From an uncultured Syntrophomonadaceae bacterium (lineage in GTDB: Bacteria; Bacillota; Dethiobacteria; DTU022), in assembly GCA_964441025.1 (NCBI GenBank), contig CAYTXG010000003.1, forward strand, positions 63,527 through 127,526: a stretch of DNA of 64,000 nt. Direction: 5' to 3'. Numbering within the stretch: the first letter of the stretch is position 1; each line of letters opens with the position of its first letter. Position numbers and translations under genes: made by a program. Shown here in pieces: positions 1-64,000 of the stretch. The notes beneath the pieces were generated by a model. The model ran no database searches. It was not told the origin of the DNA and saw only the letters and a list, made by a program, of their open reading frames with translations.

Positions 1-1306
1 CCGGCGGGATCCCGTCCAGCATGAAACGGCCCAGGGTCTTGTTGTCAAATGACCTTGACCGCTCCCCCTGCAGCACATGGATCTCCACGCTCGTCTGGTT
101 GTCGGCGGCAGTGGAAAAGATCTGTTTTTTGTTTGCCGGAATGGTGGTGTTGCGATCAATAATCCTGGTGAAGACATTGCCCAGCGTTTCAATACCCAGG
201 GAGAGCGGGGTCACGTCGAGCAGCAGGATATCCTTGGCCTCACCGGCCAGCACCGCTGCCTGGTAGGCGGCGCCCAGGGCCACCACCTCGTCGGGATTAA
301 CCCCCTTATGGGGCTCCTTGCCCAGAAGTTTGCGGATGGCCTCCTGGACCGCCGGAATGCGCGTTGAACCGCCCACAAGAATGATGTCGTCAATCTGATC
401 CGGTTCCAGGCCGGCGTCGGAGAGCGCCTGGCGGGTCGGCCCCATAGTTTTCTCAACAAGATCGGCGGTAAGCTCCTCGAACTTGGCCCGCGTCAGGGTC
501 ATCTCGAGATGCTTCGGCCCCGCCTGCGTTGCAGTGATAAAGGGGAGATTTAGATCTGTGGAGGTTACCGAGGAGAGCTCCACTTTTGCTTTCTCCGCCG
601 CCTCCTTGAGACGCTGCAGGGCCATCCGGTCCTGAAGCAGATCGATCCCCTGATCTTTTTTGAATTCGGCGGCCACGTAATTCATGATCCGCTCGTCAAA
701 ATCGTCGCCCCCCAGGCGGTTGTTGCCGCTGGTGGCCAGAACCTCAACCACATTGTCACCCAGCTCCAGCAGGGAAACATCAAAGGTGCCGCCTCCGAGG
801 TCAAACACGAGGATCTTCTGCTCACCTTTTTTGTCCAGGCCGTAAGCAAGAGCCGCGGCTGTAGGTTCATTGATAATCCGCAGCACTTCCAGCCCGGCTA
901 TGGTCCCGGCATCTTTCGTGGCCTGACGCTGGCTGTCGCTGAAGTAGGCCGGCACAGTAACCACCGCCCGGGTAACACTCTCCCCCAGATAATTTTCAGC
1001 ATCGGTTTTCAGTTTCTGCAGAATCATCGCGGCTATCTCCTGGGGGGTGAACTTCTTGCCGTCAATGTCTACCTGGTGCCCCGTCCCCATTTCCCGCTTG
1101 ATGGAGAGAACGGTCTTCTCGGGATTTGTGATGGCCTGCCTTTTAGCCACCTGCCCCACCAGCCGCTGGCCGTCCTTGGTAAAGGCCACCACTGACGAGG
1201 TCAGACGGCTCCCCTCGGCGTTCGGTATTATTTCAGGTTCGCTTCCCATGAGCGCTGCAATGGCCGAATTTGTCGTGCCCAGATCAATCCCAACTACTTT
1301 ACCCAT
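1..1306 (-). CDS. dnaK: Molecular chaperone DnaK (Hsp70), N-terminal ~435 codons; 3' end runs off the window start
   Basis: Reverse translation from 1306 gives [15 protein letters not shown]... and near position 1 gives ...[25 protein letters not shown] upstream. Missing from the ORF track because no stop codon lies inside the window. Confidence 0.9.
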
Positions 1307-1353
1307 CCCAAATACCTCCTTTAAAATTCGCAGTTGTTATTCTGTATTTGTAT

Positions 1354-1986
1354 TTAGCATTGCCCCTGCATTACCTTAACTTTGGTGTGGCGCAGAACTC
1401 GATCTTTGTAAAGATAGCCTTTTTCAAGCTCCTCCACCACGCTGCCCGGATCGCCCTCGCCTGACGCAATTTGCATCACGGCATCATGGTAATGGGGATC
1501 AAACTGCTTTCCCACAGCCTCGATCTCAACAACGCCTTCCTGCTCAAGCAACTGCTGCAGCTGTTTCCGGATCATTAACAGCCCCTGAAGGTATGACTCC
1601 GGGACGCTCTCATCGTCAGAAGCCGTTATCTGGGCCCTCTCCAGATTGTCAAGAACGGGCAGCAGCCTTTTCAAAAAATCTGAAAGGCCGTATGCCCTGA
1701 TCTCCTCTTCCCTCATCCGGCTGATACGGCGAAAATTTTCGAGATCGGCCTGCTTCCGCTGAGCCAGGCAGATGAGTTCATCCTTTTCGCGGGCCCAGGC
1801 TGCTTCTGCAACATGAGATTCCGACCCGCCCGGGGCCGTCTCCGCACTGCCGCCGCTTTCCTGCGCCGCCCCTGCGGCGGAGCCCTCTGCTGCAGGCGCT
1901 CCAGTTAAATTATCCCCATCCCCTGGAAAAACCCCGGCTGCATTTTCCGGATTGGCGGCATCCTTTTTCTCCTTTTCCATAACCAT
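1354..1986 (-). CDS. grpE: Nucleotide exchange factor GrpE
   Basis: 210 aa. Contains LENFRRISRMREEEIRAYGLSDFLKRLLPVLDNLERA, typical of GrpE. Lies between hrcA and dnaK as in the Firmicute hrcA-grpE-dnaK operon. Confidence 0.9.
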   Translation of the reverse strand: MVMEKEKKDAANPENAAGVFPGDGDNLTGAPAAEGSAAGAAQESGGSAETAPGGSESHVAEAAWAREKDELICLAQRKQADLENFRRISRMREEEIRAYGLSDFLKRLLPVLDNLERAQITASDDESVPESYLQGLLMIRKQLQQLLEQEGVVEIEAVGKQFDPHYHDAVMQIASGEGDPGSVVEELEKGYLYKDRVLRHTKVKVMQGQC

Positions 1987-2020
1987 GCTCCTGTTCCTCT
2001 ATGATTTGACCGTCCAACGG

Positions 2021-3058
2021 CTAGAGATCGGAACTCAGCGTCCTGTTAAGCTGATCCACCAGGCGGTGCAAGACGGCGATAATCCAGCGGTAGTTCATCC
2101 GTGTGGGCCCGAGCACTCCCACGGTGCCGATAACCCGCTCATCGATCTTGTAAGCGGCCGTAATCAGGCTGCACTCGTGAATATCCTTGCACTCATTTTC
2201 CGTACCGATTTTAACTACTATGCCTTCTTCAGACAAGCCTTTTTCCAAAATTTCAAATAAAAGTGATTCCTGCTCAAACAGGGAGAGCATCCGGTGGATT
2301 TTTTCCACGCTTTTAAATTCCGGCTGGTTCAGAATATTGGTGGTCCCCCCCAAAAATACCCGGGCCTGCTGCTCCTCCCTGAGGCTCTCTTCCAGCAAAA
2401 TAAAAGCCTGCTCCAGAATCTCAAGACGCCTGAAAAGATCGCGCTTCAGTTCGTTTATCAGCGAGGTGGTAACCTGATCGATAGTCAGCCCGAAAAGCTT
2501 CTGGTTGAGGTAAGTGACAACCTGGTGCAGCTCCGCCGGGGAGAGACTCTGGTTCAGCTCGATAACCTTGTTCTTGATAAAACCGCTTTCAGTAATCAGC
2601 ACCACCAGCCCCCTGTTCTCGTCAAGGGGCAGAATCCGCATCTGTTGAAAAGTGCTTTTCTGAAATTGCGGCCCCATGATCAGGGTAGTCTGGTTTGTCA
2701 CCGAAGAGAGAACCCTTACCGCATTGGAGATGATCTGCTCTATTTCCCGCATCTTTTCAAGGCTTAAGGAGCGGCTGATGGAGCGTTCCTCTTCATCACC
2801 AAGTTTGCCCCTGGCCATGAGATGATCCACATAATAACGGTAACCTCTTTGGGAGGGGATGCGCCCGGCAGAGGTGTGCGGCTGTTCCAGGTAGCCCATT
2901 TCCTCAAGATCGGCCATTTCATTGCGTATTGTTGCTGAGCTCAGCCCCATGCGGTAAGCGCGGGCTACCGTTCGCGAGCCCACGGGGTCAGCCGTCTGAA
3001 TATGATTGGCCACAACAGCATGCAGAATCTGCTTTTTTCTCTCGTTAAGAATCTCCAT
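2021..3058 (-). CDS. hrcA: Heat-inducible transcription repressor HrcA
   Basis: The ORF matches HrcA (MEILNERKKQILHAVV...PVGSRTVA...). The start is placed at the internal Met at 3058, because the track start at 3094 would overlap the CIRCE operator. Confidence 0.85.
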   Translation of the reverse strand: MEILNERKKQILHAVVANHIQTADPVGSRTVARAYRMGLSSATIRNEMADLEEMGYLEQPHTSAGRIPSQRGYRYYVDHLMARGKLGDEEERSISRSLSLEKMREIEQIISNAVRVLSSVTNQTTLIMGPQFQKSTFQQMRILPLDENRGLVVLITESGFIKNKVIELNQSLSPAELHQVVTYLNQKLFGLTIDQVTTSLINELKRDLFRRLEILEQAFILLEESLREEQQARVFLGGTTNILNQPEFKSVEKIHRMLSLFEQESLLFEILEKGLSEEGIVVKIGTENECKDIHECSLITAAYKIDERVIGTVGVLGPTRMNYRWIIAVLHRLVDQLNRTLSSDL

Positions 3059-3083
3059 CTGCCGTCCCCCCTTTGCCGCGGTG

Positions 3084-3110
3084 TTAGCACTCACGGATGA
3101 AGAGTGCTAA
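3084..3110. promoter_or_regulatory. CIRCE operator (HrcA binding site): TTAGCACTC-N9-GAGTGCTAA
   Basis: Perfect inverted repeat TTAGCACTCACGGATGAAGAGTGCTAA, 26 nt upstream of the hrcA start. Confidence 0.9.
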
Positions 3111-3120
3111 TCTCTCTAAC

Positions 3121-3149
3121 AAAATATCATCCGGCCGGGGTTTTGTCAA
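3121..3149 (-). promoter_or_regulatory. Sigma-A type promoter of the hrcA operon (TTGACA-17-TATTTT), just upstream of CIRCE
   Basis: Minus-strand reading: cTTGACAaaaccccggccggatgaTATTTTgttagagagaTTAGCACTC. Confidence 0.5.
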
Positions 3150-3162
3150 GGATTTTATCCCT

Positions 3163-3423
3163 TTATGTTGCACCGGAGGGGCGAAGCAGCCTGTCCCACC
3201 ATTGCCGTAGCGCGGCGCAGAGTTCGCCCGTATGCAGGCAGGTTGATCTGCCAGCAAAAGTAATCACCAGAGCCTCCTGAGGACCCATCCGGATAGAGAA
3301 AGCCTCATGATTGCACTCGCAGGACAGCAGACCTGTAATGCCCAGCTCGGCAAGGTTGAGGCCGGCGTAAACAAGTGCGGCGGCAAGCAGCAGAGCTGCC
3401 AGAGAAATGGTTAATTCGCGCAT
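3163..3423 (-). CDS. Small hypothetical membrane or signal-peptide protein (86 aa)
   Basis: ATG start with a G-rich RBS. Hydrophobic N-terminus MRELTISLAALLLAAALVYAGL. No recognisable family. Confidence 0.3.
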   Translation of the reverse strand: MRELTISLAALLLAAALVYAGLNLAELGITGLLSCECNHEAFSIRMGPQEALVITFAGRSTCLHTGELCAALRQWWDRLLRPSGAT

Positions 3424-3484
3424 GAGATCTGCCCCCCGGGTACAGTCGATCCCTATTAACTTTTACGTAAAGGGTTTGGAATAT

Positions 3485-4696
3485 TCAATCCCGCATAAAA
3501 AAGATGTAGTAGGTGCGGGCCAGGGCCTCGGCAAGGTAAGGGAGGGAGCGCAGCGCCTCATCAATACTGTTTTCATGGCCGCCCACTTCGATCAGCAGAG
3601 CACAGGGGTGCAGGTCCTGGTTATAGGTAAAATTTCGCTCATAAAGGCCTCTGGAAAGGCCCGGTAAAACTGCCTCCAGTTCTTTATCCAGGACCAGGGC
3701 CAGCCGCAGGTTTTCCTGGTACAGGGGGTTATGGCTGCCGACAACGAGGAGGATCGCTGCATAGTCCTCCCCCCCCAGCCTGGCTGTGGTCTTGTCCCTG
3801 GCGACGCCGTCGCGGTGCAAATCGATGATCATCTTGATCCCGCTGTTGCCGGCAAGTTTCCCCTCGATCACCGGTCGGATCTTGCTGTAGGAATAACTCC
3901 GCGGCTGATCATAAACACCGCAATGGTGGAGCACCTGCAGACCGTAGTTTTCCTCGAGCAGCCTCACCAGCTTTTCGCCAACGGTGACAACAGTACCGCC
4001 TGATGAAGCGGGATCCCCGGAAGAGACAATAAAAGCCTCGCTGGCGTGAGTGTGAAAAAGTAAAATCGGTGCGTCTCCGTAATCCGGAATCGGAAAGGGA
4101 AAGAGCGAGCCTCCCCAGGGGGGGGCAGCCGGATCAGCAGGCTGAACCGGTAAGTCCGGCTCACTGCCGCCCGGTGCATCGGCGGAGGGCGAGCACTGCA
4201 CCGGCAGGGAAACCCGGGGGGCCCCCCCAAGCTCAAGCTCCAGAACAGTGCAGGGATCGCGGGGATCAATGCCCGTCAGGAAGCGCACCATCACGCAGAT
4301 AGACCCGTAAATCTGCCCGTCACCGGAAAAGGGGGGCGGCTCGAGACCCGGTATTTCATATCCCAGAATCTGCTGTAAAAAACGGGAGTACGGACTATCC
4401 GCACTCCGCCACCCGGGCTCACGCTTATCGCCCGGCTCAGGAGAGCCCGGCGCCTGCTGAAGAACCGGAGGCCGGATCAAACCGCAGTAGCTAAGCAGAA
4501 GCAGGAGCAGAAGCAGCGTCGCGGCGGCAACGATCTTCTGTCGCCGCGACAGTGTTGGGACAGCTTTCTGCCTGCGCTTGCTTCTCCTTCCGACAAAAAC
4601 ATAGGCCCCACCCCGGCTTTTTCGCCCGGGGGTGCCCCGCCGGTCCGGCGGGCTCGTCCGTCCCGGCCTCCCTGTGATTGTTTTACGATTCAACAA
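3485..4696 (-). CDS. spoIIP: Stage II sporulation protein P (SpoIIP), TTG start
   Basis: Motifs FHTHASEAF and IDLHRDG, and a C-terminal MurNAc-amidase-like domain. Poly-Leu transmembrane segment. GGAGGAG RBS then TTG. Neighbours hrcA as in Bacillus. Confidence 0.8.
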   Translation of the reverse strand: MLNRKTITGRPGRTSPPDRRGTPGRKSRGGAYVFVGRRSKRRQKAVPTLSRRQKIVAAATLLLLLLLLSYCGLIRPPVLQQAPGSPEPGDKREPGWRSADSPYSRFLQQILGYEIPGLEPPPFSGDGQIYGSICVMVRFLTGIDPRDPCTVLELELGGAPRVSLPVQCSPSADAPGGSEPDLPVQPADPAAPPWGGSLFPFPIPDYGDAPILLFHTHASEAFIVSSGDPASSGGTVVTVGEKLVRLLEENYGLQVLHHCGVYDQPRSYSYSKIRPVIEGKLAGNSGIKMIIDLHRDGVARDKTTARLGGEDYAAILLVVGSHNPLYQENLRLALVLDKELEAVLPGLSRGLYERNFTYNQDLHPCALLIEVGGHENSIDEALRSLPYLAEALARTYYIFFMRD

Positions 4697-4790
4697 ATCT
4701 CCTCCGCCGGCTGCAGAATAATTAAATATATGCGGAGGAAAAATTATTTATGCGGTGGGCTGGACAGGCTCAGGAACAGGATCGGCTCTT

Positions 4791-5156
4791 CTACACCTCC
4801 CCGCGGTAGCGCTTTATCGCATCTTTCAGCGCATCGGCAGCCAGGTTGGAGCAGTGCATTTTCAGCGGCGGCAGCCCGCCCAGTTCGCGGGCGACAGCTT
4901 CGTTCGTCACCTGCTGTGCCTCATCCAGGGTCTTCCCCTTGATCATTTCCGTAAGCATGCTGCTGCTGGCAATGGCGGCACCGCAGCCGAAGGTCTGGAA
5001 TGTAACATCGATGATCTTTCCTTTTTCGATCTTCAGGAAGATCTTCATCGTGTCACCGCATTTGAAGCTTCCAGCCTCTCCGACAACATCCGGATCGGAC
5101 ATCGCCCCCACATTGCGCGGGTTGGTGAAATGATCGATTACTTTATCATTGTACAT
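4791..5156 (-). CDS. nifU: Fe-S cluster assembly scaffold protein NifU/IscU
   Basis: MYNDKVIDHFTNPRNVG...GDTMKIFL...GCGAAIASSS...HCSNLAADAL. GGAGGT RBS before the internal ATG. The track start at 5222 is too far upstream. Confidence 0.85.
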   Translation of the reverse strand: MYNDKVIDHFTNPRNVGAMSDPDVVGEAGSFKCGDTMKIFLKIEKGKIIDVTFQTFGCGAAIASSSMLTEMIKGKTLDEAQQVTNEAVARELGGLPPLKMHCSNLAADALKDAIKRYRGEV

Positions 5157-5172
5157 TCTGCAGTACCTCCTT

Positions 5173-6339
5173 TTAGCTCTGCCCGGGATAAAGCGCAGAC
5201 ATCCTGCGCAGCCTCCCTGCAAGGGGCGAAATCACAGCCAGAAGAGATTCCACATCTGCGTCACTGTTACCCAGGCCCAGGGTCAACCTCAGGGAACCGC
5301 GGGCAAGCTGCTGCTCCTGACCCATGGCCAGCAGGACATGCGAAGGCTCCAGGGAGCCCGAGGTGCAGGCGGAGCCGCTGGAGGCGGCAATCCCCTCCAG
5401 ATCCAGCCCCAGAAGCAGCGCTTCACCCTCGATATAATTGAAGCTTACATTGACATTGCCCGGCAGGCGGGATGTTGGATGCCCGTTAAGAACAACATCG
5501 CCCATCTCAAGAAGCCCCGCAATAAGCCTGTCCCGCAGCGCCCGCAGGCGCTCACTCTTATGGGGCATCTCCTCAACAGCCAACTCCAGGGCACGCGCCA
5601 GTCCCACAATGCCGGCGACATTCTCGGTGCCCGGGCGCATCCCCCGTTCCTGGCCGCCCCCGCGGTAAAGCGGCGCCGGAGAAATATTTTGGCGGACGTA
5701 CAGAGCGCCCACGCCCTTGGGTCCGTTAAACTTATGCGCAGAAAGGGAGAGCAGGTCAATGTTCATCTCGCGGACATCCATGGGAATCTGGCCCACCGCC
5801 TGAACGGCATCGGTGTGAAAAATGATCCCTCGCTCCCGGGCCAGCGCCCCAACAGCGGCCACAGGTTCAATTGTGCCCACTTCGTTGTTGGCCGTCATGA
5901 TGGAGATAAGAAATGTCTCCGGTGTCAGCGCCTGTTTTATACTTTCAGGATCAACTGCGCCGCAGCGGTCCACCGGCAAAAATGTCACCTTGAACCCTTC
6001 ACCGGCAAGCTCCCTGCAGACGTCAAAAACAGCGTGGTGCTCTATGGAGGAGGTGATCAGGTGCCCCTTTTTCTTCTGCTGCAGCGCCGTGCCCTTGATG
6101 GCGATGTTGTTTGCCTCTGTTCCTCCCGAGGTAAAAAATATTTCCTCACTGCCGGCGCCCAGGGCCAGTGCTGTCTTCTCCCGCGCCAGGGCAACGGCCG
6201 AGCGGGCCTCCCGGCCCGCAGAATGCATGCTGGAGGGATTGCCAAATATCCCCTGCAGGTAGGGGAGCATGGCTTCCAGCACCTCTTCACGCAGCGGCGT
6301 TGTAGCCGCATGATCCAGGTAGATCTGCCCTTTCGGCAA
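5173..6339 (-). CDS. nifS: Cysteine desulfurase (NifS/IscS family)
   Basis: 388 aa. YLDHAATTP..., a PLP-binding lysine region (SAHKFNGPKG), and C-terminal SSGSACTS with the active-site Cys. Confidence 0.9.
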   Translation of the reverse strand: MPKGQIYLDHAATTPLREEVLEAMLPYLQGIFGNPSSMHSAGREARSAVALAREKTALALGAGSEEIFFTSGGTEANNIAIKGTALQQKKKGHLITSSIEHHAVFDVCRELAGEGFKVTFLPVDRCGAVDPESIKQALTPETFLISIMTANNEVGTIEPVAAVGALARERGIIFHTDAVQAVGQIPMDVREMNIDLLSLSAHKFNGPKGVGALYVRQNISPAPLYRGGGQERGMRPGTENVAGIVGLARALELAVEEMPHKSERLRALRDRLIAGLLEMGDVVLNGHPTSRLPGNVNVSFNYIEGEALLLGLDLEGIAASSGSACTSGSLEPSHVLLAMGQEQQLARGSLRLTLGLGNSDADVESLLAVISPLAGRLRRMSALYPGQS

Positions 6340-6368
6340 AATGCAAACCTCCTTCCCGGTTCACCGGT

Positions 6369-6803
6369 CTATTCACTGAATATGCCCGCCTCTGTTCCGA
6401 TCAGATCCTCCAGGTAAACGCTGTCAAGGACCTCGTTGATCCGGTCCCGCAGTTTTTCCCAGACATGGCGGGTCCTGCAGGCTTCGCCGCGGTGGCAGCG
6501 CAGCTCCCGCCCTTCATGCTCAGCAAGACAATTCACCGGAACAATGGGGCCTTCCACGGCACGCACTATATCTCCCACATTGATCTGCCCCGGCGGCCGC
6601 AGCAGATAGTAACCCCCCCTGGCGCCCCTGACACTGCCGATAAGCCCGGCTTTGCGCAAATCGGGAAATATCTGTTCAAGAAAATGAAAGGATATCCCCT
6701 CGCTTTTTGCAATCTCCCGCAGCGGAAGCGGGCCCAGGCGATCATGAAGAGCAAGCACAGCCATAGCCCGAACACCATACTCCACCCTGGCTGACAGCTT
6801 CAA
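6369..6803 (-). CDS. Rrf2-family transcriptional regulator (IscR-like), TTG start
   Basis: (M)KLSARVEYGVRAMAVLA... with Rrf2 HTH. GGAGGAG RBS 7 nt before TTG at 6803. Heads the Rrf2-nifS-nifU operon. Confidence 0.8.
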   Translation of the reverse strand: MKLSARVEYGVRAMAVLALHDRLGPLPLREIAKSEGISFHFLEQIFPDLRKAGLIGSVRGARGGYYLLRPPGQINVGDIVRAVEGPIVPVNCLAEHEGRELRCHRGEACRTRHVWEKLRDRINEVLDSVYLEDLIGTEAGIFSE

Positions 6804-7154
6804 AAAATCACTCCTCCAGCTAAATCCTGACTGAAACACTCGGGATTGCCTTTAAAAAAAAGCACTCCTGCTTTCTGGTAAAAATAATAGCACCGCTTTT
6901 CAGCGCTGTCAAGGGCACATACCGTGTGCTTTCCAAGCCGGTACAGAGAGGAACCTTCCCCGCCGGGGCTTCTGTTCCCACCGGGCCGCCAATCCGGTTA
7001 AGACCCCTCCCCGGCATTATAATATGCGCCCCCGGCAAAAAGATTCCGCCCCCGCCCCTTCATGGAGATCATCGGGAGGGATAAATTGACCCGGCCGCCC
7101 CACTCTGTTATATTTTAACCAATTGCATAAGCGCGGAAAGAGGGGAACAAAGGC

Positions 7155-9077
7155 ATGCCTGACAACGTAGCGGTAAAAATACTGAAAGAACACCTTGTTA
7201 GCGGCCGGCTGCGGCAGGGAGAGGAGATCGCCATCCGCATCGACCAGACGCTGACGCAGGATGCCACCGGCACCATGGCCTGTCTACAGTTTGAAGCGCT
7301 GGGCAGATCGCGGGTCAGCACCGAACTCTCAGTAAGCTACATTGATCACAACACCATCCAGGGCAGCTTCGAAAACGCCGATGACCACCGTTACCTGCAA
7401 TCAACGGCAGCCCGCTACGGAATCCACTTTTCCCGCCCCGGCAATGGGATCTGCCACCAGGTTCACCTGGAGCGCTTTGGCATTCCGGGGAAAACCCTTC
7501 TCGGCTCGGACAGCCATACACCCACGGGGGGCGGCCTGGGTATGCTGGCCATCGGTGCTGGAGGGCTGGATATAGCGGTAGCCATGGCCGGCTCCCCTTA
7601 CTATCTGAACATGCCGGGAGTGCTCCGGGTAAAACTCATGGGAGCGCTGCCTCCCTGGTGCGGAGCCAAGGATGTAATCCTGGAGCTGCTCCGCCGCCTC
7701 ACCGTTAAGGGAGGTGTGGGCCGGATTATCGAGTACGGCGGCCCGGGTGCAGCCCTGCTGACGGTCCCCCAGCGGGCCACGATCACCAATATGGGCGCCG
7801 AACTGGGAGCAACCTCCTCCATATTCCCCAGCGATGAGCAAACCCGAAGTTTTCTTTCCTCCCAGGGGCGAGGGGGGGCCTGGAGAGAGCTGCAGGCTGA
7901 TCCGGACGCCCTTTATGACGATGAGATCACCCTTGAGCTGGACAAACTTGAGCCGCTGGCAGCCTGCCCGCACAGCCCCGATGCAGTCAAATCCCTCCGC
8001 GAAATTGGCCCCCTCCCTGTGGACCAGGTCGCCATCGGCAGCTGCACAAATTCCTCTTTTCAGGATCTGCTCCTCGTTGCGGAGATGCTGGAGGGTAAAA
8101 CCGTCCACAGGCGCGTCAGCCTGGTGATCGCGCCCGGTTCGCGCCAGGTTTTATTGATGCTGGCGCGCAGTGGAGCCCTTGAGAAGCTGATTGCCGCGGG
8201 GGCAAGGGTTCTCGAACCGGCCTGCGGCCCCTGCATCGGGATGGGACAGGCCCCTCCCTCGGGCTCCCTGTCGGTGCGCACATTCAACAGAAATTTTCAG
8301 GGGCGCTGCGGCACGGCAGATGCATCGGTTTATCTCACCGGCCCGGCGGCGGCGGCAGCGGCAGCCCTGCGCGGCTGCCTCACCGATCCCCGGGCACTGG
8401 GAGAACCTCCGGAGCTGCCTGAGGCGCCGCCGCCCATAATAGATGATAATATGATCATCAGCCCGCCTGAAAACAGCGGCAAAGTGGAGATTGTCCGCGG
8501 CCCCAATATCAAGCCTCTGCCCCTGAACAACCCCCTGACAGGCGATCTATCCATGACCCTCCTGCTGAAGACAGGGGATCATGTTACCACCGATCAGATC
8601 ATGCCCGCCGGGGCCGGGGTTTTACCTTTGCGCTCAAATATTCCGGCGATAAGCGAGTATGTTTTTGCGCCCCTTGATCAGAGTTTCTCCCGGCGGGCCC
8701 GGAAAGCCGGCAGCGGGCTCGTTGTCGGCGGAGAGAATTACGGCCAGGGCTCGAGCCGGGAGCATGCCGCTCTGGCGCCCATGTATCTCGGAGTAAAGGC
8801 GGTCCTGGCGAAGTCTTTTGCCCGGATCCACCATACCAACCTGGTCAATTTTGGGATCATCCCCCTGATTTTTCAATCCCCGGCCGACTATGATCTGCTG
8901 CAGCAGGATGATTGCCTGGTAATCAAAAACGTGCATGAACAGCTGGCCGGGGGGAGCATCACCATCACCAACTGCACCCGGGGCTGCTCTTTTACGGTAA
9001 GGCATGAACTCTCGCCGCGCCAGCTCGGGATAATCAAGGCGGGCGGGCTCTTATTGGAGGTTGGAGGTCGGAAGTAG
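7155..9077 (+). CDS. Aconitate hydratase (640-aa 'putative/Aquifex-type' aconitase family)
   Basis: N-terminus KILKEHLVSG...IDQTLTQDATGTMA. Cluster ligand region LGSDSHTPTGGGLGMLAIG and CGPCIGMG. C-terminal swivel domain GENYGQGSSREHAA. Confidence 0.85.
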   Translation: MPDNVAVKILKEHLVSGRLRQGEEIAIRIDQTLTQDATGTMACLQFEALGRSRVSTELSVSYIDHNTIQGSFENADDHRYLQSTAARYGIHFSRPGNGICHQVHLERFGIPGKTLLGSDSHTPTGGGLGMLAIGAGGLDIAVAMAGSPYYLNMPGVLRVKLMGALPPWCGAKDVILELLRRLTVKGGVGRIIEYGGPGAALLTVPQRATITNMGAELGATSSIFPSDEQTRSFLSSQGRGGAWRELQADPDALYDDEITLELDKLEPLAACPHSPDAVKSLREIGPLPVDQVAIGSCTNSSFQDLLLVAEMLEGKTVHRRVSLVIAPGSRQVLLMLARSGALEKLIAAGARVLEPACGPCIGMGQAPPSGSLSVRTFNRNFQGRCGTADASVYLTGPAAAAAAALRGCLTDPRALGEPPELPEAPPPIIDDNMIISPPENSGKVEIVRGPNIKPLPLNNPLTGDLSMTLLLKTGDHVTTDQIMPAGAGVLPLRSNIPAISEYVFAPLDQSFSRRARKAGSGLVVGGENYGQGSSREHAALAPMYLGVKAVLAKSFARIHHTNLVNFGIIPLIFQSPADYDLLQQDDCLVIKNVHEQLAGGSITITNCTRGCSFTVRHELSPRQLGIIKAGGLLLEVGGRK

Positions 9078-9090
9078 GAGGTTGGAAAGG
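9056..9090. repeat. GGAGG-rich 35-nt repeat (copy A) overlapping the aconitase stop codon
   Basis: GGAGGTTGGAGGTCGGAAGTAGGAGGTTGGAAAGG. It is 29/35 identical to the reverse complement of 21131..21166. Confidence 0.5.
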
Positions 9091-9107
9091 CAGGGCAAGG
9101 CTGCGAT

Positions 9108-9500
9108 TTAGTCTCCCGGGATTCTTTTGCCATAGGCGACGGCCACGGCGGCGGCAAAGGGCGGTTCGTGGGTCATGGACAGGGCAATCCGGCTGATGCC
9201 CCCATCAGCGGCCCTGGAGGCGGCACAACCTGAAAGCCGCACCCGGGGCGGCCTGCCGGGTAGTGCGATGATCTCCACATCCTGCCATGACGCCGGGGCA
9301 TAGCCGCATCCTATTGCCTTTAAAACCGCCTCCTTGGCGGCGAAGCGGGCGGCCATGGCCGGGAAAAGAGGGCGCCGCGGCAGAAGCAGAGAGAGCTCGG
9401 CGGTGCTAAAAAGCCGCCTTAAAAAGCGCCGCGGGCGGCGGCGGTAAGCCCGCTCGATCCGGGCTATAGAAACCAGGTCAACACCCACGCCGGCAACCAT
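9108..9500 (-). CDS. acpS: Holo-[acyl-carrier-protein] synthase (AcpS)
   Basis: 130 aa. MVAGVGVDLVSIARIER...FAAKEAVLKAIG. Confidence 0.85.
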   Translation of the reverse strand: MVAGVGVDLVSIARIERAYRRRPRRFLRRLFSTAELSLLLPRRPLFPAMAARFAAKEAVLKAIGCGYAPASWQDVEIIALPGRPPRVRLSGCAASRAADGGISRIALSMTHEPPFAAAVAVAYGKRIPGD

Positions 9501-9672
9501 GAAGCCAACACCTTTCCATTCACCTTTTTAAAATATACCCCAACAGGGGCAGCAGCGCAACATGCCCTTTTTTTCGTTTTTTCTTTATCTTGCATTTATG
9601 CGGATAATATGTTAATGTCGTATCGAAATTCGCCCCGCCGCCGGCAGGGCATTCTAGGAGGTAACGGATTTA

Positions 9673-9870
9673 ATGCAAGGTCGGGTGAAATGGTTTAACC
9701 CTCAAAAAGGGTACGGATTTATCGAGGTAGAGGAAGGAAAAGATGTGTTCGTGCATTACTCGGAAATTAAGGAAGAGGGATTTAAAACCCTGGAAGAAGG
9801 TCAGGAGGTAGAATTCGAAATAGTCGAAGGAAACCGCGGACCCCAGGCTGCAAACGTGACCAAGTTATAG
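9673..9870 (+). CDS. Cold-shock protein (CspA family)
   Basis: 65 aa. [32 protein letters not shown]... Strong AGGAGG RBS. Long 5' UTR with a TTGCAT-17-TAATGT promoter-like sequence. Confidence 0.9.
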
Positions 9871-9912
9871 GTCCGGGCTCACCTGGATCAGAAACTGCCA
9901 GCGTTTGAAACC

Positions 9913-9943
9913 AAAGCCGGTTTAACAACCGGCTTTTTTATTT
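9913..9943 (+). terminator. Rho-independent terminator after csp
   Basis: AAGCCGGTT-TAAC-AACCGGCTT hairpin followed by TTTTTATTT. Confidence 0.6.
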
Positions 9944-10092
9944 CCCGGCGGGCCGGATAGAGCGGAGCAATTACCGGCCCGGCAGAGCCCCGGTTCAGCT
10001 GTTTTTTCCGTAAACGCCCAGCCCGGCGGCCTCGGTAAATACAGCGGCGGCTCCTGATCAGATACGCCTTCGGCGCAGGAGCGGCACTCAGG

Positions 10093-11016
10093 CTATTCCG
10101 GCAGGATCTGCAGCAGACGCAGCCCCCAGAGCAGCGGCGTTATCCGGATCTCCTCTCCGGCAAGAGCGCGGCGGAAAAAACCCATGGCAATGGCGGTGCG
10201 CGCCTGCAGCATCGCCTCCCCTGACTCCGCCGCAGCCAGCGCCGGCGCACCCATATAGGGTTTCATCTGCCGATCACCCACCCAGGCCAGCGTTGCAGCA
10301 AGATGTTTTATATCTTCGCCAAGAATTCGCGAAAAAAGGGAAACAAGGCGTCCGAGAAATAGAACTGCTCCCGACGAGGGCGGCGGCAGCGAAGGCTCCA
10401 CCGTGCGCCAGTTTTCCCTGACCTGCTCCGGGTGGGACCGCAGCATTAGTGAAGTTTCATTGGTCCCCGCATGGGCATCGGCATCGTCACCGCAGTTGCC
10501 CGGCCGCAGCCCCGTCTCTTCCAGAAAGGCGGGATCATGCTGAACCATGAGCCGGAAATCACGGTTGAAAGGATTTACCAGACAGAAGCGGTGGCGGCGC
10601 CAGGCCTGCCGCGAGGCCGCTTCGGTGGCCATCTGGTGCCGCGGGCCGCCATGATTGTCTGCCAGAAATAGGTAGCGGAAACCCTGCGCCGCCAGCCCCC
10701 TGACATATGCCAGCAGCACTTTCCGCAGCAGAGGAGCAGGCACCGACAGGGAGCCCTTTACCGGCAGGGCGTCGGAGCCCAGGTACAGGGAAGGCAGCTC
10801 CACAAGGGTATAATCGGGATATTCTTCATGCAGGGCGTCTGCATAGCGCTGCAGCAGATCCTGGGCGACAAAGACATCGGTACCCAGGGGCAGGTGCGGG
10901 CCGTGAACCTCAATGGGGCTTACCGCCATCAGAAAAATGGTTTTCTCCCGGTCCAGGGCCTCAATCTCGGGGAGTGACATTCGGACATAGGTCGCCGTCT
11001 CGGCCATTGGGAACAC
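10093..11016 (-). CDS. Creatininase-family amidohydrolase
   Basis: 307 aa. SPIEVHGPHLPLGTDV and ...DAHAGTNETSLM motifs of creatinine amidohydrolase-like proteins. Confidence 0.75.
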   Translation of the reverse strand: MFPMAETATYVRMSLPEIEALDREKTIFLMAVSPIEVHGPHLPLGTDVFVAQDLLQRYADALHEEYPDYTLVELPSLYLGSDALPVKGSLSVPAPLLRKVLLAYVRGLAAQGFRYLFLADNHGGPRHQMATEAASRQAWRRHRFCLVNPFNRDFRLMVQHDPAFLEETGLRPGNCGDDADAHAGTNETSLMLRSHPEQVRENWRTVEPSLPPPSSGAVLFLGRLVSLFSRILGEDIKHLAATLAWVGDRQMKPYMGAPALAAAESGEAMLQARTAIAMGFFRRALAGEEIRITPLLWGLRLLQILPE

Positions 11017-11235
11017 CTCCGGTTGAATTTTATATTCTTCTACCTGATCATTTATTCCCGATTGAGGTGCTCCTTCCTGCTTGCCGCCCCGAGAATACGG
11101 GCCGCATTGGCAATGGCCAGCAAACCCCGGCCCAGACCGCAGAGGGCTTCCAGGGGGTACCCGCTCCGGACAGGGTAAAAGCGATTAGAAATAGAGCCTC
11201 GCTGAAAAAAGGAAAAGGACCGGGATGGCGGATAA

Positions 11236-11279
11236 TCCTTAAAATCGGTTGGAGCCGGTGCCCGGCACCGGCTCCAACC
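11236..11279 (-). terminator. Strong hairpin terminator downstream of the HK / RR / UPF0173 operon
   Basis: Perfect inverted repeat GGTTGGAGCCGGTGCC-CGG-CACCGGCTCCAACC, followed on the minus strand by GATTTTAAGG. Confidence 0.5.
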
Positions 11280-11325
11280 AACATATTCCTTGCAGTTTCT
11301 CTGTTAGCAAAAAGCAGGCGGCAGC

Positions 11326-12000
11326 CTAAAAGCTGTGTACCTCACCAGGCTGCAAAATAACGCAGTCCGTTTCCACCTGCCGCTCCACCTTCTCCTTGAA
11401 CAGTTTTGGATCAGCTTCAATAATGGGCCAGGTGTTGTAATGAAAGGGGATCACCTGGCGGGCTTTTAAAAAGGAGGCGGCGACAGCGGCATCATCGATG
11501 CCCATGGTAAAATTATCGCCAATGGGCAAAAGGGCCAGGGCAAGGGCATGCAACTCCCCGATAAGCTTCATATCGCCGAAAAGGCCGGTGTCACCGCTAA
11601 AATAGATCACCTTGCCGCCGTATTCAACGATAAAGCCACAGGCATGGCCTCCGGGAATACCCGAGCCGTGAAGAGCCAGCGTCGCCTTGACCGATCCGAA
11701 TGGAAAGCGGTGGCTGCCGCCGATATGCAGGGCATGGGCGCGGCAGCCTCTTTCTTGTGCCGCATCGGCTATCTCCGCGGTAGAGATGATCAGTGCATCA
11801 TTGGCGGCGGCAATGTCGTAGGCGTCGCCCAGATGATCGCCATGCGCATGCGAGACGAGGATATAGCGGACCCTGATATCAGCGGGATCAACTTTTGCTG
11901 CAGGATTGCCCGAGAGGAAGGGATCAAAAAGCAGGGTTTCTCCATCTTGTCCCTCCAGTAAAAAACAGGCATGTCCCAAGAATGTGAGTTTCGGCATCAT
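11326..12000 (-). CDS. UPF0173-type metal-dependent hydrolase (MBL fold)
   Basis: MMPKLTFLGHACFLLEG...ILVSHAHGDHLGDA. GGAGGTG RBS before ATGATG at 12000. The track start at 12111 is too long. Confidence 0.75.
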   Translation of the reverse strand: MMPKLTFLGHACFLLEGQDGETLLFDPFLSGNPAAKVDPADIRVRYILVSHAHGDHLGDAYDIAAANDALIISTAEIADAAQERGCRAHALHIGGSHRFPFGSVKATLALHGSGIPGGHACGFIVEYGGKVIYFSGDTGLFGDMKLIGELHALALALLPIGDNFTMGIDDAAVAASFLKARQVIPFHYNTWPIIEADPKLFKEKVERQVETDCVILQPGEVHSF

Positions 12001-12001
12001 A

Positions 12002-12454
12002 TCACCTCCGGGAATATACTCCTTCATCACCTGCAGCCATTCTATCATAAACTTTTTGCAGCGGCATAGATCCGCTGTTAACAATCCCCGGCACCGGCAC
12101 CGCCTCGGCAACCAGTTTCAGCAAGTCTTTTACATTGAAAGGTTTTTCCAGAACGCCTACTATATTTTCTTCCGCTTCAACCCGATCTGCAATTGCTTCC
12201 TTGTAACCTGTGACAAAAAGAATTTTCACATCATTATGATCCTGCCGGATCATCCGGGCTACTTCGAAACCATTCACCGCACCAAGTTTTATATCAATAA
12301 TTGCCAGGCGGGGACGGTAGCGGCTCACAGCACTGATTCCCCTCGCTGCATCACCGGCCACATCGCAGCTATAGTTACACATGGCCAGAACCTGCTGTAG
12401 TATCCAGCGGATGCCTTCATCATCATCAATTACCACTACATCAACGGAATCCAT
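12002..12454 (-). CDS. Single-domain response regulator (CheY/Spo0F-like receiver)
   Basis: 150 aa. VVVIDDDEGIR...AIIDIKLG...LFVTGY...EKPF; the acidic pocket, phospho-Asp, Thr and Lys are all present. No output domain. Confidence 0.8.
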   Translation of the reverse strand: MDSVDVVVIDDDEGIRWILQQVLAMCNYSCDVAGDAARGISAVSRYRPRLAIIDIKLGAVNGFEVARMIRQDHNDVKILFVTGYKEAIADRVEAEENIVGVLEKPFNVKDLLKLVAEAVPVPGIVNSGSMPLQKVYDRMAAGDEGVYSRR

Positions 12455-12500
12455 CCTTTCATCCCTTTCTCTTTATATTGATCCTCCAAACAGGCTCGTG

Positions 12501-14522
12501 TTACGTTATATTATCGCAGACCGGCAGTGCCAGGTTGACCGTTGTCCCTTTGCCCACCCCGCTCACTATATCCAGATCTCCTCCCATCATTCTCACAATT
12601 GTTGAAGAGATGTAGAGGCCCAGCCCGGTGCCGCCGGGCTTTGTCGTAAAAAACGGCCTGGTTAACATCTCCATATTTTCAGCGGGAATCCCCGGCCCGT
12701 TATCCTTCAGGATAACATGGACCCGGCCATTTCTCAGAGAAGTGGATATTTCCAGTTCGCCCCCTTCCCTCAGCGCTTCAATGGCGTTGCGGGCAATATT
12801 GAGCAGCACCTGCTTGATGCTGTCGGGAGAACCGAGTACCTCCGGCATCTTCCCCGGGCAGAGATTGATCTTAAGATCTATTTCGTTTAGCAAAGCTTCA
12901 CTGTTCAGCAAAAAGGATAATTCATGGATAATATCATTTAAATTTACCTTTTCCAGTCTTTTTTCCGGCTGGGGCTTGGTGATATCCAAAAAATTTGTAA
13001 GTATAGCACCCATCCGGTCCATTTCGCACTCCAGCTTAAGCAGCAGTTCCTCCTGCTTGACGGGATCTTCAAAAATTCTGATCAGCTGAATAGCCGCCTT
13101 TGCCGTAGCCAGGGGGTTGCGAATTTCATGGGCCAACCCGGCGGCGACCTCCCCTGCTTTGGCCAGCCTTTCCCAATCCTGGATTTCATGATGGATTTTT
13201 ACCCGTTCGTTTATATCGCTGAACAGCAGAACAGCGCCGGCGCTGCCGCCATCTTCGCGCAACAGGGGAACAACCTCCCAGCACAGATAGCCCTGTGAAC
13301 CCCCGCCGGCCGGGGCGGAACATTCCTGCATAGAACTACCGTTGTTTCCGGCAGCAATGCAGACGGCCTCTTCAATTTGATGGTCCAGATTGCAGCAGCC
13401 GATCGGCATACCTGCCTTGGGAATCGTCCTGTCCAAACCGTTGAAGAATGTTTTTGCCGCGTGGTTCATCAAGAAAATGATGCCCTTGCTGTCGACGACA
13501 ACAATGCCCTGCTCGATGGAGTTAAAAATTTTTCCCCAGCGATATTGAAATACTCTTGACAGCAGTGAAACTTTCAGGGCAAGGGCGGCCTTTTCAGCCA
13601 GAGCAAGAAGCGCCTGCCGGAAAGGGCCGCCTTCTGCGCTGATGAGGCCCAGGTAGACGGAGGCGGCGCCGCTCCTGCAGTGAAGCCCTTCAAATGTCGA
13701 GGCGTATTCCTTTTCGACCCTCTCTTGAACCAGTCCGCCAAAAATATGGACCGGATCTTTCAGCCTCCCCAGCGATTTCCAATCATCTGCTAGAGCTGTC
13801 ATGATCCGGTGCCCTTCACCACAGCTGAGAGTTAGCATCCGGCCCGGATGCTCATAACTGAAGACAAAAGCGCCCCCGTCCCCGGCAAAAGCCGCCAGGA
13901 AACAGGCTATGAGTTTCAGGACGGCTTCCAGATCAAAATATCCGGGATCAAAAGTCAGCGCTATAAGCTCGTTAACCAAAGCAACGGCCGGCAGAAGCGC
14001 AACCAGGCCCGGTTCACTGCAGCAGCGGTACAGCGCGGAGTGCAGACTGACGATCCGGGCAAGACGCTCCTTTATCTCCCTCCGGGCCGCCGGCGTCATA
14101 TGAACGCTTAAAGGGCTGCGCCTGGGGTCCTTCAGCCCCTCCGCCCCTTTTAAATAATCCTCCGGGTGTTTCGGTTTCCGCCCCTCGGAGCGGTATCCCA
14201 GAAGCAGAAAGGAACCGTTTTCGAGCCTGGCCGTGCTCACAACCATCCCGAAGGGATCAACCAGCAATTGACCTTTTCCAAGATCAGTATGCACCTGGGG
14301 GATACGTCTGTAGAAATCTTCATAAGCCGCCATCAGTGGAGGATGACCGCCCTGCCCGATGGCAGAACAGGGGGGATTATAAAGAGAAAGCAACCGTCCG
14401 CGCCGATCAATCGTGGCAATGCTCATCTTCAACACACATGCCAGGGCTTCCCAAAAATCATGCCATGGGGGCGTATGCCCTTCCTCCGGTTTACCGGACA
14501 TGCAGTAAAACTTTATAATCAT
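12501..14522 (-). CDS. Soluble PAS/GAF sensor histidine kinase
   Basis: H-box HEIRNPLATAKAA. ATPase region DNGPGIP...GGTGLGLYIS. No transmembrane segment. Start ambiguous: ATG at 14522 (MIIKFY, SD only 2 nt away) or GTG at 14579. Confidence 0.8.
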   Translation of the reverse strand: MIIKFYCMSGKPEEGHTPPWHDFWEALACVLKMSIATIDRRGRLLSLYNPPCSAIGQGGHPPLMAAYEDFYRRIPQVHTDLGKGQLLVDPFGMVVSTARLENGSFLLLGYRSEGRKPKHPEDYLKGAEGLKDPRRSPLSVHMTPAARREIKERLARIVSLHSALYRCCSEPGLVALLPAVALVNELIALTFDPGYFDLEAVLKLIACFLAAFAGDGGAFVFSYEHPGRMLTLSCGEGHRIMTALADDWKSLGRLKDPVHIFGGLVQERVEKEYASTFEGLHCRSGAASVYLGLISAEGGPFRQALLALAEKAALALKVSLLSRVFQYRWGKIFNSIEQGIVVVDSKGIIFLMNHAAKTFFNGLDRTIPKAGMPIGCCNLDHQIEEAVCIAAGNNGSSMQECSAPAGGGSQGYLCWEVVPLLREDGGSAGAVLLFSDINERVKIHHEIQDWERLAKAGEVAAGLAHEIRNPLATAKAAIQLIRIFEDPVKQEELLLKLECEMDRMGAILTNFLDITKPQPEKRLEKVNLNDIIHELSFLLNSEALLNEIDLKINLCPGKMPEVLGSPDSIKQVLLNIARNAIEALREGGELEISTSLRNGRVHVILKDNGPGIPAENMEMLTRPFFTTKPGGTGLGLYISSTIVRMMGGDLDIVSGVGKGTTVNLALPVCDNIT

Positions 14523-15097
14523 CACCTCCAGAGTCGCTGATTTTAACGATAGCCGTGTACAACCCGTTCCAGAATACACGGGGCAAGCCCGGACCGGGAG
14601 TACTGTGAGAAACTGCGCTTTTTGATAAGTAGAAAATTTTGCTGTATGTTGAGAGGGATTAGAGCAGGTCTGCTATACAAGTAAAGTTTCCTGATCCTTG
14701 CCGGTTTTACCTGTCAGCTGTTTCAAAATGTTTCCTGAATACTTTAACACTAAGTATAACAATTAGTGAAAATAAAAACAAGTATATTTTGCGTGGCGAT
14801 GCTTACTTTTATGCTTAGTTTTGCTTTCTTTTTACCGCGGGAGGCTGTACCCGCAGGAGATGGGGGCGAATATATGGGTTATCGGTCAAAAATGGCCCGT
14901 TACACGCCCCTGTTATTATTTGCCTTAACCCGCTTATGCCGGCCCCGGAACAGGCCGCAGGACTGCACCTGGCGCCCCGCCCTGTAGTCCACCAGATGCG
15001 GATAAAAGGATCGCAGCCTTTCCCGGCGAACACTGTAGTTAAAATAGAGGCGCGCACTGTTATCTTGCAGCCGGGCCAGGCAACGGGGGGATCCATC

Positions 15098-16591
15098 ATG
15101 CTTTACCGCAGTACTCGCGGAGATAATACATGTTACTCCGCAGCCGGAGCGGTGTTGAAAGGACTTGCCGGCGACGGCGGTCTTTTTGTTCCAGCGGAGC
15201 CGCTGCCTTCAATAGACCTGGAGTCCCTTGCCGGCAAAAACTATCCCGGGCGGGCTGCCGCCGTTACACGCCCCTTTATGGAGGAATTCTCTGCCGCAGA
15301 GATTGCCGCATTCTTCATGAGTGCTTATGGAGGCGCCAATTTCAGACACCCGGCCATTGCGCCCATTCACAAACTGGAAAAAGGGCTCTACATCCTGGAA
15401 CTGTGGCACGGCCCCACCTGCGCCTTTAAAGATATGGCACTGCAATTTTTGCCGCACCTGCTCGCCGGGGCGGCGGCAAAAACCGGAGAAAGGTCCGCGG
15501 CAGTCATCCTTGTCGCCACCTCGGGGGATACGGGCAAGGCCGCCCTCGAAGGTTTCCGCGATGTGCCGGGAACACATGTCATTGTTTTCTATCCCCACGA
15601 GGGAGTCAGCGAGCTGCAGCGCAGACAGATGTCTACGCAGGAAGGCGGCAATGTCCATGTCGCAGCCGTGCGGGGCAATTTCGACGATGCCCAGGCCGGG
15701 GTAAAATCGCTCTTTGCAGATCGAGCCCTGTCGGTAAAACTGGCCCGCAAGGGTTTCAAATTCACGTCGGCCAATTCTATAAACTGGGGCCGCCTGCTGC
15801 CCCAGATTGCCTACTACTTTTCTGCCTACGTGGACTTGCAAAACAGCGGAGAGGTCAAGAATGGGGAAAGAATTAACTTTGTTGTTCCCACCGGCAATTT
15901 CGGCAACATCCTGGCTGCTTTTTATGCCGCCCGCATGGGGCTGCCGGTGCACAAGTTGATCTGCGCCACAAACAGAAACAACGTGCTCAGCGATTTTTTC
16001 AATACCGGTCTCTACAACCGGAACCGCCCCTTTTATCGCACCATCTCCCCATCCATGGATATTCTTCTCTCCAGCAACCTGGAGCGGCTGCTTTTCGAGT
16101 TGGCCGGCGGCGATCCCGCCAGGGTTAGGGAGTGGATACGCCTTCTGCAGGAGAAAGGTTCCTTTCGGATTGAACCGGAAAGCACCGGTTCCGTCACCGG
16201 CATATTCCGCTCCCATTGGGCCGGCGATGACGAGACAACAGCCGCCATTGGGGATACTTACCGGAAATACGGCTACCTGCTTGACCCGCACACGGCTGCC
16301 GGAAAAGCAGTCTATGACAAGTACCGGGCATCCACCGGTGACACCACCAAAACCGTCATCACCGCCACGGCCAGCCCCTTTAAATTTGTAGAAAGCGTTG
16401 TCCCCGCCGTGCTGCCCGGAAGACGAACCGCCGGCCGATCCGCCTTTGAGATGCTGCCGGTGCTGGCGCAGGCAGCCAGACTGGAGATCCCCGCACCTCT
16501 AAATAATCTGGAGGCGCTGCCGGTACGGCACCGCACTGTTGTCGACAAAGGGGATATTCAAAGGGTCGTGCTGGACTATCTGGGCCTGTGA
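15098..16591 (+). CDS. thrC: Threonine synthase (long ThrC form)
   Basis: MLYRSTRGD... N-terminus. PLP lysine in CAFKDMALQF. Gly-rich loop SGDTGKA. The track start at 14936 is a GTG/TTG extension lying in a 160-nt leader. Confidence 0.85.
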   Translation: MLYRSTRGDNTCYSAAGAVLKGLAGDGGLFVPAEPLPSIDLESLAGKNYPGRAAAVTRPFMEEFSAAEIAAFFMSAYGGANFRHPAIAPIHKLEKGLYILELWHGPTCAFKDMALQFLPHLLAGAAAKTGERSAAVILVATSGDTGKAALEGFRDVPGTHVIVFYPHEGVSELQRRQMSTQEGGNVHVAAVRGNFDDAQAGVKSLFADRALSVKLARKGFKFTSANSINWGRLLPQIAYYFSAYVDLQNSGEVKNGERINFVVPTGNFGNILAAFYAARMGLPVHKLICATNRNNVLSDFFNTGLYNRNRPFYRTISPSMDILLSSNLERLLFELAGGDPARVREWIRLLQEKGSFRIEPESTGSVTGIFRSHWAGDDETTAAIGDTYRKYGYLLDPHTAAGKAVYDKYRASTGDTTKTVITATASPFKFVESVVPAVLPGRRTAGRSAFEMLPVLAQAARLEIPAPLNNLEALPVRHRTVVDKGDIQRVVLDYLGL

Positions 16592-16651
16592 ACATAACCC
16601 ATCTACAGAGAAATGATCGGCAGCACGTTCGGGTCCCGCCAGATGCCGGTT

Positions 16652-16698
16652 GCATTTACTTTGTCGACTAGCATTTACTTTGTCGACTAGCATTTTTA
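16652..16698. repeat. Tandem direct repeat, 2.4 copies of GCATTTACTTTGTCGACTA
   Basis: Seen directly; sits between the thrC stop and the codY promoter. Confidence 0.6.
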
Positions 16699-16718
16699 TA
16701 ATTAAACTTAAAAAGAAT

Positions 16719-16747
16719 TTGATATTTGTTATAGAATCCTGTATATT
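16719..16747 (+). promoter_or_regulatory. Sigma-A promoter of codY (TTGATA-17-TATATT)
   Basis: TTGATAtttgttatagaatcctgTATATT, about 90 nt upstream of codY. An AATTTGATATTTGTT CodY-box-like sequence overlaps it. Confidence 0.5.
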
Positions 16748-16833
16748 AGGATATTAGGGGAAAGGAACACCCTTTCTTAAATATTTAAACTCTAGCTACG
16801 CAACAACAATATAAGCACAAGGAGACAAGAAGC

Positions 16834-17616
16834 ATGATAACTTCGCCACTTCTAGAAAAATCTCGTCGTATCAACCAGCATTTGCAGAAAGATGCCAGCC
16901 GGCATGTGGACTTTAACAAGCTGGCTGAAGTCTTGAAAGATCTGGTCCAGGCAAACACCTATATCGCAGACAGCACAGGTAAAATCCTGGGGTGGTCCCA
17001 ACTCTACGACGTAGATTGTGAGCTGCTGTTCGAAGGGGCAGCGGATGATTTATTCTTTACCAAGGAATTTTGCAGAGACTTTTTGATGAAAGACGACCGG
17101 GAGCATATCAATGTTCACCAAAAAAACAAAAGCTGCCTCTTTGTTGAAGGGGAAAAATGCAGCTACAGCAACAGGTATCTCTCTACAATCCCCATTATCT
17201 GGGGGGACAAGCGGCTGGGCACACTATTCCTGGCCCGCTTTGAAAAACCTTTTAACACAGATGACCTTGTACTTCTGGAAATAAAATCAATTGTCGTCGG
17301 AATGGAGATGTATCGCCTGAGCGTAGCAATGAAGAACCGGGAGCTCCGCCAAAGAAACAACGCCAGGCTGGCGCTGGATACTCTCTCTTATTCCGAATAC
17401 CAGGCCATCAAAAAGGTCCTTGAAGAGCTGGATGGGGAAAGGGGTTTTCTGGTAGCCAGCAGGATTGCCGACGAGCTTGGGATCACCCGCTCTGTAATAG
17501 TTAACGCCATTCGCAAGTTTGAAAGCGCCGGAGTAATTGAGTCAAGATCGCTGGGCATGAAAGGAACCCATATCCGGGTGCTGAACACTCACCTGTGGGA
17601 GTTTCTGGATAAATAA
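16834..17616 (+). CDS. codY: GTP-sensing pleiotropic repressor CodY
   Basis: 260 aa. GAF-like N-terminal domain. C-terminal wHTH ASRIADELGITRSVIVNAIRKFESAGVIESRSLGMKGT. Confidence 0.9.
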   Translation: MITSPLLEKSRRINQHLQKDASRHVDFNKLAEVLKDLVQANTYIADSTGKILGWSQLYDVDCELLFEGAADDLFFTKEFCRDFLMKDDREHINVHQKNKSCLFVEGEKCSYSNRYLSTIPIIWGDKRLGTLFLARFEKPFNTDDLVLLEIKSIVVGMEMYRLSVAMKNRELRQRNNARLALDTLSYSEYQAIKKVLEELDGERGFLVASRIADELGITRSVIVNAIRKFESAGVIESRSLGMKGTHIRVLNTHLWEFLDK

Positions 17617-17661
17617 GCATGGAACATGGCAGTGTATTTTTAAATAAGCGCCAATAAATAT

Positions 17662-17703
17662 CCCCGGGCCCGGTTCAGCATCCGGACCCGGGGTTCTTTT
17701 TTG
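17662..17703 (+). terminator. Rho-independent terminator after codY
   Basis: CCCCGGGCCCGG...CCGGACCCGGGG hairpin followed by TTCTTTTTT. Confidence 0.6.
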
Positions 17704-17827
17704 TAATAAACCATGAAGTTGTCAAGATAAATACATCTGTTTTTTTGGGCAAGGCTGGATAAAATGTACAGGGCCCCCCTGCAATAACAGGGAGGCCCCG
17801 GAACAAGAGCCGGCCGCTAAGCAAGCT

Positions 17828-18913
17828 TCACACATCGGAAGACGACGGACAGGGCACGCAAAGCACGTCGCAGGGTTTGAGCACTTTCAGATTGGTGATC
17901 TGCGGATTGGCGGTTGCAAGGGCATCCACGGAGACACCGTACCTCTGCGCAATGGTAAACATGGTATCGCCAGCCACAACTGTGTAGCGCCCCTTGAAAC
18001 CGGGCGGACAGGACACCGGCTCCCGGCATGTTGGAGGCGGCGGCCCACCACCGGGCACACAGAGCACATCACAGGGGAAAATCTGGCTGGGATCACTGAT
18101 CTGCGGATTGGCAGCCGCAAGGGCGTCCACAGAGACACCGTACCTCTGCGCAATGGTAAACATGGTATCGCCAGCCACAACTGTGTAGCGCCCCTTGAAA
18201 CCGGGCGGACAGGACACCGGCTCCCGGCATGTTGGAGGCGGCGGCCCACCACCGGGCACACAGAGCACATCACAGGGGAAAATCTGGCTGGGATCACTGA
18301 TCTGCGGATTGGCAGCCGCAAGGGCGTCCACAGAGACACCGTACCTCTGCGCAATGGTAAACATGGTATCGCCAGCCACAACTGTGTAGCGCCCCTTGAA
18401 ACCGGGCGGACAGGACACCGGCTCCCGGCATGTTGGAGGCGGCGGCCCACCACCGGGCACACAGAGCACATCACAGGGGAAAATCTGGCTGGGATCACTG
18501 ATCTGCGGATTGGCGGCTATCAGCGCATCAAGAGAGACCCCGAAACGCTGTGCAATAAAGTACATGGTATCGCCCGCCACAACTGTGTAGCGCCCCATAA
18601 AACCGGGCGGGCAGCGATCCGGTTTCCGGCATGCAGTTGACGGCGGTCCGCCGGGAACACAGAGCACATCGCCGGGATAAATCAGGCCAGGATCGCTGAT
18701 CTGCGGATTGGCGGCTATCAGCGCATCAAGAGAGACCCCGAAACGCTGTGCAATAAAAAACATGGTGTCACCGGGGACAACGGTGTAACGGCCCTGGAAA
18801 CCGGGCGGGCAAAAAGCCGGATGCCGCCCCCCTCCTTTAGGCTTTATACCTGTAAATGAAATAGAGGCTTCGCCGGAGCCCGGAAAGGAACCGCTGCTGT
18901 AATGTCTGACCAT
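17828..18913 (-). CDS. Cys/Pro-rich protein with five LysM domains, no signal peptide (spore-coat SafA-like)
   Basis: The unit GRYTVVAGDTMFTIAQRYGVSVDALAAANPQISDPSQIFPCDVLCVPGGGPPPPTCREPVSCPPGFK repeats five times. Strong RBS. A CATATAATA sigma-K -10-like element lies upstream. Confidence 0.8.
   Translation of the reverse strand: MVRHYSSGSFPGSGEASISFTGIKPKGGGRHPAFCPPGFQGRYTVVPGDTMFFIAQRFGVSLDALIAANPQISDPGLIYPGDVLCVPGGPPSTACRKPDRCPPGFMGRYTVVAGDTMYFIAQRFGVSLDALIAANPQISDPSQIFPCDVLCVPGGGPPPPTCREPVSCPPGFKGRYTVVAGDTMFTIAQRYGVSVDALAAANPQISDPSQIFPCDVLCVPGGGPPPPTCREPVSCPPGFKGRYTVVAGDTMFTIAQRYGVSVDALAAANPQISDPSQIFPCDVLCVPGGGPPPPTCREPVSCPPGFKGRYTVVAGDTMFTIAQRYGVSVDALATANPQITNLKVLKPCDVLCVPCPSSSDV
17880..18890. 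repeat. Five 201-bp tandem repeats inside the LysM gene; the middle three are nearly identical
   Basis: Plus-strand track ORFs at 17994, 18195 and 18396 are identical 64-aa artefacts spaced exactly 201 nt apart. Confidence 0.85.
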
Positions 18914-19139
18914 GAGGCAAGACCTCCTTTCTAGATGATGCTGAGTGAAGGGGGTAAACGGAAACGTGCAGCAGCTCTTCTTACCCGCTCACCCGGTATA
19001 TTATATGCGCCGCTACAGTAACGGTTAATGAATTGACGGGAACGGCCCTACCGTCTAATGGTGGACCGCTCCCGTTGCCAGCGGCGGGGGCGGGGGCGCC
19101 GGCAACCCCCGTGGGCCTGCCTTCAAGAAGTAAAATCAG

Positions 19140-20081
19140 TTAGAGGTATACCTTCCCGGTAGCGGTGATCTCCACCAGGCTGTGGGTAAATGAGGCGCCG
19201 GTCAGTTCGCCGCCGGATATCTCCAGGAAAATTTCGGTTATGTCGGGCCCCCCCAGGCCAAAGGAGCCGCCGGATTCCAATTTCAGATTGACTATCCCCT
19301 CCTGCAAGGCCTGCCGCTGCGCCAGTTCACCCGAAAAAAACAGGGCCGCCCCGAGGGCGATGCTACCTGTGCCGCAGGCGGGTTCATAGTAGTCCTGCGG
19401 TATGCAGTGGGGGAAGAAAACCCGCAGGTCACCCGATCTTTCAGGATTCCAGTCATACAGCGTAAAGTAATAATCCCGTGCGCCTGTTTTTTTATGAAAT
19501 TCATTCTGGATTTCGCTGAGCAGTTCTTTTGTGAAAGCATCCCAGTTTGCAAAATCTACGCCCGGATGGGCTGCCCTGATCCTGTCGGCATTGGCTACCA
19601 GAACCACCCCGACCTGGTATATTTCTACACCACGCAGCTTCCAGGATTGGACGCCTTTCTCCCGGCATTCGCTGAGAAAAGCACGCATATCGGTAACGGT
19701 GCGCAGAACCCTGTTCCCCAGGGTGTGGATTTCCAGACCGGTTAAACCGGCATCCGTTTCCACGTCTATCCCGGTGAGAGGATCTCCGATCTTGATCCCG
19801 AAATGATCCCCCACATCTGTCTCTACCAGGGCTTTGCCCAGAACCTGGGTCATCCCCCCGCAGGCGCTGATAAAGGAGGGCAGCGTCGGCTCGCTGATCT
19901 TCACCTTCAGCGCGGCTTCACCGGCTGAAGGGTAGAGAATGCCGCCCTCATGACACCAGAGATGATTGGGGCCCAATGCCTTCACTGAAAGCTCGAGCTC
20001 CCTGCCGGGGGGCAGCTGCTCCCCATAAAGAAGAAGAATGGTATTCCCACCCATATGGCCTTTGACAAAATCTAGCTGCAC
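19140..20081 (-). CDS. DapF-like (diaminopimelate epimerase fold) protein, GTG start
   Basis: MQLDFVKGHMGGNTILLL resembles the DapF N-terminus. Two Cys motifs, SACGGM and EPACGTGSIA (compare DapF ACGTGA). GGGGAGG RBS. Confidence 0.45.
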   Translation of the reverse strand: MQLDFVKGHMGGNTILLLYGEQLPPGRELELSVKALGPNHLWCHEGGILYPSAGEAALKVKISEPTLPSFISACGGMTQVLGKALVETDVGDHFGIKIGDPLTGIDVETDAGLTGLEIHTLGNRVLRTVTDMRAFLSECREKGVQSWKLRGVEIYQVGVVLVANADRIRAAHPGVDFANWDAFTKELLSEIQNEFHKKTGARDYYFTLYDWNPERSGDLRVFFPHCIPQDYYEPACGTGSIALGAALFFSGELAQRQALQEGIVNLKLESGGSFGLGGPDITEIFLEISGGELTGASFTHSLVEITATGKVYL

Positions 20082-20229
20082 AATTACGCCTCCCCTCTAT
20101 TTCCCCTATTGGCAAGGTCCCGACTATTTTAAGCGCTTTTTAACCCTGGACTTAAACCGTTGTATCCCGGGGCTGCAAGCAGCCTGCGGGTTTCGGGGTT
20201 ACCTGCGAAGATCCAGGCGGGCGGGCAGG

Positions 20230-21015
20230 CTATCCTGGGCGCAGCAAAGGAGCATGTTGTGGAGCGCACCGGCCGGCAAGATACCGCCCTGCCCCCCGGT
20301 CCACCATCACTGTAACCCGGGGATGGGCCTGCAGCAGCGAGGCGGGCACCGCGGTGGTAAGCGGCCCCCTGACGGTCTCCCAGATTGCCGCGGCCTTATT
20401 CCCGCCCGATGCCAGGAGCAGAATACAGCGCGCTTTCATGATCGTCCCCAGGCCCATGGTCAGCGCCATGCGAGGCACATCGGCGGTTTTCTCAAAAAAG
20501 CGGCTGTTGGCGGTAATGGTCTCCCCTGATAGATCGGCCAGGTGGGTTTTCGCCTGCAGCCTTTCACCGGGCTCGTTAAAACCGATATGGCCGTTAACGC
20601 CGATACCCAAAACCTGCAAATCGATCCCGCCGGCCCGCCTGATTCTCTGTTCGTAACGGAGGCATTCCTCCGCCGCATCATCGGGATCCCCTTTCAAAAT
20701 ATGTGCCCTGGCGGCACTTATCCCCGCGGGCTCCCAGAAGTGACGCTGCATGAATTGGTAGTAACTCTGCGGGTTCTCCCTGGTAATCGGATAATACTCA
20801 TCCAGGTTGAAGGTAGTAACCCTGCCGAAATTTACATGGCCATGTTGCACCATTTCGATTAGATCGCGGTAAAGACCCAGCGGAGTTGAGCCGGTGGCCA
20901 GCCCGAGAACTGCCGCCGGATTCGAGCAAACCGTTTTCGCCACAAGCATGGCTGCCTGCCTGCTCAATGATTCATAGTCGCGCAGGATGATCAATTTAAT
21001 GGGGATCACTTCCAT
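20230..21015 (-). CDS. nagB: Glucosamine-6-phosphate deaminase NagB
   Basis: LGLATGSTP...FNLDEY...GIGVNGHIGFNEPG motifs. Confidence 0.85.
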   Translation of the reverse strand: MEVIPIKLIILRDYESLSRQAAMLVAKTVCSNPAAVLGLATGSTPLGLYRDLIEMVQHGHVNFGRVTTFNLDEYYPITRENPQSYYQFMQRHFWEPAGISAARAHILKGDPDDAAEECLRYEQRIRRAGGIDLQVLGIGVNGHIGFNEPGERLQAKTHLADLSGETITANSRFFEKTADVPRMALTMGLGTIMKARCILLLASGGNKAAAIWETVRGPLTTAVPASLLQAHPRVTVMVDRGAGRYLAGRCAPQHAPLLRPG

Positions 21016-21130
21016 CCATCCGGTATTGGCAATGCAACCCCGGCACCTGTGGGGTTTTTTAGATCCATCTATCCCCTTTTCAAAGGGACACCTGGATGCT
21101 GGAAACAGGGGCCGCAGAGCTCTTGCCCCT

Positions 21131-21166
21131 GATTTTCCAACCTCCGACTTCCAACCTCTAACCTCT
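21131..21166. repeat. GGAGG-rich 35-nt repeat (copy B, reverse orientation) overlapping the stop of the 21158..22033 gene
   Basis: Minus-strand reading AGAGGTTAGAGGTTGGAAGTCGGAGGTTGGAAAATC, 29/35 identical to copy A. Confidence 0.5.
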
Positions 21167-22033
21167 GATCAGCGGCCTGGTCAGGCAGGTGGGCCCACCG
21201 CCGCCTTTCAGCGAGATTTCTTCGCCGGGATAAGTATAAACCTCGGCCCCTGCCTTTTCCAACGCTTTCCTGGTGCGCGGATTGCCTTCAATCATGATGC
21301 ACTTGCGGGGCTCGAAAGCCAAAACATTGCAGGCAAAGCTTTCGTACTCTTCAGGCGGCACCTCGATGAGCCTGATCCCCCTTTCCAGCAGATTGCTGCG
21401 GAAGGGCACAATCATCAGGGGTGAAAACACCACCGCCAGATCAGAATCTATGGGACTGATGATACTCATAAGATGCAGGCATTCCTCGGGGCCGTTCCCG
21501 TGCGGCAGGGGCACTTCGATAATTTCATCCACCAGCCCTTTGGTCAGCTCCCGGAACTGGCGCACACCTTCGCGGTTGGTCCGGTAACTGAGACCTACAG
21601 CCAGGGTTTTCTCATCGAGCCAGAGAAAATCGCCGCCCTCCGCTGTCCCGGGGGCAGTAATGGAACCGAGAATGGGAGCGCCTTTTTCTTTAAGAAACCC
21701 GCCGATGACCTCCGCTTCAACGCGGCGCTGTTCCTTGCCCATATTCAAAAGGACAGCGCCCCCTCTGGTAATCACCACCGGATCGCGGGGATAGAGTGAA
21801 TCGGGCGAGACCCTTTCGCTCCCGGGCAGTTCAATGACAGTATCAACATGTTCTTTCAGCAGCCCCACGAAAGATTCATATTCCGCTTCTGCTTTTTTAA
21901 AATCGGGGCGGGCCGGATAGTAAAGTTTGCGCCACCAGGAATCGATATGCTCCTGGCCCAACCAGGCGCTGCGCACAGGCTTCACCAGCACGCTTTCGAT
22001 TTTAGCAATCTCCGATTGACCGTCAAGTTTCAA
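21158..22033 (-). CDS. Amidinotransferase-superfamily protein (DDAH / arginine-deiminase-like), TTG start
   Basis: 291 aa. GGDFLWL and a C-terminal GGGGPTCLTRPL putative catalytic Cys. GGGGGAGAG RBS. Confidence 0.6.
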   Translation of the reverse strand: MKLDGQSEIAKIESVLVKPVRSAWLGQEHIDSWWRKLYYPARPDFKKAEAEYESFVGLLKEHVDTVIELPGSERVSPDSLYPRDPVVITRGGAVLLNMGKEQRRVEAEVIGGFLKEKGAPILGSITAPGTAEGGDFLWLDEKTLAVGLSYRTNREGVRQFRELTKGLVDEIIEVPLPHGNGPEECLHLMSIISPIDSDLAVVFSPLMIVPFRSNLLERGIRLIEVPPEEYESFACNVLAFEPRKCIMIEGNPRTRKALEKAGAEVYTYPGEEISLKGGGGPTCLTRPLIRG

Positions 22034-22326
22034 GAACGACTCTCCCCCATTCTTTTAATCTGCTTCAGCCGTGGTAACCGGGCGAAAGGGTCCCTTTCAC
22101 CTCGCCCGTTAACATAGACTCACCATCCCTTTACACCGGCCTAAAGAGCTGTCATGATATTTCACCCTCCGGTGTTTCCAAAACATCAAATGCAACCTGA
22201 TCTGCTTTTAGTTTAGCATTTTTGCCCTCCTTTTAACACCCTGTCAGATATTTTTATCCACAGACCCGGGTCAGCTTACATATTTTCCTGATATAGATAG
22301 AGAATAAAAAGCGGGAAGGTGAGATC

Positions 22327-23940
22327 TTGCTTAACTGGATTATAGAGAAGTTCAGTCGAGGCAGAAGAGTCTTGACGCGTGATGCCGAAAAGGATCTCAG
22401 CGAGCTCATGTCAGAATCGGCGCAGAAAAAACTGGGCGGAAATCTCGAAGCCAACCTGAAAGCAATAAATGAGGCCGGCGGCTCAAGCTTTGATCTCATC
22501 ACCCGCCGCTTCAGGGCCGGAGGGCTGCCAGCGGCGCTGATCTACCTGGAAGGGCTCATCGACAGAAGATCGGCGGAAGAAGTTGTCCGCAACCTGATTA
22601 TCGAGGCAGAAAAACTGAAGGTCGCCCTGAAAAAAGGGCAGGGGCTGAAAATTGCCCGGGAGCAGCTGCTTACATCCGATCAGGTAAACCCGGCGAAAAA
22701 TATCGCCGACCTTTTCTCCGGTATGGCTCGCGGCGCCGCCGCCGTCATGCTGGAGGGCAATGCCGGGGCCCTGCTCTGCGACACCAGGGAGCCTCAAACC
22801 AGGCCCGTCAGCGAACCGGCAAATGAGTCCGCCCTGCGCGGGCCGCGAGACGGCTTCATCGAAGGCCTGCGGACGAACAGCTCCCTCATCCGGCTGCGCC
22901 TGCCCATCCCCCAGCTCTGGATGGAGTCCATGACCCTGGGCCGGCTCAGCCAAACAGAGGTTGCCCTGGTTTATATCAAGGGGCTGGCCAAAGAGAAACT
23001 GGTCCGCGAAGCGCGATCCAGGCTGCAGCAGATCGATATAGACGCCGTCCTCGGCACAGGCTATATCGAGGATTTTATCAAAGACAATCCCTATACCCTG
23101 TTCCCCCTGGCCTACAATACCGAGAGGCCGGATAAGGTCATCACTTCACTGCTGGAGGGCCGGGTGGCAATCCTGGTGGATGGGACCCCCTTCGCCCTCA
23201 TCGTCCCCACCGAGCTGAACATGCTCATGCAGGCCCCTGATGATTACTTTGAGCTGCAACCCATAGCCGTGTTCATCCGGCTGCTGCGCTATGCCGCCCT
23301 GGTTGTTTCTCTAAATTTGCCCGGTATTTACGTTGCGGTGGTCACATTTCATCCCGAACTGCTGCCCACGGATCTCTTTATGCGCATCAGCAGCTCCCGC
23401 GAGGGGGTCCCCTTCCCGGTGATTGCCGAGATGCTGCTCCTGGAGGTCATTTTTGAAATGCTCCGTGAGGCGGGGCTCCGCCTGCCGCCTGCCATCGGCC
23501 CGGCCATCAGCATCGTCGGAGCGCTGATTCTGGGGCAAGCCGCCATCCAGGCCGGCCTGGTCTCGCCGGGCGTGGTCATCATCGTGGCGCTGACCGCCAT
23601 CACCGGTTTCACCATCCCCGCGTTTTCTCTGGGGGCCTCCTTTCGGCTGCTCCGCTTCATCTTCACCATCTCCGGAGCTACCTTTGGACTCTTCGGGCTG
23701 CAGTTCATTTTGCTGCTCACCGTGATCCATCTCTGCAGCCTGCGCTCCTTCGGCATGCCTATCCTCAGTCCCTTTGCCCCCCTGGTTGTATCCGATCTCA
23801 AGGACTCCATCTTCACCGCCTGGTGGTGGGGCATGCAGGCCCGGCCCAGGCTTACCGGCGGACGCGAACCGCTGCGCCAGCCGGCGGGGCAAAAACCGCA
23901 GCCCGGACAGGATCCCGAAGAGCCTCCGGGAGAAAACTAA
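22327..23940 (+). CDS. Spore germination receptor subunit A (GerA family)
   Basis: 537 aa. NPYTLFPLAYNTERPDKV...VDGTPFALIVPT... and a C-terminal multi-TM domain. TTG start with GGAAGGTGA RBS. Confidence 0.85.
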   Translation: MLNWIIEKFSRGRRVLTRDAEKDLSELMSESAQKKLGGNLEANLKAINEAGGSSFDLITRRFRAGGLPAALIYLEGLIDRRSAEEVVRNLIIEAEKLKVALKKGQGLKIAREQLLTSDQVNPAKNIADLFSGMARGAAAVMLEGNAGALLCDTREPQTRPVSEPANESALRGPRDGFIEGLRTNSSLIRLRLPIPQLWMESMTLGRLSQTEVALVYIKGLAKEKLVREARSRLQQIDIDAVLGTGYIEDFIKDNPYTLFPLAYNTERPDKVITSLLEGRVAILVDGTPFALIVPTELNMLMQAPDDYFELQPIAVFIRLLRYAALVVSLNLPGIYVAVVTFHPELLPTDLFMRISSSREGVPFPVIAEMLLLEVIFEMLREAGLRLPPAIGPAISIVGALILGQAAIQAGLVSPGVVIIVALTAITGFTIPAFSLGASFRLLRFIFTISGATFGLFGLQFILLLTVIHLCSLRSFGMPILSPFAPLVVSDLKDSIFTAWWWGMQARPRLTGGREPLRQPAGQKPQPGQDPEEPPGEN

Positions 23941-23942
23941 AA

Positions 23943-25055
23943 ATGCCCCGGGAAAAGATCGCCAACCGCCAGCTTTTTTTCATGCTCTTCATGGTCCGCT
24001 GCAATATCGCCCTGGCTTTTCTGCCGGTACTGACCACCGCCGACGCTTATCAGGATGCCTGGATCTCGGCAATCATACAATTCTTCCCGGCAGCCCTGCT
24101 GCTCATCTTCTTCGGCGGCCCCGGCACCCACTTTCCTGATCTGACCCTGGCCCAGTACAGCGAAAAGCTGCTGGGCCGCTGGCCGGGGAAAGCGCTGACC
24201 CTGGTCATCCTTTGGAGCTTTTTGCACATGGCGGCGATAGAGGTGCGCATCTACGCGGATATGCTCGTCACCGCCTTCCTTACAGAGACGCCGCTGATCT
24301 TTCTTGTTGCCGCCTTTGTCATCGTCTCGGCGGCGGCAGCCTACGCCGGCATCGAGGTCATCGGAAGGGCCGCCGATCTGCTCTTTCCAGCCTACCTATT
24401 GATGATCATCGCCAGCCTGCTTATGCCGCTCCCCCTGCTGCGAACCATGCTTTACAACCTTGAACCTGTATTGGCCCGCGGCGCCGGGCCGGTTTTAAGG
24501 GCGACAATCTCACCATCAATAATTGTGGTCCAGTTCCTGGTGCTAACCATGCTGACCCCTTCCACAAACGAACCGAAGCGAGCCCTGCGCAGTGCGCTGT
24601 GGGCCCTGGCCGGCTCCAGTGCTATCCTCGTCCCCATTACCATTATAACAACGGTCGTTCTGGGGCCGTACAAAGGTATGCGCACAGCCTTCCCCTTCTT
24701 TACCATGGTCAGGGCCATTGCACTCAGCGAATTCATTGAACGGGTGGAGGCCCTGGCGGTCTTTGCCTGGGGTTTCGGCCTTTTTATCGAGGTGGCCATC
24801 TACCTCTTCTGCGGCGCGAAGGGCCTCTCGCAAGTGATGGGCCTTAAAAATTACCGCCCCCTGATCCTGCCCATGGCTGTAATCTGGAGCACCATGGGCA
24901 TACATGTGGATGAAAACATTTTTCAGCTTTTTGATTTTTTCAAGCCTTACTTTTTTGCACCCTATGCCCTGGCCTTTATCATCCCGCCTTTTACCCTGCT
25001 CTGGGGGGCCTATTTAATCCGCCGGCTTGTAGGGAAGCGATCCGGTGCGCATTAG
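23943..25055 (+). CDS. Spore germination receptor subunit B (GerAB-type, APC-like permease)
   Basis: MPREKIANRQLFFMLFMV... with 10 TM helices. The track start at 23823 overlaps the A subunit and is rejected. Confidence 0.8.
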   Translation: MPREKIANRQLFFMLFMVRCNIALAFLPVLTTADAYQDAWISAIIQFFPAALLLIFFGGPGTHFPDLTLAQYSEKLLGRWPGKALTLVILWSFLHMAAIEVRIYADMLVTAFLTETPLIFLVAAFVIVSAAAAYAGIEVIGRAADLLFPAYLLMIIASLLMPLPLLRTMLYNLEPVLARGAGPVLRATISPSIIVVQFLVLTMLTPSTNEPKRALRSALWALAGSSAILVPITIITTVVLGPYKGMRTAFPFFTMVRAIALSEFIERVEALAVFAWGFGLFIEVAIYLFCGAKGLSQVMGLKNYRPLILPMAVIWSTMGIHVDENIFQLFDFFKPYFFAPYALAFIIPPFTLLWGAYLIRRLVGKRSGAH

Positions 25056-26256
25056 GAAGCTGGCCCTTCTGCTGCTTGTCACCGCCCTGGCCGGCGGCCT
25101 CTGCACCGGCTGCTGGAACCGCCGCGAACCTGAGCTCCTGGGCATAGTGCTGGCTGTAGGTTTCGATTATAACCCCGAAGAAGGTCTTTATCGGGTAATC
25201 GCCGAGATAGCCAACCCGGCCGGCATAGGGCAGAGCAGCGGCGGAGAATCCGGGGTCGGCAGTAGCGGGGAAAAGGCATTCTGGACCGCGGAGGCGGCAG
25301 GACACACCCCCTTTGAAGCAGTCCGCAATATAGACAGCATTTCCAGCCGTCAGCTTTTCTGGGCCCACTGTCGGGTGGTCCTTTTCTCGGAAAGGCTGGC
25401 CCGGAGGGGGTTAAAGGATGTTCTGGATCTACTCGAACGGGGCCGGCAGTTCCGCCTCATCGCCAAGCCGGCAATAGTCGATGGGGATCTGCGCAAAGTT
25501 ATGGATGCCGACTTCCCGCTGGAGGAAACCGGAGCCAAGGGGTTGGATAGCTTTATCGTCACAAACCGTTTTGAGAAATCGGTTTTTCCGGAAAAAGATT
25601 TAAATGAATTGATCTCCACCCTGAGCCAACAGGGCCAGGAGATGATCGTCGGAAAGCTGTATGTACCCGGGGGAGAAAAGGATAACAGTGGAGACAGTGG
25701 AGAAACCAGCGCCCCGCCGCCGGCCCGGGTAGGCGGCAGCGCACTTTTCCGCGGTGATCGGATGGTCGGATGGGCCACTGACAATGAAACCCTGGGGTGG
25801 GCCTATGCCACCAGCCGCGCTTTCCGCTCTATCCTGATCATCGAGTCGCCCGAAAAGAAGGGCAGCTATATCAGCGTTGGGGCTTTCGGACACAAAGCTC
25901 AGATGCGCTTGCAGGGCGATGCAAATGACTGGCACATCGAGCTGAAGGTAAAAATTCACGCCCGCATCCAGGATTATGAAGGACCGGGCAAGTTGGACTC
26001 CGACAATGAACTGATCCGCGCACTGGAGCGGCGCGCTGCCACAGCAGCGCGCAACCACATCGAGGCCCTGCTCAGCCACTCCCAGGAGCTTAAATCAGAC
26101 GTGATCGGTTTCGGCAACCTGATCTACCGCAAAAACCCAAAGCTGTGGCAGCAGATTGAAAGCAGGTGGGATGAGGAGATCTACCCGCAGCTAAAGATTG
26201 ACCTTTTTGTTGAATTCGATATTTTACGCTCGGGGCTGACCAACAGCCCCCTGTAG
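25045..26256 (+). CDS. Spore germination receptor subunit C (lipoprotein)
   Basis: Lipobox LAGGLC after a signal peptide. GerAC-like body. GTG start overlapping the end of the B subunit. Confidence 0.8.
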   Translation: MRIRKLALLLLVTALAGGLCTGCWNRREPELLGIVLAVGFDYNPEEGLYRVIAEIANPAGIGQSSGGESGVGSSGEKAFWTAEAAGHTPFEAVRNIDSISSRQLFWAHCRVVLFSERLARRGLKDVLDLLERGRQFRLIAKPAIVDGDLRKVMDADFPLEETGAKGLDSFIVTNRFEKSVFPEKDLNELISTLSQQGQEMIVGKLYVPGGEKDNSGDSGETSAPPPARVGGSALFRGDRMVGWATDNETLGWAYATSRAFRSILIIESPEKKGSYISVGAFGHKAQMRLQGDANDWHIELKVKIHARIQDYEGPGKLDSDNELIRALERRAATAARNHIEALLSHSQELKSDVIGFGNLIYRKNPKLWQQIESRWDEEIYPQLKIDLFVEFDILRSGLTNSPL

Positions 26257-26271
26257 GAGGAATCTGGGAAT

Positions 26272-26493
26272 ATGTTTTGGGTAGCACTGGCCATGGTTCT
26301 GATGGCCTTGATCCAGGTACCCGCTATGGTCAACCAAAAGAAATGGCCGGAGCTGGCCGGCTACGCCGCCGTCTGGCTCGCCGCCACGGTCTATGCCCTG
26401 CTCATCGCCGCCGGGGTCCCAATTCCCAATCCTACAGAGCTGCTGCGTTCATTTTACAGCTGGTTCTACCCCCTCATCGGGGTCAATTACTAG
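26272..26493 (+). CDS. Small two-TM membrane protein, candidate germinant-receptor D subunit
   Basis: 73 aa. GGAGGAA RBS. Sits immediately after gerAC, as in the tetracistronic ger operons of some Bacilli. Confidence 0.4.
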   Translation: MFWVALAMVLMALIQVPAMVNQKKWPELAGYAAVWLAATVYALLIAAGVPIPNPTELLRSFYSWFYPLIGVNY

Positions 26494-26572
26494 CTCGTAA
26501 AGCCGCGGAGAGCAGCCGGTCCCGGATCCGTAAGCCCCCTTACGGGGCAGTTTCATTGCTCATAAGTCCCGA

Positions 26573-27220
26573 TCACCCTATGAATACCCTTAGCCCCGAC
26601 CAGAAAAAGAAAAGAGAAAAAGCGGCAAGAAAGAGTCCCAGGCCAAAAACAATCCACCTGTAGATCCTGTCTGTAAGCCACCTTTTTCCTGAAAGTAACG
26701 CAGCCGCCAGAAGAGACAGCCAGAGAAAGTCAGCAAAGATATGCCCGCTGAAAAAGAGCAAAACGCCGGGGTAACCGTGGTTCCGGGAAAGGGCAACATA
26801 GCCTGCTCCGATAGTAGCCCACCAGAGAAACCAGTAGGGGTTGGAGGTGGTGGCGATCATGCCGTCCCAAAAAGGCGAACGGCGGCCCGTCCCCCCATCC
26901 CCGGAGGGGTTTTCCAGTAACAGTTTCCCCGAGAGCGCGCTTCTGATCATGCCCCACCCCATCCAGGCCAGCACCAGCCCTCCGGCCAGCCCAATAATAC
27001 CGGTTACATAAGGCAGGGCCAGGTAATCACCCGCCCCCACAAGCAGCAAAATAACCATGAGCACCTCGAGCAAGCCGTGACCCAGGGTGGCCTGGGGGAT
27101 GGCCCGGTAACCCCGGGCAAGTGAGTGTTCTACTGCAACCGCGGTCAGGGGCCCAGGCATCAGCGCCCCTGACAGGCCGACAAGCAAGGCCGTGGTAAAT
27201 ATTAATGTAAGTTCAAACAC
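26573..27220 (-). CDS. LysE/RhtB-family amino-acid exporter
   Basis: 215 aa, six TM segments. LSGALMPGPLTAV motif typical of LysE translocators. Confidence 0.75.
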   Translation of the reverse strand: MFELTLIFTTALLVGLSGALMPGPLTAVAVEHSLARGYRAIPQATLGHGLLEVLMVILLLVGAGDYLALPYVTGIIGLAGGLVLAWMGWGMIRSALSGKLLLENPSGDGGTGRRSPFWDGMIATTSNPYWFLWWATIGAGYVALSRNHGYPGVLLFFSGHIFADFLWLSLLAAALLSGKRWLTDRIYRWIVFGLGLFLAAFSLFFFWSGLRVFIG

Positions 27221-27481
27221 AGCTGTTTCTGCTGCTCCTTCCGCATTGGATTACATCCTAATTATAATTCAGCGCCCGCAGGGGTTTCCCTTCTCCTGCG
27301 CTAACCCCGGATAATTTGCGACGCCAGACACCCCGGCATTTTTTTCACGCCGCTGTATATATTGAAGGCCTGGCCCCTCCGGAAAGGAGCGCAGTGGCGG
27401 GCCATGCCGCCTGCGGATCCGTCACAAAACAGCCTCCAAAGGACCGTAGCTGAGCCGGGGCCGCGGACCGGCAACCGGGTA

Positions 27482-27510
27482 TTGAACAGCGGCGCCTCCT
27501 GTGATAAGAT
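27482..27510 (+). promoter_or_regulatory. Sigma-A promoter (TTGAAC-17-TAAGAT) driving the TPP riboswitch
   Basis: Seen 15 nt upstream of the aptamer. Confidence 0.45.
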
Positions 27511-27521
27511 CTAAGAAATTG

Positions 27522-27622
27522 AAGATGGTGCCAAGGGGGGGCCGGGCGTACCCGGCTGAGATAGAACTGAGCTGTTCTGACCCTTCGAACCTGACCTGGG
27601 TAATGCCAGCGTAGGGAACATA
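27522..27622 (+). promoter_or_regulatory. TPP (thi-box) riboswitch
   Basis: GGGGGGCCGGGCGUACCCGGCUGAGA...GACCCUUCGAACCUGACCUGGGUAAUGCCAGCGUAGGGAA matches the THI element consensus, including CUGAGA and AAUGCCAGCGUAGGGAA. Confidence 0.9.
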
Positions 27623-27639
27623 CTTGCCGCCTTGATCAT

Positions 27640-27679
27640 AAAGGCTGCAGCTGCCGTTGGCTGCAGCCTTTGTCTTTGC
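27640..27679 (+). terminator. Riboswitch expression platform: intrinsic terminator
   Basis: AAAGGCUGCAGC-ugccguu-GGCUGCAGCCUUU followed by GUCUUUG, between the aptamer and the first transporter gene. Confidence 0.7.
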
Positions 27680-27723
27680 GGAAAACGAGCCGTTGTGATC
27701 ACCGCTGAAAGGGGGAAGCTGCC

Positions 27724-28513
27724 GTTGAAAAAATGGGGAAACAACAGAGAGCGCCTGCCGGCACTGCTGCTTTCTACAGCGCTGATCACTTTTTGGGAAC
27801 TGATCTGCCGGAAACTCAAACTTCCGGAATTCATCTTGCCCGCTCCATCACGCATCGTGCAGGCGCTCGTTGGAAATTTTCCCCTGTTGATGAGACATAC
27901 CTCCGTCACGCTCTATGCCGTTCTAGCCGGGCTGCTGCTGGCTGTAATCGTAGCCGTGGCCATGGCTGCAGCAATGGACCGCTGGAGACCGCTAAAAACA
28001 GCGCTGTACCCGCTGCTGGTTGTTTCGCAAGCCATCCCCATCTTTGCCCTGGCGCCGCTAGCCCTGATCTGGCTGGGCGTAGATCTGAAACCTAAAATTG
28101 CCGTGGTCGCCCTGGTCTGCTTCTTCCCCCTGGCGGTAAACATGGTTGAGGGGTTGGAACAGGTTGACCCCGCCGCTCTTGAACTGATGAAGGTGATGCA
28201 AGCCCGTCCCTTGTTTATCTTTAAGCAGGTCCGGCTGCCCTCGGTGCTGCCGCACTTCTTTGCAGGATTGAAAATATCGGCCACCTACAGCGTGATGGGT
28301 GCGATTATTGGAGAGTGGCTGGGCGGCAGCGCCGGCCTGGGTGTGTACATGACCCGGATGATGCATTCTTACAAAGCGGGCCACCTTTTTGCCGCCGTGA
28401 TCATCGCGGTGCTGCTCAGCCTTGCTCTTTTCAACATCAGCGAACTGCTGGCCTGGATCGTCATGCCCTGGAGCAGGAAAGAGCACAACAAAAATTATAT
28501 CGGGAGTGAGTAG
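27724..28513 (+). CDS. ABC transporter permease (thiamine-precursor ThiX/ThiY/ThiZ-type)
   Basis: TTG start with AAAGGGGGAAG RBS. (M)KKWGNNRERLPALLLSTALITFWE... and an ABC permease EAA loop. The track start at 27632 overlaps the riboswitch. Confidence 0.8.
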
Positions 28514-28515
28514 GT

Positions 28516-29538
28516 ATGTTCCGGACAATCAATGCAAGCAGAAGAAGACTTGTGTGGAAAACAGTGCTTCTCCTGATCCTTTTAACCGGCCTGGCTGCAG
28601 GAGCGGGATGCGCCGGGAGGGAAACACCGGCGCTCGACGAGGTTACCGTTCTCCTGGATTGGACTCCGAATACCAACTACAGCGGTCTTTTTGCAGCAAG
28701 GGATAAAGGATACTACCTGGAGGAAGGCCTTGAGGTAAAGATCGAGGAAGCGGGGGCCAATGTGCTGCCCCTTGTGGCTACAGATAAAGCGCAATTTGGG
28801 GTAAGTTACCAGGAACAGGTTACATTTGCCCGACTGAATGATAATATCCCCGTTGTTTCCATTGCTGCGGTAGTGCAGCACAACAGCTCCGGGTTTGCTT
28901 CGCTCAGGGAAAAAGGAATCAATTCTGTTGTCGATTTTGAAGGCAAAAGCTACGGCAGCTGGGGGACGGAAGTGGAGGAGGCTACCATTAAAGCGCTGAT
29001 GGATAAAGAGGGAGCCGATTTTGACAGCGTCAGCATCGTCACTATCGGGGAGACCGATCTTTTTGCAGTTATTGAAAAGCTGGCCGACTTTGCCTGGATC
29101 TATTACGGCTGGGACGGCATCGCCGCTGAACAGAAAGGGGCGGAGCTGGATTTCATTCCCCTGCGAGATCTGGACCCGTCTTTCGATTACTATACACCCG
29201 TCATCATCAGCAGCGAAACGCTCATCAATGAGCATCCCGACCTAGTTGAAAGATTTATGCGGGCAACAGCAAAAGGCTACCGCCTGGCTATTGACAGCCC
29301 CGAAGAGGCGGCGGAAATACTGCTGCGTAATGTCCCGGAACTTGACGGCGATCTGGTCAGAGCCAGCCAGGACTGGCTGAAAGATAAATACAGTGACGAT
29401 GCTGAAATATGGGGTCTGCAGAAGAAAGAGGTCTGGGAAAATTACAGCCGCTGGCTTCTTGAGCGCGGGCTTGTTGACAGGATGCTCGATGTGGACAAGG
29501 CTTTTACCAACAGGTTTATTCTGGGGAAAGCGGATTGA
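28516..29538 (+). CDS. NMT1/THI5-like substrate-binding lipoprotein (HMP/FAMP-binding, ThiY-like)
   Basis: Lipobox LAAGAGC. LDWTPNTNYSGLFAARDKGYY... NMT1/THI5 signature. Confidence 0.8.
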   Translation: MFRTINASRRRLVWKTVLLLILLTGLAAGAGCAGRETPALDEVTVLLDWTPNTNYSGLFAARDKGYYLEEGLEVKIEEAGANVLPLVATDKAQFGVSYQEQVTFARLNDNIPVVSIAAVVQHNSSGFASLREKGINSVVDFEGKSYGSWGTEVEEATIKALMDKEGADFDSVSIVTIGETDLFAVIEKLADFAWIYYGWDGIAAEQKGAELDFIPLRDLDPSFDYYTPVIISSETLINEHPDLVERFMRATAKGYRLAIDSPEEAAEILLRNVPELDGDLVRASQDWLKDKYSDDAEIWGLQKKEVWENYSRWLLERGLVDRMLDVDKAFTNRFILGKAD

Positions 29539-29705
29539 GCAGCCCCGTAAAATATGAATGGTAACCTTTAGACAGGTACCCTGCGCGCCCTTGCCTTTGG
29601 TGCAATTGAGGCCCACCCCCCTGCGCACGGTCCCCGGCAGGAGGGCGGGAAAGCATGAATAAATTCAAAGGGGCGGGCCAGTCCCCCCCCCGGAGGGTAT
29701 GTGTA

Positions 29706-30476
29706 ATGAAAACAGCAGGGCTGCAGCTGGAGGATGTCAGCTCAAGCTATCACTTTGGAAATGAAAGCCTGCCTGTGCTAAAAAACATCTCGATCACCCT
29801 GGGCGCGGGCGAGTTTGTTGCGCTGCTCGGCCCCAGCGGCTCCGGTAAAAGTACCCTGTTAAGGATCGCCGCCGGGCTGCTCAAACCCGACAGGGGCCGG
29901 GTGCTCCTTGAGGGTCGGGATATTACCGGGCATGCCGCCCGGGTCGGCTACATGCCGCAGCAGGACCTTTTATTTCCCTGGAAAACACTGCTCCAAAATG
30001 CCGCGCTGCCGCTGTTGAGCGCCGGCCTGTCCGCAGAGGAGGCCCGCGCCCGTGTCTCTGCACTGCTGCCCGTTTTCGGCCTTGACGGTTTTGCCTTATA
30101 CTACCCTGATCGCCTGTCGGGGGGTATGAGGCAGCGGGCAGCACTGCTGCGCACTATTCTAATGGAGGGCAGCCTGCTGCTCCTTGATGAGCCTTTTGCT
30201 GCGCTCGATGCTCTCACCCGGGAAAACCTGCAGGGGTGGCTGCTGCAAATTTTAAGCCGTTTTCAAAAAGCGGTTCTCTTTGTAACTCACAGCGTCGACG
30301 AGGCGATCTATCTGGCCGACCGTATCTATATGATCTCGGAGCGCCCGGGCCGGATCATCCTGGAGATGAGGGTTGATCTGCCCCGGCCCCGCTCCCGCAG
30401 CGTGGTCACAACACCCCTGTTCACCTCATACAGGCAGGCGCTGATGGAGGCGCTCGCAAAAACGCCAACGGCGTAA
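29706..30476 (+). CDS. ABC transporter ATP-binding protein of the thi transporter
   Basis: Walker A GPSGSGKST, signature LSGGMRQR, Walker B LLLDEPF. GGAGGG RBS before the internal ATG at 29706. Confidence 0.85.
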   Translation: MKTAGLQLEDVSSSYHFGNESLPVLKNISITLGAGEFVALLGPSGSGKSTLLRIAAGLLKPDRGRVLLEGRDITGHAARVGYMPQQDLLFPWKTLLQNAALPLLSAGLSAEEARARVSALLPVFGLDGFALYYPDRLSGGMRQRAALLRTILMEGSLLLLDEPFAALDALTRENLQGWLLQILSRFQKAVLFVTHSVDEAIYLADRIYMISERPGRIILEMRVDLPRPRSRSVVTTPLFTSYRQALMEALAKTPTA

Positions 30477-30615
30477 ACAGATCCACGGGGCGGCAGAAAA
30501 TCAGGGTCCCCCAAGCCGGCCCGGTATAATGCAGAGAGCGCGGTGCAGACATGACAGCGCCAAATTTCCAGGTGATGCCGGGCCGTGAGGAACCCCTTTA
30601 AAAAAAATGAACCCA

Positions 30616-30683
30616 CAGAATATATCAGTAGAACCGTCCCCGTGATATACAGAATATATCAGAAGAACCGTCCCCCTGATATA
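30616..30683. repeat. 34-bp tandem direct repeat x2; the second copy encodes the last 8 codons and stop of the TPK gene
   Basis: CAGAATATATCAGTAGAACCGTCCCCGTGATATA / CAGAATATATCAGAAGAACCGTCCCCCTGATATA. Confidence 0.8.
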
Positions 30684-31330
30684 CGGGCGGTGTGGACGGC
30701 CAGGAGCAGGCCCGAGGCCGCAGTAACTCTGGCTGTTTCAGAAATCAGCTCATTGCTCAAACCGCGGGTGGAGGCAAAGTTAAGGGTCTCTCCGTGAAGG
30801 GGATACTTCAGCCCCTGCGTGGTGACACCCCTTGTCTCCGGGGTAAGCGAAAACAGGGAGAGATAGTCGCCTGCCCGACCAAACTGGATCAGCTCGTGAT
30901 CCATGAGCCGCACCGTCTGCCGCTCATCAATAATCCTGGCTGGAATACCGGCTCTGAAGGGAATTGTCAGCAGGAAAAGGTTGATCAGGGCATGGTCGAC
31001 CCTTTTTCCTCCCAGGGCGCCGCATAGAATAATTTCCGCCGGCCGGAACGATACGGCATAGTGAAGGGCCATCTCCAGATCCGACTGCTCCTGATCCAGG
31101 AGAGGGTTGCAGATCCATTCCACCGGTAACTGCTGCAGTTTTCGGCGCAGCGCAGGGTCAAGGGAGTCGCTGTCACCGATCACCGAGGAGGGGTGCATCC
31201 CCATGGCCAGCACATGACGGCTCCCCCCGTCTGCACAGATAATCCGGTCTTCCCGGTTGATCTGTCCGCGGTAGAAATCAGGATCACATAAGTCACCGTT
31301 GGCAAATAGAAAAATCCGCCGGCCCCTCAT
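30659..31330 (-). CDS. thiN: Thiamine pyrophosphokinase
   Basis: 223 aa. ICADGG...VIGDSDSL (GDxDS motif) and a C-terminal thiamine-binding domain. Confidence 0.75.
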   Translation of the reverse strand: MRGRRIFLFANGDLCDPDFYRGQINREDRIICADGGSRHVLAMGMHPSSVIGDSDSLDPALRRKLQQLPVEWICNPLLDQEQSDLEMALHYAVSFRPAEIILCGALGGKRVDHALINLFLLTIPFRAGIPARIIDERQTVRLMDHELIQFGRAGDYLSLFSLTPETRGVTTQGLKYPLHGETLNFASTRGLSNELISETARVTAASGLLLAVHTARISGGRFF

Positions 31331-31628
31331 TTGATCTCCCCTTTCAGCGCCGGGAATATATTACCGCAGCCCGGCCTATCGAGTCAGGCGCCCCGCCGTG
31401 CCGGATATCCCCGATGGGGAACCCGGCCCCCCTGGATGAAACCGGAGCGATGTATAATCGTTTCTAGTTATTCGTTTTCCGGGCCCGTTATCCTGCCGCC
31501 TGTCCATGCGGCTGCTGCAGCCTTACGGAACCCGGAACCTTTTATTATGGAAAACAGGATTCAAATAAATTTTAGAGAATTCTATTATGATATTGTACCG
31601 GTCCATAGAACAGGAGTAGCCAACGGAA

Positions 31629-33020
31629 TTGAAGACTGAATTTGACAAAGCACATCTTATGGGCGAAGAAAGTATCAGCCGGCTGCTCTGGCGGTTTTCT
31701 ATGCCGGCCACCGTGGCCATGGCTGTAACCGCCTCGTACAATGTAGTGGATGCAGCTTTTGTGGGGCGTTTGGGAAGCGAAGCCTTTGCCGCCCTTTCGG
31801 TGGCTTTTCCCGCCCAGATGATCTTCGGCGCCCTGGCCATCGGCACCGGCGTGGGCGCCGCTTCACTCATTGCCCGCTCGCTGGGCGCCGGAAAACCCGA
31901 AGGGGCCCAGATCGCAGTGGGCCAGGTTATCACGCTGGCCCTGGCATTTGGGTTTATCTTAACCCTGGCGGGTCGATTCTACCTGGAACCGATGCTGGTT
32001 CTCTTCGGAGCCACACCGGAGATCTTGCCCTTCTGTGCCGAATATATGTCAGTGATTACCGACGGCGCCGCCCTGCTGTTCATTTCATTTATGCTCGCCC
32101 ACACCATCAGGGCTGAGGGAAATGCCATCTTCCCCATGACGGTATTGATCGCCTCTGCAGTTACGAATATTGTCCTTGACCCCATTTTTATCTTTGTGCT
32201 GCAGATGGGGATCAGGGGAGCAGCCATCGCCACCCTTCTGGCCAAAGCGGTCAATATTGCCTGTTATCTCTGGTATTACCTGGGCGGCCGGAGCGCCCTG
32301 AAAATCGCCCTGCGCCACCTGAGGCCTCACCTCAAAATCATCCTGGAAATTTACCAGGTGGGCTTGCCGACTATTTTAATCCAGGTTTCCTTCAACATCT
32401 CTCTAATTATTGCCAACAAGGTTCTCGGCGGTTTCGGCCATGTTCCCATCGCTGTGATGGGGATAGTCATGCGCCTGCAGCAGTTCGCCACCATGCCGGT
32501 AATCGGGATTAACCAGGGTATGCTTCCGATCATCGGTTTCAATTACGGCGCAAAAAAATATCCCCGCATCCGCGAGGCAGTGATCAAGAGCCTGGTGGCC
32601 GCAGCCTCCCTGGGCGCCGCCGCCATGCTCTGCTTCCTTATCTTCCCCGGTATTTTCCTGCGCATCTTTACCGATGAAAAAACGCTGCTGCAGGAAGGCG
32701 CAGCAGCGCTGAGAATCATGGTGCTGATGTACCCACTCATCGGCGTACCGCTCATCAGCGGTGCGCTTTTTCAGGGTATCGGCAAAGGCGTTCCAGCACT
32801 TCTCCTGGCCCTGCTGCGCCAGTTTTTGCTCTATATTCCGCTCATCCTGCTTCTGCTGCGGGCCTTTGGCTTGATCGGAGTCTGGGCCGCCGCCCCCCTG
32901 GCCGATTTTCTTACTTTTATCATCGCCATGCTCCTGGTAACGGGAGAGCTGAGACGCATGGGCATCCCGCTTTACAGCCGCGCTTGCGGGCCTCAGAAAC
33001 AACCGACTCTCTTGCCCTAG
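31629..33020 (+). CDS. MATE-family efflux transporter
   Basis: 463 aa, 12 TM. RLLWRFSMPATVAMAVTASYNVVDAAFVGRLG. Start is either TTG at 31629 or ATG at 31659. Confidence 0.85.
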   Translation: MKTEFDKAHLMGEESISRLLWRFSMPATVAMAVTASYNVVDAAFVGRLGSEAFAALSVAFPAQMIFGALAIGTGVGAASLIARSLGAGKPEGAQIAVGQVITLALAFGFILTLAGRFYLEPMLVLFGATPEILPFCAEYMSVITDGAALLFISFMLAHTIRAEGNAIFPMTVLIASAVTNIVLDPIFIFVLQMGIRGAAIATLLAKAVNIACYLWYYLGGRSALKIALRHLRPHLKIILEIYQVGLPTILIQVSFNISLIIANKVLGGFGHVPIAVMGIVMRLQQFATMPVIGINQGMLPIIGFNYGAKKYPRIREAVIKSLVAAASLGAAAMLCFLIFPGIFLRIFTDEKTLLQEGAAALRIMVLMYPLIGVPLISGALFQGIGKGVPALLLALLRQFLLYIPLILLLLRAFGLIGVWAAAPLADFLTFIIAMLLVTGELRRMGIPLYSRACGPQKQPTLLP

Positions 33021-33649
33021 CGTCTCTTTTCCAGCGCAGCGGCACAGCGAAGCAATTTGCAGAATTCAAATATAACAATGAGCAGCGCGGGAACCAGCAG
33101 TATGGAGATTAAGCCGGTCCTGGTCCGGGCAAAATTGAGGACATGCCCGGCGTGGGGAACAGCGAATTCAGCTTTACCGAGGATGTTTCTCTCTGGAACC
33201 GGCGCGGACTCAGCCTCAGTCGAGGCGTCACCGCAGATGGTAAAGGTTAGCTCTGAGGCGCTGTTGACCGCCGCTATACGGCTGACAGCGGGCTGCGGGG
33301 GATTTTCCGGATCAATAAAGATAATAATGTCGTCAACTTTTAAAGCCGACGGTTTCGCAGCCCTTACCGCCAGCAGGCTCCCGGGGCCGAAAGCCGGCTT
33401 CATGCTGCCGCCGGCGACAATGTAGAGCTGCCGCCCGGCCAGTTCGGGGGCTTCTCCGGTAACACTCATTTGAATCAGGGCGTAGAGCAGTACCGCCGCG
33501 CAGGCCAGCAGGAGCATCAATACCATATCTCCCGCTATTGATCCCCCTCCCTTCCTGCGGCTGCGGCGGCGCTGAAGCGACTCAAGCCTCTGCCTTTCAG
33601 CGCGAGTCATTGTAATCTGCCCGCCGATGATCTGTTTATCCATCATCAC
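33017..33649 (-). CDS. sipW: Signal peptidase I, SipW (ER/archaeal type)
   Basis: IVAGGSMKPAF catalytic Ser region and a C-terminal TM anchor. The N-terminal ~40 charged residues may not be translated, so the start is uncertain. Confidence 0.7.
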   Translation of the reverse strand: MMMDKQIIGGQITMTRAERQRLESLQRRRSRRKGGGSIAGDMVLMLLLACAAVLLYALIQMSVTGEAPELAGRQLYIVAGGSMKPAFGPGSLLAVRAAKPSALKVDDIIIFIDPENPPQPAVSRIAAVNSASELTFTICGDASTEAESAPVPERNILGKAEFAVPHAGHVLNFARTRTGLISILLVPALLIVIFEFCKLLRCAAALEKRR

Positions 33650-33698
33650 AAATACCCCTTTTATCGCTAGAAAAAGCCCGCTTGTACAAAGCTGCTTT

Positions 33699-33856
33699 TC
33701 AAGCCGGGAATGCTTCCCCCGAATGGGGGTGCAGACAGCTGCTCAAAACGATGTTTTCTCCAGGTTCCGCTCCCTGAAAATAAAGGTAGGTTGCTCCGCC
33801 GGCCAAAGCTGAAGCAAGGGCGATGATGAGCAGGCTTTTAAGAATTTTGGCTTTCA
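33699..33856 (-). CDS. Small secreted pre-peptide (52 aa) with a Sec-type signal peptide, immediately upstream of sipW
   Basis: Translated by eye: MKAKILKSLLIIALASALAGGATYLYFQGAEPGENIVLSSCLHPHSGEAFPA. AAAAGGA RBS. Absent from the ORF track because it is under 60 aa. Confidence 0.35.
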
Positions 33857-34133
33857 TACCCCAATCCTTTTCTTACTTGAGACCTCACCCGGTACAGTCG
33901 ACACACGCCGGCCCTGACAACTACCGAGAAACCCTTCAAATGCAAGGGTTTCTTAGGCTCCAAAACTGTATGTGCCCATCCGGCGCATGCCGGGGCGCGC
34001 ATTCTCCCCAACCACACGGCCCTTTGCCTCACAGCGCAGCTGCCTCTGCCGCACCCCTTCGCCGGATCACCTTGTTACTATCTTAAACGACATCCCCCTT
34101 CAGTTCAACAAAAACTGCTATAATTATGGGGCC

Positions 34134-34170
34134 GGAGGAAAAAAGACCAGCCCGGGGCGCCGGTGCCCGG
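34134..34170 (-). terminator. Terminator after the sirtuin gene
   Basis: Minus strand: CCCGGGCACCGGCGCCCCGGG hairpin followed by CUGGUCUUUUUUCC. Confidence 0.45.
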
Positions 34171-34186
34171 GAGCACCCGCCGCTTT

Positions 34187-34936
34187 TTAACTTGCGGCGA
34201 GCAGCTCCGTGATATCATGAAGCGCTTTGCTGCATTTTTCCCGGATCACGATCTCGGCGGTGTTGTCAAAATCTGTCGCCGTGAGGTTGATAATGATCAG
34301 CCTTTTCGCCAGCTGCGGCAAGAATGCCACTGGATAAACCACCAGGCTGCTGCCCGCCACCAGCATGAGATCGCACTGGCAGCGCAGGATCTCCTCAGCT
34401 TCGTAAAACAGGGGCGGCATGGGGTCCCCGAAAAGAACAACATCGGGGCGAAGCACATCGAAACAGTTGCGGCAAAGGGGAGGTATTCGTTTCAGTTCAA
34501 CCTGCTGGACCAGCTCCTCAAATGCATAGCGTTTCTTGCAGCCCTGGCAGTAACCGGAACGCAGGTGCCCGTGCACTTCCCAGACCCTGCTCGAGCCGGC
34601 TTTCACATGTAAACCGTCGATATTCTGGGTCACCAGCCCCTTGAGAAAACCCATCTCTTCCATCCTCGCCAGGGCATAATGCCCTTCATGCGGTTCGGCC
34701 AGCGTGATATGGGCGAAGCGGTTAAATGCAGCTTCATAGAAAAGACGGGGATTGTTCTGCAGGACCTCCACCGAAGCTGTTTTGATGGGGTCGATCTTCT
34801 CCCAGATACCCGTTCCGGGGGTTCGGAAATCCGGGATCCCACTTTCCGTGGAAAGCCCGGCACCGGTCAGGCTGTAGAATCCGGCGCTTTCCTTGATCAT
34901 GGCGGCGGCCTTCTCAATCTGAACCTGGTACTCCAT
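34187..34936 (-). CDS. cobB: NAD-dependent protein deacylase (Sir2/CobB)
   Basis: GAGLSTESGIPDFR, VTQNIDGLH, a zinc CxxC...CxxC module and HG. Start set at MEYQ; the track Met has an SD with zero spacing. Confidence 0.85.
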   Translation of the reverse strand: MEYQVQIEKAAAMIKESAGFYSLTGAGLSTESGIPDFRTPGTGIWEKIDPIKTASVEVLQNNPRLFYEAAFNRFAHITLAEPHEGHYALARMEEMGFLKGLVTQNIDGLHVKAGSSRVWEVHGHLRSGYCQGCKKRYAFEELVQQVELKRIPPLCRNCFDVLRPDVVLFGDPMPPLFYEAEEILRCQCDLMLVAGSSLVVYPVAFLPQLAKRLIIINLTATDFDNTAEIVIREKCSKALHDITELLAAS

Positions 34937-35247
34937 TTTTTGCATCCCTCCGTAAACCGCATGGAATCCATTATTTCTACAATATCCAATTATTAATTTA
35001 TTAGTTCTATTCTTGAATCGTCAATTCCTGTTTTTTGACTAAATTTTAGAGGTGTTCTTCCTGTTTGCTGTGTGAAGGTGGTTGCGGATTGATATTCCCG
35101 GCGGGAAAGTAGCGCAGCCCGGGCAAAAGGGGTGAAGCTCCTCTTCCCAGGGCTGCAGCCTGGCGGGCCTGTTGTATGCCGGGCCCCCCATTGAGAGAGC
35201 CCGCACTTGCGCTGCTGCCGGTTCCTTGATCCCTTTGCGCCCCCGGC

Positions 35248-36171
35248 TTAAAGAGGACCTTGCTCACCAGGGGGTGCAGCGGCATGCCCGCCCCCCCGCC
35301 TGGAGGCAAGATAAACACCGCCGAGAATCATCAGGCCGCCGGCGACAAGCGCTCCGCTGAAGGGCTCCCCCAGAACGCAAACCGCCGTAAGCACGGCAAT
35401 GACGGGGCATAGATTGGCATAGAGACCCGCCTCCGTTGATGCAAGGCGCGGCAGTCCGTAATTCCACGTGGTGGTAGCGATACCGCCTGAGACAATACCA
35501 AGGTAAGCAATGAGCAGCCAGCATTTCGGGCTGACCGGCTCATATCCCGAGCAATAAAACTCAAAGAGAGCAAAGGGGATCAGGAATATAAAACCGTAAA
35601 GCATGTTCCCGGCAGTAACAATGTGCCGGGGTATCTTTTTAAGAATTACTTTACCCGTTAACAGATATATGGTAAAACAGAGATCGCTCAATATGATCAG
35701 TGTATTCCCCAGCAGGGGAGCCGAACCGCCGGCGCGATCATCATAGAACAGCACAAGAAAAGCCACCCCGATAAATGAACACACAATACCGGCCACTTTG
35801 GGAACAGTAACCCTTTCCTTCAAAAATATCCAGGCCAGCAGCATGGTATAAAGGGGCATAATCCCCTGAAGAAGCCCCGCAGTTGATGCCGAAGTGTAAA
35901 GTATACCATAATTAAAGAGAAGATAGTAAAGTGTAATCCCGATGAAGCTTGAAAGCGCGAGAGGGCCCCACAACAGCGGCTTCAAACCGCTTTTTTTGAC
36001 GCTGTAGGGAACGAATACCGCCGCGGCGATACCGAACCTCATGGTAGCCATCAGTACAGGGGCTGTCTCCTCAACAGCAATCTTGGTAACAACAACGCCG
36101 GTCCCCCAGATCACCATCGATAGTATAACTGCCAGTCTTGCCGCAGCCTTGCCCTCTTCCCTGTTGTGCAA
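35248..36171 (-). CDS. EamA/DMT-family transporter, TTG start
   Basis: 307 aa, 10 TM, with two EamA repeats. Confidence 0.75.
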   Translation of the reverse strand: MHNREEGKAAARLAVILSMVIWGTGVVVTKIAVEETAPVLMATMRFGIAAAVFVPYSVKKSGLKPLLWGPLALSSFIGITLYYLLFNYGILYTSASTAGLLQGIMPLYTMLLAWIFLKERVTVPKVAGIVCSFIGVAFLVLFYDDRAGGSAPLLGNTLIILSDLCFTIYLLTGKVILKKIPRHIVTAGNMLYGFIFLIPFALFEFYCSGYEPVSPKCWLLIAYLGIVSGGIATTTWNYGLPRLASTEAGLYANLCPVIAVLTAVCVLGEPFSGALVAGGLMILGGVYLASRRGGGHAAAPPGEQGPL

Positions 36172-36310
36172 TGGATTTATGTCCTTTAATTGTTTTTTTT
36201 AGCGCCGCTGAAGCAGATTGGGCCCCTGAAGCTGTTCCTTTTCCGCTGATCCGGAGAGCCTGTCCCCTGGTTTCACTGATAGTATTTCAGAGAAATTCAC
36301 CGGCGGGGCG

Positions 36311-38035
36311 CTAAATATGCAGTGCCATAAAGCGCTCCATGTAGTAAATACAGAGCTGGTTGAAATAGCCTGGAAAATAGAAATCCGCAGCATGGCCGGC
36401 CCGCTGAAGCTCAAGTACTGCACACCCTTCGTTTCCCGCTGCCCGGTAGGCTTCCTGAAACCGTAATGCTGTTTTGCGGGATACCACTCCATCCTTCGCG
36501 CCCTGGCAGATGAGGCAGGGTGGGCTTTTTCCATTTATCAGAAGCTCCACATTGATCCATTCCGGAGCCCTGCCCAGGTCCGGCAGAAAACTCACCCGGC
36601 TAGCCGGGTAAAGGGGGATAAAGCCCTTAATCTTAATCTTATCGCTGAATAGATCGGGATAAAAGCCCTCTGACGCAGCCAGCGCCACCGCTGCAGACAG
36701 CTGCCCCCCGGCGGAGCCTCCGGAAATGAAGACCGAATCAAGATCCAGATCATATGCTGCAGCATGACGGGCCAGGTATTTGGTGAATATACCCAGGTGG
36801 CGGACCATGTCGTCAAGGGTAAAAGAGCCGGTCTGCTCCGGCGAAGCCAGCACCGGCTGCAGCGGCGTCAGCTTAACCAGGTCGGTCAGGCCGTACTGTA
36901 CATCAAAGACCGTGTAGCCCCGGGAGGCAAAATATTTGTTCACCTGCATCATATTGGAGAAGCCCTTGTCGCCGCTGATCCAGGCGCCGCCGTGAATGCG
37001 GATCAGCGCTGTTCCCCGGCCCGGCAGGCCTTCGGCCTCATCAGGGGGCATGAATACATCGTACCTCAGCTCAAGCCCCTCGTCAACGCCGCTGCCGCCC
37101 CGGTAGTAGACAATATCCCTTTCATAGCGGTATCCACCCGGGGGGATCCCCAGAAAATAAGCAGGCAAGGAAAAAGGAGTTTCCAGAAAACAATCTTCCC
37201 AGGCAAGGCTTTTCTGCACCGGCCCGCCCCCGCCGAAGGCCTTGCTAAATTCAACGGCCGCTTCCCTGCAGGTTCGGGGCATAGCAGCCAACGGAAGCAG
37301 ATACACCGTAAAACAGAGGAGCCCCAGGACTCCCGTGAACACAGCAGCAGCGCTGCCCGGCCTGTATTGCAGCTTCAGTATCAACAGGGCGGTGCTCAGC
37401 AGGATAAAGGCATAGAAGAGGGAAAAACCGGAGAGAAGGGTCTCGATCAGCTGGGGCGCCTTTTCATAAAAAAAGGAGTTGTCCCCGGCCAGCAAAAAAT
37501 ATATTGCGGCAGATCCGGCGGCAAGGGGTAGATAGCAAAAAACAACAGCCGTTTTCTTAAAACAGCTCCCTCTTTTTGATTTGACGGGCCTGCGGCCCCG
37601 CCGCAGCGGATAGCCCTTTTTGGCGGCAGCCAGGCTCACCCAGGCCGTAATCGATCCGGAAAGGAGAATGCCAAAATAGATAATGTAGATCCCGGTATAG
37701 ATGAATGGGTTGAACCGGTCCGAGTAGAGGGCCGCTGCCAGAAGGTTCAACGCAGCCAGCGCTGTCAAGCCGCCAATCATTGCCGCCAGGCAGAGGTAGC
37801 CCAGGCGGTGCAGGAACCGCCCCAGGCAATCGCTGCGCTCAACTGCGCGGTCATTCAGGTAAACAAGCAGATTTAACGCCGCCAAAGCAGAAAGGAACAG
37901 GATGCCAAAGATATTGTCCGCCGCCTGACAGACCGGCGCCGCAAGATGGAGCAGGCCGCCTGCCGCCGCCGCAAAAGATAGCACCAGCGTAAAGGCGCTC
38001 ACAAAGTAGATCAGCCTGACCCCTCTATTGCCCAT
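36311..38035 (-). CDS. Polytopic membrane protein with a C-terminal alpha/beta-hydrolase (esterase/lipase) domain
   Basis: 574 aa. About 8 N-terminal TM helices. IRIHGGAW (HGG oxyanion motif) and GGSAGG (GxSxG). Confidence 0.7.
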   Translation of the reverse strand: MGNRGVRLIYFVSAFTLVLSFAAAAGGLLHLAAPVCQAADNIFGILFLSALAALNLLVYLNDRAVERSDCLGRFLHRLGYLCLAAMIGGLTALAALNLLAAALYSDRFNPFIYTGIYIIYFGILLSGSITAWVSLAAAKKGYPLRRGRRPVKSKRGSCFKKTAVVFCYLPLAAGSAAIYFLLAGDNSFFYEKAPQLIETLLSGFSLFYAFILLSTALLILKLQYRPGSAAAVFTGVLGLLCFTVYLLPLAAMPRTCREAAVEFSKAFGGGGPVQKSLAWEDCFLETPFSLPAYFLGIPPGGYRYERDIVYYRGGSGVDEGLELRYDVFMPPDEAEGLPGRGTALIRIHGGAWISGDKGFSNMMQVNKYFASRGYTVFDVQYGLTDLVKLTPLQPVLASPEQTGSFTLDDMVRHLGIFTKYLARHAAAYDLDLDSVFISGGSAGGQLSAAVALAASEGFYPDLFSDKIKIKGFIPLYPASRVSFLPDLGRAPEWINVELLINGKSPPCLICQGAKDGVVSRKTALRFQEAYRAAGNEGCAVLELQRAGHAADFYFPGYFNQLCIYYMERFMALHI

Positions 38036-38256
38036 ACCTTCACACTCTCCGGCATAACTGTAATCTTCTCCAGGTTACAAGCAGCCATCTGCTTAAGTGG
38101 CGCCGGTAAAAGTGCCCTATAGACACCCCGCCATACAAAGCTGTTCATAAGTTCGACGGCGCAAGGGCTACTTCCTCCCGGCAATCCGGTTTGGGCGAAC
38201 TATTAACTCACAGGCCGGCAGGGGGATCCGGCTCTGCGCGTCCGCCAACCCTTGTT

Positions 38257-40047
38257 TCAGGCATAAAGCTTTTCAATCTGATCCAGATAGTTATCCAGCA
38301 CGACCCGCCGCTTGACCTTCATCGTCTGCGTAAGCATGCGATTTTCAATGGAGAAATCCTCCTCCAAAAAGACAAACTTCTTTGGAATTTCATAGCTGCC
38401 GAAACTATCTTTTAAAAAGGCGGTGATCTCCTGCTCCACCATTGCGGTGAACTCTCTGTTTGCCAGAAGCTCCCGCGGATCATTGGAAAAGCCCTTTTCT
38501 GCAGCCCAGCGGGCAGTTACCTCAAAGTCGGGAACAACCAGGCAGACATTAAATGGCCTGCCGTCGCCGTAAATCATGGCATTGGCTACCCGGGGGATGA
38601 GTTTGATCTCTTCTTCAATCGCCGCAGGGAAGACATATTTTCCGTTTAGCAGCTTGTACTGCTCCTTGATCCGTCCTGTAATCCAGAGATAACCATCTTC
38701 ATCCAGGTAACCGCGGTCTCCCGTCCGGAGGCCGCCGTCGGAAGTCATCACTTCGGCGGTCTGTGAAGGTTTGTCATGATAGCCTCTCATGATATTGGGA
38801 CCGTACACAATTACTTCGCCGTCGGCGGCGCCCTCTTCAACTGCAGAGCTGTCGATAACCACCCTTTGCCCTTCCAACACCATGCCCACACTGCCGAGGC
38901 GCCAGTTTTTCCGGCTGTTCATGGTTACCGCAGGGGCGGTCTCGGTAAGGCCGTAACAGTCGTATATGGGCACCCCCACATCATCAAAGAATTCAGCAAT
39001 TTCCTTGTTCATCACCGCGCTGGCGGTAAGGGAACCGACTACCCTGCCGCCCAGAGCAGCCCTGATCTTTGAAAAAACCAGGCGGTCCAGAAGGGAAAAT
39101 TGCAAATTGATCAGGAGCCTTGATTTCCCCCGCCCGGCCAATGCTCTTTTCTTTTTGGCAACTGCACAGGCTGCGTCGAAGAGTTTCTTCTTGATACCTC
39201 CCGCTTCCCTCATCTGCATCTGGATGCCGTCATATATCTTGTTGAAGAGACGGGGCACACAGATCAGGTAATGCGGCCGGACTCTTTTGATATCCTCAGT
39301 CAAGGTGGTCACATCTCTCATGAAGCCGATGGCCCCGCCAAACTGGATCCAGTTGTTGATCTCGGCGCTGAGGGCGTAGGAGTGCGCCCAGGGCAGCATG
39401 GAGATGGCCACGCACTCTTCATTGAGTTCGGGATAGATCTTGTAGCCCGCTTTGGAGCAGTAGGTCAGATTCCCATGGGTCAGGAGCACCCCTTTAGGTT
39501 CGGCAATTGTCCCGGAAGTGTATATAAGCACCGCAATATCATCATGATGGGGTATATCCGGCGCAGCGGGGTTCTCCCGACCGGACTTTTCAAGGGCGGC
39601 CAGGCTGTTCTCCCCTTCCCATTCCATGATATAGATATGCTCGAGGGTCTTGATCTCCCCGGGAAAATCCTTCACCTTTTCATAGATTTCCGGTGTTGAA
39701 ACAAGAAGGAATTTTACAGCGCTGTCCCTGATGATATATTTCCATGTTTGCGCCAGTTCCTGCTCATACATGGGCACATAGCGGGCCCTGCGTCCGTAAG
39801 CAGCAAAGGCGAGAACCACCCATTCGGGCCGGTTCGATGAAATGATCCCCACAGCATCCCCCTGTCCAATCCCCAGCCGGGCCAGGCCGCCGCGGGCGTC
39901 GTCAATGCGGCTGCCGATTTCCCCGTAAGTGATGGGATCAAGGGAGCCCCTCTCGTTATGCATCCAGAAAAGGACATTGTTTTTGTATTTCTTTGCGCTC
40001 TCCATCCACCATTCGACAAGGTTGTCCGGCTTTTCATAGATCCACAT
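38257..40047 (-). CDS. Long-chain fatty-acid--CoA ligase (AMP-dependent synthetase)
   Basis: 596 aa. AMP-binding motif LIYTSGTIAEPKGVLLTHGNL. GGAGGG RBS. Confidence 0.85.
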   Translation of the reverse strand: MWIYEKPDNLVEWWMESAKKYKNNVLFWMHNERGSLDPITYGEIGSRIDDARGGLARLGIGQGDAVGIISSNRPEWVVLAFAAYGRRARYVPMYEQELAQTWKYIIRDSAVKFLLVSTPEIYEKVKDFPGEIKTLEHIYIMEWEGENSLAALEKSGRENPAAPDIPHHDDIAVLIYTSGTIAEPKGVLLTHGNLTYCSKAGYKIYPELNEECVAISMLPWAHSYALSAEINNWIQFGGAIGFMRDVTTLTEDIKRVRPHYLICVPRLFNKIYDGIQMQMREAGGIKKKLFDAACAVAKKKRALAGRGKSRLLINLQFSLLDRLVFSKIRAALGGRVVGSLTASAVMNKEIAEFFDDVGVPIYDCYGLTETAPAVTMNSRKNWRLGSVGMVLEGQRVVIDSSAVEEGAADGEVIVYGPNIMRGYHDKPSQTAEVMTSDGGLRTGDRGYLDEDGYLWITGRIKEQYKLLNGKYVFPAAIEEEIKLIPRVANAMIYGDGRPFNVCLVVPDFEVTARWAAEKGFSNDPRELLANREFTAMVEQEITAFLKDSFGSYEIPKKFVFLEEDFSIENRMLTQTMKVKRRVVLDNYLDQIEKLYA

Positions 40048-40204
40048 AGGTGTTCCCTCCGGTTTGAATGTAGTCCCCTGCCAATTAAGAAACGCTCCGT
40101 TGGAGAAGACAATTGGAAGTATTGCTCCTATTGCCCACCTTCAAACTTCAACAAATCTTGATTACTTCCTTCTTTACCTAAAACTTTGAGTCATGAGTGA
40201 GTCA

Positions 40205-40225
40205 GGGGGACGGTGACTTTGACTC
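40205..40225 (-). repeat. Copy of the dispersed GAGTCAAAGTCACCGTCCCCC motif (reverse orientation), inside a TGAGTCA-rich region upstream of the CoA-ligase gene
   Basis: Plus strand GGGGGACGGTGACTTTGACTC. The 15-mer CAAAGTCACCGTCCC also occurs at 60474..60492 and 60533..60548. Confidence 0.5.
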
Positions 40226-40471
40226 ATCTTGAGAGACGGGGCGAACCCGCAATCCAGAAGGGCATTCCAGCAACAGCGGAGCGGGGCGCCGGCCCCGCCC
40301 GCATATGAAAGGCGCTGACAGATTTGGGCCGGTCATGACCGGCCCCAACATTTTTGGAGGAACGGTGGTGCGGCAACACCGCGGCTTACGGGGTCAAGCT
40401 GGCGCCGGGCTTTTATGCTGCAGGCAAAATACATTTATTATTTGAAAGGGCGGTAAGCAGAATTCCCGCTG

Positions 40472-40777
40472 TCACTCCTCTTTCTTCCTTCTGCGAAACA
40501 GGGACAACCCCCCGAATCCGCCGATGATGGCCATGTAGAAACCGAAATCGTACCACCAGCCTGTGTTGAAGAGTTCATAGACCCGGATCTGATTGTTGAA
40601 AAGTCCAATGATCAGGGAAAAGGGGGCAACCCAGCCGTGCCAGATCCCCCAGAGGAATCCTGCAGGCTGTGTCGGGCTGTTTCTGCCGTCGCCGGGGATG
40701 CACCCGGACAGCGCCAGTAAAAATACAACCAGCAACAGAGCCAAGATCAACAAAAGCACTTTTTTTCTCACAGTCAT
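40472..40777 (-). CDS. Small lipoprotein/membrane protein (101 aa)
   Basis: Signal peptide with LALSGC lipobox, a second hydrophobic segment, and a basic C-terminus. Confidence 0.4.
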   Translation of the reverse strand: MTVRKKVLLLILALLLVVFLLALSGCIPGDGRNSPTQPAGFLWGIWHGWVAPFSLIIGLFNNQIRVYELFNTGWWYDFGFYMAIIGGFGGLSLFRRRKKEE

Positions 40778-40918
40778 ACCTCCCCCAACATCTTGTTCTT
40801 TTTTCGGGAACGATAGAAATGTCTCTTCCTAAGTTACGGGATCCTTTGCTGCACCTGGAGCAACTGAAGTAGTCCGGCGCAAAAACAGCCCCGACTTTTT
40901 CGGTGGGCAGGCGCCCTG

Positions 40919-41902
40919 TCACCTGACAGAAGGGATCAGGTCGCCATAACCCTCTTTCTCCATCTCCTCCAGGGGGATGAAGCGCAGTGCGGCGCTGTTG
41001 ATGCAGTAGCGCAGCCCTCCCCTTTCCTCAGGTCCATCAGCAAAAACATGCCCCAGGTGGGAATCACCGGCCCGGCTGCGCACCTCCGTGCGGATCCGGC
41101 CGCCGCTGCGGTCCACCCGCTCAACAATAAAGCCGCGATCAACGGGGCGGGTAAAACTGGGCCAGCCGGTGCCCGAATCGAACTTATCCGAAGAGAAAAA
41201 CAGCGGCTCCCCGGTGACAACATCCACATAGATACCGCGGGCATGGTGATCCCAATACTCATTGTTAAAGGGCGGCTCGGTGGCATCGTGCTGGGTGACC
41301 TGGTATTGTTTTTCGCTAAGGGCTTTTTTAATCTCTTCAGGATCAGGCTTCCGGTAAGGCTGCTTTGGCTCCCCAGTTTTTCTTTCGGGCAAGGAAGAAA
41401 GATCAATGTGACAGTAGCCGCCCGGGTTTTTCTGCAGGTAAGCCTGATGATACTCTTCCGCCAGGCAAAAGTGTTCCAGGGGCCGCACCTCTGTGACAAC
41501 AGCTTTCCTATGTTTACCCTGCTCAGCGGCGGCGACAGTGCGGGCTATATCAAGGTCGTCAGGATCCTTTGCATAGATGCCGGTGCGGTATTGAGCGCCC
41601 CGATCATTGCCCTGCCTGTTTTTGCTGGTGGGATCGATAATCCTGAAAAAGTGTTCCAAAAGATCCTGCAGGATGATCCGGGCCGGATCATAAGTTATCT
41701 GTACCGTCTCGACATGGCCGGTAGCGGCTATCTCTTCATAGGTGGGGTGGTCACCCCTGCCATTGGCATAACCCACCGTGGTTCGAAGCACCCCCTCCAG
41801 CCGCGCAAAGTAGGCCTCTACCCCCCAGAAACAACCGCCGGCCAGCCAGATCCTTCGGGGCCCATTTACATTTCCATCAATTTGTTCCATCCTGATCACC
41901 AC
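40919..41902 (-). CDS. msrAB: Bifunctional peptide methionine sulfoxide reductase MsrA-MsrB
   Basis: Msr[12 protein letters not shown] at the N-terminus. MsrB zinc-ribbon with RYCINSAAL at the C-terminus. Confidence 0.85.
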
Positions 41903-42007
41903 TATCCCTTAATTGTTGTAGGGGGGCAGCCCGCAGACCGCCTGAAATGCTGCGGTTACTAAAAATCCAGGCGGCCAGCGGGCGGGGATGGAACCCCGCC
42001 CCTGATA

Positions 42008-42352
42008 TCAGCGGCAGCCGCATTCGCCGCCCTGCTGCTTCATAGTTTTCGGGGAAGGCGCCTTGACCACGAAAAATTCCAGCACCTCATCGTTCTTATT
42101 TTGGGGATGCATCCTCGTCCCATATGGTATGGCCACAATGCTGCCTGCGGGGTAAGCCCGCTCTTCCCGTCCTTCCAGCTTCAGGGTGAGCTTTCCCCGT
42201 ATCACAATCATGTGTACATGCGCATTAGCGCTATGCGCCGGCAGCGCCTCGCCTTTCGGTAAAACCATGTGATTGATGGCCACATGTTCATGATCAACGA
42301 TCAGCTCAACAGTTTTTTCATCCGTCAGGCTAAATTGATAGTCCCTTTCCAT
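42008..42352 (-). CDS. Cupin-domain protein
   Basis: MERDYQF...HMVLPKGEALPAHSANAHVHMIVIRG. AAAGGAGG RBS before GTGATG. Confidence 0.6.
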   Translation of the reverse strand: MERDYQFSLTDEKTVELIVDHEHVAINHMVLPKGEALPAHSANAHVHMIVIRGKLTLKLEGREERAYPAGSIVAIPYGTRMHPQNKNDEVLEFFVVKAPSPKTMKQQGGECGCR

Positions 42353-42572
42353 CACGGTAAAACCTCCTTTCGCTCTTAGTAGTCTACAATTTATCGCCGT
42401 CATTTATCAAAACACCGGAAACAGGGCAGCCGCCCCTGTTTTTATCAGGCCCCGGGCTCCTGGTGTGATGGATAAAAGAGTAAAGAATCTTCAGAGCCGC
42501 TGTGGAAATAATGTAACAGTGAAAGGGCTGTACTCTTTAAGGCTGTTGAACTGGAAATGAGGGCAAACCTTA

Positions 42573-43115
42573 ATGATGACCCTGGAAGATATAATGGAGT
42601 TTCTGGAAACGGATATCATCAGCATAACTTTTTCCCCCCGGGGATTACAATATCTCTCCTTAAAAGAAGATCGGGGCACCCGGAATATAGATTTAAAGCT
42701 TGCCGCCAAGGGGGGGGATGAAAACCCCGCCGTAAATCTGCTTATTAAAGAGACCTCCAGTTTTTTAGAAAGGGGCAGACATGAGATGCCCCTGGACCTG
42801 AGCAATTTTACCCCCTTCCAGCAAAGCGTTTTTGAAGCAGTCAGCAAGGTCGAGCCGGGCAAGATCACAACTTACAAGGGCATCGCGGAGAATCTTGGAA
42901 AACCGGGCGCCGCCCAGGCCGTAGGCAGCGCCGTTGCCAAAAACCCTGTTTCCTACTTTTTGCCCACCCACCGGGTGCTTCCCCAAAGGGGAATCGGGAT
43001 CTGCAGAACCGGCGCCGGCTATCTGAGAGAGAAGCTGCTGGCACATGAAGGGCATGACCTTTCAAAACTCAGGGGTAACTATATCTGCAGTAGAAGAAAT
43101 TGCTGTATGGAGTAG
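42573..43115 (+). CDS. Methylated-DNA--protein-cysteine methyltransferase (Ogt/MGMT) homologue with the catalytic Cys replaced by Thr
   Basis: Ogt N-terminal domain. The C-terminal region NPVSYFLPTHRVL...GYLREKLLAHEG matches the PCHRV region, but the codon is ACC (Thr), not TGC. Confidence 0.75.
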   Translation: MMTLEDIMEFLETDIISITFSPRGLQYLSLKEDRGTRNIDLKLAAKGGDENPAVNLLIKETSSFLERGRHEMPLDLSNFTPFQQSVFEAVSKVEPGKITTYKGIAENLGKPGAAQAVGSAVAKNPVSYFLPTHRVLPQRGIGICRTGAGYLREKLLAHEGHDLSKLRGNYICSRRNCCME

Positions 43116-43160
43116 CAGTTTCCTTCCGCCCGTTGTCTGGGAAAACAGGGCCATCCTGAT

Positions 43161-43376
43161 CTATTCGCCTTTACCCTTAAGTTTTTTGAGAAGATCCTCG
43201 ATTTTTTTCCTCTGTTCGAGCTCCCCCTCCGGATCGAGTTTAAAACTGATGCGCAGCAAGCTGCCTTCTCCGGCGCCCGGGGGCAATAAAACTTTGGGTA
43301 AATCCACCCTGATCTCCTCATCACCGAAAAGCAGCACGGCATAACTGCCCTCAAACCGATCTATTACAGCTCTCAG
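43161..43376 (-). CDS. DUF3006-like small protein (~71 aa) with a non-canonical CTG start overlapping the upstream stop (CTGA)
   Basis: Translation ...IDRFEGSYAVLLFGDEEIRVDLPKVLLPPGAGEGSLLRISFKLDPEGELEQRKKIEDLLKKLKGKGE*. No ATG, GTG or TTG in frame after the upstream TAG. GGAGGG lies 7 nt before the CTG. Confidence 0.4.
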   Translation of the reverse strand: MRAVIDRFEGSYAVLLFGDEEIRVDLPKVLLPPGAGEGSLLRISFKLDPEGELEQRKKIEDLLKKLKGKGE

Positions 43377-44371
43377 CTTCTATCCCTCCAGGGTTGTTTG
43401 TTTACCCGATAAGTATCCCCATCGGTTTCAATGATAATCGTTCCCTGCTTATCTGTCCGGTAAAGATCTGCTCCGGTCCGGGAAAGCCTGCTCAGAGTCT
43501 CCTCGTGCAGGCAACCGTAGCTGTTGTCTTCCCCGCACATGATCACAGCCACCTCAGGCTTAACCGCCTCTAGAAAATCCTGGGTGCTGCTTGATTTGCT
43601 GCCGTGATGGCCGACTTTCAGGATTGTACCGGCCAGTGTGCAGCCGCGTTGAAGCATCTCTTCCTCCGCTGCACCTTCCGCGTCACCTGTAAAAAGAAAA
43701 CTGATCCGGCCGAATATTAAGCAAGCTACAATGCTGGCATTATTAAGTTCGGAAAAAGAAAGCGAAAGAGGGTGCAGGATCTCCATGGAGACTCCGCCGC
43801 CCAGATCCCGTTTCATCCCGGCCCGGCCTTCTGTAAACTTGATCTCCTTTTCATCGATAAGGGTCAGGTAGTCTTCAAAAGTTTTTGTACTATGCACAGC
43901 GCCGGGATCGATTACTTCCTTCACCGGTATGAGTTGCAGAACATTGATCAAACCCCCGATATGATCAGAGTGGGGATGGGTTCCGATAACCAGGTCAAGG
44001 CCGGTTACATCCTGGGATTGCAGATAATCTACTGCAGCAGGACCGCGTTCTCCACCATCGATCAGCATGTTCTGTTCGGGTGTTTGAATAAGAATTGCAT
44101 CACCCTGGCCCACATCTATAAAATGAACCCTGAGCCCGCCCGGCAGGGGTTCGCCCGCCTCCCCCCAATCGATTGAGCAGCCGGGGTTTGGCAGGGATCC
44201 ACCGTTGGCTGCATCTCCGCCGGCACCCCCCAGGCCCCACCAGAACATCGCTAACGCAAGAAGCAGAAGAAAAACAATTACCGTTGGAGCAGACTTTCCG
44301 GGCACTGTACCAGCTCCTTCACCCTGAACATTGATTGGCTTTTTAGTGCATTCCACCCTACAGTCATTCAA
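43373..44371 (-). CDS. MBL-fold metallo-hydrolase, ComEC C-terminal-domain-like, membrane anchored
   Basis: VHFIDVGQGDAILIQTP...VIGTHPHSDHIGGL. N-terminal TM segment. TTG start overlapping the upstream stop (TTGA). Confidence 0.75.
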   Translation of the reverse strand: MNDCRVECTKKPINVQGEGAGTVPGKSAPTVIVFLLLLALAMFWWGLGGAGGDAANGGSLPNPGCSIDWGEAGEPLPGGLRVHFIDVGQGDAILIQTPEQNMLIDGGERGPAAVDYLQSQDVTGLDLVIGTHPHSDHIGGLINVLQLIPVKEVIDPGAVHSTKTFEDYLTLIDEKEIKFTEGRAGMKRDLGGGVSMEILHPLSLSFSELNNASIVACLIFGRISFLFTGDAEGAAEEEMLQRGCTLAGTILKVGHHGSKSSSTQDFLEAVKPEVAVIMCGEDNSYGCLHEETLSRLSRTGADLYRTDKQGTIIIETDGDTYRVNKQPWRDRS

Positions 44372-45606
44372 ATGAATCTCAGCTCAATATAGTAACAGAC
44401 CACCCCCACAATTGCCGCCACAATCGTGTTCACCACGGTGGCCCAGAATGCCGCTTTTCGATCCATGGCGATTAGGGGAAACAGGGCGTCGCCATCCTGG
44501 GAAACAGCATTTGCCAACAACGCTGCAAAGGGAAACACCCCCTTCAGGTACAAAGATACAAATATAACCTGGGGCCCGCAGCCGGGAATGATGCCGATCA
44601 AAACACCTAAAATAACTGATGCCAGACCTGTTGAAACCAGAGCCGCCGTAATAACCTGCTCACCGCCGGCAAGATGTACCGCCAGCCCGTAAACCAGGTA
44701 GGCGGCAAAGACCCAGGTTCCAACGAAAGCGGTTTCCTGCGCATTATGGATCAGGGTCTCCTTGAGGGAATAAAGCTTATGCTCCGCATCCTCATGTGTC
44801 TGGGCCTGAATTTTTTTTCGGGAAAATAACATGTACAACACCGTAACCAGGGTGCCTGCCGCTCCTACCAGGGAGCCGGCGACGGGCAGTCCCGGAAAAC
44901 TGCCCGGATCGACTTGCATCAGATCCAGGACGCCCAGGACAAACCCTGCAGCAATTACTATCCAGAACACAATGTAAAAGTTATGGGTAACCTTGTAGCC
45001 GAGTTTGCTCGTATCCAGCGGCGCAGCATGGTGCAAAGCCATATCGATTTCGTCACCCTCTTCATGGCCGATATGCTTCAGATTGCTGGAACGGCAATCG
45101 GGGGGGCTGCCACAATAGATATGATCAAGCGCGGCCTCGGCTTTTTCATGTTCTTTCTCCAGATCAACCGACGCCTTTTTAGCCGATCTTCTCCCAACCC
45201 ACTCCCCCAGCTTGTAATGATCAACGGCATAACCGGTAACGGTGCCTACAATAAAGCAGATAACTGTGACCGCAGCAAACTTGCGGGGAGCCTGGGTCAA
45301 CGTCACGAAAGCCGAATCACCTGCCGTAGCAATAAGAGTGGCCACTACGGTGCCGAAGGTTACGCTGCCCTTCACGTACAGAGGCATGACCAGGATTGAA
45401 CCCCCGCAGCCTGGGATGATGCCCAGGAGAGAGCCGATGAGGGGCTGATATTTTTTTGATCTCGCGATAGCCTCGACAAATGCTCCCTGCTGCTTGTAAT
45501 CTATATAGCCAAAGAGCAGGAGCACAGCTCCCACAAAGACAGTAACCTGGATGAATGCCTCCCTGGCAGTTGTTAGCAGGAGCACTCCTAAATTTTCAAT
45601 CATCAT
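44368..45606 (-). CDS. Two-repeat polytopic membrane protein (putative permease with duplicated IIPGCG motifs)
   Basis: 412 aa, about 10 TM. Internal duplication with IIPGCGGSI / IIPGCGPQV motifs. Family assignment uncertain. Confidence 0.6.
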   Translation of the reverse strand: MMIENLGVLLLTTAREAFIQVTVFVGAVLLLFGYIDYKQQGAFVEAIARSKKYQPLIGSLLGIIPGCGGSILVMPLYVKGSVTFGTVVATLIATAGDSAFVTLTQAPRKFAAVTVICFIVGTVTGYAVDHYKLGEWVGRRSAKKASVDLEKEHEKAEAALDHIYCGSPPDCRSSNLKHIGHEEGDEIDMALHHAAPLDTSKLGYKVTHNFYIVFWIVIAAGFVLGVLDLMQVDPGSFPGLPVAGSLVGAAGTLVTVLYMLFSRKKIQAQTHEDAEHKLYSLKETLIHNAQETAFVGTWVFAAYLVYGLAVHLAGGEQVITAALVSTGLASVILGVLIGIIPGCGPQVIFVSLYLKGVFPFAALLANAVSQDGDALFPLIAMDRKAAFWATVVNTIVAAIVGVVCYYIELRFI

Positions 45607-45879
45607 ATCCCCCCACCGGTTCTATAGCGCCGCAAAAATTATTGATCCTTTCTACCCCGGCTTTGCCCTTTCCTGCCGCCTTCAATGAAAGGCGGATCGG
45701 CTTTTGAAAATAACATTTTACCGGAAATACGCGGAAAAACAGCTTGTATCCAAAAACAAGCCCGGCCATACGCGCACGCGTGGAGCATTACATTCCAATC
45801 AGCCGCAGAGCGTTTCTTCATTGAGCAAACAAGTATTATCTCAGGAGCTTCCTCCTGCCGGTTCGCCGCTTGATTATAC

Positions 45880-45908
45880 TTGACAGTAGTTGCGAACAGT
45901 TGTATGAT
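45880..45908 (+). promoter_or_regulatory. Near-consensus sigma-A promoter (TTGACA-17-TATGAT)
   Basis: TTGACAgtagttgcgaacagttgTATGAT, about 20 nt upstream of the GGGGAGG RBS of the HTH-Uma2 gene. Confidence 0.6.
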
Positions 45909-45926
45909 GCACGGGGAGGCGATCGC

Positions 45927-46694
45927 ATGGGCAGGCTGCTCACGGCCCATGAACTGGCGAACATTTTAAGCTTATCGGTGGAGACCGTCTGGCGCTACAC
46001 CAGGCAAAAAAGGATACCTTTTGTCGAGCTTGGCAAAAAGCAGTACCGCTATGAGAAAGAGGCGGTCCTTGCCGCCCTCGCCGGCAAGTGCCTGGCTGCA
46101 AAAGAAGACCACCGGGAATATGTCCGGCAGGGCGGGTATACTTATGATGATTACCTGCTTATTCCGGAGGAGCCGGGCTACCGTTTTGAAATCCTGGAAG
46201 GGGCCCTGGTTAAGGAGCCTTCTCCTTCGACACAACATCAGCGGGTACTGCGGGAACTGGGGCGGGGACTGATCAACTACTTTGAACACGCCGATCCCGA
46301 AGGCGAGCTTTTTTTCGCCCCCCTGGATGTAACTCTAACTGCCGCCAATGTCCTGCAGCCGGATATCCTGTTTATTTCCGGTGCCCGCAGGGCGATCATC
46401 CGCGAGGCACGCATTGACGGCCCCTGTGATCTGGTAGTCGAGATCATGTCGCCTGCTAACCGTCGCAAGGACCGCCTGCAGAAAATGGATATTTACCGCA
46501 AGGCAGGAATTATCCACTACTGGCTCGCAGATCCCGAAGATAATCTCCTTGAGGCCTTCATGCTCAAGGACAGCCAATACATTATAGCCGCATCCGGGAG
46601 CCCGGGGGACGAATTCACCCACCCCGCCTTTCCGGGGCTGAATCTGGACCTGGATAGGGTATTCCACCGTCCCAGGCTAAGGCCTAACGGTTGA
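45927..46694 (+). CDS. Fusion of an excisionase-family HTH DNA-binding domain to a Uma2 (DUF820, PD-(D/E)xK) endonuclease domain
   Basis: N-terminus LTAHELANILSLSVETVWRYTRQKRIPFVELGKKQYRY. C-terminus YRFEILEGALV...QPDILFISG...DLVVEIMSP... resembles Uma2. Confidence 0.7.
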   Translation: MGRLLTAHELANILSLSVETVWRYTRQKRIPFVELGKKQYRYEKEAVLAALAGKCLAAKEDHREYVRQGGYTYDDYLLIPEEPGYRFEILEGALVKEPSPSTQHQRVLRELGRGLINYFEHADPEGELFFAPLDVTLTAANVLQPDILFISGARRAIIREARIDGPCDLVVEIMSPANRRKDRLQKMDIYRKAGIIHYWLADPEDNLLEAFMLKDSQYIIAASGSPGDEFTHPAFPGLNLDLDRVFHRPRLRPNG

Positions 46695-46907
46695 TTTCCA
46701 CAAAACCCCAGGTTTTGTCGCCTGAACACAAAGAATAAAAAGTTTTTATTTGAGTGTAGATCGGTAGGATTGAATAACACGTAGCGTATCCAAAATGCGG
46801 CGACTGTAGAAGTCGGAAAACCTTCAACTATGCAAGGGTGAGTGGTAAAATAGTGACAGAAGTTGTATTAGCGGTGTGTGGCCAAATCAGCTCAAGGAGG
46901 ATTAGCT

Positions 46908-47087
46908 ATGGATAATTATGAAGCGGTTTTGGAGTTTTTCAACAGGGCCGATAAACCTGTTAAAGCAGGGGAAGTATCGGAAAACACCGGGATTGAAAAA
47001 AAAGAAGTGGACAAAGCGATGAACAGGCTGAAAAAAGAGGGAAAGATCGTCTCTCCAAAACGCTGCTTCTGGGAGAAGAAATCTTAA
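46908..47087 (+). CDS. Small (59 aa) winged-helix-like DNA-binding protein
   Basis: Strong AAGGAGGA RBS. MDNYEAVLEFFNRADKPVKAGEVSENTGIEKKEVDKAMNRLKKEGKI fits a wHTH. Confidence 0.45.
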   Translation: MDNYEAVLEFFNRADKPVKAGEVSENTGIEKKEVDKAMNRLKKEGKIVSPKRCFWEKKS

Positions 47088-47173
47088 GAAAAGCTAAACC
47101 TGACCCCATTTGGTCCCCGCGCCGGAAGAGAGGATAAAATGGAATGAGTTAATGTTGAGGAGGGATATTATCC

Positions 47174-47941
47174 ATGGAATTCAAAGGTTGTACTGCCATA
47201 GTTACAGGCGGGGCTTCCGGCCTGGGGGAAGCCGTAGTGCGCAGCGTTCTCGCTGCGGGGGGCTATGCAGCCATTTTTGACCTGGATGCAGTCAAGGGCA
47301 GCGCCCTTGCGGGCGAACTGGGCGATACCGCAATTTTTTGGGAAGCAGATATAACCAGTGAGGAAAGCGTGCAAAGCGGCCTGGATGCTGTTGCCAGCCG
47401 CTTCGGTGAAATCAATGTTGTGGTCAACTGCGCCGGTATCGGTCCGGCCGCCAAGGTTCTGGGCAAAAAAGGGCCGCATGATCTCTCCCTTTTCAACAAG
47501 GTGCTCCAGGTCAACCTGGCGGGCAGCTTCAATGTACTGCGACTGGCAGCTGCAAAAATGGCCCTTAATGAGCCGCTGGCCGATGGAGAACGGGGTGTGA
47601 TCATCAACACCGCCTCCGCAGCTGCTTTCGAGGGACAGATTGGCCAGGCCGCTTACAGCGCCTCCAAAGGCGGGCTCGTTGGCTTCACCCTGCCCATTGC
47701 CCGGGAGCTGGCGGCGCACGGCATCAGGGTGGTGACAATCGCTCCGGGGATCATGGAAACGCCCATGCTCATGGGCATGCCCGATAATGTCAGGGAGGCG
47801 CTGGGCAAAATGGTCCCATTCCCGCAGCGCCTGGGCTACCCCGCGGAATTCGCCCTGTTAGTGCGGCAGATTGTAGAAAATCCCCTGATTAACGGCACCA
47901 CTATCCGTCTGGACGGGGCGATCCGGATGCAACCGAAATAG
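47174..47941 (+). CDS. SDR-family oxidoreductase (3-hydroxyacyl-CoA dehydrogenase type-2-like)
   Basis: TGGASGLG Rossmann motif. NCAGIG. YSASKGG catalytic YxxxK. Confidence 0.85.
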   Translation: MEFKGCTAIVTGGASGLGEAVVRSVLAAGGYAAIFDLDAVKGSALAGELGDTAIFWEADITSEESVQSGLDAVASRFGEINVVVNCAGIGPAAKVLGKKGPHDLSLFNKVLQVNLAGSFNVLRLAAAKMALNEPLADGERGVIINTASAAAFEGQIGQAAYSASKGGLVGFTLPIARELAAHGIRVVTIAPGIMETPMLMGMPDNVREALGKMVPFPQRLGYPAEFALLVRQIVENPLINGTTIRLDGAIRMQPK

Positions 47942-48024
47942 CATACCCGGTTAATCTTGTTTAAGGGCATCTGCTCACCTGGCCCGGCCTCTGTTTACCG
48001 TCGCTTTTTGCATGCCACATATGT

Positions 48025-49014
48025 ATGCTGCTGCAATCGGGCGCGAACTGCACCTCCGGCGGCAACGCCGGAAGAACAATCATGGCACAGCACCTGGAGC
48101 CGCCGCATGGAATGGGGTTTCAATACATGTTTAGAAAAATATTTAAAGCCATCTTCTATATTGTTATCGCAGGAACAGCCCTACTGATTCTTTCCCTGTA
48201 CACCGGCAGCAGCAGAATCAAAATCTCCCGGTTCCAGATCGCCCTTGCCGGGCTGCCCGAAGAGCATGAAGGTTTGAGGATCGTTCATATCAGCGATCTG
48301 CATGGAAAAGAATTTGGTTCGCATAATGAGGAGCTGGCCAGGGCCATAGAAGCACTGGACCCGGACCTGATCTTCACCTCCGGCGATATGATGAATTCTC
48401 AAAATGACGACGGCAGCGCCTTTATCAATCTCCTCTACGAGTTGAAGGGGCTTTACCCGATCTACTGTTCGCTGGGCAACCATGAGCAGATTGTCAGGGG
48501 GATGCAGGGAACGGAAAGGTATTACGACTTCACAAAGCGGCTCCGCGAGGCCGGTGGAATTCTGCTTGACAATGAGCGGGTGGAGATCAAAAAAGGCGGC
48601 GCCACTTTCGGCATCTACGGCTTCACCTCCGCGCTCCATCACTACAGCAGTCACGACATGTTGGGTTCCTGGGATGGAGCAGAGCTCAAGGCGCAGTTTA
48701 TCGTTGAATCTATCGGACGACCCAGGGACGATGAAATAGCGATCCTGCTGGCCCACAACCCAAAATATTTCCAGGAATATGTTACATGGGGCGCCGATCT
48801 GGTCTGTGCCGGACATATTCACGGTGGTGTGGTCCGGCTGCCCCTATTGGGCGGGATCCTCTCGCCTGACCTTACCTTTTTTCCCAAATACTCGGGCGGA
48901 CTCTACCGCTCGGGGAAGACCACTATGCATGTCAGCCGGGGCCTGGGCAATTCAGTAATCCCCCTCCGCATCTTCAACCCTCCTGATCTTTCCTTATTGC
49001 TGCTGCAGCCCTAG
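48025..49014 (+). CDS. Calcineurin-like metallophosphoesterase (YkuE-like), membrane anchored
   Basis: HISDLHG, GDMMN, GNHE, GHIHGG motifs. The start is probably the internal Met near 48127 (MFRKIFKAIFYIVIAG...). Confidence 0.75.
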   Translation: MLLQSGANCTSGGNAGRTIMAQHLEPPHGMGFQYMFRKIFKAIFYIVIAGTALLILSLYTGSSRIKISRFQIALAGLPEEHEGLRIVHISDLHGKEFGSHNEELARAIEALDPDLIFTSGDMMNSQNDDGSAFINLLYELKGLYPIYCSLGNHEQIVRGMQGTERYYDFTKRLREAGGILLDNERVEIKKGGATFGIYGFTSALHHYSSHDMLGSWDGAELKAQFIVESIGRPRDDEIAILLAHNPKYFQEYVTWGADLVCAGHIHGGVVRLPLLGGILSPDLTFFPKYSGGLYRSGKTTMHVSRGLGNSVIPLRIFNPPDLSLLLLQP

Positions 49015-49151
49015 CGCAGTTGCGCAGCTTTTATAACCGGCGGCTGGTGCAGGAATCTTCAGGGAGGAGCCCAACAAACGCAGCATTTCATGATACAATT
49101 ATATAGTTGGAACATTTAAAATACTTTGGGGTAAAGGAGTTGAGTGCGGTT

Positions 49152-49442
49152 ATGCCGGGGGAGGAGAACCGGATTGGATTTAAAGTTATCGGGACGATCA
49201 AGGAAATAAAGGGTTACTGCAGCGCAGGGCATAAAGCAGGGGACAGCATGGAGTTGAGCATGCATAAAACAGGAGGGCTGTGCGGTGCTTTTTATCACGA
49301 CATCTATCCCTACATCCTTATGATGCAGATGGGGGGCAGTTTTCCCGCCCAGTGGGGGGATGCCGATGTCCTGGAATTTGAGTGCATGGACAGGTATAAC
49401 GCAGCAAAGATCGAGCTGAGAAGGGTGCGGGATTCAGGCTAG
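49152..49442 (+). CDS. TIGR04076-family small Cys/His-rich protein
   Basis: GYCSAGHKAGD...GGLCGAFYHDIYPYILMMQMGGSFP fits the TIGR04076 pattern. Confidence 0.5.
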   Translation: MPGEENRIGFKVIGTIKEIKGYCSAGHKAGDSMELSMHKTGGLCGAFYHDIYPYILMMQMGGSFPAQWGDADVLEFECMDRYNAAKIELRRVRDSG

Positions 49443-49559
49443 GGAGAAAACGCCCGGCCCCTACTTTTCCAGGTTTACTGCCTGCTGATCTAACAATTAT
49501 TAAAATAACAGAAATTTGGGGGTTGACAGGCAGACGCCGATATGATAGGTTTTTAAAAA

Positions 49560-49825
49560 CCGATGAAGCGGGAGTAAAACCACTGCCAGCCGCGCAGAGA
49601 GCCGGATCAGGTGAAAACCGGCCGGTAATGGGGTGGATAAATGGGCCGCCGAGGGCGGGGCGAAAGGATGAAAGCCGAGTAGCTTCCGACGCAGCGCCGG
49701 CGTTACATGGCGAAGGGTGTGATGGCACTCTGCAGAGTGGATGCTTCGAGCAATCGTGCATCAACCAAGGTGGTACCGCAGGCAAAGAGCCTGCCCTTGA
49801 TCAAGGGCAGGCTTTATTGGTTTAT
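49560..49825 (+). promoter_or_regulatory. T-box riboswitch leader
   Basis: Stem-I-like elements GAUGA...GGAGUA...AGAGAG. Conserved T-box AAGGUGGUACCGCAG at 49767..49782. Intrinsic terminator GCCUGCCCUUGAUCAAGGGCAGGC + UUUAUUGGUUU at 49789..49823. Confidence 0.7.
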
Positions 49826-49918
49826 GCGGTCCCCGGGACTCTATTTATATCCGCGGATGAATAGAGTACTGCAGGGAAACCCTCAAAAAAATACATTTAT
49901 ATTGAGGAGGAACCCTGG

Positions 49919-50944
49919 ATGAAAAAAGTTATCACGGTGTTCTTGTCGGCTTGTTTGTTGGTTGCGCTGCTTCTCCTGGGCGCCTGCACTCCGGATAAAA
50001 ATGGCGGAGGCAACGGAGAAAATCCGGCAGATGATGAAATCGGGGGGGAATTGAAAAAGGTGGGCATTGTCCAGATCATGGAGCACCCCTCGCTGAACAC
50101 GATCCGCGAATCCATGATCGCCGAACTGGCTTCGCTGGGCTTTGTTGACGGTAAACAGATCATCATCGATTACCAGGATGCACAAAGTGATCCGAGCAAT
50201 CTTAAAACAATCTGCCAAAAATTTGCCAACCATGAATACGACCTGATCGTGGCCATCGCCACTCCCTCGGCACAGGCGGCCGTGGGAGAGACAACGAAGA
50301 TCCCCATTCTCTTTTCCGCCTGCACGGACCCGGTGGGGTCGGAACTTGTCGATAACCTGGAAAAACCGGGCGGAAATGTTAGCGGCACCTCCGATGCCGT
50401 ATCGGCGGAACAGATCATGGAGCTGGCAGTGCGAATCACCCCGAATATCAAGAGGATCGGAGCGCTTTACAACTCCAGCGAGACCAACTCTGTTTCTGTG
50501 ATCAATGACCTGAAGGCCTATGCCGCCCGCAACGGGATGACGGTGGTAGAGGCGACAGCGACCAACACCTCGGAGGTGCAGCAAGCGGTGCAGTCCCTTG
50601 TGGGCAAAGTTGACGCCATCTTCTCACCCATCGACAACACGGTGGCCTCGGCCATGCCCCTCGTGGCCCAGGTGACCAGGAATGCGAAGATTCCCATGTA
50701 TGTGGGCGCAGACTCCATGGTTAATGACGGAGGCCTGGCCACATACGGGGTCAACTATGTGACCCTGGGCCGGGAGACGGCCAGAATGGCGGCGGAAATC
50801 CTGAATGGTAAAAGGGCGGGCGATCTGCCGGTCAGGATGATCACCGATTTTGAAATCTACCTCAACCTGGAAACAGCCGAAATGATCGGGGTAACCATCC
50901 CCGATGATATAATTGATGCGGCGGTCGAAGTATTTGGCAAATAA
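49919..50944 (+). CDS. ABC transporter substrate-binding lipoprotein (COG2984 / PF04392 type, substrate unknown)
   Basis: Lipobox LLGAC. VGIVQIMEHPSLN... GAGGAGGAA RBS. Confidence 0.8.
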   Translation: MKKVITVFLSACLLVALLLLGACTPDKNGGGNGENPADDEIGGELKKVGIVQIMEHPSLNTIRESMIAELASLGFVDGKQIIIDYQDAQSDPSNLKTICQKFANHEYDLIVAIATPSAQAAVGETTKIPILFSACTDPVGSELVDNLEKPGGNVSGTSDAVSAEQIMELAVRITPNIKRIGALYNSSETNSVSVINDLKAYAARNGMTVVEATATNTSEVQQAVQSLVGKVDAIFSPIDNTVASAMPLVAQVTRNAKIPMYVGADSMVNDGGLATYGVNYVTLGRETARMAAEILNGKRAGDLPVRMITDFEIYLNLETAEMIGVTIPDDIIDAAVEVFGK

Positions 50945-50968
50945 ACTTAAGGAGCCATATAAACAGCA

Positions 50969-51886
50969 TTGATTAATTTAGCCACCTTTCTTAGTTCAGT
51001 GGAACTGGGTGTAATCTACGCCATCATGGCCCTGGGCGTGTTCCTCTCCTTTCGCACGCTGAACATGCCCGACCTGACCGTTGACGGCAGCTTTGTTCTC
51101 GGCGCGGCGGTCTCGGCGGTGCTCTGCACCGCCAGCCGCCCTCTGGCGGGCATCGCCCTGGCCCTGGCTGCGGGAGCACTGGCCGGCATCGTGACAGCAC
51201 TGCTGCATACAAAACTGAAGATCCAACCCATTCTTTCAGGGATCCTGTCCATGCTGGCGCTGTACTCCGTCAACCTGAAGGTGATGGGCGGCCGGGCCAA
51301 TATACCCCTGCTTAACCGGAAGACTGTCTTCAGCCTTCCGGAATGGATGCCGGCCTTTGATCGTACTGCACTGATCATCTCCCTCGTGTTGCTGGCAGCG
51401 GTGATACTGCTGCTGTACTTCTTTTTGAAGACCAGGATCGGCCTGGTTTTAAGGGCCACAGGCGACAACGAGCAGATGGTGCGGGCGCTGGGCGTGGACA
51501 CCGACCTGACCAAGATCATCGGGCTGGCTCTGGCCAACGCTCTGGTGGGGTTGTCGGGAGCACTTATCGCCCAGTACCAGTCTTTTACCGATGTGGGCAT
51601 GGGCATCGGTATGGTCATCATCGGGCTGGCCTCGGTGATTATCGGCGAGGCTGTCTTCGGCACTGCCGGCCTGATGCGCAGGCTCTTCGCCGTAATCCTG
51701 GGGGCAATCCTCTACCGGCTGGTAATCGCTTTCGCTCTCGAACTGGGTATGCCGCCGACAGATCTTAAACTCATCTCAGCGGTTATTGTCTGCGCCGCCC
51801 TGTCTATGCCTGCGATCAAGGGGCAGTACTCTTCACTGAAAAAAAGGCTGTTCACCCCGGCCGGCAATAAGGAGGCGCCGCTGTAA
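50969..51886 (+). CDS. ABC transporter permease (COG4120 type)
   Basis: 305 aa, about 8-9 TM. TTG start. Confidence 0.75.
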   Translation: MINLATFLSSVELGVIYAIMALGVFLSFRTLNMPDLTVDGSFVLGAAVSAVLCTASRPLAGIALALAAGALAGIVTALLHTKLKIQPILSGILSMLALYSVNLKVMGGRANIPLLNRKTVFSLPEWMPAFDRTALIISLVLLAAVILLLYFFLKTRIGLVLRATGDNEQMVRALGVDTDLTKIIGLALANALVGLSGALIAQYQSFTDVGMGIGMVIIGLASVIIGEAVFGTAGLMRRLFAVILGAILYRLVIAFALELGMPPTDLKLISAVIVCAALSMPAIKGQYSSLKKRLFTPAGNKEAPL

Positions 51887-52681
51887 ATGCTCACAGTCAA
51901 CTCCATCAGCAAAACATTTGACCGGGGCAGTGTCAATGAAAAAAGGGCGCTGCACCGGTTGAGCCTCTCTCTCGAAAAGGGCGAATTTGTTACTGTCATC
52001 GGCGGCAACGGCGCAGGCAAGTCCACCCTGACAAACTGTATCTCAGGTGTTTATGAGGTTGACTCGGGGAGCATTATTCTTGACGGCGGCAATATCACCT
52101 TCAGCCCCGAGTACAGACGCTCCCGCCTCATCGGCCGGGTTTTCCAGAATCCGCTTCTTGGTACCGCTTTCGACATGACCATCGCCGAGAACCTGGCCAT
52201 CGCCTGGGCCAAGGGAAAACGGCACGGTCTCACCGCCGGCATTACCGGATCCGACCTGGCCTTTTTCCGGGAACGCCTGGCCCTGCTGGAGCTGGGACTT
52301 GAAGATCGGATTAACCAGAAAGTTAAGCTGCTCTCGGGCGGTCAGCGCCAGGCGCTCACTCTGCTCATGGCCACCCTGACCCGGCCCAGGCTTCTGCTGC
52401 TTGACGAACATACCGCCTCACTCGACCCGGCCATTGCCAAAAAGGTGCTTGCCCTGACCAGTAAGTTTGTCTCCGAAGGCAAGCTGACTACGATCATGAT
52501 CACGCACAACATGAAAGCCGCACTTGAATACGGCAGCCGGACGATCATGATGCACGAGGGTGAGATTATCCTCGATCTCGCAGGAAAAGTAAGGGCCGAG
52601 ATGACGGTGGAACGGCTGATCAAATACTTTGAAGGCCGCAGCGGCACCCGCCTGGAAAACGACTGTCTCCTTTTAGCCTGA
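51887..52681 (+). CDS. ABC transporter ATP-binding protein (COG1101 type)
   Basis: GGNGAGKST, LSGGQRQ, LLLDEHTASLD. The ATG abuts the permease stop. Confidence 0.85.
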   Translation: MLTVNSISKTFDRGSVNEKRALHRLSLSLEKGEFVTVIGGNGAGKSTLTNCISGVYEVDSGSIILDGGNITFSPEYRRSRLIGRVFQNPLLGTAFDMTIAENLAIAWAKGKRHGLTAGITGSDLAFFRERLALLELGLEDRINQKVKLLSGGQRQALTLLMATLTRPRLLLLDEHTASLDPAIAKKVLALTSKFVSEGKLTTIMITHNMKAALEYGSRTIMMHEGEIILDLAGKVRAEMTVERLIKYFEGRSGTRLENDCLLLA

Positions 52682-52888
52682 GTGGAAACCAGCAGAGGCT
52701 TCATATATCAAGGGAACGGTTCCGACGGTATATCCATATATCACGGGGCAGTTCCACAGAGTAATGTTCGGGACAGGCAATAATGCATGGTCCTACCGCC
52801 AGGTAAACTACACCTGGTGGAGAAGGCGCCGCCGGGCTTGTTCCAAATAATGATTGATGTCCTGTCCTGAAATATATGACCGGGATGG

Positions 52889-53293
52889 TTAAAAGCCGTA
52901 GATTTTCTGAAGTATCCTTTTTTCCAGTTCAATAGCGCTCCTGCCCGGGCTTTTACTTCTCTTCAAATCAGGAATCTTTTCAAATATCCGCCCTTCAGTC
53001 ACTTTTGCGTCTCTTGTTGCGGTGGACAGGGATATCTGCCCCACACATTTTTTACAGAGGCAGTAAGCAATCCCTTTTTGCTGCTCCATATTCAAAAAAG
53101 CAGATACGGTGGCAGCATCCTTGACTTCATTCCGGTAGACTTTAAAAGCACCGCCGCAGCGCGGGCACTCCCGGCCAAAATAGTCGATGTAGCGGGTGTC
53201 AAGCTCCAAACCGGCCTTTTCAAATTTGCCCTTTATTATTCTCAATGCGGTATATATTTCGAAACTATAGGTTAGTTTTTCTTTTCCATCCAT
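52889..53293 (-). CDS. Hypothetical protein with a CPRCGG...CLCKKC zinc-ribbon-like motif
   Basis: 134 aa. No recognisable family. Confidence 0.4.
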   Translation of the reverse strand: MDGKEKLTYSFEIYTALRIIKGKFEKAGLELDTRYIDYFGRECPRCGGAFKVYRNEVKDAATVSAFLNMEQQKGIAYCLCKKCVGQISLSTATRDAKVTEGRIFEKIPDLKRSKSPGRSAIELEKRILQKIYGF

Positions 53294-53539
53294 CAGCCTT
53301 CCCCCCTTCGCTCTCTAAATATTGTATTTATTACTTCTTCTTACGGGGGACAACTCCTCTTCAATCAGCATGTACCTTCCCCGCGCCTGCTGAAAAAACG
53401 CTTATGAAACAGGGGCGGTTATTGGCAGGATATTTGGCCCGGGTATCCAATTAAATGGTGGGGTGAGGAGACAACATCCAGAAAGACATGCTTTTAAAGC
53501 CCGTACCCCGAATTCCAAGACCGGCAGGGGTGATTTTTG

Positions 53540-54556
53540 ATGAAACTTGAGGGCAACTGTTTGACTACCGCCATGGGAATCATGCCGCACCTGGAGGTGG
53601 AAAGAGCGCTCCAGCTATCACTTTCTCTTGATATTCCCTTCTGGCCCCAGCTTCCAGGCGTCAGTTTTTTTGAGGATATGTATGCGCAGGCATCAGAGCA
53701 TTTTCCGGGGATATCGCTTGATCTGGAGCGGCGGGAGATTCGTTTCGCCCTTGAACTGTTTCACAGGGAGCTGGAGGAGTACCTGCTTCACTGGGAAGAT
53801 GAGGCCTATTTTCGGCTTTCCCCCGGCTACAGCGCCGTGTACCATAGCTTCTTGAAAAAAGATCTGGCTGCCTATCCTTACATCCGCGGCCAGAGCATCG
53901 GCCCGGTCAGTTTCGGCATGAAGATCCAGGACAGTGAAAGGCGCCCCATGATCTATTTCGATGAGGTTCGCGAGATCATTTTCGATTTTTTTGCCCGGAA
54001 ACTGCAAGCCCAGTACCATGAACTGCAGCAGGTACATCCCCGGGCCTTTGTCTGGGTCGATGAGCCGGGGCTGGAGATGCTGTTTATGTCCTATACCGGC
54101 TATACCAGCGAGAAGGCTTTGGCCGACTACCGCCTTTTTTTGGACAACTTTCCCGGCCCAAGGGGGGTTCACCTCTGCGGAAACCCCGACTGGTCCTTCC
54201 TACTAAACCTGGATCTCGATATTCTTTCCCTGGATGTACTCTCCCACGGCTACATCTTTTCACGCTACCGTGAGGAAATCAGATCTTTTCTGGACAGGGG
54301 GGCCATTATCTCCTGGGGGATCACCCCTACCCTGACGGAAGAATACCTTCAGGAAGATCTGCAGTCGATGATCAAAAGAATAGAAGAGCTCTGGCAGCAC
54401 CTGGAGAAGGACGGAATACCCCGGGAGCAGATACTCAGGCAGGCCTGGTTCGCCCCGTCCCGCTGCTGCCTGATCAACCCGGACCGGGAGGTCACTGTGG
54501 AGCGCTCTTTCAGAATGTTGAAAAAGGTGGCCTCGCACTTTAAAGAAAAACTTTGA
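53540..54556 (+). CDS. MetE C-terminal-domain-like / URO-D-like TIM-barrel protein (cobalamin-independent methionine-synthase-II-like family)
   Basis: VWVDEPGLEML (compare MetE IQIDEPAL). VHLCGN (His-x-Cys zinc ligands). C-terminal CCLINPD. Confidence 0.5.
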   Translation: MKLEGNCLTTAMGIMPHLEVERALQLSLSLDIPFWPQLPGVSFFEDMYAQASEHFPGISLDLERREIRFALELFHRELEEYLLHWEDEAYFRLSPGYSAVYHSFLKKDLAAYPYIRGQSIGPVSFGMKIQDSERRPMIYFDEVREIIFDFFARKLQAQYHELQQVHPRAFVWVDEPGLEMLFMSYTGYTSEKALADYRLFLDNFPGPRGVHLCGNPDWSFLLNLDLDILSLDVLSHGYIFSRYREEIRSFLDRGAIISWGITPTLTEEYLQEDLQSMIKRIEELWQHLEKDGIPREQILRQAWFAPSRCCLINPDREVTVERSFRMLKKVASHFKEKL

Positions 54557-54588
54557 GGTAATAGTAATAACCCGCCGGGCGAACCTTC

Positions 54589-55437
54589 TTACCAGAGGGG
54601 GGGCAGCAGCCTGTATTTGACTTTTCGGGTGTATTCGCGGTAACCGGGCAGCCGGTCAATAAGCATTTTGTCCTCAAGAGCGGTGCGAATTACGATGAAG
54701 ATCACGGCCAAAAGGGCGGGGATCAGCGCCGCCCCCGAACCTGAGATTAAAGGCAACGGCAGCGTGTTCAGGGCCATGCCCAGGTAACCGGGATGGCGGA
54801 CAAACCTGTACGGACCCCTGGTTACAGCATACTGTCCGCGCTCCTTCTGCAGGCGCATGGTCCCTTCGAAAAAAGGGTTTTCCAGCATAGCCCAGAGAAC
54901 CAGGGCTGCGCAGATGAGCTGGATAAAAACCCCGGCGTATATCCAAATTGTGGGCAGCGGTGCCCGGTCAAAACGTCCAATATCAAGACCGGCAACTGCA
55001 GGCAGGATCACCAGGTTGGCAGCAAAAATAAGGAGCAGCAGGATCTTGTCGCTGCCCTCTGTTTCCTCCCCCATACGCCCCCTTTCATTCAACAGTTCCG
55101 GAGAGCGCCAGTAAAGAAACAGGTTGCCGCATAGCGACAGGGCCAGCGCGGCTAAGTAGTAAAGCCATCCCCGACATATGTTCAGCCGCCCCACCGCGAT
55201 AAAAAAGCAAAAGCCGGAGATTGCGAGCATTCGCAAGGGTTGGAACAGGGCGCTCCTTCCTGTTCCTGTCAATCGCCTGCCGGATCCGGCCCCGGCAGCT
55301 CCCGGTTCATTTTTATGCTCCATCGATATGAACCCACCTTTATTAGCGTTATAGACCTGACATGGTTGTGGTTCAACAGCAGTGCTTTCTTTTCCTTCAT
55401 CCTGCTTCCACCGGTCCCTGTATAATTTTCGCAGCAT
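54589..55437 (-). CDS. Isoprenylcysteine carboxyl methyltransferase-family membrane protein
   Basis: C-terminal VTRGPYRFVRHPGYLG...E motif. About 6 TM. Confidence 0.7.
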   Translation of the reverse strand: MLRKLYRDRWKQDEGKESTAVEPQPCQVYNANKGGFISMEHKNEPGAAGAGSGRRLTGTGRSALFQPLRMLAISGFCFFIAVGRLNICRGWLYYLAALALSLCGNLFLYWRSPELLNERGRMGEETEGSDKILLLLIFAANLVILPAVAGLDIGRFDRAPLPTIWIYAGVFIQLICAALVLWAMLENPFFEGTMRLQKERGQYAVTRGPYRFVRHPGYLGMALNTLPLPLISGSGAALIPALLAVIFIVIRTALEDKMLIDRLPGYREYTRKVKYRLLPPLW

Positions 55438-55548
55438 TTACCTGCGATGCCGCCGGCTTTATTCATTCCCGCACCATGAGGCTCATATCATTAAATCGAG
55501 AGCAGTTTAAGATCTGTACCGGGGTGGTCGGCTATAAAAAAGATCAGG

Positions 55549-56424
55549 GTGTGCGTGGTGGGATATGGCAATGTGGGTCGGGAGGCGGTTGAGTGCATCC
55601 GGCAGATTCCGGACATGGAATTGGCCGGAGTGGTCAGGCGGATCATTAACGGAAGCCCGCCGGATTTGACGGCAGTAACCCGGGTGGAAGATCTGGGCCG
55701 GGTGGATACCGCCATCCTGGCCCTCCCCTCGCGGCTGATCCCCGGGGCAGCGCCGCTTTACCTGCAAAAAGGGATCCACACGGTGGACGGATACGACATC
55801 CACGGCGAGGCAATGTTGGCTCTGAAAAGAGAACTGGCCGTCCACGCCCGGGAAAATGGGCGAGTAGCGATAACTGGCGCCGGGTGGGACCCGGGCACCG
55901 ACTCAATCATGCGCATGCTCTTCACCGCCATCGCGCCGGTGGGGATTACCTACACGGATTTCGGCCCGGGCATGAGCATGGGCCACAGCGCAGCGGCCAG
56001 GGCGATACCAGGGGTCAAAGATGCCGCCTCAATAACGCTTCCGCTGGGCTTTGGGCGGCACCGGCGGGATGTGTATGTGGAGCCTGGAGAAGGCGCCGAT
56101 TTTGCGGAGATCGCCACCCGGGTCAAGGATGATCCCTATTTCAGGGGCGATCAGACGCAGGTGTTCAGGGTCGATGATGCGCTGCAATTCAAAGTAATGG
56201 GTCACAGCGTACGGATGTGGCGGAGCGGCAGCTCGGGCACCTCCCACAACCAGCTGCTGGAACTGAAAATGAAGCTGAGCAACCCTGCGGCAACAGCTCA
56301 GATCATGGCGGCTGCCGTCCGCGCCACGGGGCGGTTGAAACCCGGCTGCTACGTACTGGGGGAGATCCCCCCCATAGATCTGCTGCCCGGCAGCCGCAGT
56401 GAAAATATAAAAAGACTGGTTTAG
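55549..56424 (+). CDS. ddh: meso-Diaminopimelate D-dehydrogenase (Ddh)
   Basis: VVGYGNVGR, GWDPGTDSIMR, FGPGMSMGHS, RIPGVK match Corynebacterium Ddh motifs. GTG start, N-terminus uncertain. Confidence 0.75.
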   Translation: MCVVGYGNVGREAVECIRQIPDMELAGVVRRIINGSPPDLTAVTRVEDLGRVDTAILALPSRLIPGAAPLYLQKGIHTVDGYDIHGEAMLALKRELAVHARENGRVAITGAGWDPGTDSIMRMLFTAIAPVGITYTDFGPGMSMGHSAAARAIPGVKDAASITLPLGFGRHRRDVYVEPGEGADFAEIATRVKDDPYFRGDQTQVFRVDDALQFKVMGHSVRMWRSGSSGTSHNQLLELKMKLSNPAATAQIMAAAVRATGRLKPGCYVLGEIPPIDLLPGSRSENIKRLV

Positions 56425-56473
56425 GGCTGCAGCGGGGCAGTGCGGGCAGCTCTACACCGGAAACGAATTGCGG

Positions 56474-57727
56474 CTAAGTCTGCCGCCCCGCAGCCTTGCG
56501 GGCGTAACGGGTCAGATAGATATGGCGCATCCACAGGGCTTTTGCAGGAGCAATCGGCCTAGCGCCGCCGAACAGGGCAGTGCCGATAACCGCCCGGCAG
56601 CCTTTATCAAGAACCTGGACCGCCGCCGCGGCATCGCTTTTTGAGGGGCCGCAGCAGAGGACGCCGCTGCCTTCGATCATGACAGCGCTCCGGCCTCGCA
56701 TTTTTCCGGCGATTAATCCGGCGGCCGCAGGCAGGGGGATATCTGCTGCCGTCCGAACGCTGACACCAACAATTTGTGCAAAGTCATCGAGCAGCGGATA
56801 CACAGTTTGTCCCGTCTGCGAGAGGGCGAGAATGTCCGGCGAAAAAGCATGGGTAACAGCCCCAATGTCCTTGAACCTGCAGTAGAGCAGGCGGTGGATT
56901 TCACTCTCCGGCGGTGCGGCGGTTCTCCCCGGGGATCTTCCCAGGCTGATCCTGATCGAACCACTTTCGCTATCGGGAAAACATCCGTCGGGGCCGACCC
57001 CGGGATAGAGCACAAAGTGATCTCCCTTCCTCTCGCTGCGGTAAAAAAACCGCCTGGCAGATTCCCTCACCAGGCCCCCCTCCGGAGAGCACCCGGCCAG
57101 GTAGCATGCTCTCAGCCCATCCCAATCGCCCTCTTCTCGCCCGCTCAAATACAGGTAGCGGCGTATTATATAATCGGCACAGATCTGTTCCAGCCTGGCA
57201 GCCAGGCTGAAAGCCTCACCGCTGTCTGCCCCCAGGCAGAGCGCCCCGTGGTTGGCCATCAGCAAGGCCTTGCCCTCCGAACGATTGAGCGCAGCTACAA
57301 CGTTTCTTTTCAATTTACCTGTCCCGGGCAGCCCATAAGCGGCGCATGGGATCGTGGAGTCGCCTGCTATTGAAACTGCCCCGGCATCGGCCATCTCTAT
57401 ATCCCGGTGGAGAGCGCTGACCACGGAGGCAAATACCTGGTGGGTATGGACAATAAAGTTGATCCCGGGCCGCCGCCTGTAAATCGCGGCATGTATACCT
57501 TTTTCAGTGGAGGGCTCTATCCCGCCGTCGTAACTGCCGTCGGCAATATTAACCGTAACAATTTCCGCAGGGGTCAAAGCCTCATAGGGCCTGCCGCTGG
57601 GTGTGATCACAAAAAAGTCCCCATCAAGGCGGGCGCTCACATTGCCCCAGGTGCGGGAGATGAGCCCGGAGCCGATCAGCCGCCGTCCCGCCTGAATCAC
57701 ATCTTCCCTGGCCTGCTGCAATTTCAC
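56474..57727 (-). CDS. Tandem class II aldolase/adducin-domain protein (two MtnB/FucA-like domains)
   Basis: Domain 1: SRTWGNVSARL...EKGIHAAIYRRRPGINFIVHTHQ. Domain 2: ESEIHRLLYCRFKDIGAVTHAFSP. GTG start abutting the macro gene stop. Confidence 0.75.
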   Translation of the reverse strand: MKLQQAREDVIQAGRRLIGSGLISRTWGNVSARLDGDFFVITPSGRPYEALTPAEIVTVNIADGSYDGGIEPSTEKGIHAAIYRRRPGINFIVHTHQVFASVVSALHRDIEMADAGAVSIAGDSTIPCAAYGLPGTGKLKRNVVAALNRSEGKALLMANHGALCLGADSGEAFSLAARLEQICADYIIRRYLYLSGREEGDWDGLRACYLAGCSPEGGLVRESARRFFYRSERKGDHFVLYPGVGPDGCFPDSESGSIRISLGRSPGRTAAPPESEIHRLLYCRFKDIGAVTHAFSPDILALSQTGQTVYPLLDDFAQIVGVSVRTAADIPLPAAAGLIAGKMRGRSAVMIEGSGVLCCGPSKSDAAAAVQVLDKGCRAVIGTALFGGARPIAPAKALWMRHIYLTRYARKAAGRQT

Positions 57728-58267
57728 TTATTCCGCCCCGGGCAGCTTTTCAAGCGCTTCCCGGTGTACGGCCAGGTCACTTTCGCTGAACAGGACAAAG
57801 CGAACGGTCTGCACATGTTTAAGTAGAGGCGCAGTTTCAGCAATAGCGCTGCAGGCCACCGCTGCAGCCTCCTTCACGGGGTAACCAAATATACCGGTGG
57901 AAATAGCCGGGAAGCCCACCGATGACAGCTCATTCTCATCTGCCAGCCGCAGGGCGTTGCGGTAGCAGTTGGCCAGCAGTTTGGCTTCGGGCTTATCCCG
58001 GCCGTAAACAGGCCCCAGGCAGTGAATCACGTGGCTGTTGGGCAGCTTATGCCCGCCGCTGATCACAGCTTCGCCGGGCTTGATGGGAGCCAGCGGGCGG
58101 CATTCCGCCTCCAGTCCAGGCCCTGCAGCCCGGTGGATCGCCCCGGCCACACCGCCCCCGCTCCTCAGCCGGGCATTGGCGGCATTTACAATTGCATCAA
58201 GGTCGGGTTGCTCCACAATGTTGCCCCGGACGCACTCAATCACGACACCGGATACTCTCTTTTTCAT
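57728..58267 (-). CDS. Macro-domain protein (ADP-ribose / O-acetyl-ADP-ribose processing, YmdB-like)
   Basis: VNAANARLRSGGGVAGAIHRAAG...GFPAISTGIFGYP. AGGAG RBS before the internal ATG. The track's 260-aa form is over-extended. Confidence 0.75.
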   Translation of the reverse strand: MKKRVSGVVIECVRGNIVEQPDLDAIVNAANARLRSGGGVAGAIHRAAGPGLEAECRPLAPIKPGEAVISGGHKLPNSHVIHCLGPVYGRDKPEAKLLANCYRNALRLADENELSSVGFPAISTGIFGYPVKEAAAVACSAIAETAPLLKHVQTVRFVLFSESDLAVHREALEKLPGAE

Positions 58268-59015
58268 CTGCATCACTCCTGGTTTCAGGTGATATTGAAA
58301 CCGGCTCTCCGCCGATAAGACCGCATCCTTCAGGATCACAAAATATGTGTTCACGGCTTTTTTTTTCAAACGTTTCGCATTTGAGCAGCTCATAATAATC
58401 ATCCCACCGCCGGAAAGGAATTTCCGCGCAGGTGCAGGCCCGGGCGAGGCTGTCGCGGGCGTAGACACCATCGGCATGGGCTGCGGCAAAGCGATCATTG
58501 TCGCCGTCACCCACGTAGATTACCCTGTATCCTTCCTCCCGCAGCCCGATAACATGGGCCGCTTTGCAATTGCCGCAAATTGAGCAGCTCTCATGGGCAT
58601 AGGGCATCAGCACCCTGGCACGCCCCCGGACGAAAAGGGTCCGGTTGCGAAAAATACCGGCAATGTATTCGCTGCATCGGTGCGATTCCAGAACAGGCTC
58701 TATATAGATGCCGAAGCCATCGCTGGCAATGTAAACAGGACGTTTTCGGGATCGGGCAAAGATCAAGAACTCTTTAAAACCGGGCCGCAGGGCCGCTCTG
58801 GCTGCAGCGAATTCCAGCAACCCCTCCTGATGAGCCGGCAGATAAGCAGACATGCGCTCCAGCCACTCTTTCATTCCGAATTCGCCCCGCCTGTAAGCGG
58901 CGCTGCATTCCAGGTAGCGCTCTTTACCAAAATGGCGGGCCAGGTCCGAGGTAATGTCCCTATCCGTTACGGTACCGTCAAAATCGAGAACATAAACAAA
59001 TTTTAATTCCGCCAA
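58236..59015 (-). CDS. HAD-IB phosphatase, MtnX-like (2-hydroxy-3-keto-5-methylthiopentenyl-1-phosphate phosphatase family)
   Basis: LDFDGTVTDRD, Cys cluster CSICGNCK (compare MtnX CGCCKP), VGDGDND. AGGAGGG RBS with TTG start. Confidence 0.65.
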   Translation of the reverse strand: MAELKFVYVLDFDGTVTDRDITSDLARHFGKERYLECSAAYRRGEFGMKEWLERMSAYLPAHQEGLLEFAAARAALRPGFKEFLIFARSRKRPVYIASDGFGIYIEPVLESHRCSEYIAGIFRNRTLFVRGRARVLMPYAHESCSICGNCKAAHVIGLREEGYRVIYVGDGDNDRFAAAHADGVYARDSLARACTCAEIPFRRWDDYYELLKCETFEKKSREHIFCDPEGCGLIGGEPVSISPETRSDADEKESIRCRD

Positions 59016-59179
59016 TAAACATGCACCCTCCTAATATTTTCCTGGCAAGGCACGGGCCTTCCCCCCTACACTATAGTAAATCTTGACGCCTGATTCAAGG
59101 GCGCGGACTGGAAGGGACCCTGGGAAAATGTTATCTACGGGGGATTGACGAAGCAGGCGCAGTCAGGGATACTCAAGGT

Positions 59180-60349
59180 ATGCTCAGATATCCCTTTACA
59201 TTCCCCAAGGTCGGCGGGCGACTGGTCAGGCGGGTAAACCGCTTCGTGGTGGAGGCCGATATTGACGGCCGGCGGGTGCAGGCTTACCTGGCCAATCCCG
59301 GACGGCTGTGGGAGTTGCTTGTACCGGGCACCGCCCTTCTGCTCAGCCCCTCTCTCTCCAGGGGCAGACTCCCATACACCGTGCTGGCCTGTGAAGCAAA
59401 AAACGGCTCTGTCCTGTTGCACACTCACCTGACCAACACCGTTGTCCGCAGCCTCATTGATGATCAAAGACTCCCCCCCTACAGGAATTACCGGATCATC
59501 AAATCGGAACCGGCAGTGGGCGAACACCGTTTTGATCTGCTTCTGGAACAGAGGCAAAGCGGCAAGCGCTATTACCTGGAGATCAAAAGCGTGACCCTTT
59601 TTGAAAGCCAAACAGCCATGTTCCCAGATGCCGTCACCGCAAGAGGCGCCGCCCATCTCCGCCTGCTAAAAGAGCTGACCGGACAAGGCCTTAATGCCGG
59701 TTGCATCTTTGTGATCATGAACCCGCAGGTAAAATATTTTCTTCCCGCCTATCATGTTGATTACATTTTTGCCCAAACCGTTCTCGATGTGAGAGATTCG
59801 GTGCAGCTGAATGCTGTCGCTCTCGGCTTTGACGCTGCCTTTACCGGGGTGACATCCGTCGAAAAGGCGGAAATCCCCTACAGCTTTCTGGAGAGAGAGC
59901 TGCATGACCGGGGAGCATACCTGCTGCTGCTGTACATGGATGGGCGAAAAGTGATCGCCTTGCCGGACGGAAAGGATCTGGAACTCCAGGAAGGCTGCTA
60001 TGTATATGCCGGCCGGGCGTCAGCAGATCTGATGAGCGAGATGGCCCGCCACAGACGAAAAAAGAAGAAGAAAAGGGCGCCCATCGATTACCTGACTGCT
60101 GCGGCCGATAGGATCACCCCTGTACCGATAATCACCGGCGAGAACCTGGAGCACCAGTTGGTTGCCGGTCTGGAGGAAATGGGCGGCAAAGCTGTGGAAT
60201 GGTCCGGCTCCCCGGGAGCCCAAAACAGCAGCAGGCTATTTTACTTTGCCGCGGATCCCCTGCACAACCGCGCCTTCATTGATCTGATCCTGCATTATCG
60301 AATCGGCAGGCCTGAGCAGAGACTAATAGCCCGAAAGAATGTGCCCTGA
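59180..60349 (+). CDS. sfsA: SfsA nuclease-family protein fused to a C-terminal DUF123 / GIY-YIG-like domain
   Basis: N-terminal ~235 aa: RVNRFVVEADIDGRRVQAYLANPGRL...IFAQT (SfsA). C-terminal ~150 aa: GCYVYAGRASADL...ARHRRKKKKKRAPIDYL (DUF123-like). Confidence 0.7.
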   Translation: MLRYPFTFPKVGGRLVRRVNRFVVEADIDGRRVQAYLANPGRLWELLVPGTALLLSPSLSRGRLPYTVLACEAKNGSVLLHTHLTNTVVRSLIDDQRLPPYRNYRIIKSEPAVGEHRFDLLLEQRQSGKRYYLEIKSVTLFESQTAMFPDAVTARGAAHLRLLKELTGQGLNAGCIFVIMNPQVKYFLPAYHVDYIFAQTVLDVRDSVQLNAVALGFDAAFTGVTSVEKAEIPYSFLERELHDRGAYLLLLYMDGRKVIALPDGKDLELQEGCYVYAGRASADLMSEMARHRRKKKKKRAPIDYLTAAADRITPVPIITGENLEHQLVAGLEEMGGKAVEWSGSPGAQNSSRLFYFAADPLHNRAFIDLILHYRIGRPEQRLIARKNVP

Positions 60350-60473
60350 AAATTGAACCGCCATCGCGGGCCGGGGTGGAACCCGGCCCCTACAAATTCA
60401 ACCGTTGTATCCCCGCGGACAGAATGTAATGCCGCCCTGCTCGCTTGACCGCTGCCGGCTGCACCTTCAGAAC

Positions 60474-60492
60474 GAGTCAAAGTCACCGTCCC
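60474..60492 (+). repeat. Dispersed repeat GAGTCAAAGTCACCGTCCC (copy 2)
   Basis: 19/19 identical to the reverse complement of 40207..40225. Confidence 0.5.
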
Positions 60493-60508
60493 TGTAACTC
60501 ACGGCTGC

Positions 60509-61195
60509 TCAGCTATGTTCCTTCTCTCCAGCCAAAGTCACCGTCCCCGCGGCTGGTTTGAAGTAGAGGGCGCCGCTGGGGCAGGATTCAACGCAAAGGC
60601 CGCATTCATTGCAGCCGGAACGGGCCAGGCTGACATCCTGAAATGTAGTCACCACGCGCCTGATGCCGCGGCGGGAAAAACCAAGGGCGCCTATCTTGGC
60701 CACCTCGCGGCAGATCCAAACGCAGCGACCGCAGAGAAGGCAACGGCTGCGGTCAAACACAAAGGTTCCAGCGCTGTCATCAACATGGGAATCATATTCC
60801 AGCGGCGCCAGGCGATCCAGCTTCATCTTCAAACCTCTTGCCTTTGCAATTTGCAGCAGCGAGCAGCTCTTTCTTCTCGGACAGCTTCCGCATCCAAGGC
60901 GGTGATTGCTCAGAAGCAGCTCAAAGGCGCTTTTCACCAGGCGGTCCACCTGCGGGCTCCGCGTCCGCACGGAAAGGCCCTCTTTGACAGGCAGCGTGCA
61001 GGAGGTAACGGGCTCGTCGCGGCCTTCAACCTGGACATAGCAGAGGCGGCAACTGCCCGAAGGGTGATCCTTCCCTTTAATGGCACAGAGATTGGGAATA
61101 AAGATACCGTTGTCCAGCGCCACCCAGAGCAGCTTCGCTCCTTCGGGAGCGGTGATTTCGCGGCCGTCAATAATAATAGTGACCCCTTTGCTCAT
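60509..61195 (-). CDS. NuoG / HydA / FdhA N-terminal-fragment-like Fe-S protein ([2Fe-2S] + His-ligated [4Fe-4S] + 2x[4Fe-4S]) with no catalytic domain
   Basis: MSKGVTIIIDGREITAPEG...C..C..C. NHRLGCGSCPRRKSC. CLLCGRCVWIC and CNECGLCVESCP. Start ATG overlaps the NuoF-like stop (ATGA). Confidence 0.8.
   Translation of the reverse strand: MSKGVTIIIDGREITAPEGAKLLWVALDNGIFIPNLCAIKGKDHPSGSCRLCYVQVEGRDEPVTSCTLPVKEGLSVRTRSPQVDRLVKSAFELLLSNHRLGCGSCPRRKSCSLLQIAKARGLKMKLDRLAPLEYDSHVDDSAGTFVFDRSRCLLCGRCVWICREVAKIGALGFSRRGIRRVVTTFQDVSLARSGCNECGLCVESCPSGALYFKPAAGTVTLAGEKEHS
60533..60548 (+). repeat. Dispersed repeat CAAAGTCACCGTCCCC (copy 3), inside the 3' end of the Fe-S protein gene
   Basis: Shares the 15-mer CAAAGTCACCGTCCC with the copies at 40.2 kb and 60.47 kb. 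Confidence 0.5.
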
Positions 61196-63111
61196 GAGCC
61201 CTTCCTCTCTTTCTCCGCCAGCAGCCCGGGCGGCGACAGCTTGATCACGGCGTTGTAGTCGGGTGGGCAGGTCTTCAGGCAGTTGTCGCATTTGACGCAC
61301 TTGTCCTGGTCAATGGCTTTAAGGCCGTCATCGCGGGTAAAGACCGCCTCGGTGGGGCAACTGCCCACGCAGACGCTGCAAAGCTTGCTGCACATCTGCG
61401 GTTCAATATAGTAGACAATGAGCTCCTTGCACATGAGCGCCGGGCATCGTTTCTCCCTGATGTGGATCTCGTATTCATCCCGAAAGTAGCGCAGAGTGGT
61501 CAGGACCGGGTTGGGCGCCGTTGCACCCAGGTTGCAGAGAGAACCGGTGCGAACATCTTCGGCCAGCTCCTCCAGAATTTCCAGAGAGCCGGGCTTGCCC
61601 CGGCCTTCTGTAATGTCAGTTAAAATATCAAGCATCTGCTTTGTTCCCAGGCGGCAGAATGTGCACTTGCCACACGATTCCTTCTGGGTAAACTCCAGAA
61701 AATACCGGGCGATAGCCACCATGCAGTCATCCTCGTCGAGAACAACAAGTCCTCCCGAACCCATAATCGCCCCCGCCTCCTGCAACGAATCAAAGTCGAT
61801 GGGTATATCTAGAGCAGACTCGGGGAGGCAGCCCCCGGAAGGGCCGCCGATCTGGGCCGCTTTGAATTTTTTCTCATTGGCCAGCCCCTCACCAACATCG
61901 AAGATCAGCTGGCGGAGGGTTGTCCCCATGGGCACCTCCACCAGCCCGGTATGAGCCACCTTGCCCACCAGGGAGAAGACGGCGGTGCCGGGGCTGTCAT
62001 CGGTGCCGATGCTCCTGAACCAGTGAGCGCCCCGGTTGAGTATGGGCGGGACATAAGCAAAGGTCTTGACATTATTCAGCACCGTGGGCCGGCCGCGGAA
62101 GCCCGACTGGGCCAGGCGTGGCGGGCGTGTTGCCGGGATCCCCATTTTCCCCTCCATGGATCGGACCAGGGCGGATGATTCACCGCAGACAAAAGCCCCC
62201 GAACCCCGAAATATCTCCATCTCGCAGCTAAAAGAGCTGCCCAGGATATGTTCGCCCAGCAGCCCCCTTGCCCGCGCCTGCTCCAGAGCACGGCGGATCC
62301 GGCTTACGGCAAGGGGGTACTCGGCCCGGATATAAAAATAGCACTTCGCCGCACCCACGGTATAGGCGCAAAGAAGCATCCCCTCGATGACCTGGTGAGG
62401 GCAGGACTCAAGAATGCTGCGGTCCATGAAGGCCCCGGGATCACCCTCATCGCCATTGCAGATAACATACTTTTCACCGGGGCCGGCATTAACGGCAGCT
62501 TCCCATTTCAACCCCGTCGGGAAGCCGGCCCCGCCGCGCCCGCGGAGATGCGACTCCTTCACCGTCTCCAGAACCCGGGCCGGATCTGCCGCCAGAGCCG
62601 AAGCCAGGGCGCTGTACCCGCCCCGAGCGATATAATGATCGATATCCCCGGGATCAATAAAGCCGCAGTGCTCAAGAACTATTTTTTGCTCGTAAACGCC
62701 GCGGGGAAAATCGCTGAAAGTGGGAAAAACATCGTTCGCCTCCAGCGCCACCATAGCGAATTCATAGCAGGGATCATCATGGATTAAAAAATCTTCGACC
62801 AGCCGCCCGGCCAGGTCCTCGTCCGCATAACCATAACAGAGGGAGGGGAAACCGGGCTTGGAAATAATCACCAGCGGCTCGGCATAGCAGTGGCCCATGC
62901 AGCCGACCTCGATCACTTTAGCCGCAACGCCCTTTTCTTCAATAATCCCGGTAAAAGCATCTTTTACCTGCACAGCGCCGGCGGCGATGCCGCAGGTAGC
63001 CGTTCCCACGCGGATCACCGGCTCATCATAAAGGGCCTTTTTCGCGGCGGCGGCATCGCGCTCCAGCTTGCCGTATCTTTCGCGGATGGCGGAAAGCTGA
63101 TCCCCCGTCAT
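61192..63111 (-). CDS. NuoF-like NAD(H)-binding flavoprotein subunit (HydB/HndC type, with N-terminal thioredoxin-like [2Fe-2S] and C-terminal 2x[4Fe-4S])
   Basis: 639 aa. GRGGAGFPTGLKW (FMN site), an NADH-binding Gly motif (CNGDEGDPGAF), ESCGKCTFCR, and C-terminal ferredoxin motifs. Confidence 0.9.
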   Translation of the reverse strand: MTGDQLSAIRERYGKLERDAAAAKKALYDEPVIRVGTATCGIAAGAVQVKDAFTGIIEEKGVAAKVIEVGCMGHCYAEPLVIISKPGFPSLCYGYADEDLAGRLVEDFLIHDDPCYEFAMVALEANDVFPTFSDFPRGVYEQKIVLEHCGFIDPGDIDHYIARGGYSALASALAADPARVLETVKESHLRGRGGAGFPTGLKWEAAVNAGPGEKYVICNGDEGDPGAFMDRSILESCPHQVIEGMLLCAYTVGAAKCYFYIRAEYPLAVSRIRRALEQARARGLLGEHILGSSFSCEMEIFRGSGAFVCGESSALVRSMEGKMGIPATRPPRLAQSGFRGRPTVLNNVKTFAYVPPILNRGAHWFRSIGTDDSPGTAVFSLVGKVAHTGLVEVPMGTTLRQLIFDVGEGLANEKKFKAAQIGGPSGGCLPESALDIPIDFDSLQEAGAIMGSGGLVVLDEDDCMVAIARYFLEFTQKESCGKCTFCRLGTKQMLDILTDITEGRGKPGSLEILEELAEDVRTGSLCNLGATAPNPVLTTLRYFRDEYEIHIREKRCPALMCKELIVYYIEPQMCSKLCSVCVGSCPTEAVFTRDDGLKAIDQDKCVKCDNCLKTCPPDYNAVIKLSPPGLLAEKERKGS

Positions 63112-63647
63112 GAGGCTTCCTCCCCTTTTGTTTCCGCCGCCTTCGCTGCCGGCGGCAGGCTTTCCCCCGTTTCAAAGGAAAGCAGGATCCCATCCACCCT
63201 GGTCGGGGTAACCCGCCCTTCCACATCTTCATCGACAACGACAACGGGAGCCATGGTACAGCAGCCCACGCAGGCTACCCTCTCCAGGCTGAATTCGCGA
63301 TCCGGAGTGGTTTCTCCCTCGTTAATTTCAAGACGTCTTTCAAAGCACTCCATGGCAATGCGCCCGCCGACCATGTAACAGGCGGTACCCATGCAGACTT
63401 TCAGCTGATGTTTGCCCGGGGGATTCAGCCGGAATTGATTGTAAAATGTTGCGGGACCATATACTTCAACAGCCGGCATTTCCAGTGCTTCAGCAATCAG
63501 CTCCATGGCCAGGCCCGGCAGATAACCCAGCTCCTCCTGTACCCGTAGCAGTATGGGGATAAGATTTTCGCGTATTCTAACAGAACCCTCCAGCACTCCA
63601 GCCACGCCTGTCCGAATAAGCTCCTCTTCACCTTCGATTAGCGGCAA
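63108..63647 (-). CDS. NuoE-like thioredoxin-fold [2Fe-2S] subunit (HydC/HndA type)
   Basis: CMGTACYMVGG...ACVGCCTMAPVVVVD. TTG start with AAAAGGGGTG RBS. Overlaps the NuoF-like start (ATGA). Confidence 0.85.
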   Translation of the reverse strand: MPLIEGEEELIRTGVAGVLEGSVRIRENLIPILLRVQEELGYLPGLAMELIAEALEMPAVEVYGPATFYNQFRLNPPGKHQLKVCMGTACYMVGGRIAMECFERRLEINEGETTPDREFSLERVACVGCCTMAPVVVVDEDVEGRVTPTRVDGILLSFETGESLPPAAKAAETKGEEAS

Positions 63648-63763
63648 AAAAACACCCCTTTTCTACGATAGGCTGATAACGCCCCTTGAGGATAATATTA
63701 TTATAACGTATTTAAGGCGGAATGTGGAGACTTATCTCTATTGTTATAAATGTTTTGATTAAA

Positions 63764-64000
63764 TAAACACAGATCAGCTGTCTTCGCGGGCGATAATCCC
63801 GGCCAGGCTGCGGGCCTCCTCCCAGAGTTTGTCCTCCGGGATAGGGGCTTCCAGCATGATCCGGATCAACGGTTCTGTTCCGGAGGGACGGATAAGAATC
63901 CGGCTGTGCCGGCCCAGCCTGCCGCGCAGGGCCTCGACGGCTGAAGTTAAAGCCGGACTGTTTTCCCAGCATTTTTGCGAGGCAACAGGGTGGTTGTACA
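63764..64000 (-). CDS. glmM: Phosphoglucosamine mutase (GlmM), C-terminal ~78 codons; 5' end off the window
   Basis: Reverse translation ...ALRGRLGRHSRILIRPSGTEPLIRIMLEAPIPEDKLWEEARSLAGIIAREDS*. Confidence 0.6.

Follow-up and report, generated by a model that had tools for sequence, protein, structure and literature searches.

A probable REP/RAYT system of loop-tagged, mostly head-to-tail palindromic units in uncultured Syntrophomonadaceae-like Bacillota

The 15-mer CAAAGTCACCGTCCC, repeated in a 64-kb stretch of DNA analysed at its full length (the window), was found to be the core of a 29-nt palindromic unit, TGAGTCA-AAGTCACCGTCCCC(T/C)-TGACTCA, which probably belongs to a REP/RAYT system of a previously undescribed, loop-tagged and mostly head-to-tail type in uncultured Syntrophomonadaceae-like Bacillota, with a putatively domesticated RAYT as its cognate enzyme. 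The evidence comprises the anatomy of the unit, its extragenic dispersal, its change in copy number between relatives, its link with RAYT genes, and the fold and catalytic motifs of the RAYT itself.

Within the window, CAAAGTCACCGTCCC appeared at three sites, 40207-40221 (-), 60478-60492 (+) and 60533-60547 (+), against 0.19 expected, and none of 100 shuffles reached three, which bears out the first-pass annotation in calling this number far beyond chance. No further sites were found in the 64-kb window at up to two mismatches. The 19-mer GAGTCAAAGTCACCGTCCC was exact at 40207-40225 (-) and 60474-60492 (+), and had two mismatches at 60529-60547. The two plus-strand copies do lie in the Fe-S/SfsA region, as annotated, with a start-to-start spacing of 55 nt instead of the 58 nt given before; one of them occupies, as had been noticed, the end of the Fe-S gene (last 14 codons of the ORF at 60509..61300, minus strand). 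The reverse copy, earlier placed about 150 nt upstream of the CoA-ligase gene, was measured to lie 160 nt from it (start of the AMP-binding CoA-ligase at 40047). Moreover, the 34-bp tandem repeat (30615-30684, 2.1 copies) shares the 13-mer ACCGTCCCCCTGA with the 40.2-kb copy, and this link, also proposed before, proved to be real, as the repeat consists of two units whose stems form a sister family and whose loop core is unchanged. That the unit is a palindrome and has a transposase associated with it had escaped the first-pass annotation. The word ACCGTCCCC was present at five window sites, against 0.48 expected; the fifth, at 12310, falls within a response-regulator ORF, forms no hairpin and can probably be put down to chance.

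As a single strand, the TGAGTCA unit forms a stem of 7-8 bp and a loop of 13-15 nt carrying an invariant CGTCCC, and its extended form, (R)(G)TGAGTCA-AAGTCACCGTCCCC(T/C)-TGACTCA(C), is 29-31 nt long. Only the 29-nt unit was common to 140 aligned copies, with flanks unconserved beyond 2 nt on either side (111-140 copies). Covariation, in the form of changes on both sides, was observed at 7 of 7 stem pairs in a set that had been chosen for pairing; the independent test was provided by pairing in one fixed register (7+15+7) at 605 CGTCCC sites, which was bimodal, with 139 sites at 7/7 and 77 at 6/7. A total of 35 different 5′ arms were present among these sites, and hairpins of at least 6 bp were found at 17.1% of the CGTCCC sites outside the main family, compared with 1.45% for permuted hexamers. 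The units would belong, as judged from these patterns, to a superfamily with a conserved loop length and CGTCCC core, in which the stem may take any sequence as long as its arms remain complementary. As single-stranded DNA, the hairpins have a low stability (-4 to -8 kcal/mol) because the loop is large, and the 3′ arm is often reiterated. No GTAG or GTGG tetranucleotide was present 0-2 nt 5′ of the hairpin foot, positions -1 and -2 being T and G/A, respectively. In being short (about 20-40 nt) and forming a stem-loop, the unit is as expected of a REP.

Table 1. Repeat units and associated arm copy in the window
Feature	Position	Strand	Sequence or remark
TGAGTCA-family unit, complete	40198-40226	-	TGAGTCA-AAGTCACCGTCCCCC-TGACTCA
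Extra 3′-arm copy TGACTCA after the 40.2-kb unit	40187-40193	-	whole feature 40187..40226
TGAGTCA-family unit, decayed	60473..60501	+	CGAGTCA-AAGTCACCGTCCCTG-TAACTCA
Unit with the same loop and a different complementary stem	60528..60556	+	CCAGCC-AAAGTCACCGTCCCCGC-GGCTGG, 6-bp stem
Second-stem-family unit 1	30621..30649	+	TATATCA-GTAGAACCGTCCCCG-TGATATA, first copy of the 34-bp tandem repeat
Second-stem-family unit 2	30655..30683	+	TATATCAG-AAGAACCGTCCCC-CTGATATA

The window thus contains three units of the TGAGTCA/CCAGCC type and two of the TATATCA type (Table 1). The complete 40.2-kb unit, with a 7-bp stem and a 15-nt loop as single-stranded DNA, is located between a 101-aa ORF and the downstream CoA-ligase gene, all on the minus strand. 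In the decayed unit, the first base is C instead of the T present in 111 of 111 intact units, the stem was lost because the 3′ arm is mutated, and no stable hairpin was detected (z = +0.6); homologous and likewise decayed copies were found in loci L156 and L158. The CCAGCC unit also appeared in these two loci, being duplicated in L158, and its minus strand codes for the tail of the Fe-S protein (PAAGTVTLAG...), the homologues of which end at or shortly after ...ALYFK, and sequence homology stops exactly at the start of the unit. Furthermore, the first TATATCA-type unit lies in the convergent spacer of the ABC-ATPase and thiamin pyrophosphokinase genes, and the second, read on the minus strand, provides the thiamin pyrophosphokinase gene (30659..31330) with its final seven codons and stop (ISGGRFF*), the TPK domains of the 223-residue protein finishing at residue 209. 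In two window genes, the closing codons and the stop come from a unit.

The family, first noticed as recurring at gene boundaries of the window, has many more copies beyond it. An exact scan with the 19-mer yielded at least 103 loci in at least 23 Bacillota MAG assemblies, with exact copies in Syntrophomonadaceae, Syntrophaceticus, Thermacetogenium and Pelotomaculum and a maximum of at least 16 loci in a single MAG among the matches listed. The intergenic placement suggested by the window also held, with 116 of 140 copies lying between genes although about 83% of the DNA was in long ORFs, and the units therefore agree with REPs in being numerous and mostly extragenic. Convergent 3′ ends were common (23 of the 75 copies with a classifiable spacer), 46 copies lay between co-directional genes, and divergent-gene spacers were the rarest context (6 copies). 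No preference of orientation with respect to co-directional genes was observed (26 against 20). Neighbouring units within 200 nt were direct in 22 cases and inverted in 2, with one clear inverted doublet in L045, and most copies were single or in head-to-tail arrays with a spacing of 22 nt. All-against-all clustering of 605 ORFs from the 103 unit-bearing loci revealed no recurrent neighbouring gene. Moreover, there was no sign of phage or plasmid carriage, since viral contigs lacked the 19-mer and plasmids lacked the unit. An Rfam scan of the whole window returned only a TPP riboswitch, with no match at the repeats, and terminator and promoter scans of both loci gave nothing at the units, with only the GC hairpin at 40326 being terminator-like. 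A full-text literature search for the sequence strings gave only unrelated primer matches.

The number of units is dynamic, as close relatives carry 0, 1, 2 or 3 of them in the orthologous Fe-S/SfsA spacer. The Fe-S proteins of L154 and L156-L159 form one 90%-identity cluster with the window protein, and that of L152 is 86% identical. Among the highly similar locus pairs compared, no clean pair of empty and filled sites with exact junctions was found; between L013 and the window, presence and absence of a unit was seen in a spacer too diverged for exact junctions. On the other hand, the orthologous spacer in L052 (gene 90% identical) has diverged except for the 40.2-kb unit, which is perfectly kept, and this could point to a selected host function and not to recent movement.

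The transposase came to light by tblastn with an approximate E. coli YafM sequence as query and was then confirmed by Pfam, NCBIfam, PDB and fold searches; approximate IS200 and IS608 query sequences gave no match. Two genes, L040:2429-3205 and L058:2540-3298, matched Pfam Y1_Tnp (PF01797, E 7e-16), and reached 80.2 and 75.8 bits, respectively, for NCBIfam NF047646 (REP-associated tyrosine transposase), the latter being below the cut-off of 80. Residues H66, H68 and Y125 were invariant in 37 homologues and aligned with the HUH motif and catalytic Tyr of 4ER8; a profile was needed for the PDB match, as a single-sequence PDB search gave none. The best Foldseek PDB match of the AF2 model (pLDDT 88) was 4er8_A, a RAYT in complex with a REP hairpin (E 1.7e-8, TM 0.74). 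The model also predicted a five-helix C-terminal domain as a helical extension of ~110 residues, and Pfam gave no match to the C-terminal 116 residues even at E <= 10, neither DnaA_C nor HTH domains being recognised. By its modelled Y1_Tnp fold, HUH motif and tyrosine, the enzyme is of the RAYT type, with more than 7,700 homologues already annotated as 'RayT'.

Units flank the RAYT genes of L040 and L058, one per side and in inverted orientation, and inverted hairpins on both sides were found in L040, L058, L105, L108 and L116. The hairpin orientation was as expected in 12 of 13 cases upstream and 10 of 10 downstream of RAYT genes. Within 200 nt of the RAYT, GGGACG was present upstream in 15 of 23 loci and CGTCCC downstream in 16 of 24, compared with 2 of 23 and 1 of 24, respectively, for the opposite orientation and with a background of 2-3% of 200-nt windows. 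In metagenomes, an independent protein-similarity search for RAYT genes at least 65% identical gave six, all with a TGAGTCA unit 25-120 nt from a gene end, while RAYT homologues at 42-56% identity had hairpins that differed in the stem but shared the loop, as did those of Ca. Formimonas and Sporomusa. The flanks agree with the inverted cognate repeats that mark a RAYT gene, and these comparisons indicate that the link between RAYT and unit is both physical and co-evolutionary. In L108, L110, L113, L116, L119 and L128, the flanks are inverted repeats of 20-27 nt beginning GGGGACGG, which fits GGGGWSAS at 7 of 8 positions, and GGGGACAG in L117 fits it at 8 of 8. The 64-kb window has no RAYT gene, and no RAYT-derived sequence was found beside its units. 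Among the matches listed, 4 of the 103 unit-bearing loci had a RAYT remnant, and a degraded RAYT lies beside a unit in L025.

In the mechanism proposed, the RAYT, an HUH/Y1 single-strand DNA transposase of the IS200/IS605 superfamily, would recognise the hairpin folded on transiently single-stranded DNA, possibly by way of the loop motif, much as E. coli TnpA-REP makes use of GTAG at the foot of its hairpin, and would cut and rejoin the strand. Units would in this way be spread, duplicated and deleted in trans over time and would persist chiefly where the DNA beyond a gene is non-essential, and a unit landing on a gene 3′ end would replace its last codons and stop.

The other explanations differ in how much of this they account for. 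The 15-mer had been joined in the first-pass annotation to GGGCCGG..CCGGCCC hairpins, present at 40326-40345 and 60368-60389 (0.04 expected), as a composite MITE of about 150 nt. The GC hairpin does lie on the same side of the motif at both window loci, at about 90-105 nt, and L035 and L056 also have one within about 110 nt of a unit. However, alignment of the flanks upheld a dispersed REP/MITE-like family and not the composite, as conservation stops within 2 nt of the 29-nt unit; the GC hairpin pattern was limited to 3 of 151 fetched loci; and units gather downstream of genes, the same place as terminator-like hairpins. In the orthologous Fe-S/SfsA site, the hairpin accompanies one, two or three units in different relatives but also exists without any unit in L159, and this refutes the composite. 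Because it is present in L159, the 60.37-kb GC hairpin is taken to be older than the adjoining units, a terminator-like structure just downstream of sfsA beside which they settled. It is very unlikely, too, that TGAGTCA-N15-TGACTCA is an operator bound by a dimeric regulator, with a regulon including CoA-ligase and hydrogenase-type genes. The arms are indeed inverted and lie a fixed distance apart, the unit before the CoA-ligase gene is the one perfectly kept in L052 amid diverged sequence, and units are also found upstream of CoA-ligase homologues in L062 and L082. Nevertheless, the promoter-only divergent spacers are those least used and convergent 3′ ends are common, the neighbouring genes are unrelated across the 103 loci (among the matches listed), copies extend into coding 3′ ends, close relatives differ in copy number and RAYT genes are flanked by units; moreover, stems that vary between families around a conserved unpaired loop are the opposite of a dimeric operator.

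E. coli REPs stabilise upstream mRNA, and the location of most units downstream of genes, together with the conserved orthologous copy in L052, would suit host RNA elements, that is, transcribed stem-loops (3′-end stabilisers, attenuators or protein-binding hairpins) under selection at each site, with only a historical link to the transposase. This is improbable given that the units are indifferent to the orientation of co-directional genes, lack a T-tract and any terminator call, have no Rfam match and weak stems, and are tolerated in decayed form (60473-60501), while the inverted RAYT flanks and the head-to-tail arrays are left unexplained. Similarly unlikely is that the dispersed units are solo ends of an autonomous RAYT-carrying insertion sequence ('TIRtron'), left by movement or decay of the whole element and not mobilised by themselves. 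The RAYT flanks can be read as terminal inverted repeats of 20-27 nt with a beginning near the GGGGWSAS of TIRYT genes, and the degraded RAYT in L025 fits such a remnant, but units far outnumber RAYT and its remnants, most copies are single or in 22-nt-spaced head-to-tail arrays instead of pairs of inverted ends, and the window copies have no RAYT-derived sequence. Finally, DNA uptake sequences, Chi/KOPS-type polar motifs, CsrA-type GGA hairpins, CRISPR repeats and integron attC sites were set aside because they do not match the combination of variable stem, conserved loop, lack of strand polarity and RAYT flanks.

Proteobacterial REP/RAYT systems (REPtrons; E. coli REP with TnpA-REP, PDB 4ER8, and Pseudomonas REPIN-RAYT) resemble the system described here in having palindromic units of 20-40 nt in high copy, mostly extragenic and downstream of genes and sometimes entering gene ends, an HUH/Y1 transposase gene with inverted flanking units, co-evolution of enzyme and repeat, and sometimes several families in one genome. 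In contrast, the present units lack GTAG/GTGG at the hairpin foot and carry the invariant CGTCCC in an unusually large loop of 13-15 nt, the host belongs to Bacillota, where the units are a probable gram-positive counterpart of E. coli REPs, and the enzyme has the ~110-residue helical C-terminal extension. The inverted doublets of Pseudomonas (REPINs) are thought to be the mobile unit; the units here, unlike REPIN/BIME doublets, are head-to-tail (22 against 2) with an often reiterated 3′ arm and are not REPINs. TIRYT genes have a GGGGWSAS motif in terminal inverted repeats (Di Nocera et al. 2013), and these TIRYT/TIRtron elements and TnpA-Y1 subclass 2.1 (Quentin et al. 2018) share with the present system RAYT-like genes, inverted repeats of 20-27 nt, a C-terminal helical extension and moderately abundant dispersed copies. 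However, each 'TIR' here corresponds to a loop and a single arm of its own hairpin, since the 7-8 nt lying outside the TIR pair with its inner end, and no REP-like secondary structures were reported for subclass 2.1 (Quentin et al. 2018). The CGTC-tagged REPs, also palindromic extragenic repeats with the letters CGTC, have CGTC unpaired at one end, a stem of 8-9 bp, a loop of 4-5 nt and a CCA tail, and occur mainly in Alphaproteobacteria with no transposase associated (Di Nocera et al. 2013); the present units, with CGTC within a 13-15 nt loop, no CCA tail and an associated transposase, fall outside that definition. IS200/IS605 elements (IS608, ISDra2), beside whose transposases the fold search places this RAYT, likewise combine a Y1 HUH transposase with single-stranded DNA hairpins, here presumed to be recognised, but their subterminal hairpins form direct ends read on one strand that move with the transposase gene, whereas in the present system the flanking units are inverted and there are vastly more units than genes.

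Knowledge of REP/RAYT systems comes almost entirely from Proteobacteria, and two broad surveys reported no REP/RAYT-type repeats either in Firmicutes or for the RAYT subclass with a C-terminal DNA-binding extension; a large RAYT clade is now paired with repeats of a different architecture, with an invariant motif in a large loop, freely varying stems and head-to-tail arrays. It is put forward tentatively, as a real possibility, that such 'loop-tagged' REPs are a third REP superfamily across Bacillota, in Clostridia-type syntrophs, Peptococcaceae-like Formimonas and Negativicutes such as Sporomusa, whose RAYT would read CGTCCC in a 15-nt loop instead of a foot tetranucleotide and whose single hairpins would multiply in head-to-tail arrays with reiterated 3′ arms. 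If true, these arrays would imply a cut-and-copy chemistry unlike REPIN transposition, and the large RAYT clade with the C-terminal extension would be supplied with the 'missing' repeats that earlier surveys did not find. The unit is a defined substrate for testing how a Y1 HUH enzyme reads hairpins, and a marker of genome dynamics in hard-to-culture syntrophic oxidisers of acetate and fatty acids. For annotation, units create spurious or altered gene 3′ ends, as in the Fe-S protein and thiamin pyrophosphokinase, and short false ORFs such as those of the recurring ...SQSHRP... peptides. Furthermore, the repeat copies may break MAG assemblies, since many of the fetched contigs end within about 100 nt of a unit.

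The 15-mer CAAAGTCACCGTCCC was found three times in the window, beyond chance (0.19 copies expected, and none of 100 shuffles reaching three), as the first-pass annotation had held. Its extension to a 19-mer was common to the - strand copy and the + strand copy at 60478-60492, the other + strand copy having two differing positions. The + strand copies are 55 nt apart rather than the 58 nt reported, the sole slip in a gene context (SfsA, Fe-S gene and CoA ligase) that was otherwise correct on checking ORFs and domains. Moreover, a 19-mer scan using one genome per species found further copies, at least 103 loci in at least 23 assemblies, so that the proposed REP/MITE-like family was right in kind (REP, repetitive extragenic palindrome). 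Among the matches listed, the hosts were Syntrophomonadaceae, Syntrophaceticus, Thermacetogenium, Pelotomaculum and 'Clostridia DTU068', all labelled as Bacillota MAGs with two exceptions: one MAG was Ruminiclostridium, and one contig had been binned as Pseudomonadota, probably wrongly.

Positions of repeat units and associated features (window coordinates unless a fetched locus, L, is named)
Feature	Position	Strand	Basis or remark
CAAAGTCACCGTCCC exact copy	40207-40221	-	exact match in window
CAAAGTCACCGTCCC exact copy	60478-60492	+	exact match in window
CAAAGTCACCGTCCC exact copy	60533-60547	+	exact match in window
AMP-binding CoA ligase	ORF 38257..40047	-	domain matches
SfsA fused to DUF123	ORF 59180..60349	+	domain matches; 389 aa, OB and nuclease domains, DUF123 C-terminal
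2Fe-2S/4Fe-4S protein, adjoins NuoF-like gene	ORF 60509..61300	-	domain matches
CoA-ligase-upstream unit	40198-40240; L052 2760-2821; L062 12-30; L082 78-110		
GC hairpins (GGGCCGG..CCGGCCC)	40326-40345; 60368-60389		
34-bp tandem repeat	30615-30684		
3'-arm reiterations, examples	L004 6180-6240; L066 467-540; L007 3938-4080		
Inverted doublets	L045 5989-6036; L032 191-275		rare; GGGGACGGTGACTTTGACTCA-8 nt-TGAGTCAAAGTCACCGTCCCC
ORFs with recurring peptides	L058 3456-3851; L040 1640-1882, 3352-3633; L057 5008-5463		
tmRNA gene	L040 1788-2138	+	tag ANNEYALAA; also in L104
TPP riboswitch	27524-27634	+	Rfam RF00059, 61.8 bits
Fifth ACCGTCCCC	12310-12318	-	inside response-regulator ORF 12002..12454

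The piece common to 140 aligned copies was a 29-nt palindrome, TGAGTCA-AAGTCACCGTCCCC(T/C)-TGACTCA, outside which the sequences were unrelated, with no conserved flanks. Among 111 intact units, the preceding base was T in all and the following base was A in 99, while composition was random two positions further out. As single-stranded DNA, the consensus folded into a 10-bp stem, including two flanking bases per side, with a 13-nt loop (-8.1 kcal/mol, z = -4.1). In the window, the 40.2-kb unit was intact, that at 60473-60501 had lost its stem, and that at 60528-60556 carried the main-family loop between another complementary stem (CCAGCC/GGCTGG). Taking long non-overlapping ORFs as a proxy for genes (83% of the DNA), 116 of the 140 units were intergenic, most of the remainder touching a gene end. 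With the orientation of the unit taken as reference, 46 lay between co-directional, 23 between convergent and 6 between divergent genes, and the 46 were divided into 26 of one orientation and 20 of the other; thus, the units favoured gene 3' ends, where the annotation had suggested looking, with no strand preference.

Neighbouring units up to 200 nt apart were mostly head-to-tail (22 pairs, 2 inverted), and six pairs were spaced by exactly 22 nt, so that one arm was common to both units. Furthermore, 47 of 108 units (44%) had extra 3' arms within 40 nt downstream, reiterated one to three times as (C)TTGACTCA and sometimes accompanied by the loop end (GTCCCC-TTGACTCA), while an extra 5' arm upstream was present in 10 of 108 (9%), which makes the tail polar. 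The inverted doublets resemble REPINs and could be a moving form, although head-to-tail pairs prevail.

Sister hairpins with equal geometry and loop core had other stems (GTGACA, GGAAGCA, GTGGGACAA and TGAGCCA, with TATATCA in the window). Changes on both sides were seen at all seven stem pairs using one representative per arm. As these representatives were chosen for pairing, the unbiased test was the scoring of all 605 CGTCCC sites in a single register of two 7-nt arms around a 15-nt loop. The scores were bimodal, one random-like peak lying at 1-2 pairs and the other consisting of 139 sites (7/7) plus 77 (6/7), with 35 distinct 5' arms. Outside the main family, hairpins of at least 6 bp occurred at 42 of 245 CGTCCC sites (17.1%), compared to 187 of 12,933 sites (1.45%) for the 29 other permutations of the hexamer. 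The superfamily consensus was nGnnnCA-(A/C)RAGnn(C)CGTCCC(C/T)n-TGnnnCn. Thus, both copies in the 34-bp tandem repeat of the window are units of a sister family, and this accounts for the 13-mer ACCGTCCCCCTGA correctly noticed as being in common with the 40.2-kb copy. The fifth ACCGTCCCC, around which a flanking inverted repeat was looked for and none found, most likely arose by chance and is no unit.

Clustering of the ORFs around units gave no recurrent neighbour gene. A tblastn search with an E. coli RAYT (REP-associated tyrosine transposase) sequence matched L058 and L040, two unit-bearing loci, in ORFs of 252 and 258 aa with Pfam Y1_Tnp (E about 1e-15); the NCBIfam model 'REP-associated tyrosine transposase' scored 80.2 bits in L040 (cut-off 80) and 75.8 in L058, below it. 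The best solved relative of a profile of 37 homologues was E. coli TnpA-REP (4ER8), to which the HUH histidines and catalytic tyrosine aligned, being invariant. The AlphaFold model (pLDDT 88) likewise matched 4er8_A best (E 1.7e-8, target TM 0.74), followed by IS200/IS605 transposases, and showed a five-helix C-terminal domain for which there was no Pfam match. Both genes were flanked by one unit on each side in inverted orientation, while L025 had a degraded copy adjoining a unit and in L069 a unit followed the gene end. In L040, the tmRNA gene precedes the RAYT gene by about 290 nt, with units on both sides; the RAYT cassette stands next to ssrA, a well-known hot spot of integration.

The link was also observed from the protein side, using the protein rather than the DNA motif as query against metagenome contigs (48 RAYT loci). 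A TGAGTCA unit lay 25-120 nt from a gene end in all six loci at least 65% identical. Homologues at 42-56% identity had hairpins with the main-family loop and other stems (GTGTCAAG, AAGACA, AAAAAGC, TGTTACCA, GCAAG, AAACATA, and AACACAA on both sides of the L116 gene). Viewed as terminal inverted repeats, the flanks were 20-27 nt long, starting GGGGACGG, and the pattern recurred in Ca. Formimonas warabiya (complete genome) and in a Sporomusa acidovorans contig. At 42% identity or more, 15 of 23 loci had GGGACG in the 200 nt upstream and 16 of 24 had CGTCCC in the 200 nt downstream; the hexamers were reversed in 2/23 and 1/24, respectively, against a background of 2-3% of 200-nt windows for either hexamer. 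A distant group from rumen-type metagenomes (33-38% identity) had other inverted repeats (ACCCCAGAGGTC) or none, so that the loop motif characterises one clade rather than RAYTs as a whole. The flanks AACAAACTACCCCAGAGGTCGTTT in rumen-type contigs of that identity range (L129-L139), without the CGTCCC core, probably represent a separate repeat family served by an enzyme of its own.

The repeat is therefore a family of REP-like elements together with its RAYT, an undescribed variant that is loop-tagged and mostly head-to-tail. It behaves like a REP/RAYT system and agrees with how REPs are defined in general and RAYTs at the protein level; however, described REP families have GTAG/GTGG at the hairpin foot, absent here, where an invariant CGTCCC stands in a large loop instead. 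REPINs/BIMEs are organised as inverted doublets, unlike this family, and CGTC-tagged REPs differ in that their tag is terminal, their loop measures 4-5 nt and no transposase goes with them. The class described that comes closest is TIRYT/TIRtron, with GGGGWSAS common to its inverted repeats. Quentin et al. found no REP-like structures for the corresponding enzyme subclass, TnpA-Y1 2.1, Bertels et al. saw only a weak link to repeated 16-mers for their Group 1 RAYTs, which extend to Clostridia, and neither mentions Firmicutes repeats. The sequence was found in no paper of the collection searched in full text. The enzyme family has many members and already bears the annotation RayT. Movement of the units by the RAYT, the part played by the loop motif and any function for the host are so far inferred.

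The two GC hairpins are present, as reported, but the composite of about 150 nt proposed for them and the motif was rejected, since the pattern appeared in only 3 of 151 loci and is kept where units are absent. In particular, GGGGCCGGGTTCCACCCCGGCCC, directly downstream of sfsA, was kept at the orthologous place in L154, L156, L158 and the unit-free L159 (relatives at the Fe-S/SfsA site), and a terminator-like score was obtained for the 40326 hairpin alone. The GC hairpins are ordinary terminator-type hairpins, beside which repeat units accumulated. In the convergent Fe-S/SfsA spacer, L159 and L152 lacked units, L154 had one, the window and L156/L157 had two, and L158 had three; DNA homology between the window and L152 breaks off exactly at the start of the CCAGCC unit. 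The SfsA-DUF123 fusion was kept in L152, L154, L156 and L159.

The window Fe-S protein ends in ...ALYFK-PAAGTVTLAGEKEHS, while homologues of 75-87% identity stop at ALYFK or a few residues beyond, and ends within its 90% cluster were YFK*, YFK-ESESSESRGR, YFK-PATGTEALAG... and YFK-PAAGTVTLAGKTARETGT. Similarly, the last seven codons and stop of the thiamin pyrophosphokinase gene (ISGGRFF*) come from a TATATCA-family unit. The peptides ...MSQSHRPPDSL... or ...ESKSPSP recurred in ORFs of several loci; being translations of repeat units, they indicate that the units give rise to ORFs that are spurious or extended.

The unit upstream of the CoA-ligase gene was perfect in L052 (gene 90% identical), the remaining spacer having diverged, which could reflect selection or an enzyme-imposed constraint. 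In several related MAGs, like-oriented units preceded long-chain-fatty-acid CoA-ligase genes by 130-185 nt, and conservation between the window and L052 reached about 15 nt past the unit (TCTTGAGAGACGGGG); this unit may be an exapted regulatory site. Finally, the only Rfam match over the window was the TPP riboswitch, upstream of an operon of an NMT1/THI5-like binding protein and an ABC-ATPase (28516..30476), opposite the thiamin pyrophosphokinase gene.

Follow-up and report, generated by a model that had tools for sequence, protein, structure and literature searches.

A conserved BfuABC-like operon without a linked catalytic partner in an uncultured Syntrophomonadaceae bacterium: a putative free-standing electron-input module

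Energy conservation in anaerobes depends centrally on Bfu enzymes, whose mechanism of bifurcation is still debated. What, then, is to be made of an operon that appears to code for the core of such an enzyme and has no catalytic gene linked to it? We address this question for a locus in a 64-kb stretch of DNA, hereafter the window, from an uncultured Syntrophomonadaceae bacterium. In metabolic reconstructions such genes are currently labelled 'NuoEFG' or 'HoxEFU-like', and are then either ignored or assumed to belong to complex I; detached nuoEFG-like operons have also been noted in genome papers and left without explanation. The locus comprises three genes, here called E, F and U:

63108 to 63647, minus strand: E gene (bfuC / nuoE-like), 179 aa, TTG start; thioredoxin-like [2Fe-2S] subunit
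61192 to 63111, minus strand: F gene (bfuB / nuoF-like), 639 aa, ATG start
60509 to 61195, minus strand: U gene (minimal bfuA; HoxU-like architecture), 228 aa

The trio runs from 63647 to 60509 on the minus strand in the order E-F-U. The junction sequences, CTCATGAC and CTCATGAG, establish that both junctions are 4-nt ATGA overlaps, in agreement with an earlier sequence-only reading of the locus as three minus-strand genes coupled in this way, and GGAGG-like ribosome-binding sites lie ahead of both. That reading gave the third protein 229 aa. The reading frame of U is open over 60509 to 61300 (minus strand) in the list of open reading frames, and since the homologues begin at the ATG at 61195, the length is corrected to 228 aa. 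The TTG start of the E gene, with its GGGGTG ribosome-binding site, is kept in an alignment of relatives. The E-F-U order is found at all fetched loci with enough DNA, and the 4-nt overlap recurs at 60 of 85 loci for F-U and 53 of 83 for E-F, an arrangement far beyond chance. The operon is self-contained: its genes overlap by 4 nt, the median gaps to neighbouring genes are 122-158 nt, and it has a conserved predicted promoter of its own.

To which family do the encoded proteins belong? We used the definition of the Bfu family given by Schut et al. 2022 (PMC9304861), judging the NADH/FMN-site motifs against Supplementary Fig. 10 of that paper. E carries PF01257 (E 1e-44) and is closest, among solved structures, to the BfuC subunits 7t2r_C, 9n5u_C and 8a6t_C, and the ligands of its cluster C1 (C85, C90, C126 and C130) are invariant in all 75 sequences aligned. 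The family definition asks for a NuoE-like BfuC that has one [2Fe-2S] cluster and whose gene shares the operon; the E gene overlaps bfuB by 4 nt. In F, PF01512 (E 8.7e-46) and PF10589 (E 9.5e-32) both score above the Pfam cut-offs; an SLBB domain and a C-terminal Fer4 dicluster were detected below the cut-offs, and are confirmed by the alignment of residues 33-615 to the solved bifurcating BfuBs 9bov_B, 9n5u_B, 7t2r_B and 8oh5_B (E ~1e-190). F has the full BfuB domain set, that is, the 51-kDa FMN domain, SLBB, NuoF 4Fe-4S and 4Fe-4S ferredoxin-type domains.

The predicted cofactor sites of F are an N-terminal [2Fe-2S] cluster (B5), an FMN/NAD(H) site, a [4Fe-4S] cluster (B1), a Cys3His site (B2/Zn) and two C-terminal [4Fe-4S] clusters (B3/B4), and all the Bfu-specific sites in the family definition are present. 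Among 83 sequences, the ligands of B1 (C480, C483, C486, C526), B2 (C463, H550, C556, C561) and B3/B4 (C574, C578, C581, C585, C605, C608, C611, C615) are invariant, as are C40, C71 and C75 of B5, the fourth B5 ligand, C92, being present in 77; the N-terminal domains of NfnB and HydB can be aligned to that of F. B2 corresponds to a site that in A. mobile numbering consists of Cys438, Cys531, Cys536 and His525 and holds [2Fe-2S] or Zn, and the B3/B4 clusters are not found in non-bifurcating homologues (PMC9304861). Thr occupies the fifth B2 position (ITEG), a residue shared by about two-thirds of BfuBs, and the first B3/B4 motif is spaced C-x3-C, not C-x2-C. The motifs DEGDPGAFMDR and G(S/A)GAF(V/I)CGE each occur in 82 of the 83 sequences (GSGAFVCGE in the window protein), corresponding to the Bfu-type motifs DEGDPGAFMDR and GAGAFVCGE, with Phe, not Tyr. 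By contrast, R. eutropha Hox has no B2-B5, and carries GEPG..KDR- and AY-type motifs (PMC9304861), while group 3d HoxF/HydB has been reported to be without two FeS clusters found in BfuB (PMC11406978). Judged by these residues, F belongs with the bifurcating BfuBs and with neither the complex-I nor the Hox flavoproteins. The view of E and F as a NuoE-like [2Fe-2S] protein and a HydB-type NuoF-like flavoprotein is borne out, and in comparison with bifurcating HydABC their predicted cofactor sets are identical to those of BfuC and BfuB.

The short subunit is the unusual one. U matches PF13510, PF10588 and Fer4_Nqo3, and aligns residue for residue to positions 3-204 of Thermotoga maritima HydA (E 7.5e-41). 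Its predicted ligands are C37, C49, C52 and C66 for the [2Fe-2S] cluster A1, H98, C102, C105 and C111 for the [4Fe-4S] cluster A3, C152, C155, C158 and C205 for A2, and C162, C195, C198 and C201 for A4, so providing the 2Fe-2S and 4Fe-4S ferredoxin-type domains by which a BfuA homologue is recognised. Apart from C162, which is Asp in 68 of the 89 sequences, each ligand is the same in 88-89 of them; the A3 His and the three other A4 Cys are fully conserved. The AF2 model (pLDDT 91.3) fits the BfuA N-terminal domain in solved bifurcating hydrogenases, and fits best the first ~212 residues of 7t2r_A (TMq 0.86, rmsd 1.6 A); the tail after A4 is variable, unconserved and predicted to be disordered. 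On the basis of sequence and model, U is only the Y-shaped N-terminal A1-A4 domain of HydA/FdhA/NuoG; domain search, alignment and fit all concur with the proposal that the third protein is this Fe-S module with neither H-cluster nor molybdopterin domain.

Could U nevertheless be a decayed remnant of hydA or fdhA, and the operon a degenerating hydrogenase or formate dehydrogenase cluster? Its nearest long relatives are indeed FdhA-type (an 865-aa protein, P0132, 41% identity) and HydA-type, and in one relative (L001) E is gone, together with the greater part of F. However, the length of 212-234 aa is common to a family found in at least 587 species-level genomes, and the clade containing U consists of 18 proteins, all short, from Bacillota and Dehalococcoidales, the latter also carrying the E-F-U trio. 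The dN/dS of U is 0.07-0.16, comparable to that of both partner genes, translational coupling is kept, and nothing resembling a Mo or H-cluster domain lies downstream of U. These sequence comparisons indicate that U is an old, coherent stand-alone family under purifying selection. The conservation data, in particular the cluster ligands (C162 excepted) and dN/dS, refute the remnant explanation, to which we assign next to no probability, and the pseudogene origin that would have told against the sequence-only reading can be set aside.

Is a catalytic partner encoded close by? A Pfam search of the ~50 larger open reading frames of the window, and a tblastn and motif scan of the whole 64 kb, detected neither a hydrogenase nor a formate dehydrogenase gene. 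Pfam, tblastn and motif scans (TSCCPxW, MPCxxKxxE and related) found no H-cluster domain; NiFe large-subunit motifs are absent from the window and related loci, and nuo genes from the window and 90 related loci. Within ±10 kb at these 90 loci, spanning two phyla, no candidate catalytic partner was detected, and no candidate partner gene co-localises with the trio in any lineage examined. The earlier claim that no hydrogenase or formate-dehydrogenase catalytic gene is attached holds across this range, in which no full-length catalytic gene is linked to the trio. In described Bfu enzymes the third-substrate module is a catalytic domain within BfuA (Type 1) or consists of extra subunits of the gene cluster (Types 2 and 3), such subunits replacing BfuA in Type 4 (PMC9304861). 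As U ends after A4 and no catalytic gene is linked, this module is absent from the gene cluster, so the locus fits none of the four; by its gene content, the trio falls outside the types described in 2022.

Comparison with characterised systems places the trio more precisely. It shares its three-subunit gene set with the Type 1 HydABC [FeFe]-hydrogenases (T. maritima 7P5H, Thermoanaerobacter kivui 8A6T, Acetobacterium woodii 7Q4V), but is without the entire H-cluster domain, U having 228 aa against 571-645 aa in HydA; as a [FeFe]-hydrogenase the trio is rejected, also by the NCBIfam FeFe A6 model (181.9 bits, cut-off 765). The best structural match to U and the best solved BfuC match come from the Type 3 NiFe-HydABCSL of Acetomicrobium mobile (7T2R/7T30), in which BfuA has no catalytic site and only connects the BC core, via A3, with catalytic subunits that are separate proteins; this BfuA, however, keeps a C-terminal domain with a dead-end A5, and SL are in the same operon, whereas the trio is without both. 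In the Type 2 tungsten aldehyde oxidoreductase WorABCSL (9MQX), a BfuABC 'plug' sits on the WorS nanowire, docking onto the separately folded enzyme via A4, and the C-terminal domain of BfuA is strongly reduced (PMC12318220). WorA has no A3, a zinc finger and an adaptor helix, with worSL in the operon; U has A3, no conserved adaptor and no linked partner. The top-scoring solved relatives of F (642-656 bits) belong to the transhydrogenases NfnABC/StnABC (9BOV, 9N5U, 8OH5), but NfnA is a protein of 963-1178 aa with a GltD-like FAD/NADPH domain, to which only residues 2-105 of U align; Pfam finds no pyridine-nucleotide oxidoreductase domain in U, and the trio is not an NfnABC/StnABC.

We consider it probable, from sequence and by analogy with solved Bfu enzymes, that the trio is a BfuABC module standing on its own, and that the partner of its third branch, which terminates at exposed clusters, is encoded at another site in the genome. 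The proteins would assemble into a soluble heterotrimer with flavin and iron-sulfur cofactors, a member of the BfuABC (HydABC-like) family. By the same analogy, NAD(H) would react at the FMN of BfuB and ferredoxin at its C-terminal clusters, and a third, mid-potential branch would lead from B1 through A1 and A2 to surface-exposed A3 and/or A4, where electrons would most likely be traded with a trans-encoded enzyme or diffusible redox protein. The complex may thus be a detachable bifurcating or confurcating 'plug' by which that partner is connected with the pools of NADH and ferredoxin. Each of the three subunits finds its closest solved relatives among bifurcating Bfu proteins, with complex I and Hox ranking lower, and the Bfu-specific ligands and motifs are conserved across 75-89 relatives. 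Together with the BfuB-type F, the fit of the U model to BfuA, the stand-alone U family, the self-contained operon and the lack of a linked catalytic gene, this favours the original suggestion of a free-standing NADH:ferredoxin-type, possibly bifurcating module. Docking of BfuABC on separately folded enzymes has precedent in the SL subunits of NiFe-ABCSL hydrogenase and in the WorSL nanowire (PMC12318220), although U is without a conserved C-terminal adaptor like the WorA helix. A trans-encoded partner would itself be unprecedented since, to our knowledge, all characterised Bfu enzymes encode the third-substrate module in the same operon, and that no candidate gene co-localises with the trio in any lineage examined also speaks against this reading.

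Two further readings of the operon deserve mention. One holds that it is a complete soluble non-bifurcating ferredoxin:NAD+ (or NADH:ferredoxin/flavodoxin) oxidoreductase or 'diaphorase', with the BfuA clusters a mere electron reservoir or second ferredoxin-docking site. In its favour are the self-contained operon and the lack of a linked partner in 90 loci from two phyla. HoxEFU of group 3d [NiFe]-hydrogenases (Synechocystis; Hydrogenophilus thermoluteolus 5XF9) has the same three-protein architecture, and HoxU, at ~240 aa, has the cluster set of U, one [2Fe-2S] and three [4Fe-4S]; the isolated cyanobacterial HoxEFU subcomplex acts as a ferredoxin:NAD(P)H oxidoreductase, coupling the two without hydrogenase subunits. 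Many U-family members are labelled 'bidirectional [NiFe] hydrogenase diaphorase subunit' at JGI. Yet characterised Bfu enzymes reduce neither NAD+ nor ferredoxin without the other and the third substrate, as is reported for Wor-Bfu and Nfn-Bfu (PMC9304861), and conservation of the A3 His and three A4 Cys seems to exceed what a passive reservoir would need. U is also nearer to HydA/BfuA than to HoxU (143 against 83 bits for solved HoxU, 5xf9_B), and the subunits score below the curated cut-offs (HoxE 133.6 bits, cut-off 224; HoxU 155.5, cut-off 333). We regard a simple diaphorase as unlikely. As HoxEFU(YH) proper the trio is rejected by the same cut-offs, and hoxYH, next in the hox operon, are missing from the trio locus.

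The other reading is that of a detached NADH-input N-module (NuoEFG equivalent) whose parent, an 11-subunit complex I or a different membrane complex, lies at another place in the genome. The trio and NuoEFG are homologous in their E-F-G gene order, in the FMN/NADH site and in the clusters equivalent to N3, N1a and N1b. Genome papers either take separate nuoEFG operons in this way or leave the matter open (PMC5736913, PMC6295475, PMC3971608), and Schut et al. predict Nuo-Bfu complexes with BfuABC in place of NuoEFG (PMC9304861). The ABC genes of the predicted Nuo-Bfu complexes, however, lie within the nuo operon (PMC9304861), as do the NuoEFG genes themselves, and none of the 90 loci, nor the window, has nuo genes. 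NuoF is without B2-B5, and U is without the whole large C-terminal, molybdopterin-like domain of NuoG. The trio falls below all three model cut-offs, those for NuoE (138.3 bits, cut-off 141), NuoF (430.9, cut-off 558.65) and NuoG (106.1, cut-off 470), and is rejected as NuoEFG. A detached N-module seems to us improbable.

Returning to the Bfu interpretation, a bolder version can be put forward tentatively, and is in our view rather doubtful: that the trio is a fifth Bfu type, a minimal free-floating bifurcating core, whose third substrate is a diffusible redox protein or a set of interchangeable docking enzymes, in place of a small molecule converted by a catalytic domain of the complex itself. 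Candidate carriers would be a second ferredoxin, a flavodoxin, a rubredoxin or a thioredoxin-like carrier; alternatively, several interchangeable enzymes may dock transiently at the exposed A3/A4. If so, the trio would be a general three-way hub through which many uncultured anaerobes (Bacillota, Dehalococcoidales) connect NADH, ferredoxin and a further redox pool. As a widespread, strongly conserved BfuABC with a bare cluster 'wire' and no linked partner, the trio would imply an unrecognised trans-acting partner or a new link between the NADH and ferredoxin pools in syntrophic, acetogenic and dehalogenating lineages. The complex is of mechanistic and structural appeal because it would be the smallest natural Bfu complex.

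The flanks of the operon carry the following features:

63783 to 64000, minus strand: 3' end of glmM (phosphoglucosamine mutase), upstream neighbour outside the module
63751 to 63769, minus strand: inverted-repeat element TGTTTATTTAATCAAAACA, directly after the glmM stop codon
63700 to 63728, minus strand: predicted sigma-70-like promoter of the trio operon, TCCACA-17 nt-TATAAT
60368 to 60390, no strand assigned: GC-rich hairpin GGGCCGGG-TTCCAC-CCCGGCCC in the convergent intergenic region

Downstream, the trio ends convergently, as proposed from the letters alone, because a 389-aa SfsA-DUF123 gene on the plus strand ends at 60349. The hairpin between them has an 8-bp stem in both MFE and centroid folds and might possibly act as a bidirectional terminator; the evidence is weak, since no T-run follows the stem and the terminator scan did not return this hairpin. 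Upstream, the open reading frame at 63783 to 63998 (minus strand) is the final 72 residues of GlmM, identified by tblastn with a 449-aa PGM/PMM protein of a relative (L002; residues 376-447, 68% identity), and the order cdaA-ybbR-glmM-E-F-U is shared by relatives L002-L004. The predicted promoter matches the consensus at 10 of 12 positions, both hexamers are kept in aligned relatives, and GC falls to 46% over 63500-63799, in keeping with the AT-rich promoter region after glmM that had been claimed for the operon. The inverted repeat occurs once in the window, with a chance expectation of 0 matches, and is kept in 8 of 9 glmM-context relatives (alignment A5); it is a candidate operator or UP-like element.

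The three genes lie on the minus strand with glmM as their upstream neighbour, and the open reading frames and the sequence bear out the sequence-only reading that both of their junctions are ATGA overlaps; a GGAGG-like ribosome-binding site stands ahead of each. The features of the locus, with the three genes as they appear in the ORF listing, are:

63783-63998, minus strand: last 72 residues of GlmM
63769-63751, minus strand: inverted repeat TGTTTATTTAATCAAAACA, after the glmM stop codon and ahead of the operon promoter
63728-63700, minus strand: sigma-70-like promoter TCCACA-17-TATAAT, about 50 nt upstream of the bfuC TTG start
63647-63108, minus strand: bfuC, TTG start, NuoE-like protein of 179 aa
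63111-61192, minus strand: bfuB, NuoF-like protein of 639 aa
61300-60509, minus strand: minimal bfuA, frame as listed
60475-60492 and 60530-60547: 18-nt direct repeat AGYCAAAGTCACCGTCCC, 55-nt spacing, straddling the bfuA stop codon
59180-60349, plus strand: SfsA-DUF123 fusion of 389 aa (SfsA part: an OB domain at the N-terminus and a nuclease-like domain)

All homologues of the third protein use an internal ATG, here at 61195 (MSKGVT...), so that its length is 228 aa and not the 229 aa first given. The identities originally proposed (NuoE-like, NuoF-like and an Fe-S N-terminal module) agree with the Pfam domains: PF01257, a thioredoxin-like [2Fe-2S] domain, in BfuC; PF01512, PF10589 and a C-terminal 4Fe-4S dicluster in BfuB; and PF13510, PF10588 and Fer4_Nqo3 in BfuA, with nothing beyond the second ferredoxin motif. 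The AT-rich promoter region expected after glmM corresponds to a locally AT-rich intergenic stretch (46% GC) containing the sigma-70-like promoter, and the operon does end in a convergent intergenic region, since the SfsA-DUF123 gene on the plus strand ends at 60349. This region holds a GC-rich hairpin without a T-run. An SfsA-family protein of 388 aa occupies the same convergent position in four related loci (L001-L004), the DUF123 part being confirmed for the window protein only.

The promoter, the TTG start and the inverted repeat TGTTTATTTAATCAAAACA are kept in eight of nine relatives with the glmM context. The repeat, which occurs once within the window, is a candidate site for binding of a regulator. 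We rejected it as a box for the redox sensor Rex: no Rex operator turned up ahead of the operon, and the window as a whole has no more matches than chance would give.

For all three subunits the best solved relatives are structurally characterised subunits of electron-bifurcating Bfu enzymes; complex I and Hox proteins rank below them. BfuB residues 33-615 align to NfnB (9bov_B, 9n5u_B), NiFe-HydB (7t2r_B), StnC (8oh5_B) and HydB (8a6t_B, 7q4v_B) with E values of 1e-184 to 1e-196, BfuC matches 7t2r_C, 9n5u_C and 8a6t_C, and the short BfuA has its match in T. maritima HydA, at residues 3-204. NCBIfam models for NuoE/F/G, HoxE/U and FeFe group A6 all score under their curated cut-offs. Schut et al. 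(2022) defined the Bfu family by its BfuBC core, which is conserved and contains FMN and six Fe-S sites, and listed residues separating the family from non-bifurcating homologues (PMC9304861); the trio has every one of these residues, and none of them varies among its relatives. BfuB has the ligands of the N-terminal [2Fe-2S] domain (C40, C71, C75), of B1 (C480, C483, C486, C526) and of the B2/Zn site (C463, H550, C556, C561; the fifth position is Thr), eight cysteines for B3/B4, and the motifs DEGDPGAFMDR and GSGAFVCGE. Of the B3/B4 motifs the first is spaced C-x3-C in 83 of 83 members, in contrast to C-x2-C in the aligned solved NfnB structures 9bov_B and 9n5u_B.

In the short BfuA the 'Y-shaped' N-terminal domain is present with all four of its clusters, named here after PMC12318220 and PMC11406978: A1, a [2Fe-2S] cluster (C37, C49, C52, C66); A2 (C152, C155, C158, C205); A3, a His-ligated [4Fe-4S] cluster (H98, C102, C105, C111); and A4 (C162, C195, C198, C201). 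The fourth A4 ligand, residue 162 (window positions about 60710-60712), is Cys in the clade of the window protein (21 sequences) and Asp in 68 of 89 family members, and we refer to Cys-type and Asp-type clades on this basis. One homologue (P0064) has lost two further A4 cysteines. An AlphaFold model built from 121 sequences (pLDDT 91.3) superposes on the N-terminal ~212 residues of BfuA from bifurcating hydrogenases (7t2r_A, TMq 0.86, rmsd 1.6 Å; also 8a6t_A and 7q4w_A), with the final ten residues disordered; it replaces an unreliable model from 14 sequences (pLDDT 62.6). The window protein also has a lineage-specific 15-aa C-terminal tail, missing in close relatives and associated with the direct repeat AGYCAAAGTCACCGTCCC; repeat and tail look like a small lineage-specific duplication.

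Judged by sequence, the trio has every feature expected of BfuBC plus a minimal BfuA, yet matches none of the four described Bfu types. In Type 1, BfuA has a catalytic domain, which the window BfuA lacks; in Types 2 and 3 the gene cluster encodes additional subunits, whereas this cluster has none; and Type 4 has no BfuA, whereas one is present here. The tree of Schut et al. contains 17-18 BfuB clades without assigned function (PMC9304861), so members of the trio family may sit there unnoticed. Separate 'NuoEFG(I)' or 'NuoEF FP-fragment' operons have been remarked on, with their role left open, in 'Ca. Syntrophonatronum acetioxidans' (PMC6295475), deep-sea Chloroflexi (PMC5736913) and RBG-2 (PMC3971608). 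Our search of the literature on stand-alone BfuABC or 'HydA lacking the H-cluster' returned such passing remarks in genome papers only, and no biochemical or structural work.

The family of the short BfuA is large and consists of stand-alone proteins of 212-234 aa. With each species represented by a single genome, a scan detected a member in at least 587 genomes; the best 80 of these come from uncultured Bacillota that carry the labels Syntrophomonadaceae, Dethiobacteria, Thermincola, Desulfovirgula, Thermacetogeniaceae or Moorellales, and the nearest species-level genomes (86% identity to the window protein) are uncultured 'Syntrophomonadaceae' MAGs. The closest 50%-identity clusters in an exhaustive profile search are also short proteins, and in a rough neighbour-joining tree the window protein falls in a clade of 18 proteins, all short; next to this clade stands an FdhA-type protein of 865 aa. 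The order bfuC-bfuB-bfuA is found in every fetched locus with sufficient DNA, with 4-nt overlaps at bfuB-bfuA in 60 of 85 loci and at bfuC-bfuB in 53 of 83; the median gap to the neighbouring gene is 158 nt on the upstream side and 122 nt on the downstream side. In each of the three subunits the metal ligands are invariant across 75-89 sequences, apart from the fourth A4 ligand (Cys/Asp) and a few outliers, and dN/dS against five relatives is 0.04-0.16 per gene, bfuA included. The 18-protein clade has a Dehalococcoidales (Chloroflexota) branch in which an orphan operon of the same order (179-185, 637-638 and 221-223 aa) lies in unrelated genomic contexts. Taken together, the short-only clade, the conserved order, overlaps and ligands, the low dN/dS and the Dehalococcoidales branch indicate that the short form is an old, stable architecture across two phyla.

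In one Dehalococcoidales locus (L089:6526-9672) acetyl-CoA synthase (CdhD-like) and pterin-binding genes precede the trio, and in another (L090:6547-9666) a Crp/Fnr-type regulator gene follows it. Locus L001 (GCA_900198705.1, 9588-10660) keeps the short gene but, of the flavoprotein gene, just the final ~138 residues, with an AMP-binding enzyme gene ahead and no NuoE-like gene; the cause is a deletion or else a mis-assembly.

No linked catalytic partner was detected. A Pfam scan of some 50 larger ORFs in the 64-kb window revealed only housekeeping, sporulation/germination, transport and small-molecule metabolism genes; tblastn found no Fdh molybdopterin domains or HydA H-domains, and motif scans no H-cluster or NiFe signatures, in the window or within 10 kb either side of the trio in 90 loci. 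The claim that no catalytic gene is attached nearby holds over this range, and directly downstream, where a full-length catalytic gene would have told against it, stands SfsA-DUF123. Three 'RxCGxC' matches were rejected as a NiFe subunit for want of the corresponding C-terminal NiFe motif; one, ~1.2 kb downstream of bfuA on the gene strand, resembles the Cys motif of a HAD phosphatase, and the remaining two lie on the other strand.

58236-59015, minus strand: Cys-motif HAD 'Put_Phosphatase', CxxCGxCK

This phosphatase is the commonest neighbour of the trio, present in ~30 loci of both clades (e.g. L040:13011-13739), a linkage that is either functional or merely inherited gene order. Clustering of neighbours across the fetched loci gave no linked catalytic gene, and the neighbours that recur are non-redox. 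Genes within 60 nt downstream of the trio are heterogeneous. In the Asp-type clade a recurrent block of radical-SAM, LplA-like lipoate ligase, Lpd (dihydrolipoyl dehydrogenase) and NAD-kinase-like genes lies upstream, and one of AsnB-like, two HAD and Sir2 genes downstream. This arrangement occurs in about one third of the Asp-type loci (L016-L088; e.g. L078:575-1693, L068:4886-6292, L045:5227-5982, L061:2995-3969). The upstream block might have pointed to lipoamide as the third substrate. We rejected it as evidence because the block is confined to the Asp-type clade, with none in the clade of the window, and in the one locus checked (L078) lies several hundred nt from the trio.

Added to the observed cofactor-binding residues, fold, operon structure and conservation, homology to the solved Bfu enzymes suggests a path in which NAD(H) would react at the FMN and ferredoxin at the C-terminal clusters B3/B4 of BfuB, with a third branch running through B1-A1-A2 and then A3 and/or A4. 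A4 supplies the H-cluster in FeFe enzymes, A3 takes electrons from the small subunit in the NiFe enzyme, and A4 touches the WorS nanowire in WorABCSL (PMC12318220), whereas in the trio both of these ends are unoccupied. In characterised Bfu enzymes there is no turnover of NAD+ or of ferredoxin by itself (PMC9304861); since the A3/A4 ligands are also conserved, we lean towards a third partner that would be encoded elsewhere and dock at A3/A4, and that may be either an enzyme or a diffusible redox protein.

It seems unlikely, given that behaviour of characterised Bfu enzymes, that the trio is instead a self-sufficient ferredoxin:NAD+ oxidoreductase, as isolated HoxEFU is. One lead, the ferredoxin:NAD+ oxidoreductase Tsac_1705, pointed only to a separately described ferredoxin:NADP+ oxidoreductase class. 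A detached N-module of 11-subunit complex I is a further alternative, but the NuoG C-terminal domain is missing, Bfu-specific extra features are present and no nuo genes are close by, which makes this reading improbable. That BfuA is a pseudogene remnant, a truncated hydA or fdhA, was foreseen as an objection and is refuted by the 212-234-aa family, its conserved ligands and its low dN/dS. The Bfu-type sites, the orphan yet conserved trio and the lack of a linked partner support the original view of a free-standing, possibly bifurcating NADH:ferredoxin-type input module, with its partner, as we favour, encoded elsewhere.

Three other features of the window were recorded:

57728-58510, minus strand: Macro-domain ORF, GTG start, 260 aa, overlapping the HAD phosphatase gene by 275 nt
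56474-57727, minus strand: 417-aa protein with two class II aldolase/adducin domain stretches (domain matches)
27524-27634, plus strand: TPP riboswitch (Rfam RF00059, 61.8 bits)

As the Macro domain begins at residue 108 and the protein of relatives has 175 aa, the true start of the Macro ORF is probably internal. Directly after the riboswitch come genes (27632-30476) for an ABC permease, an NMT1/THI5-like binding protein and an ABC ATPase, which probably form an operon for uptake of a thiamine precursor.
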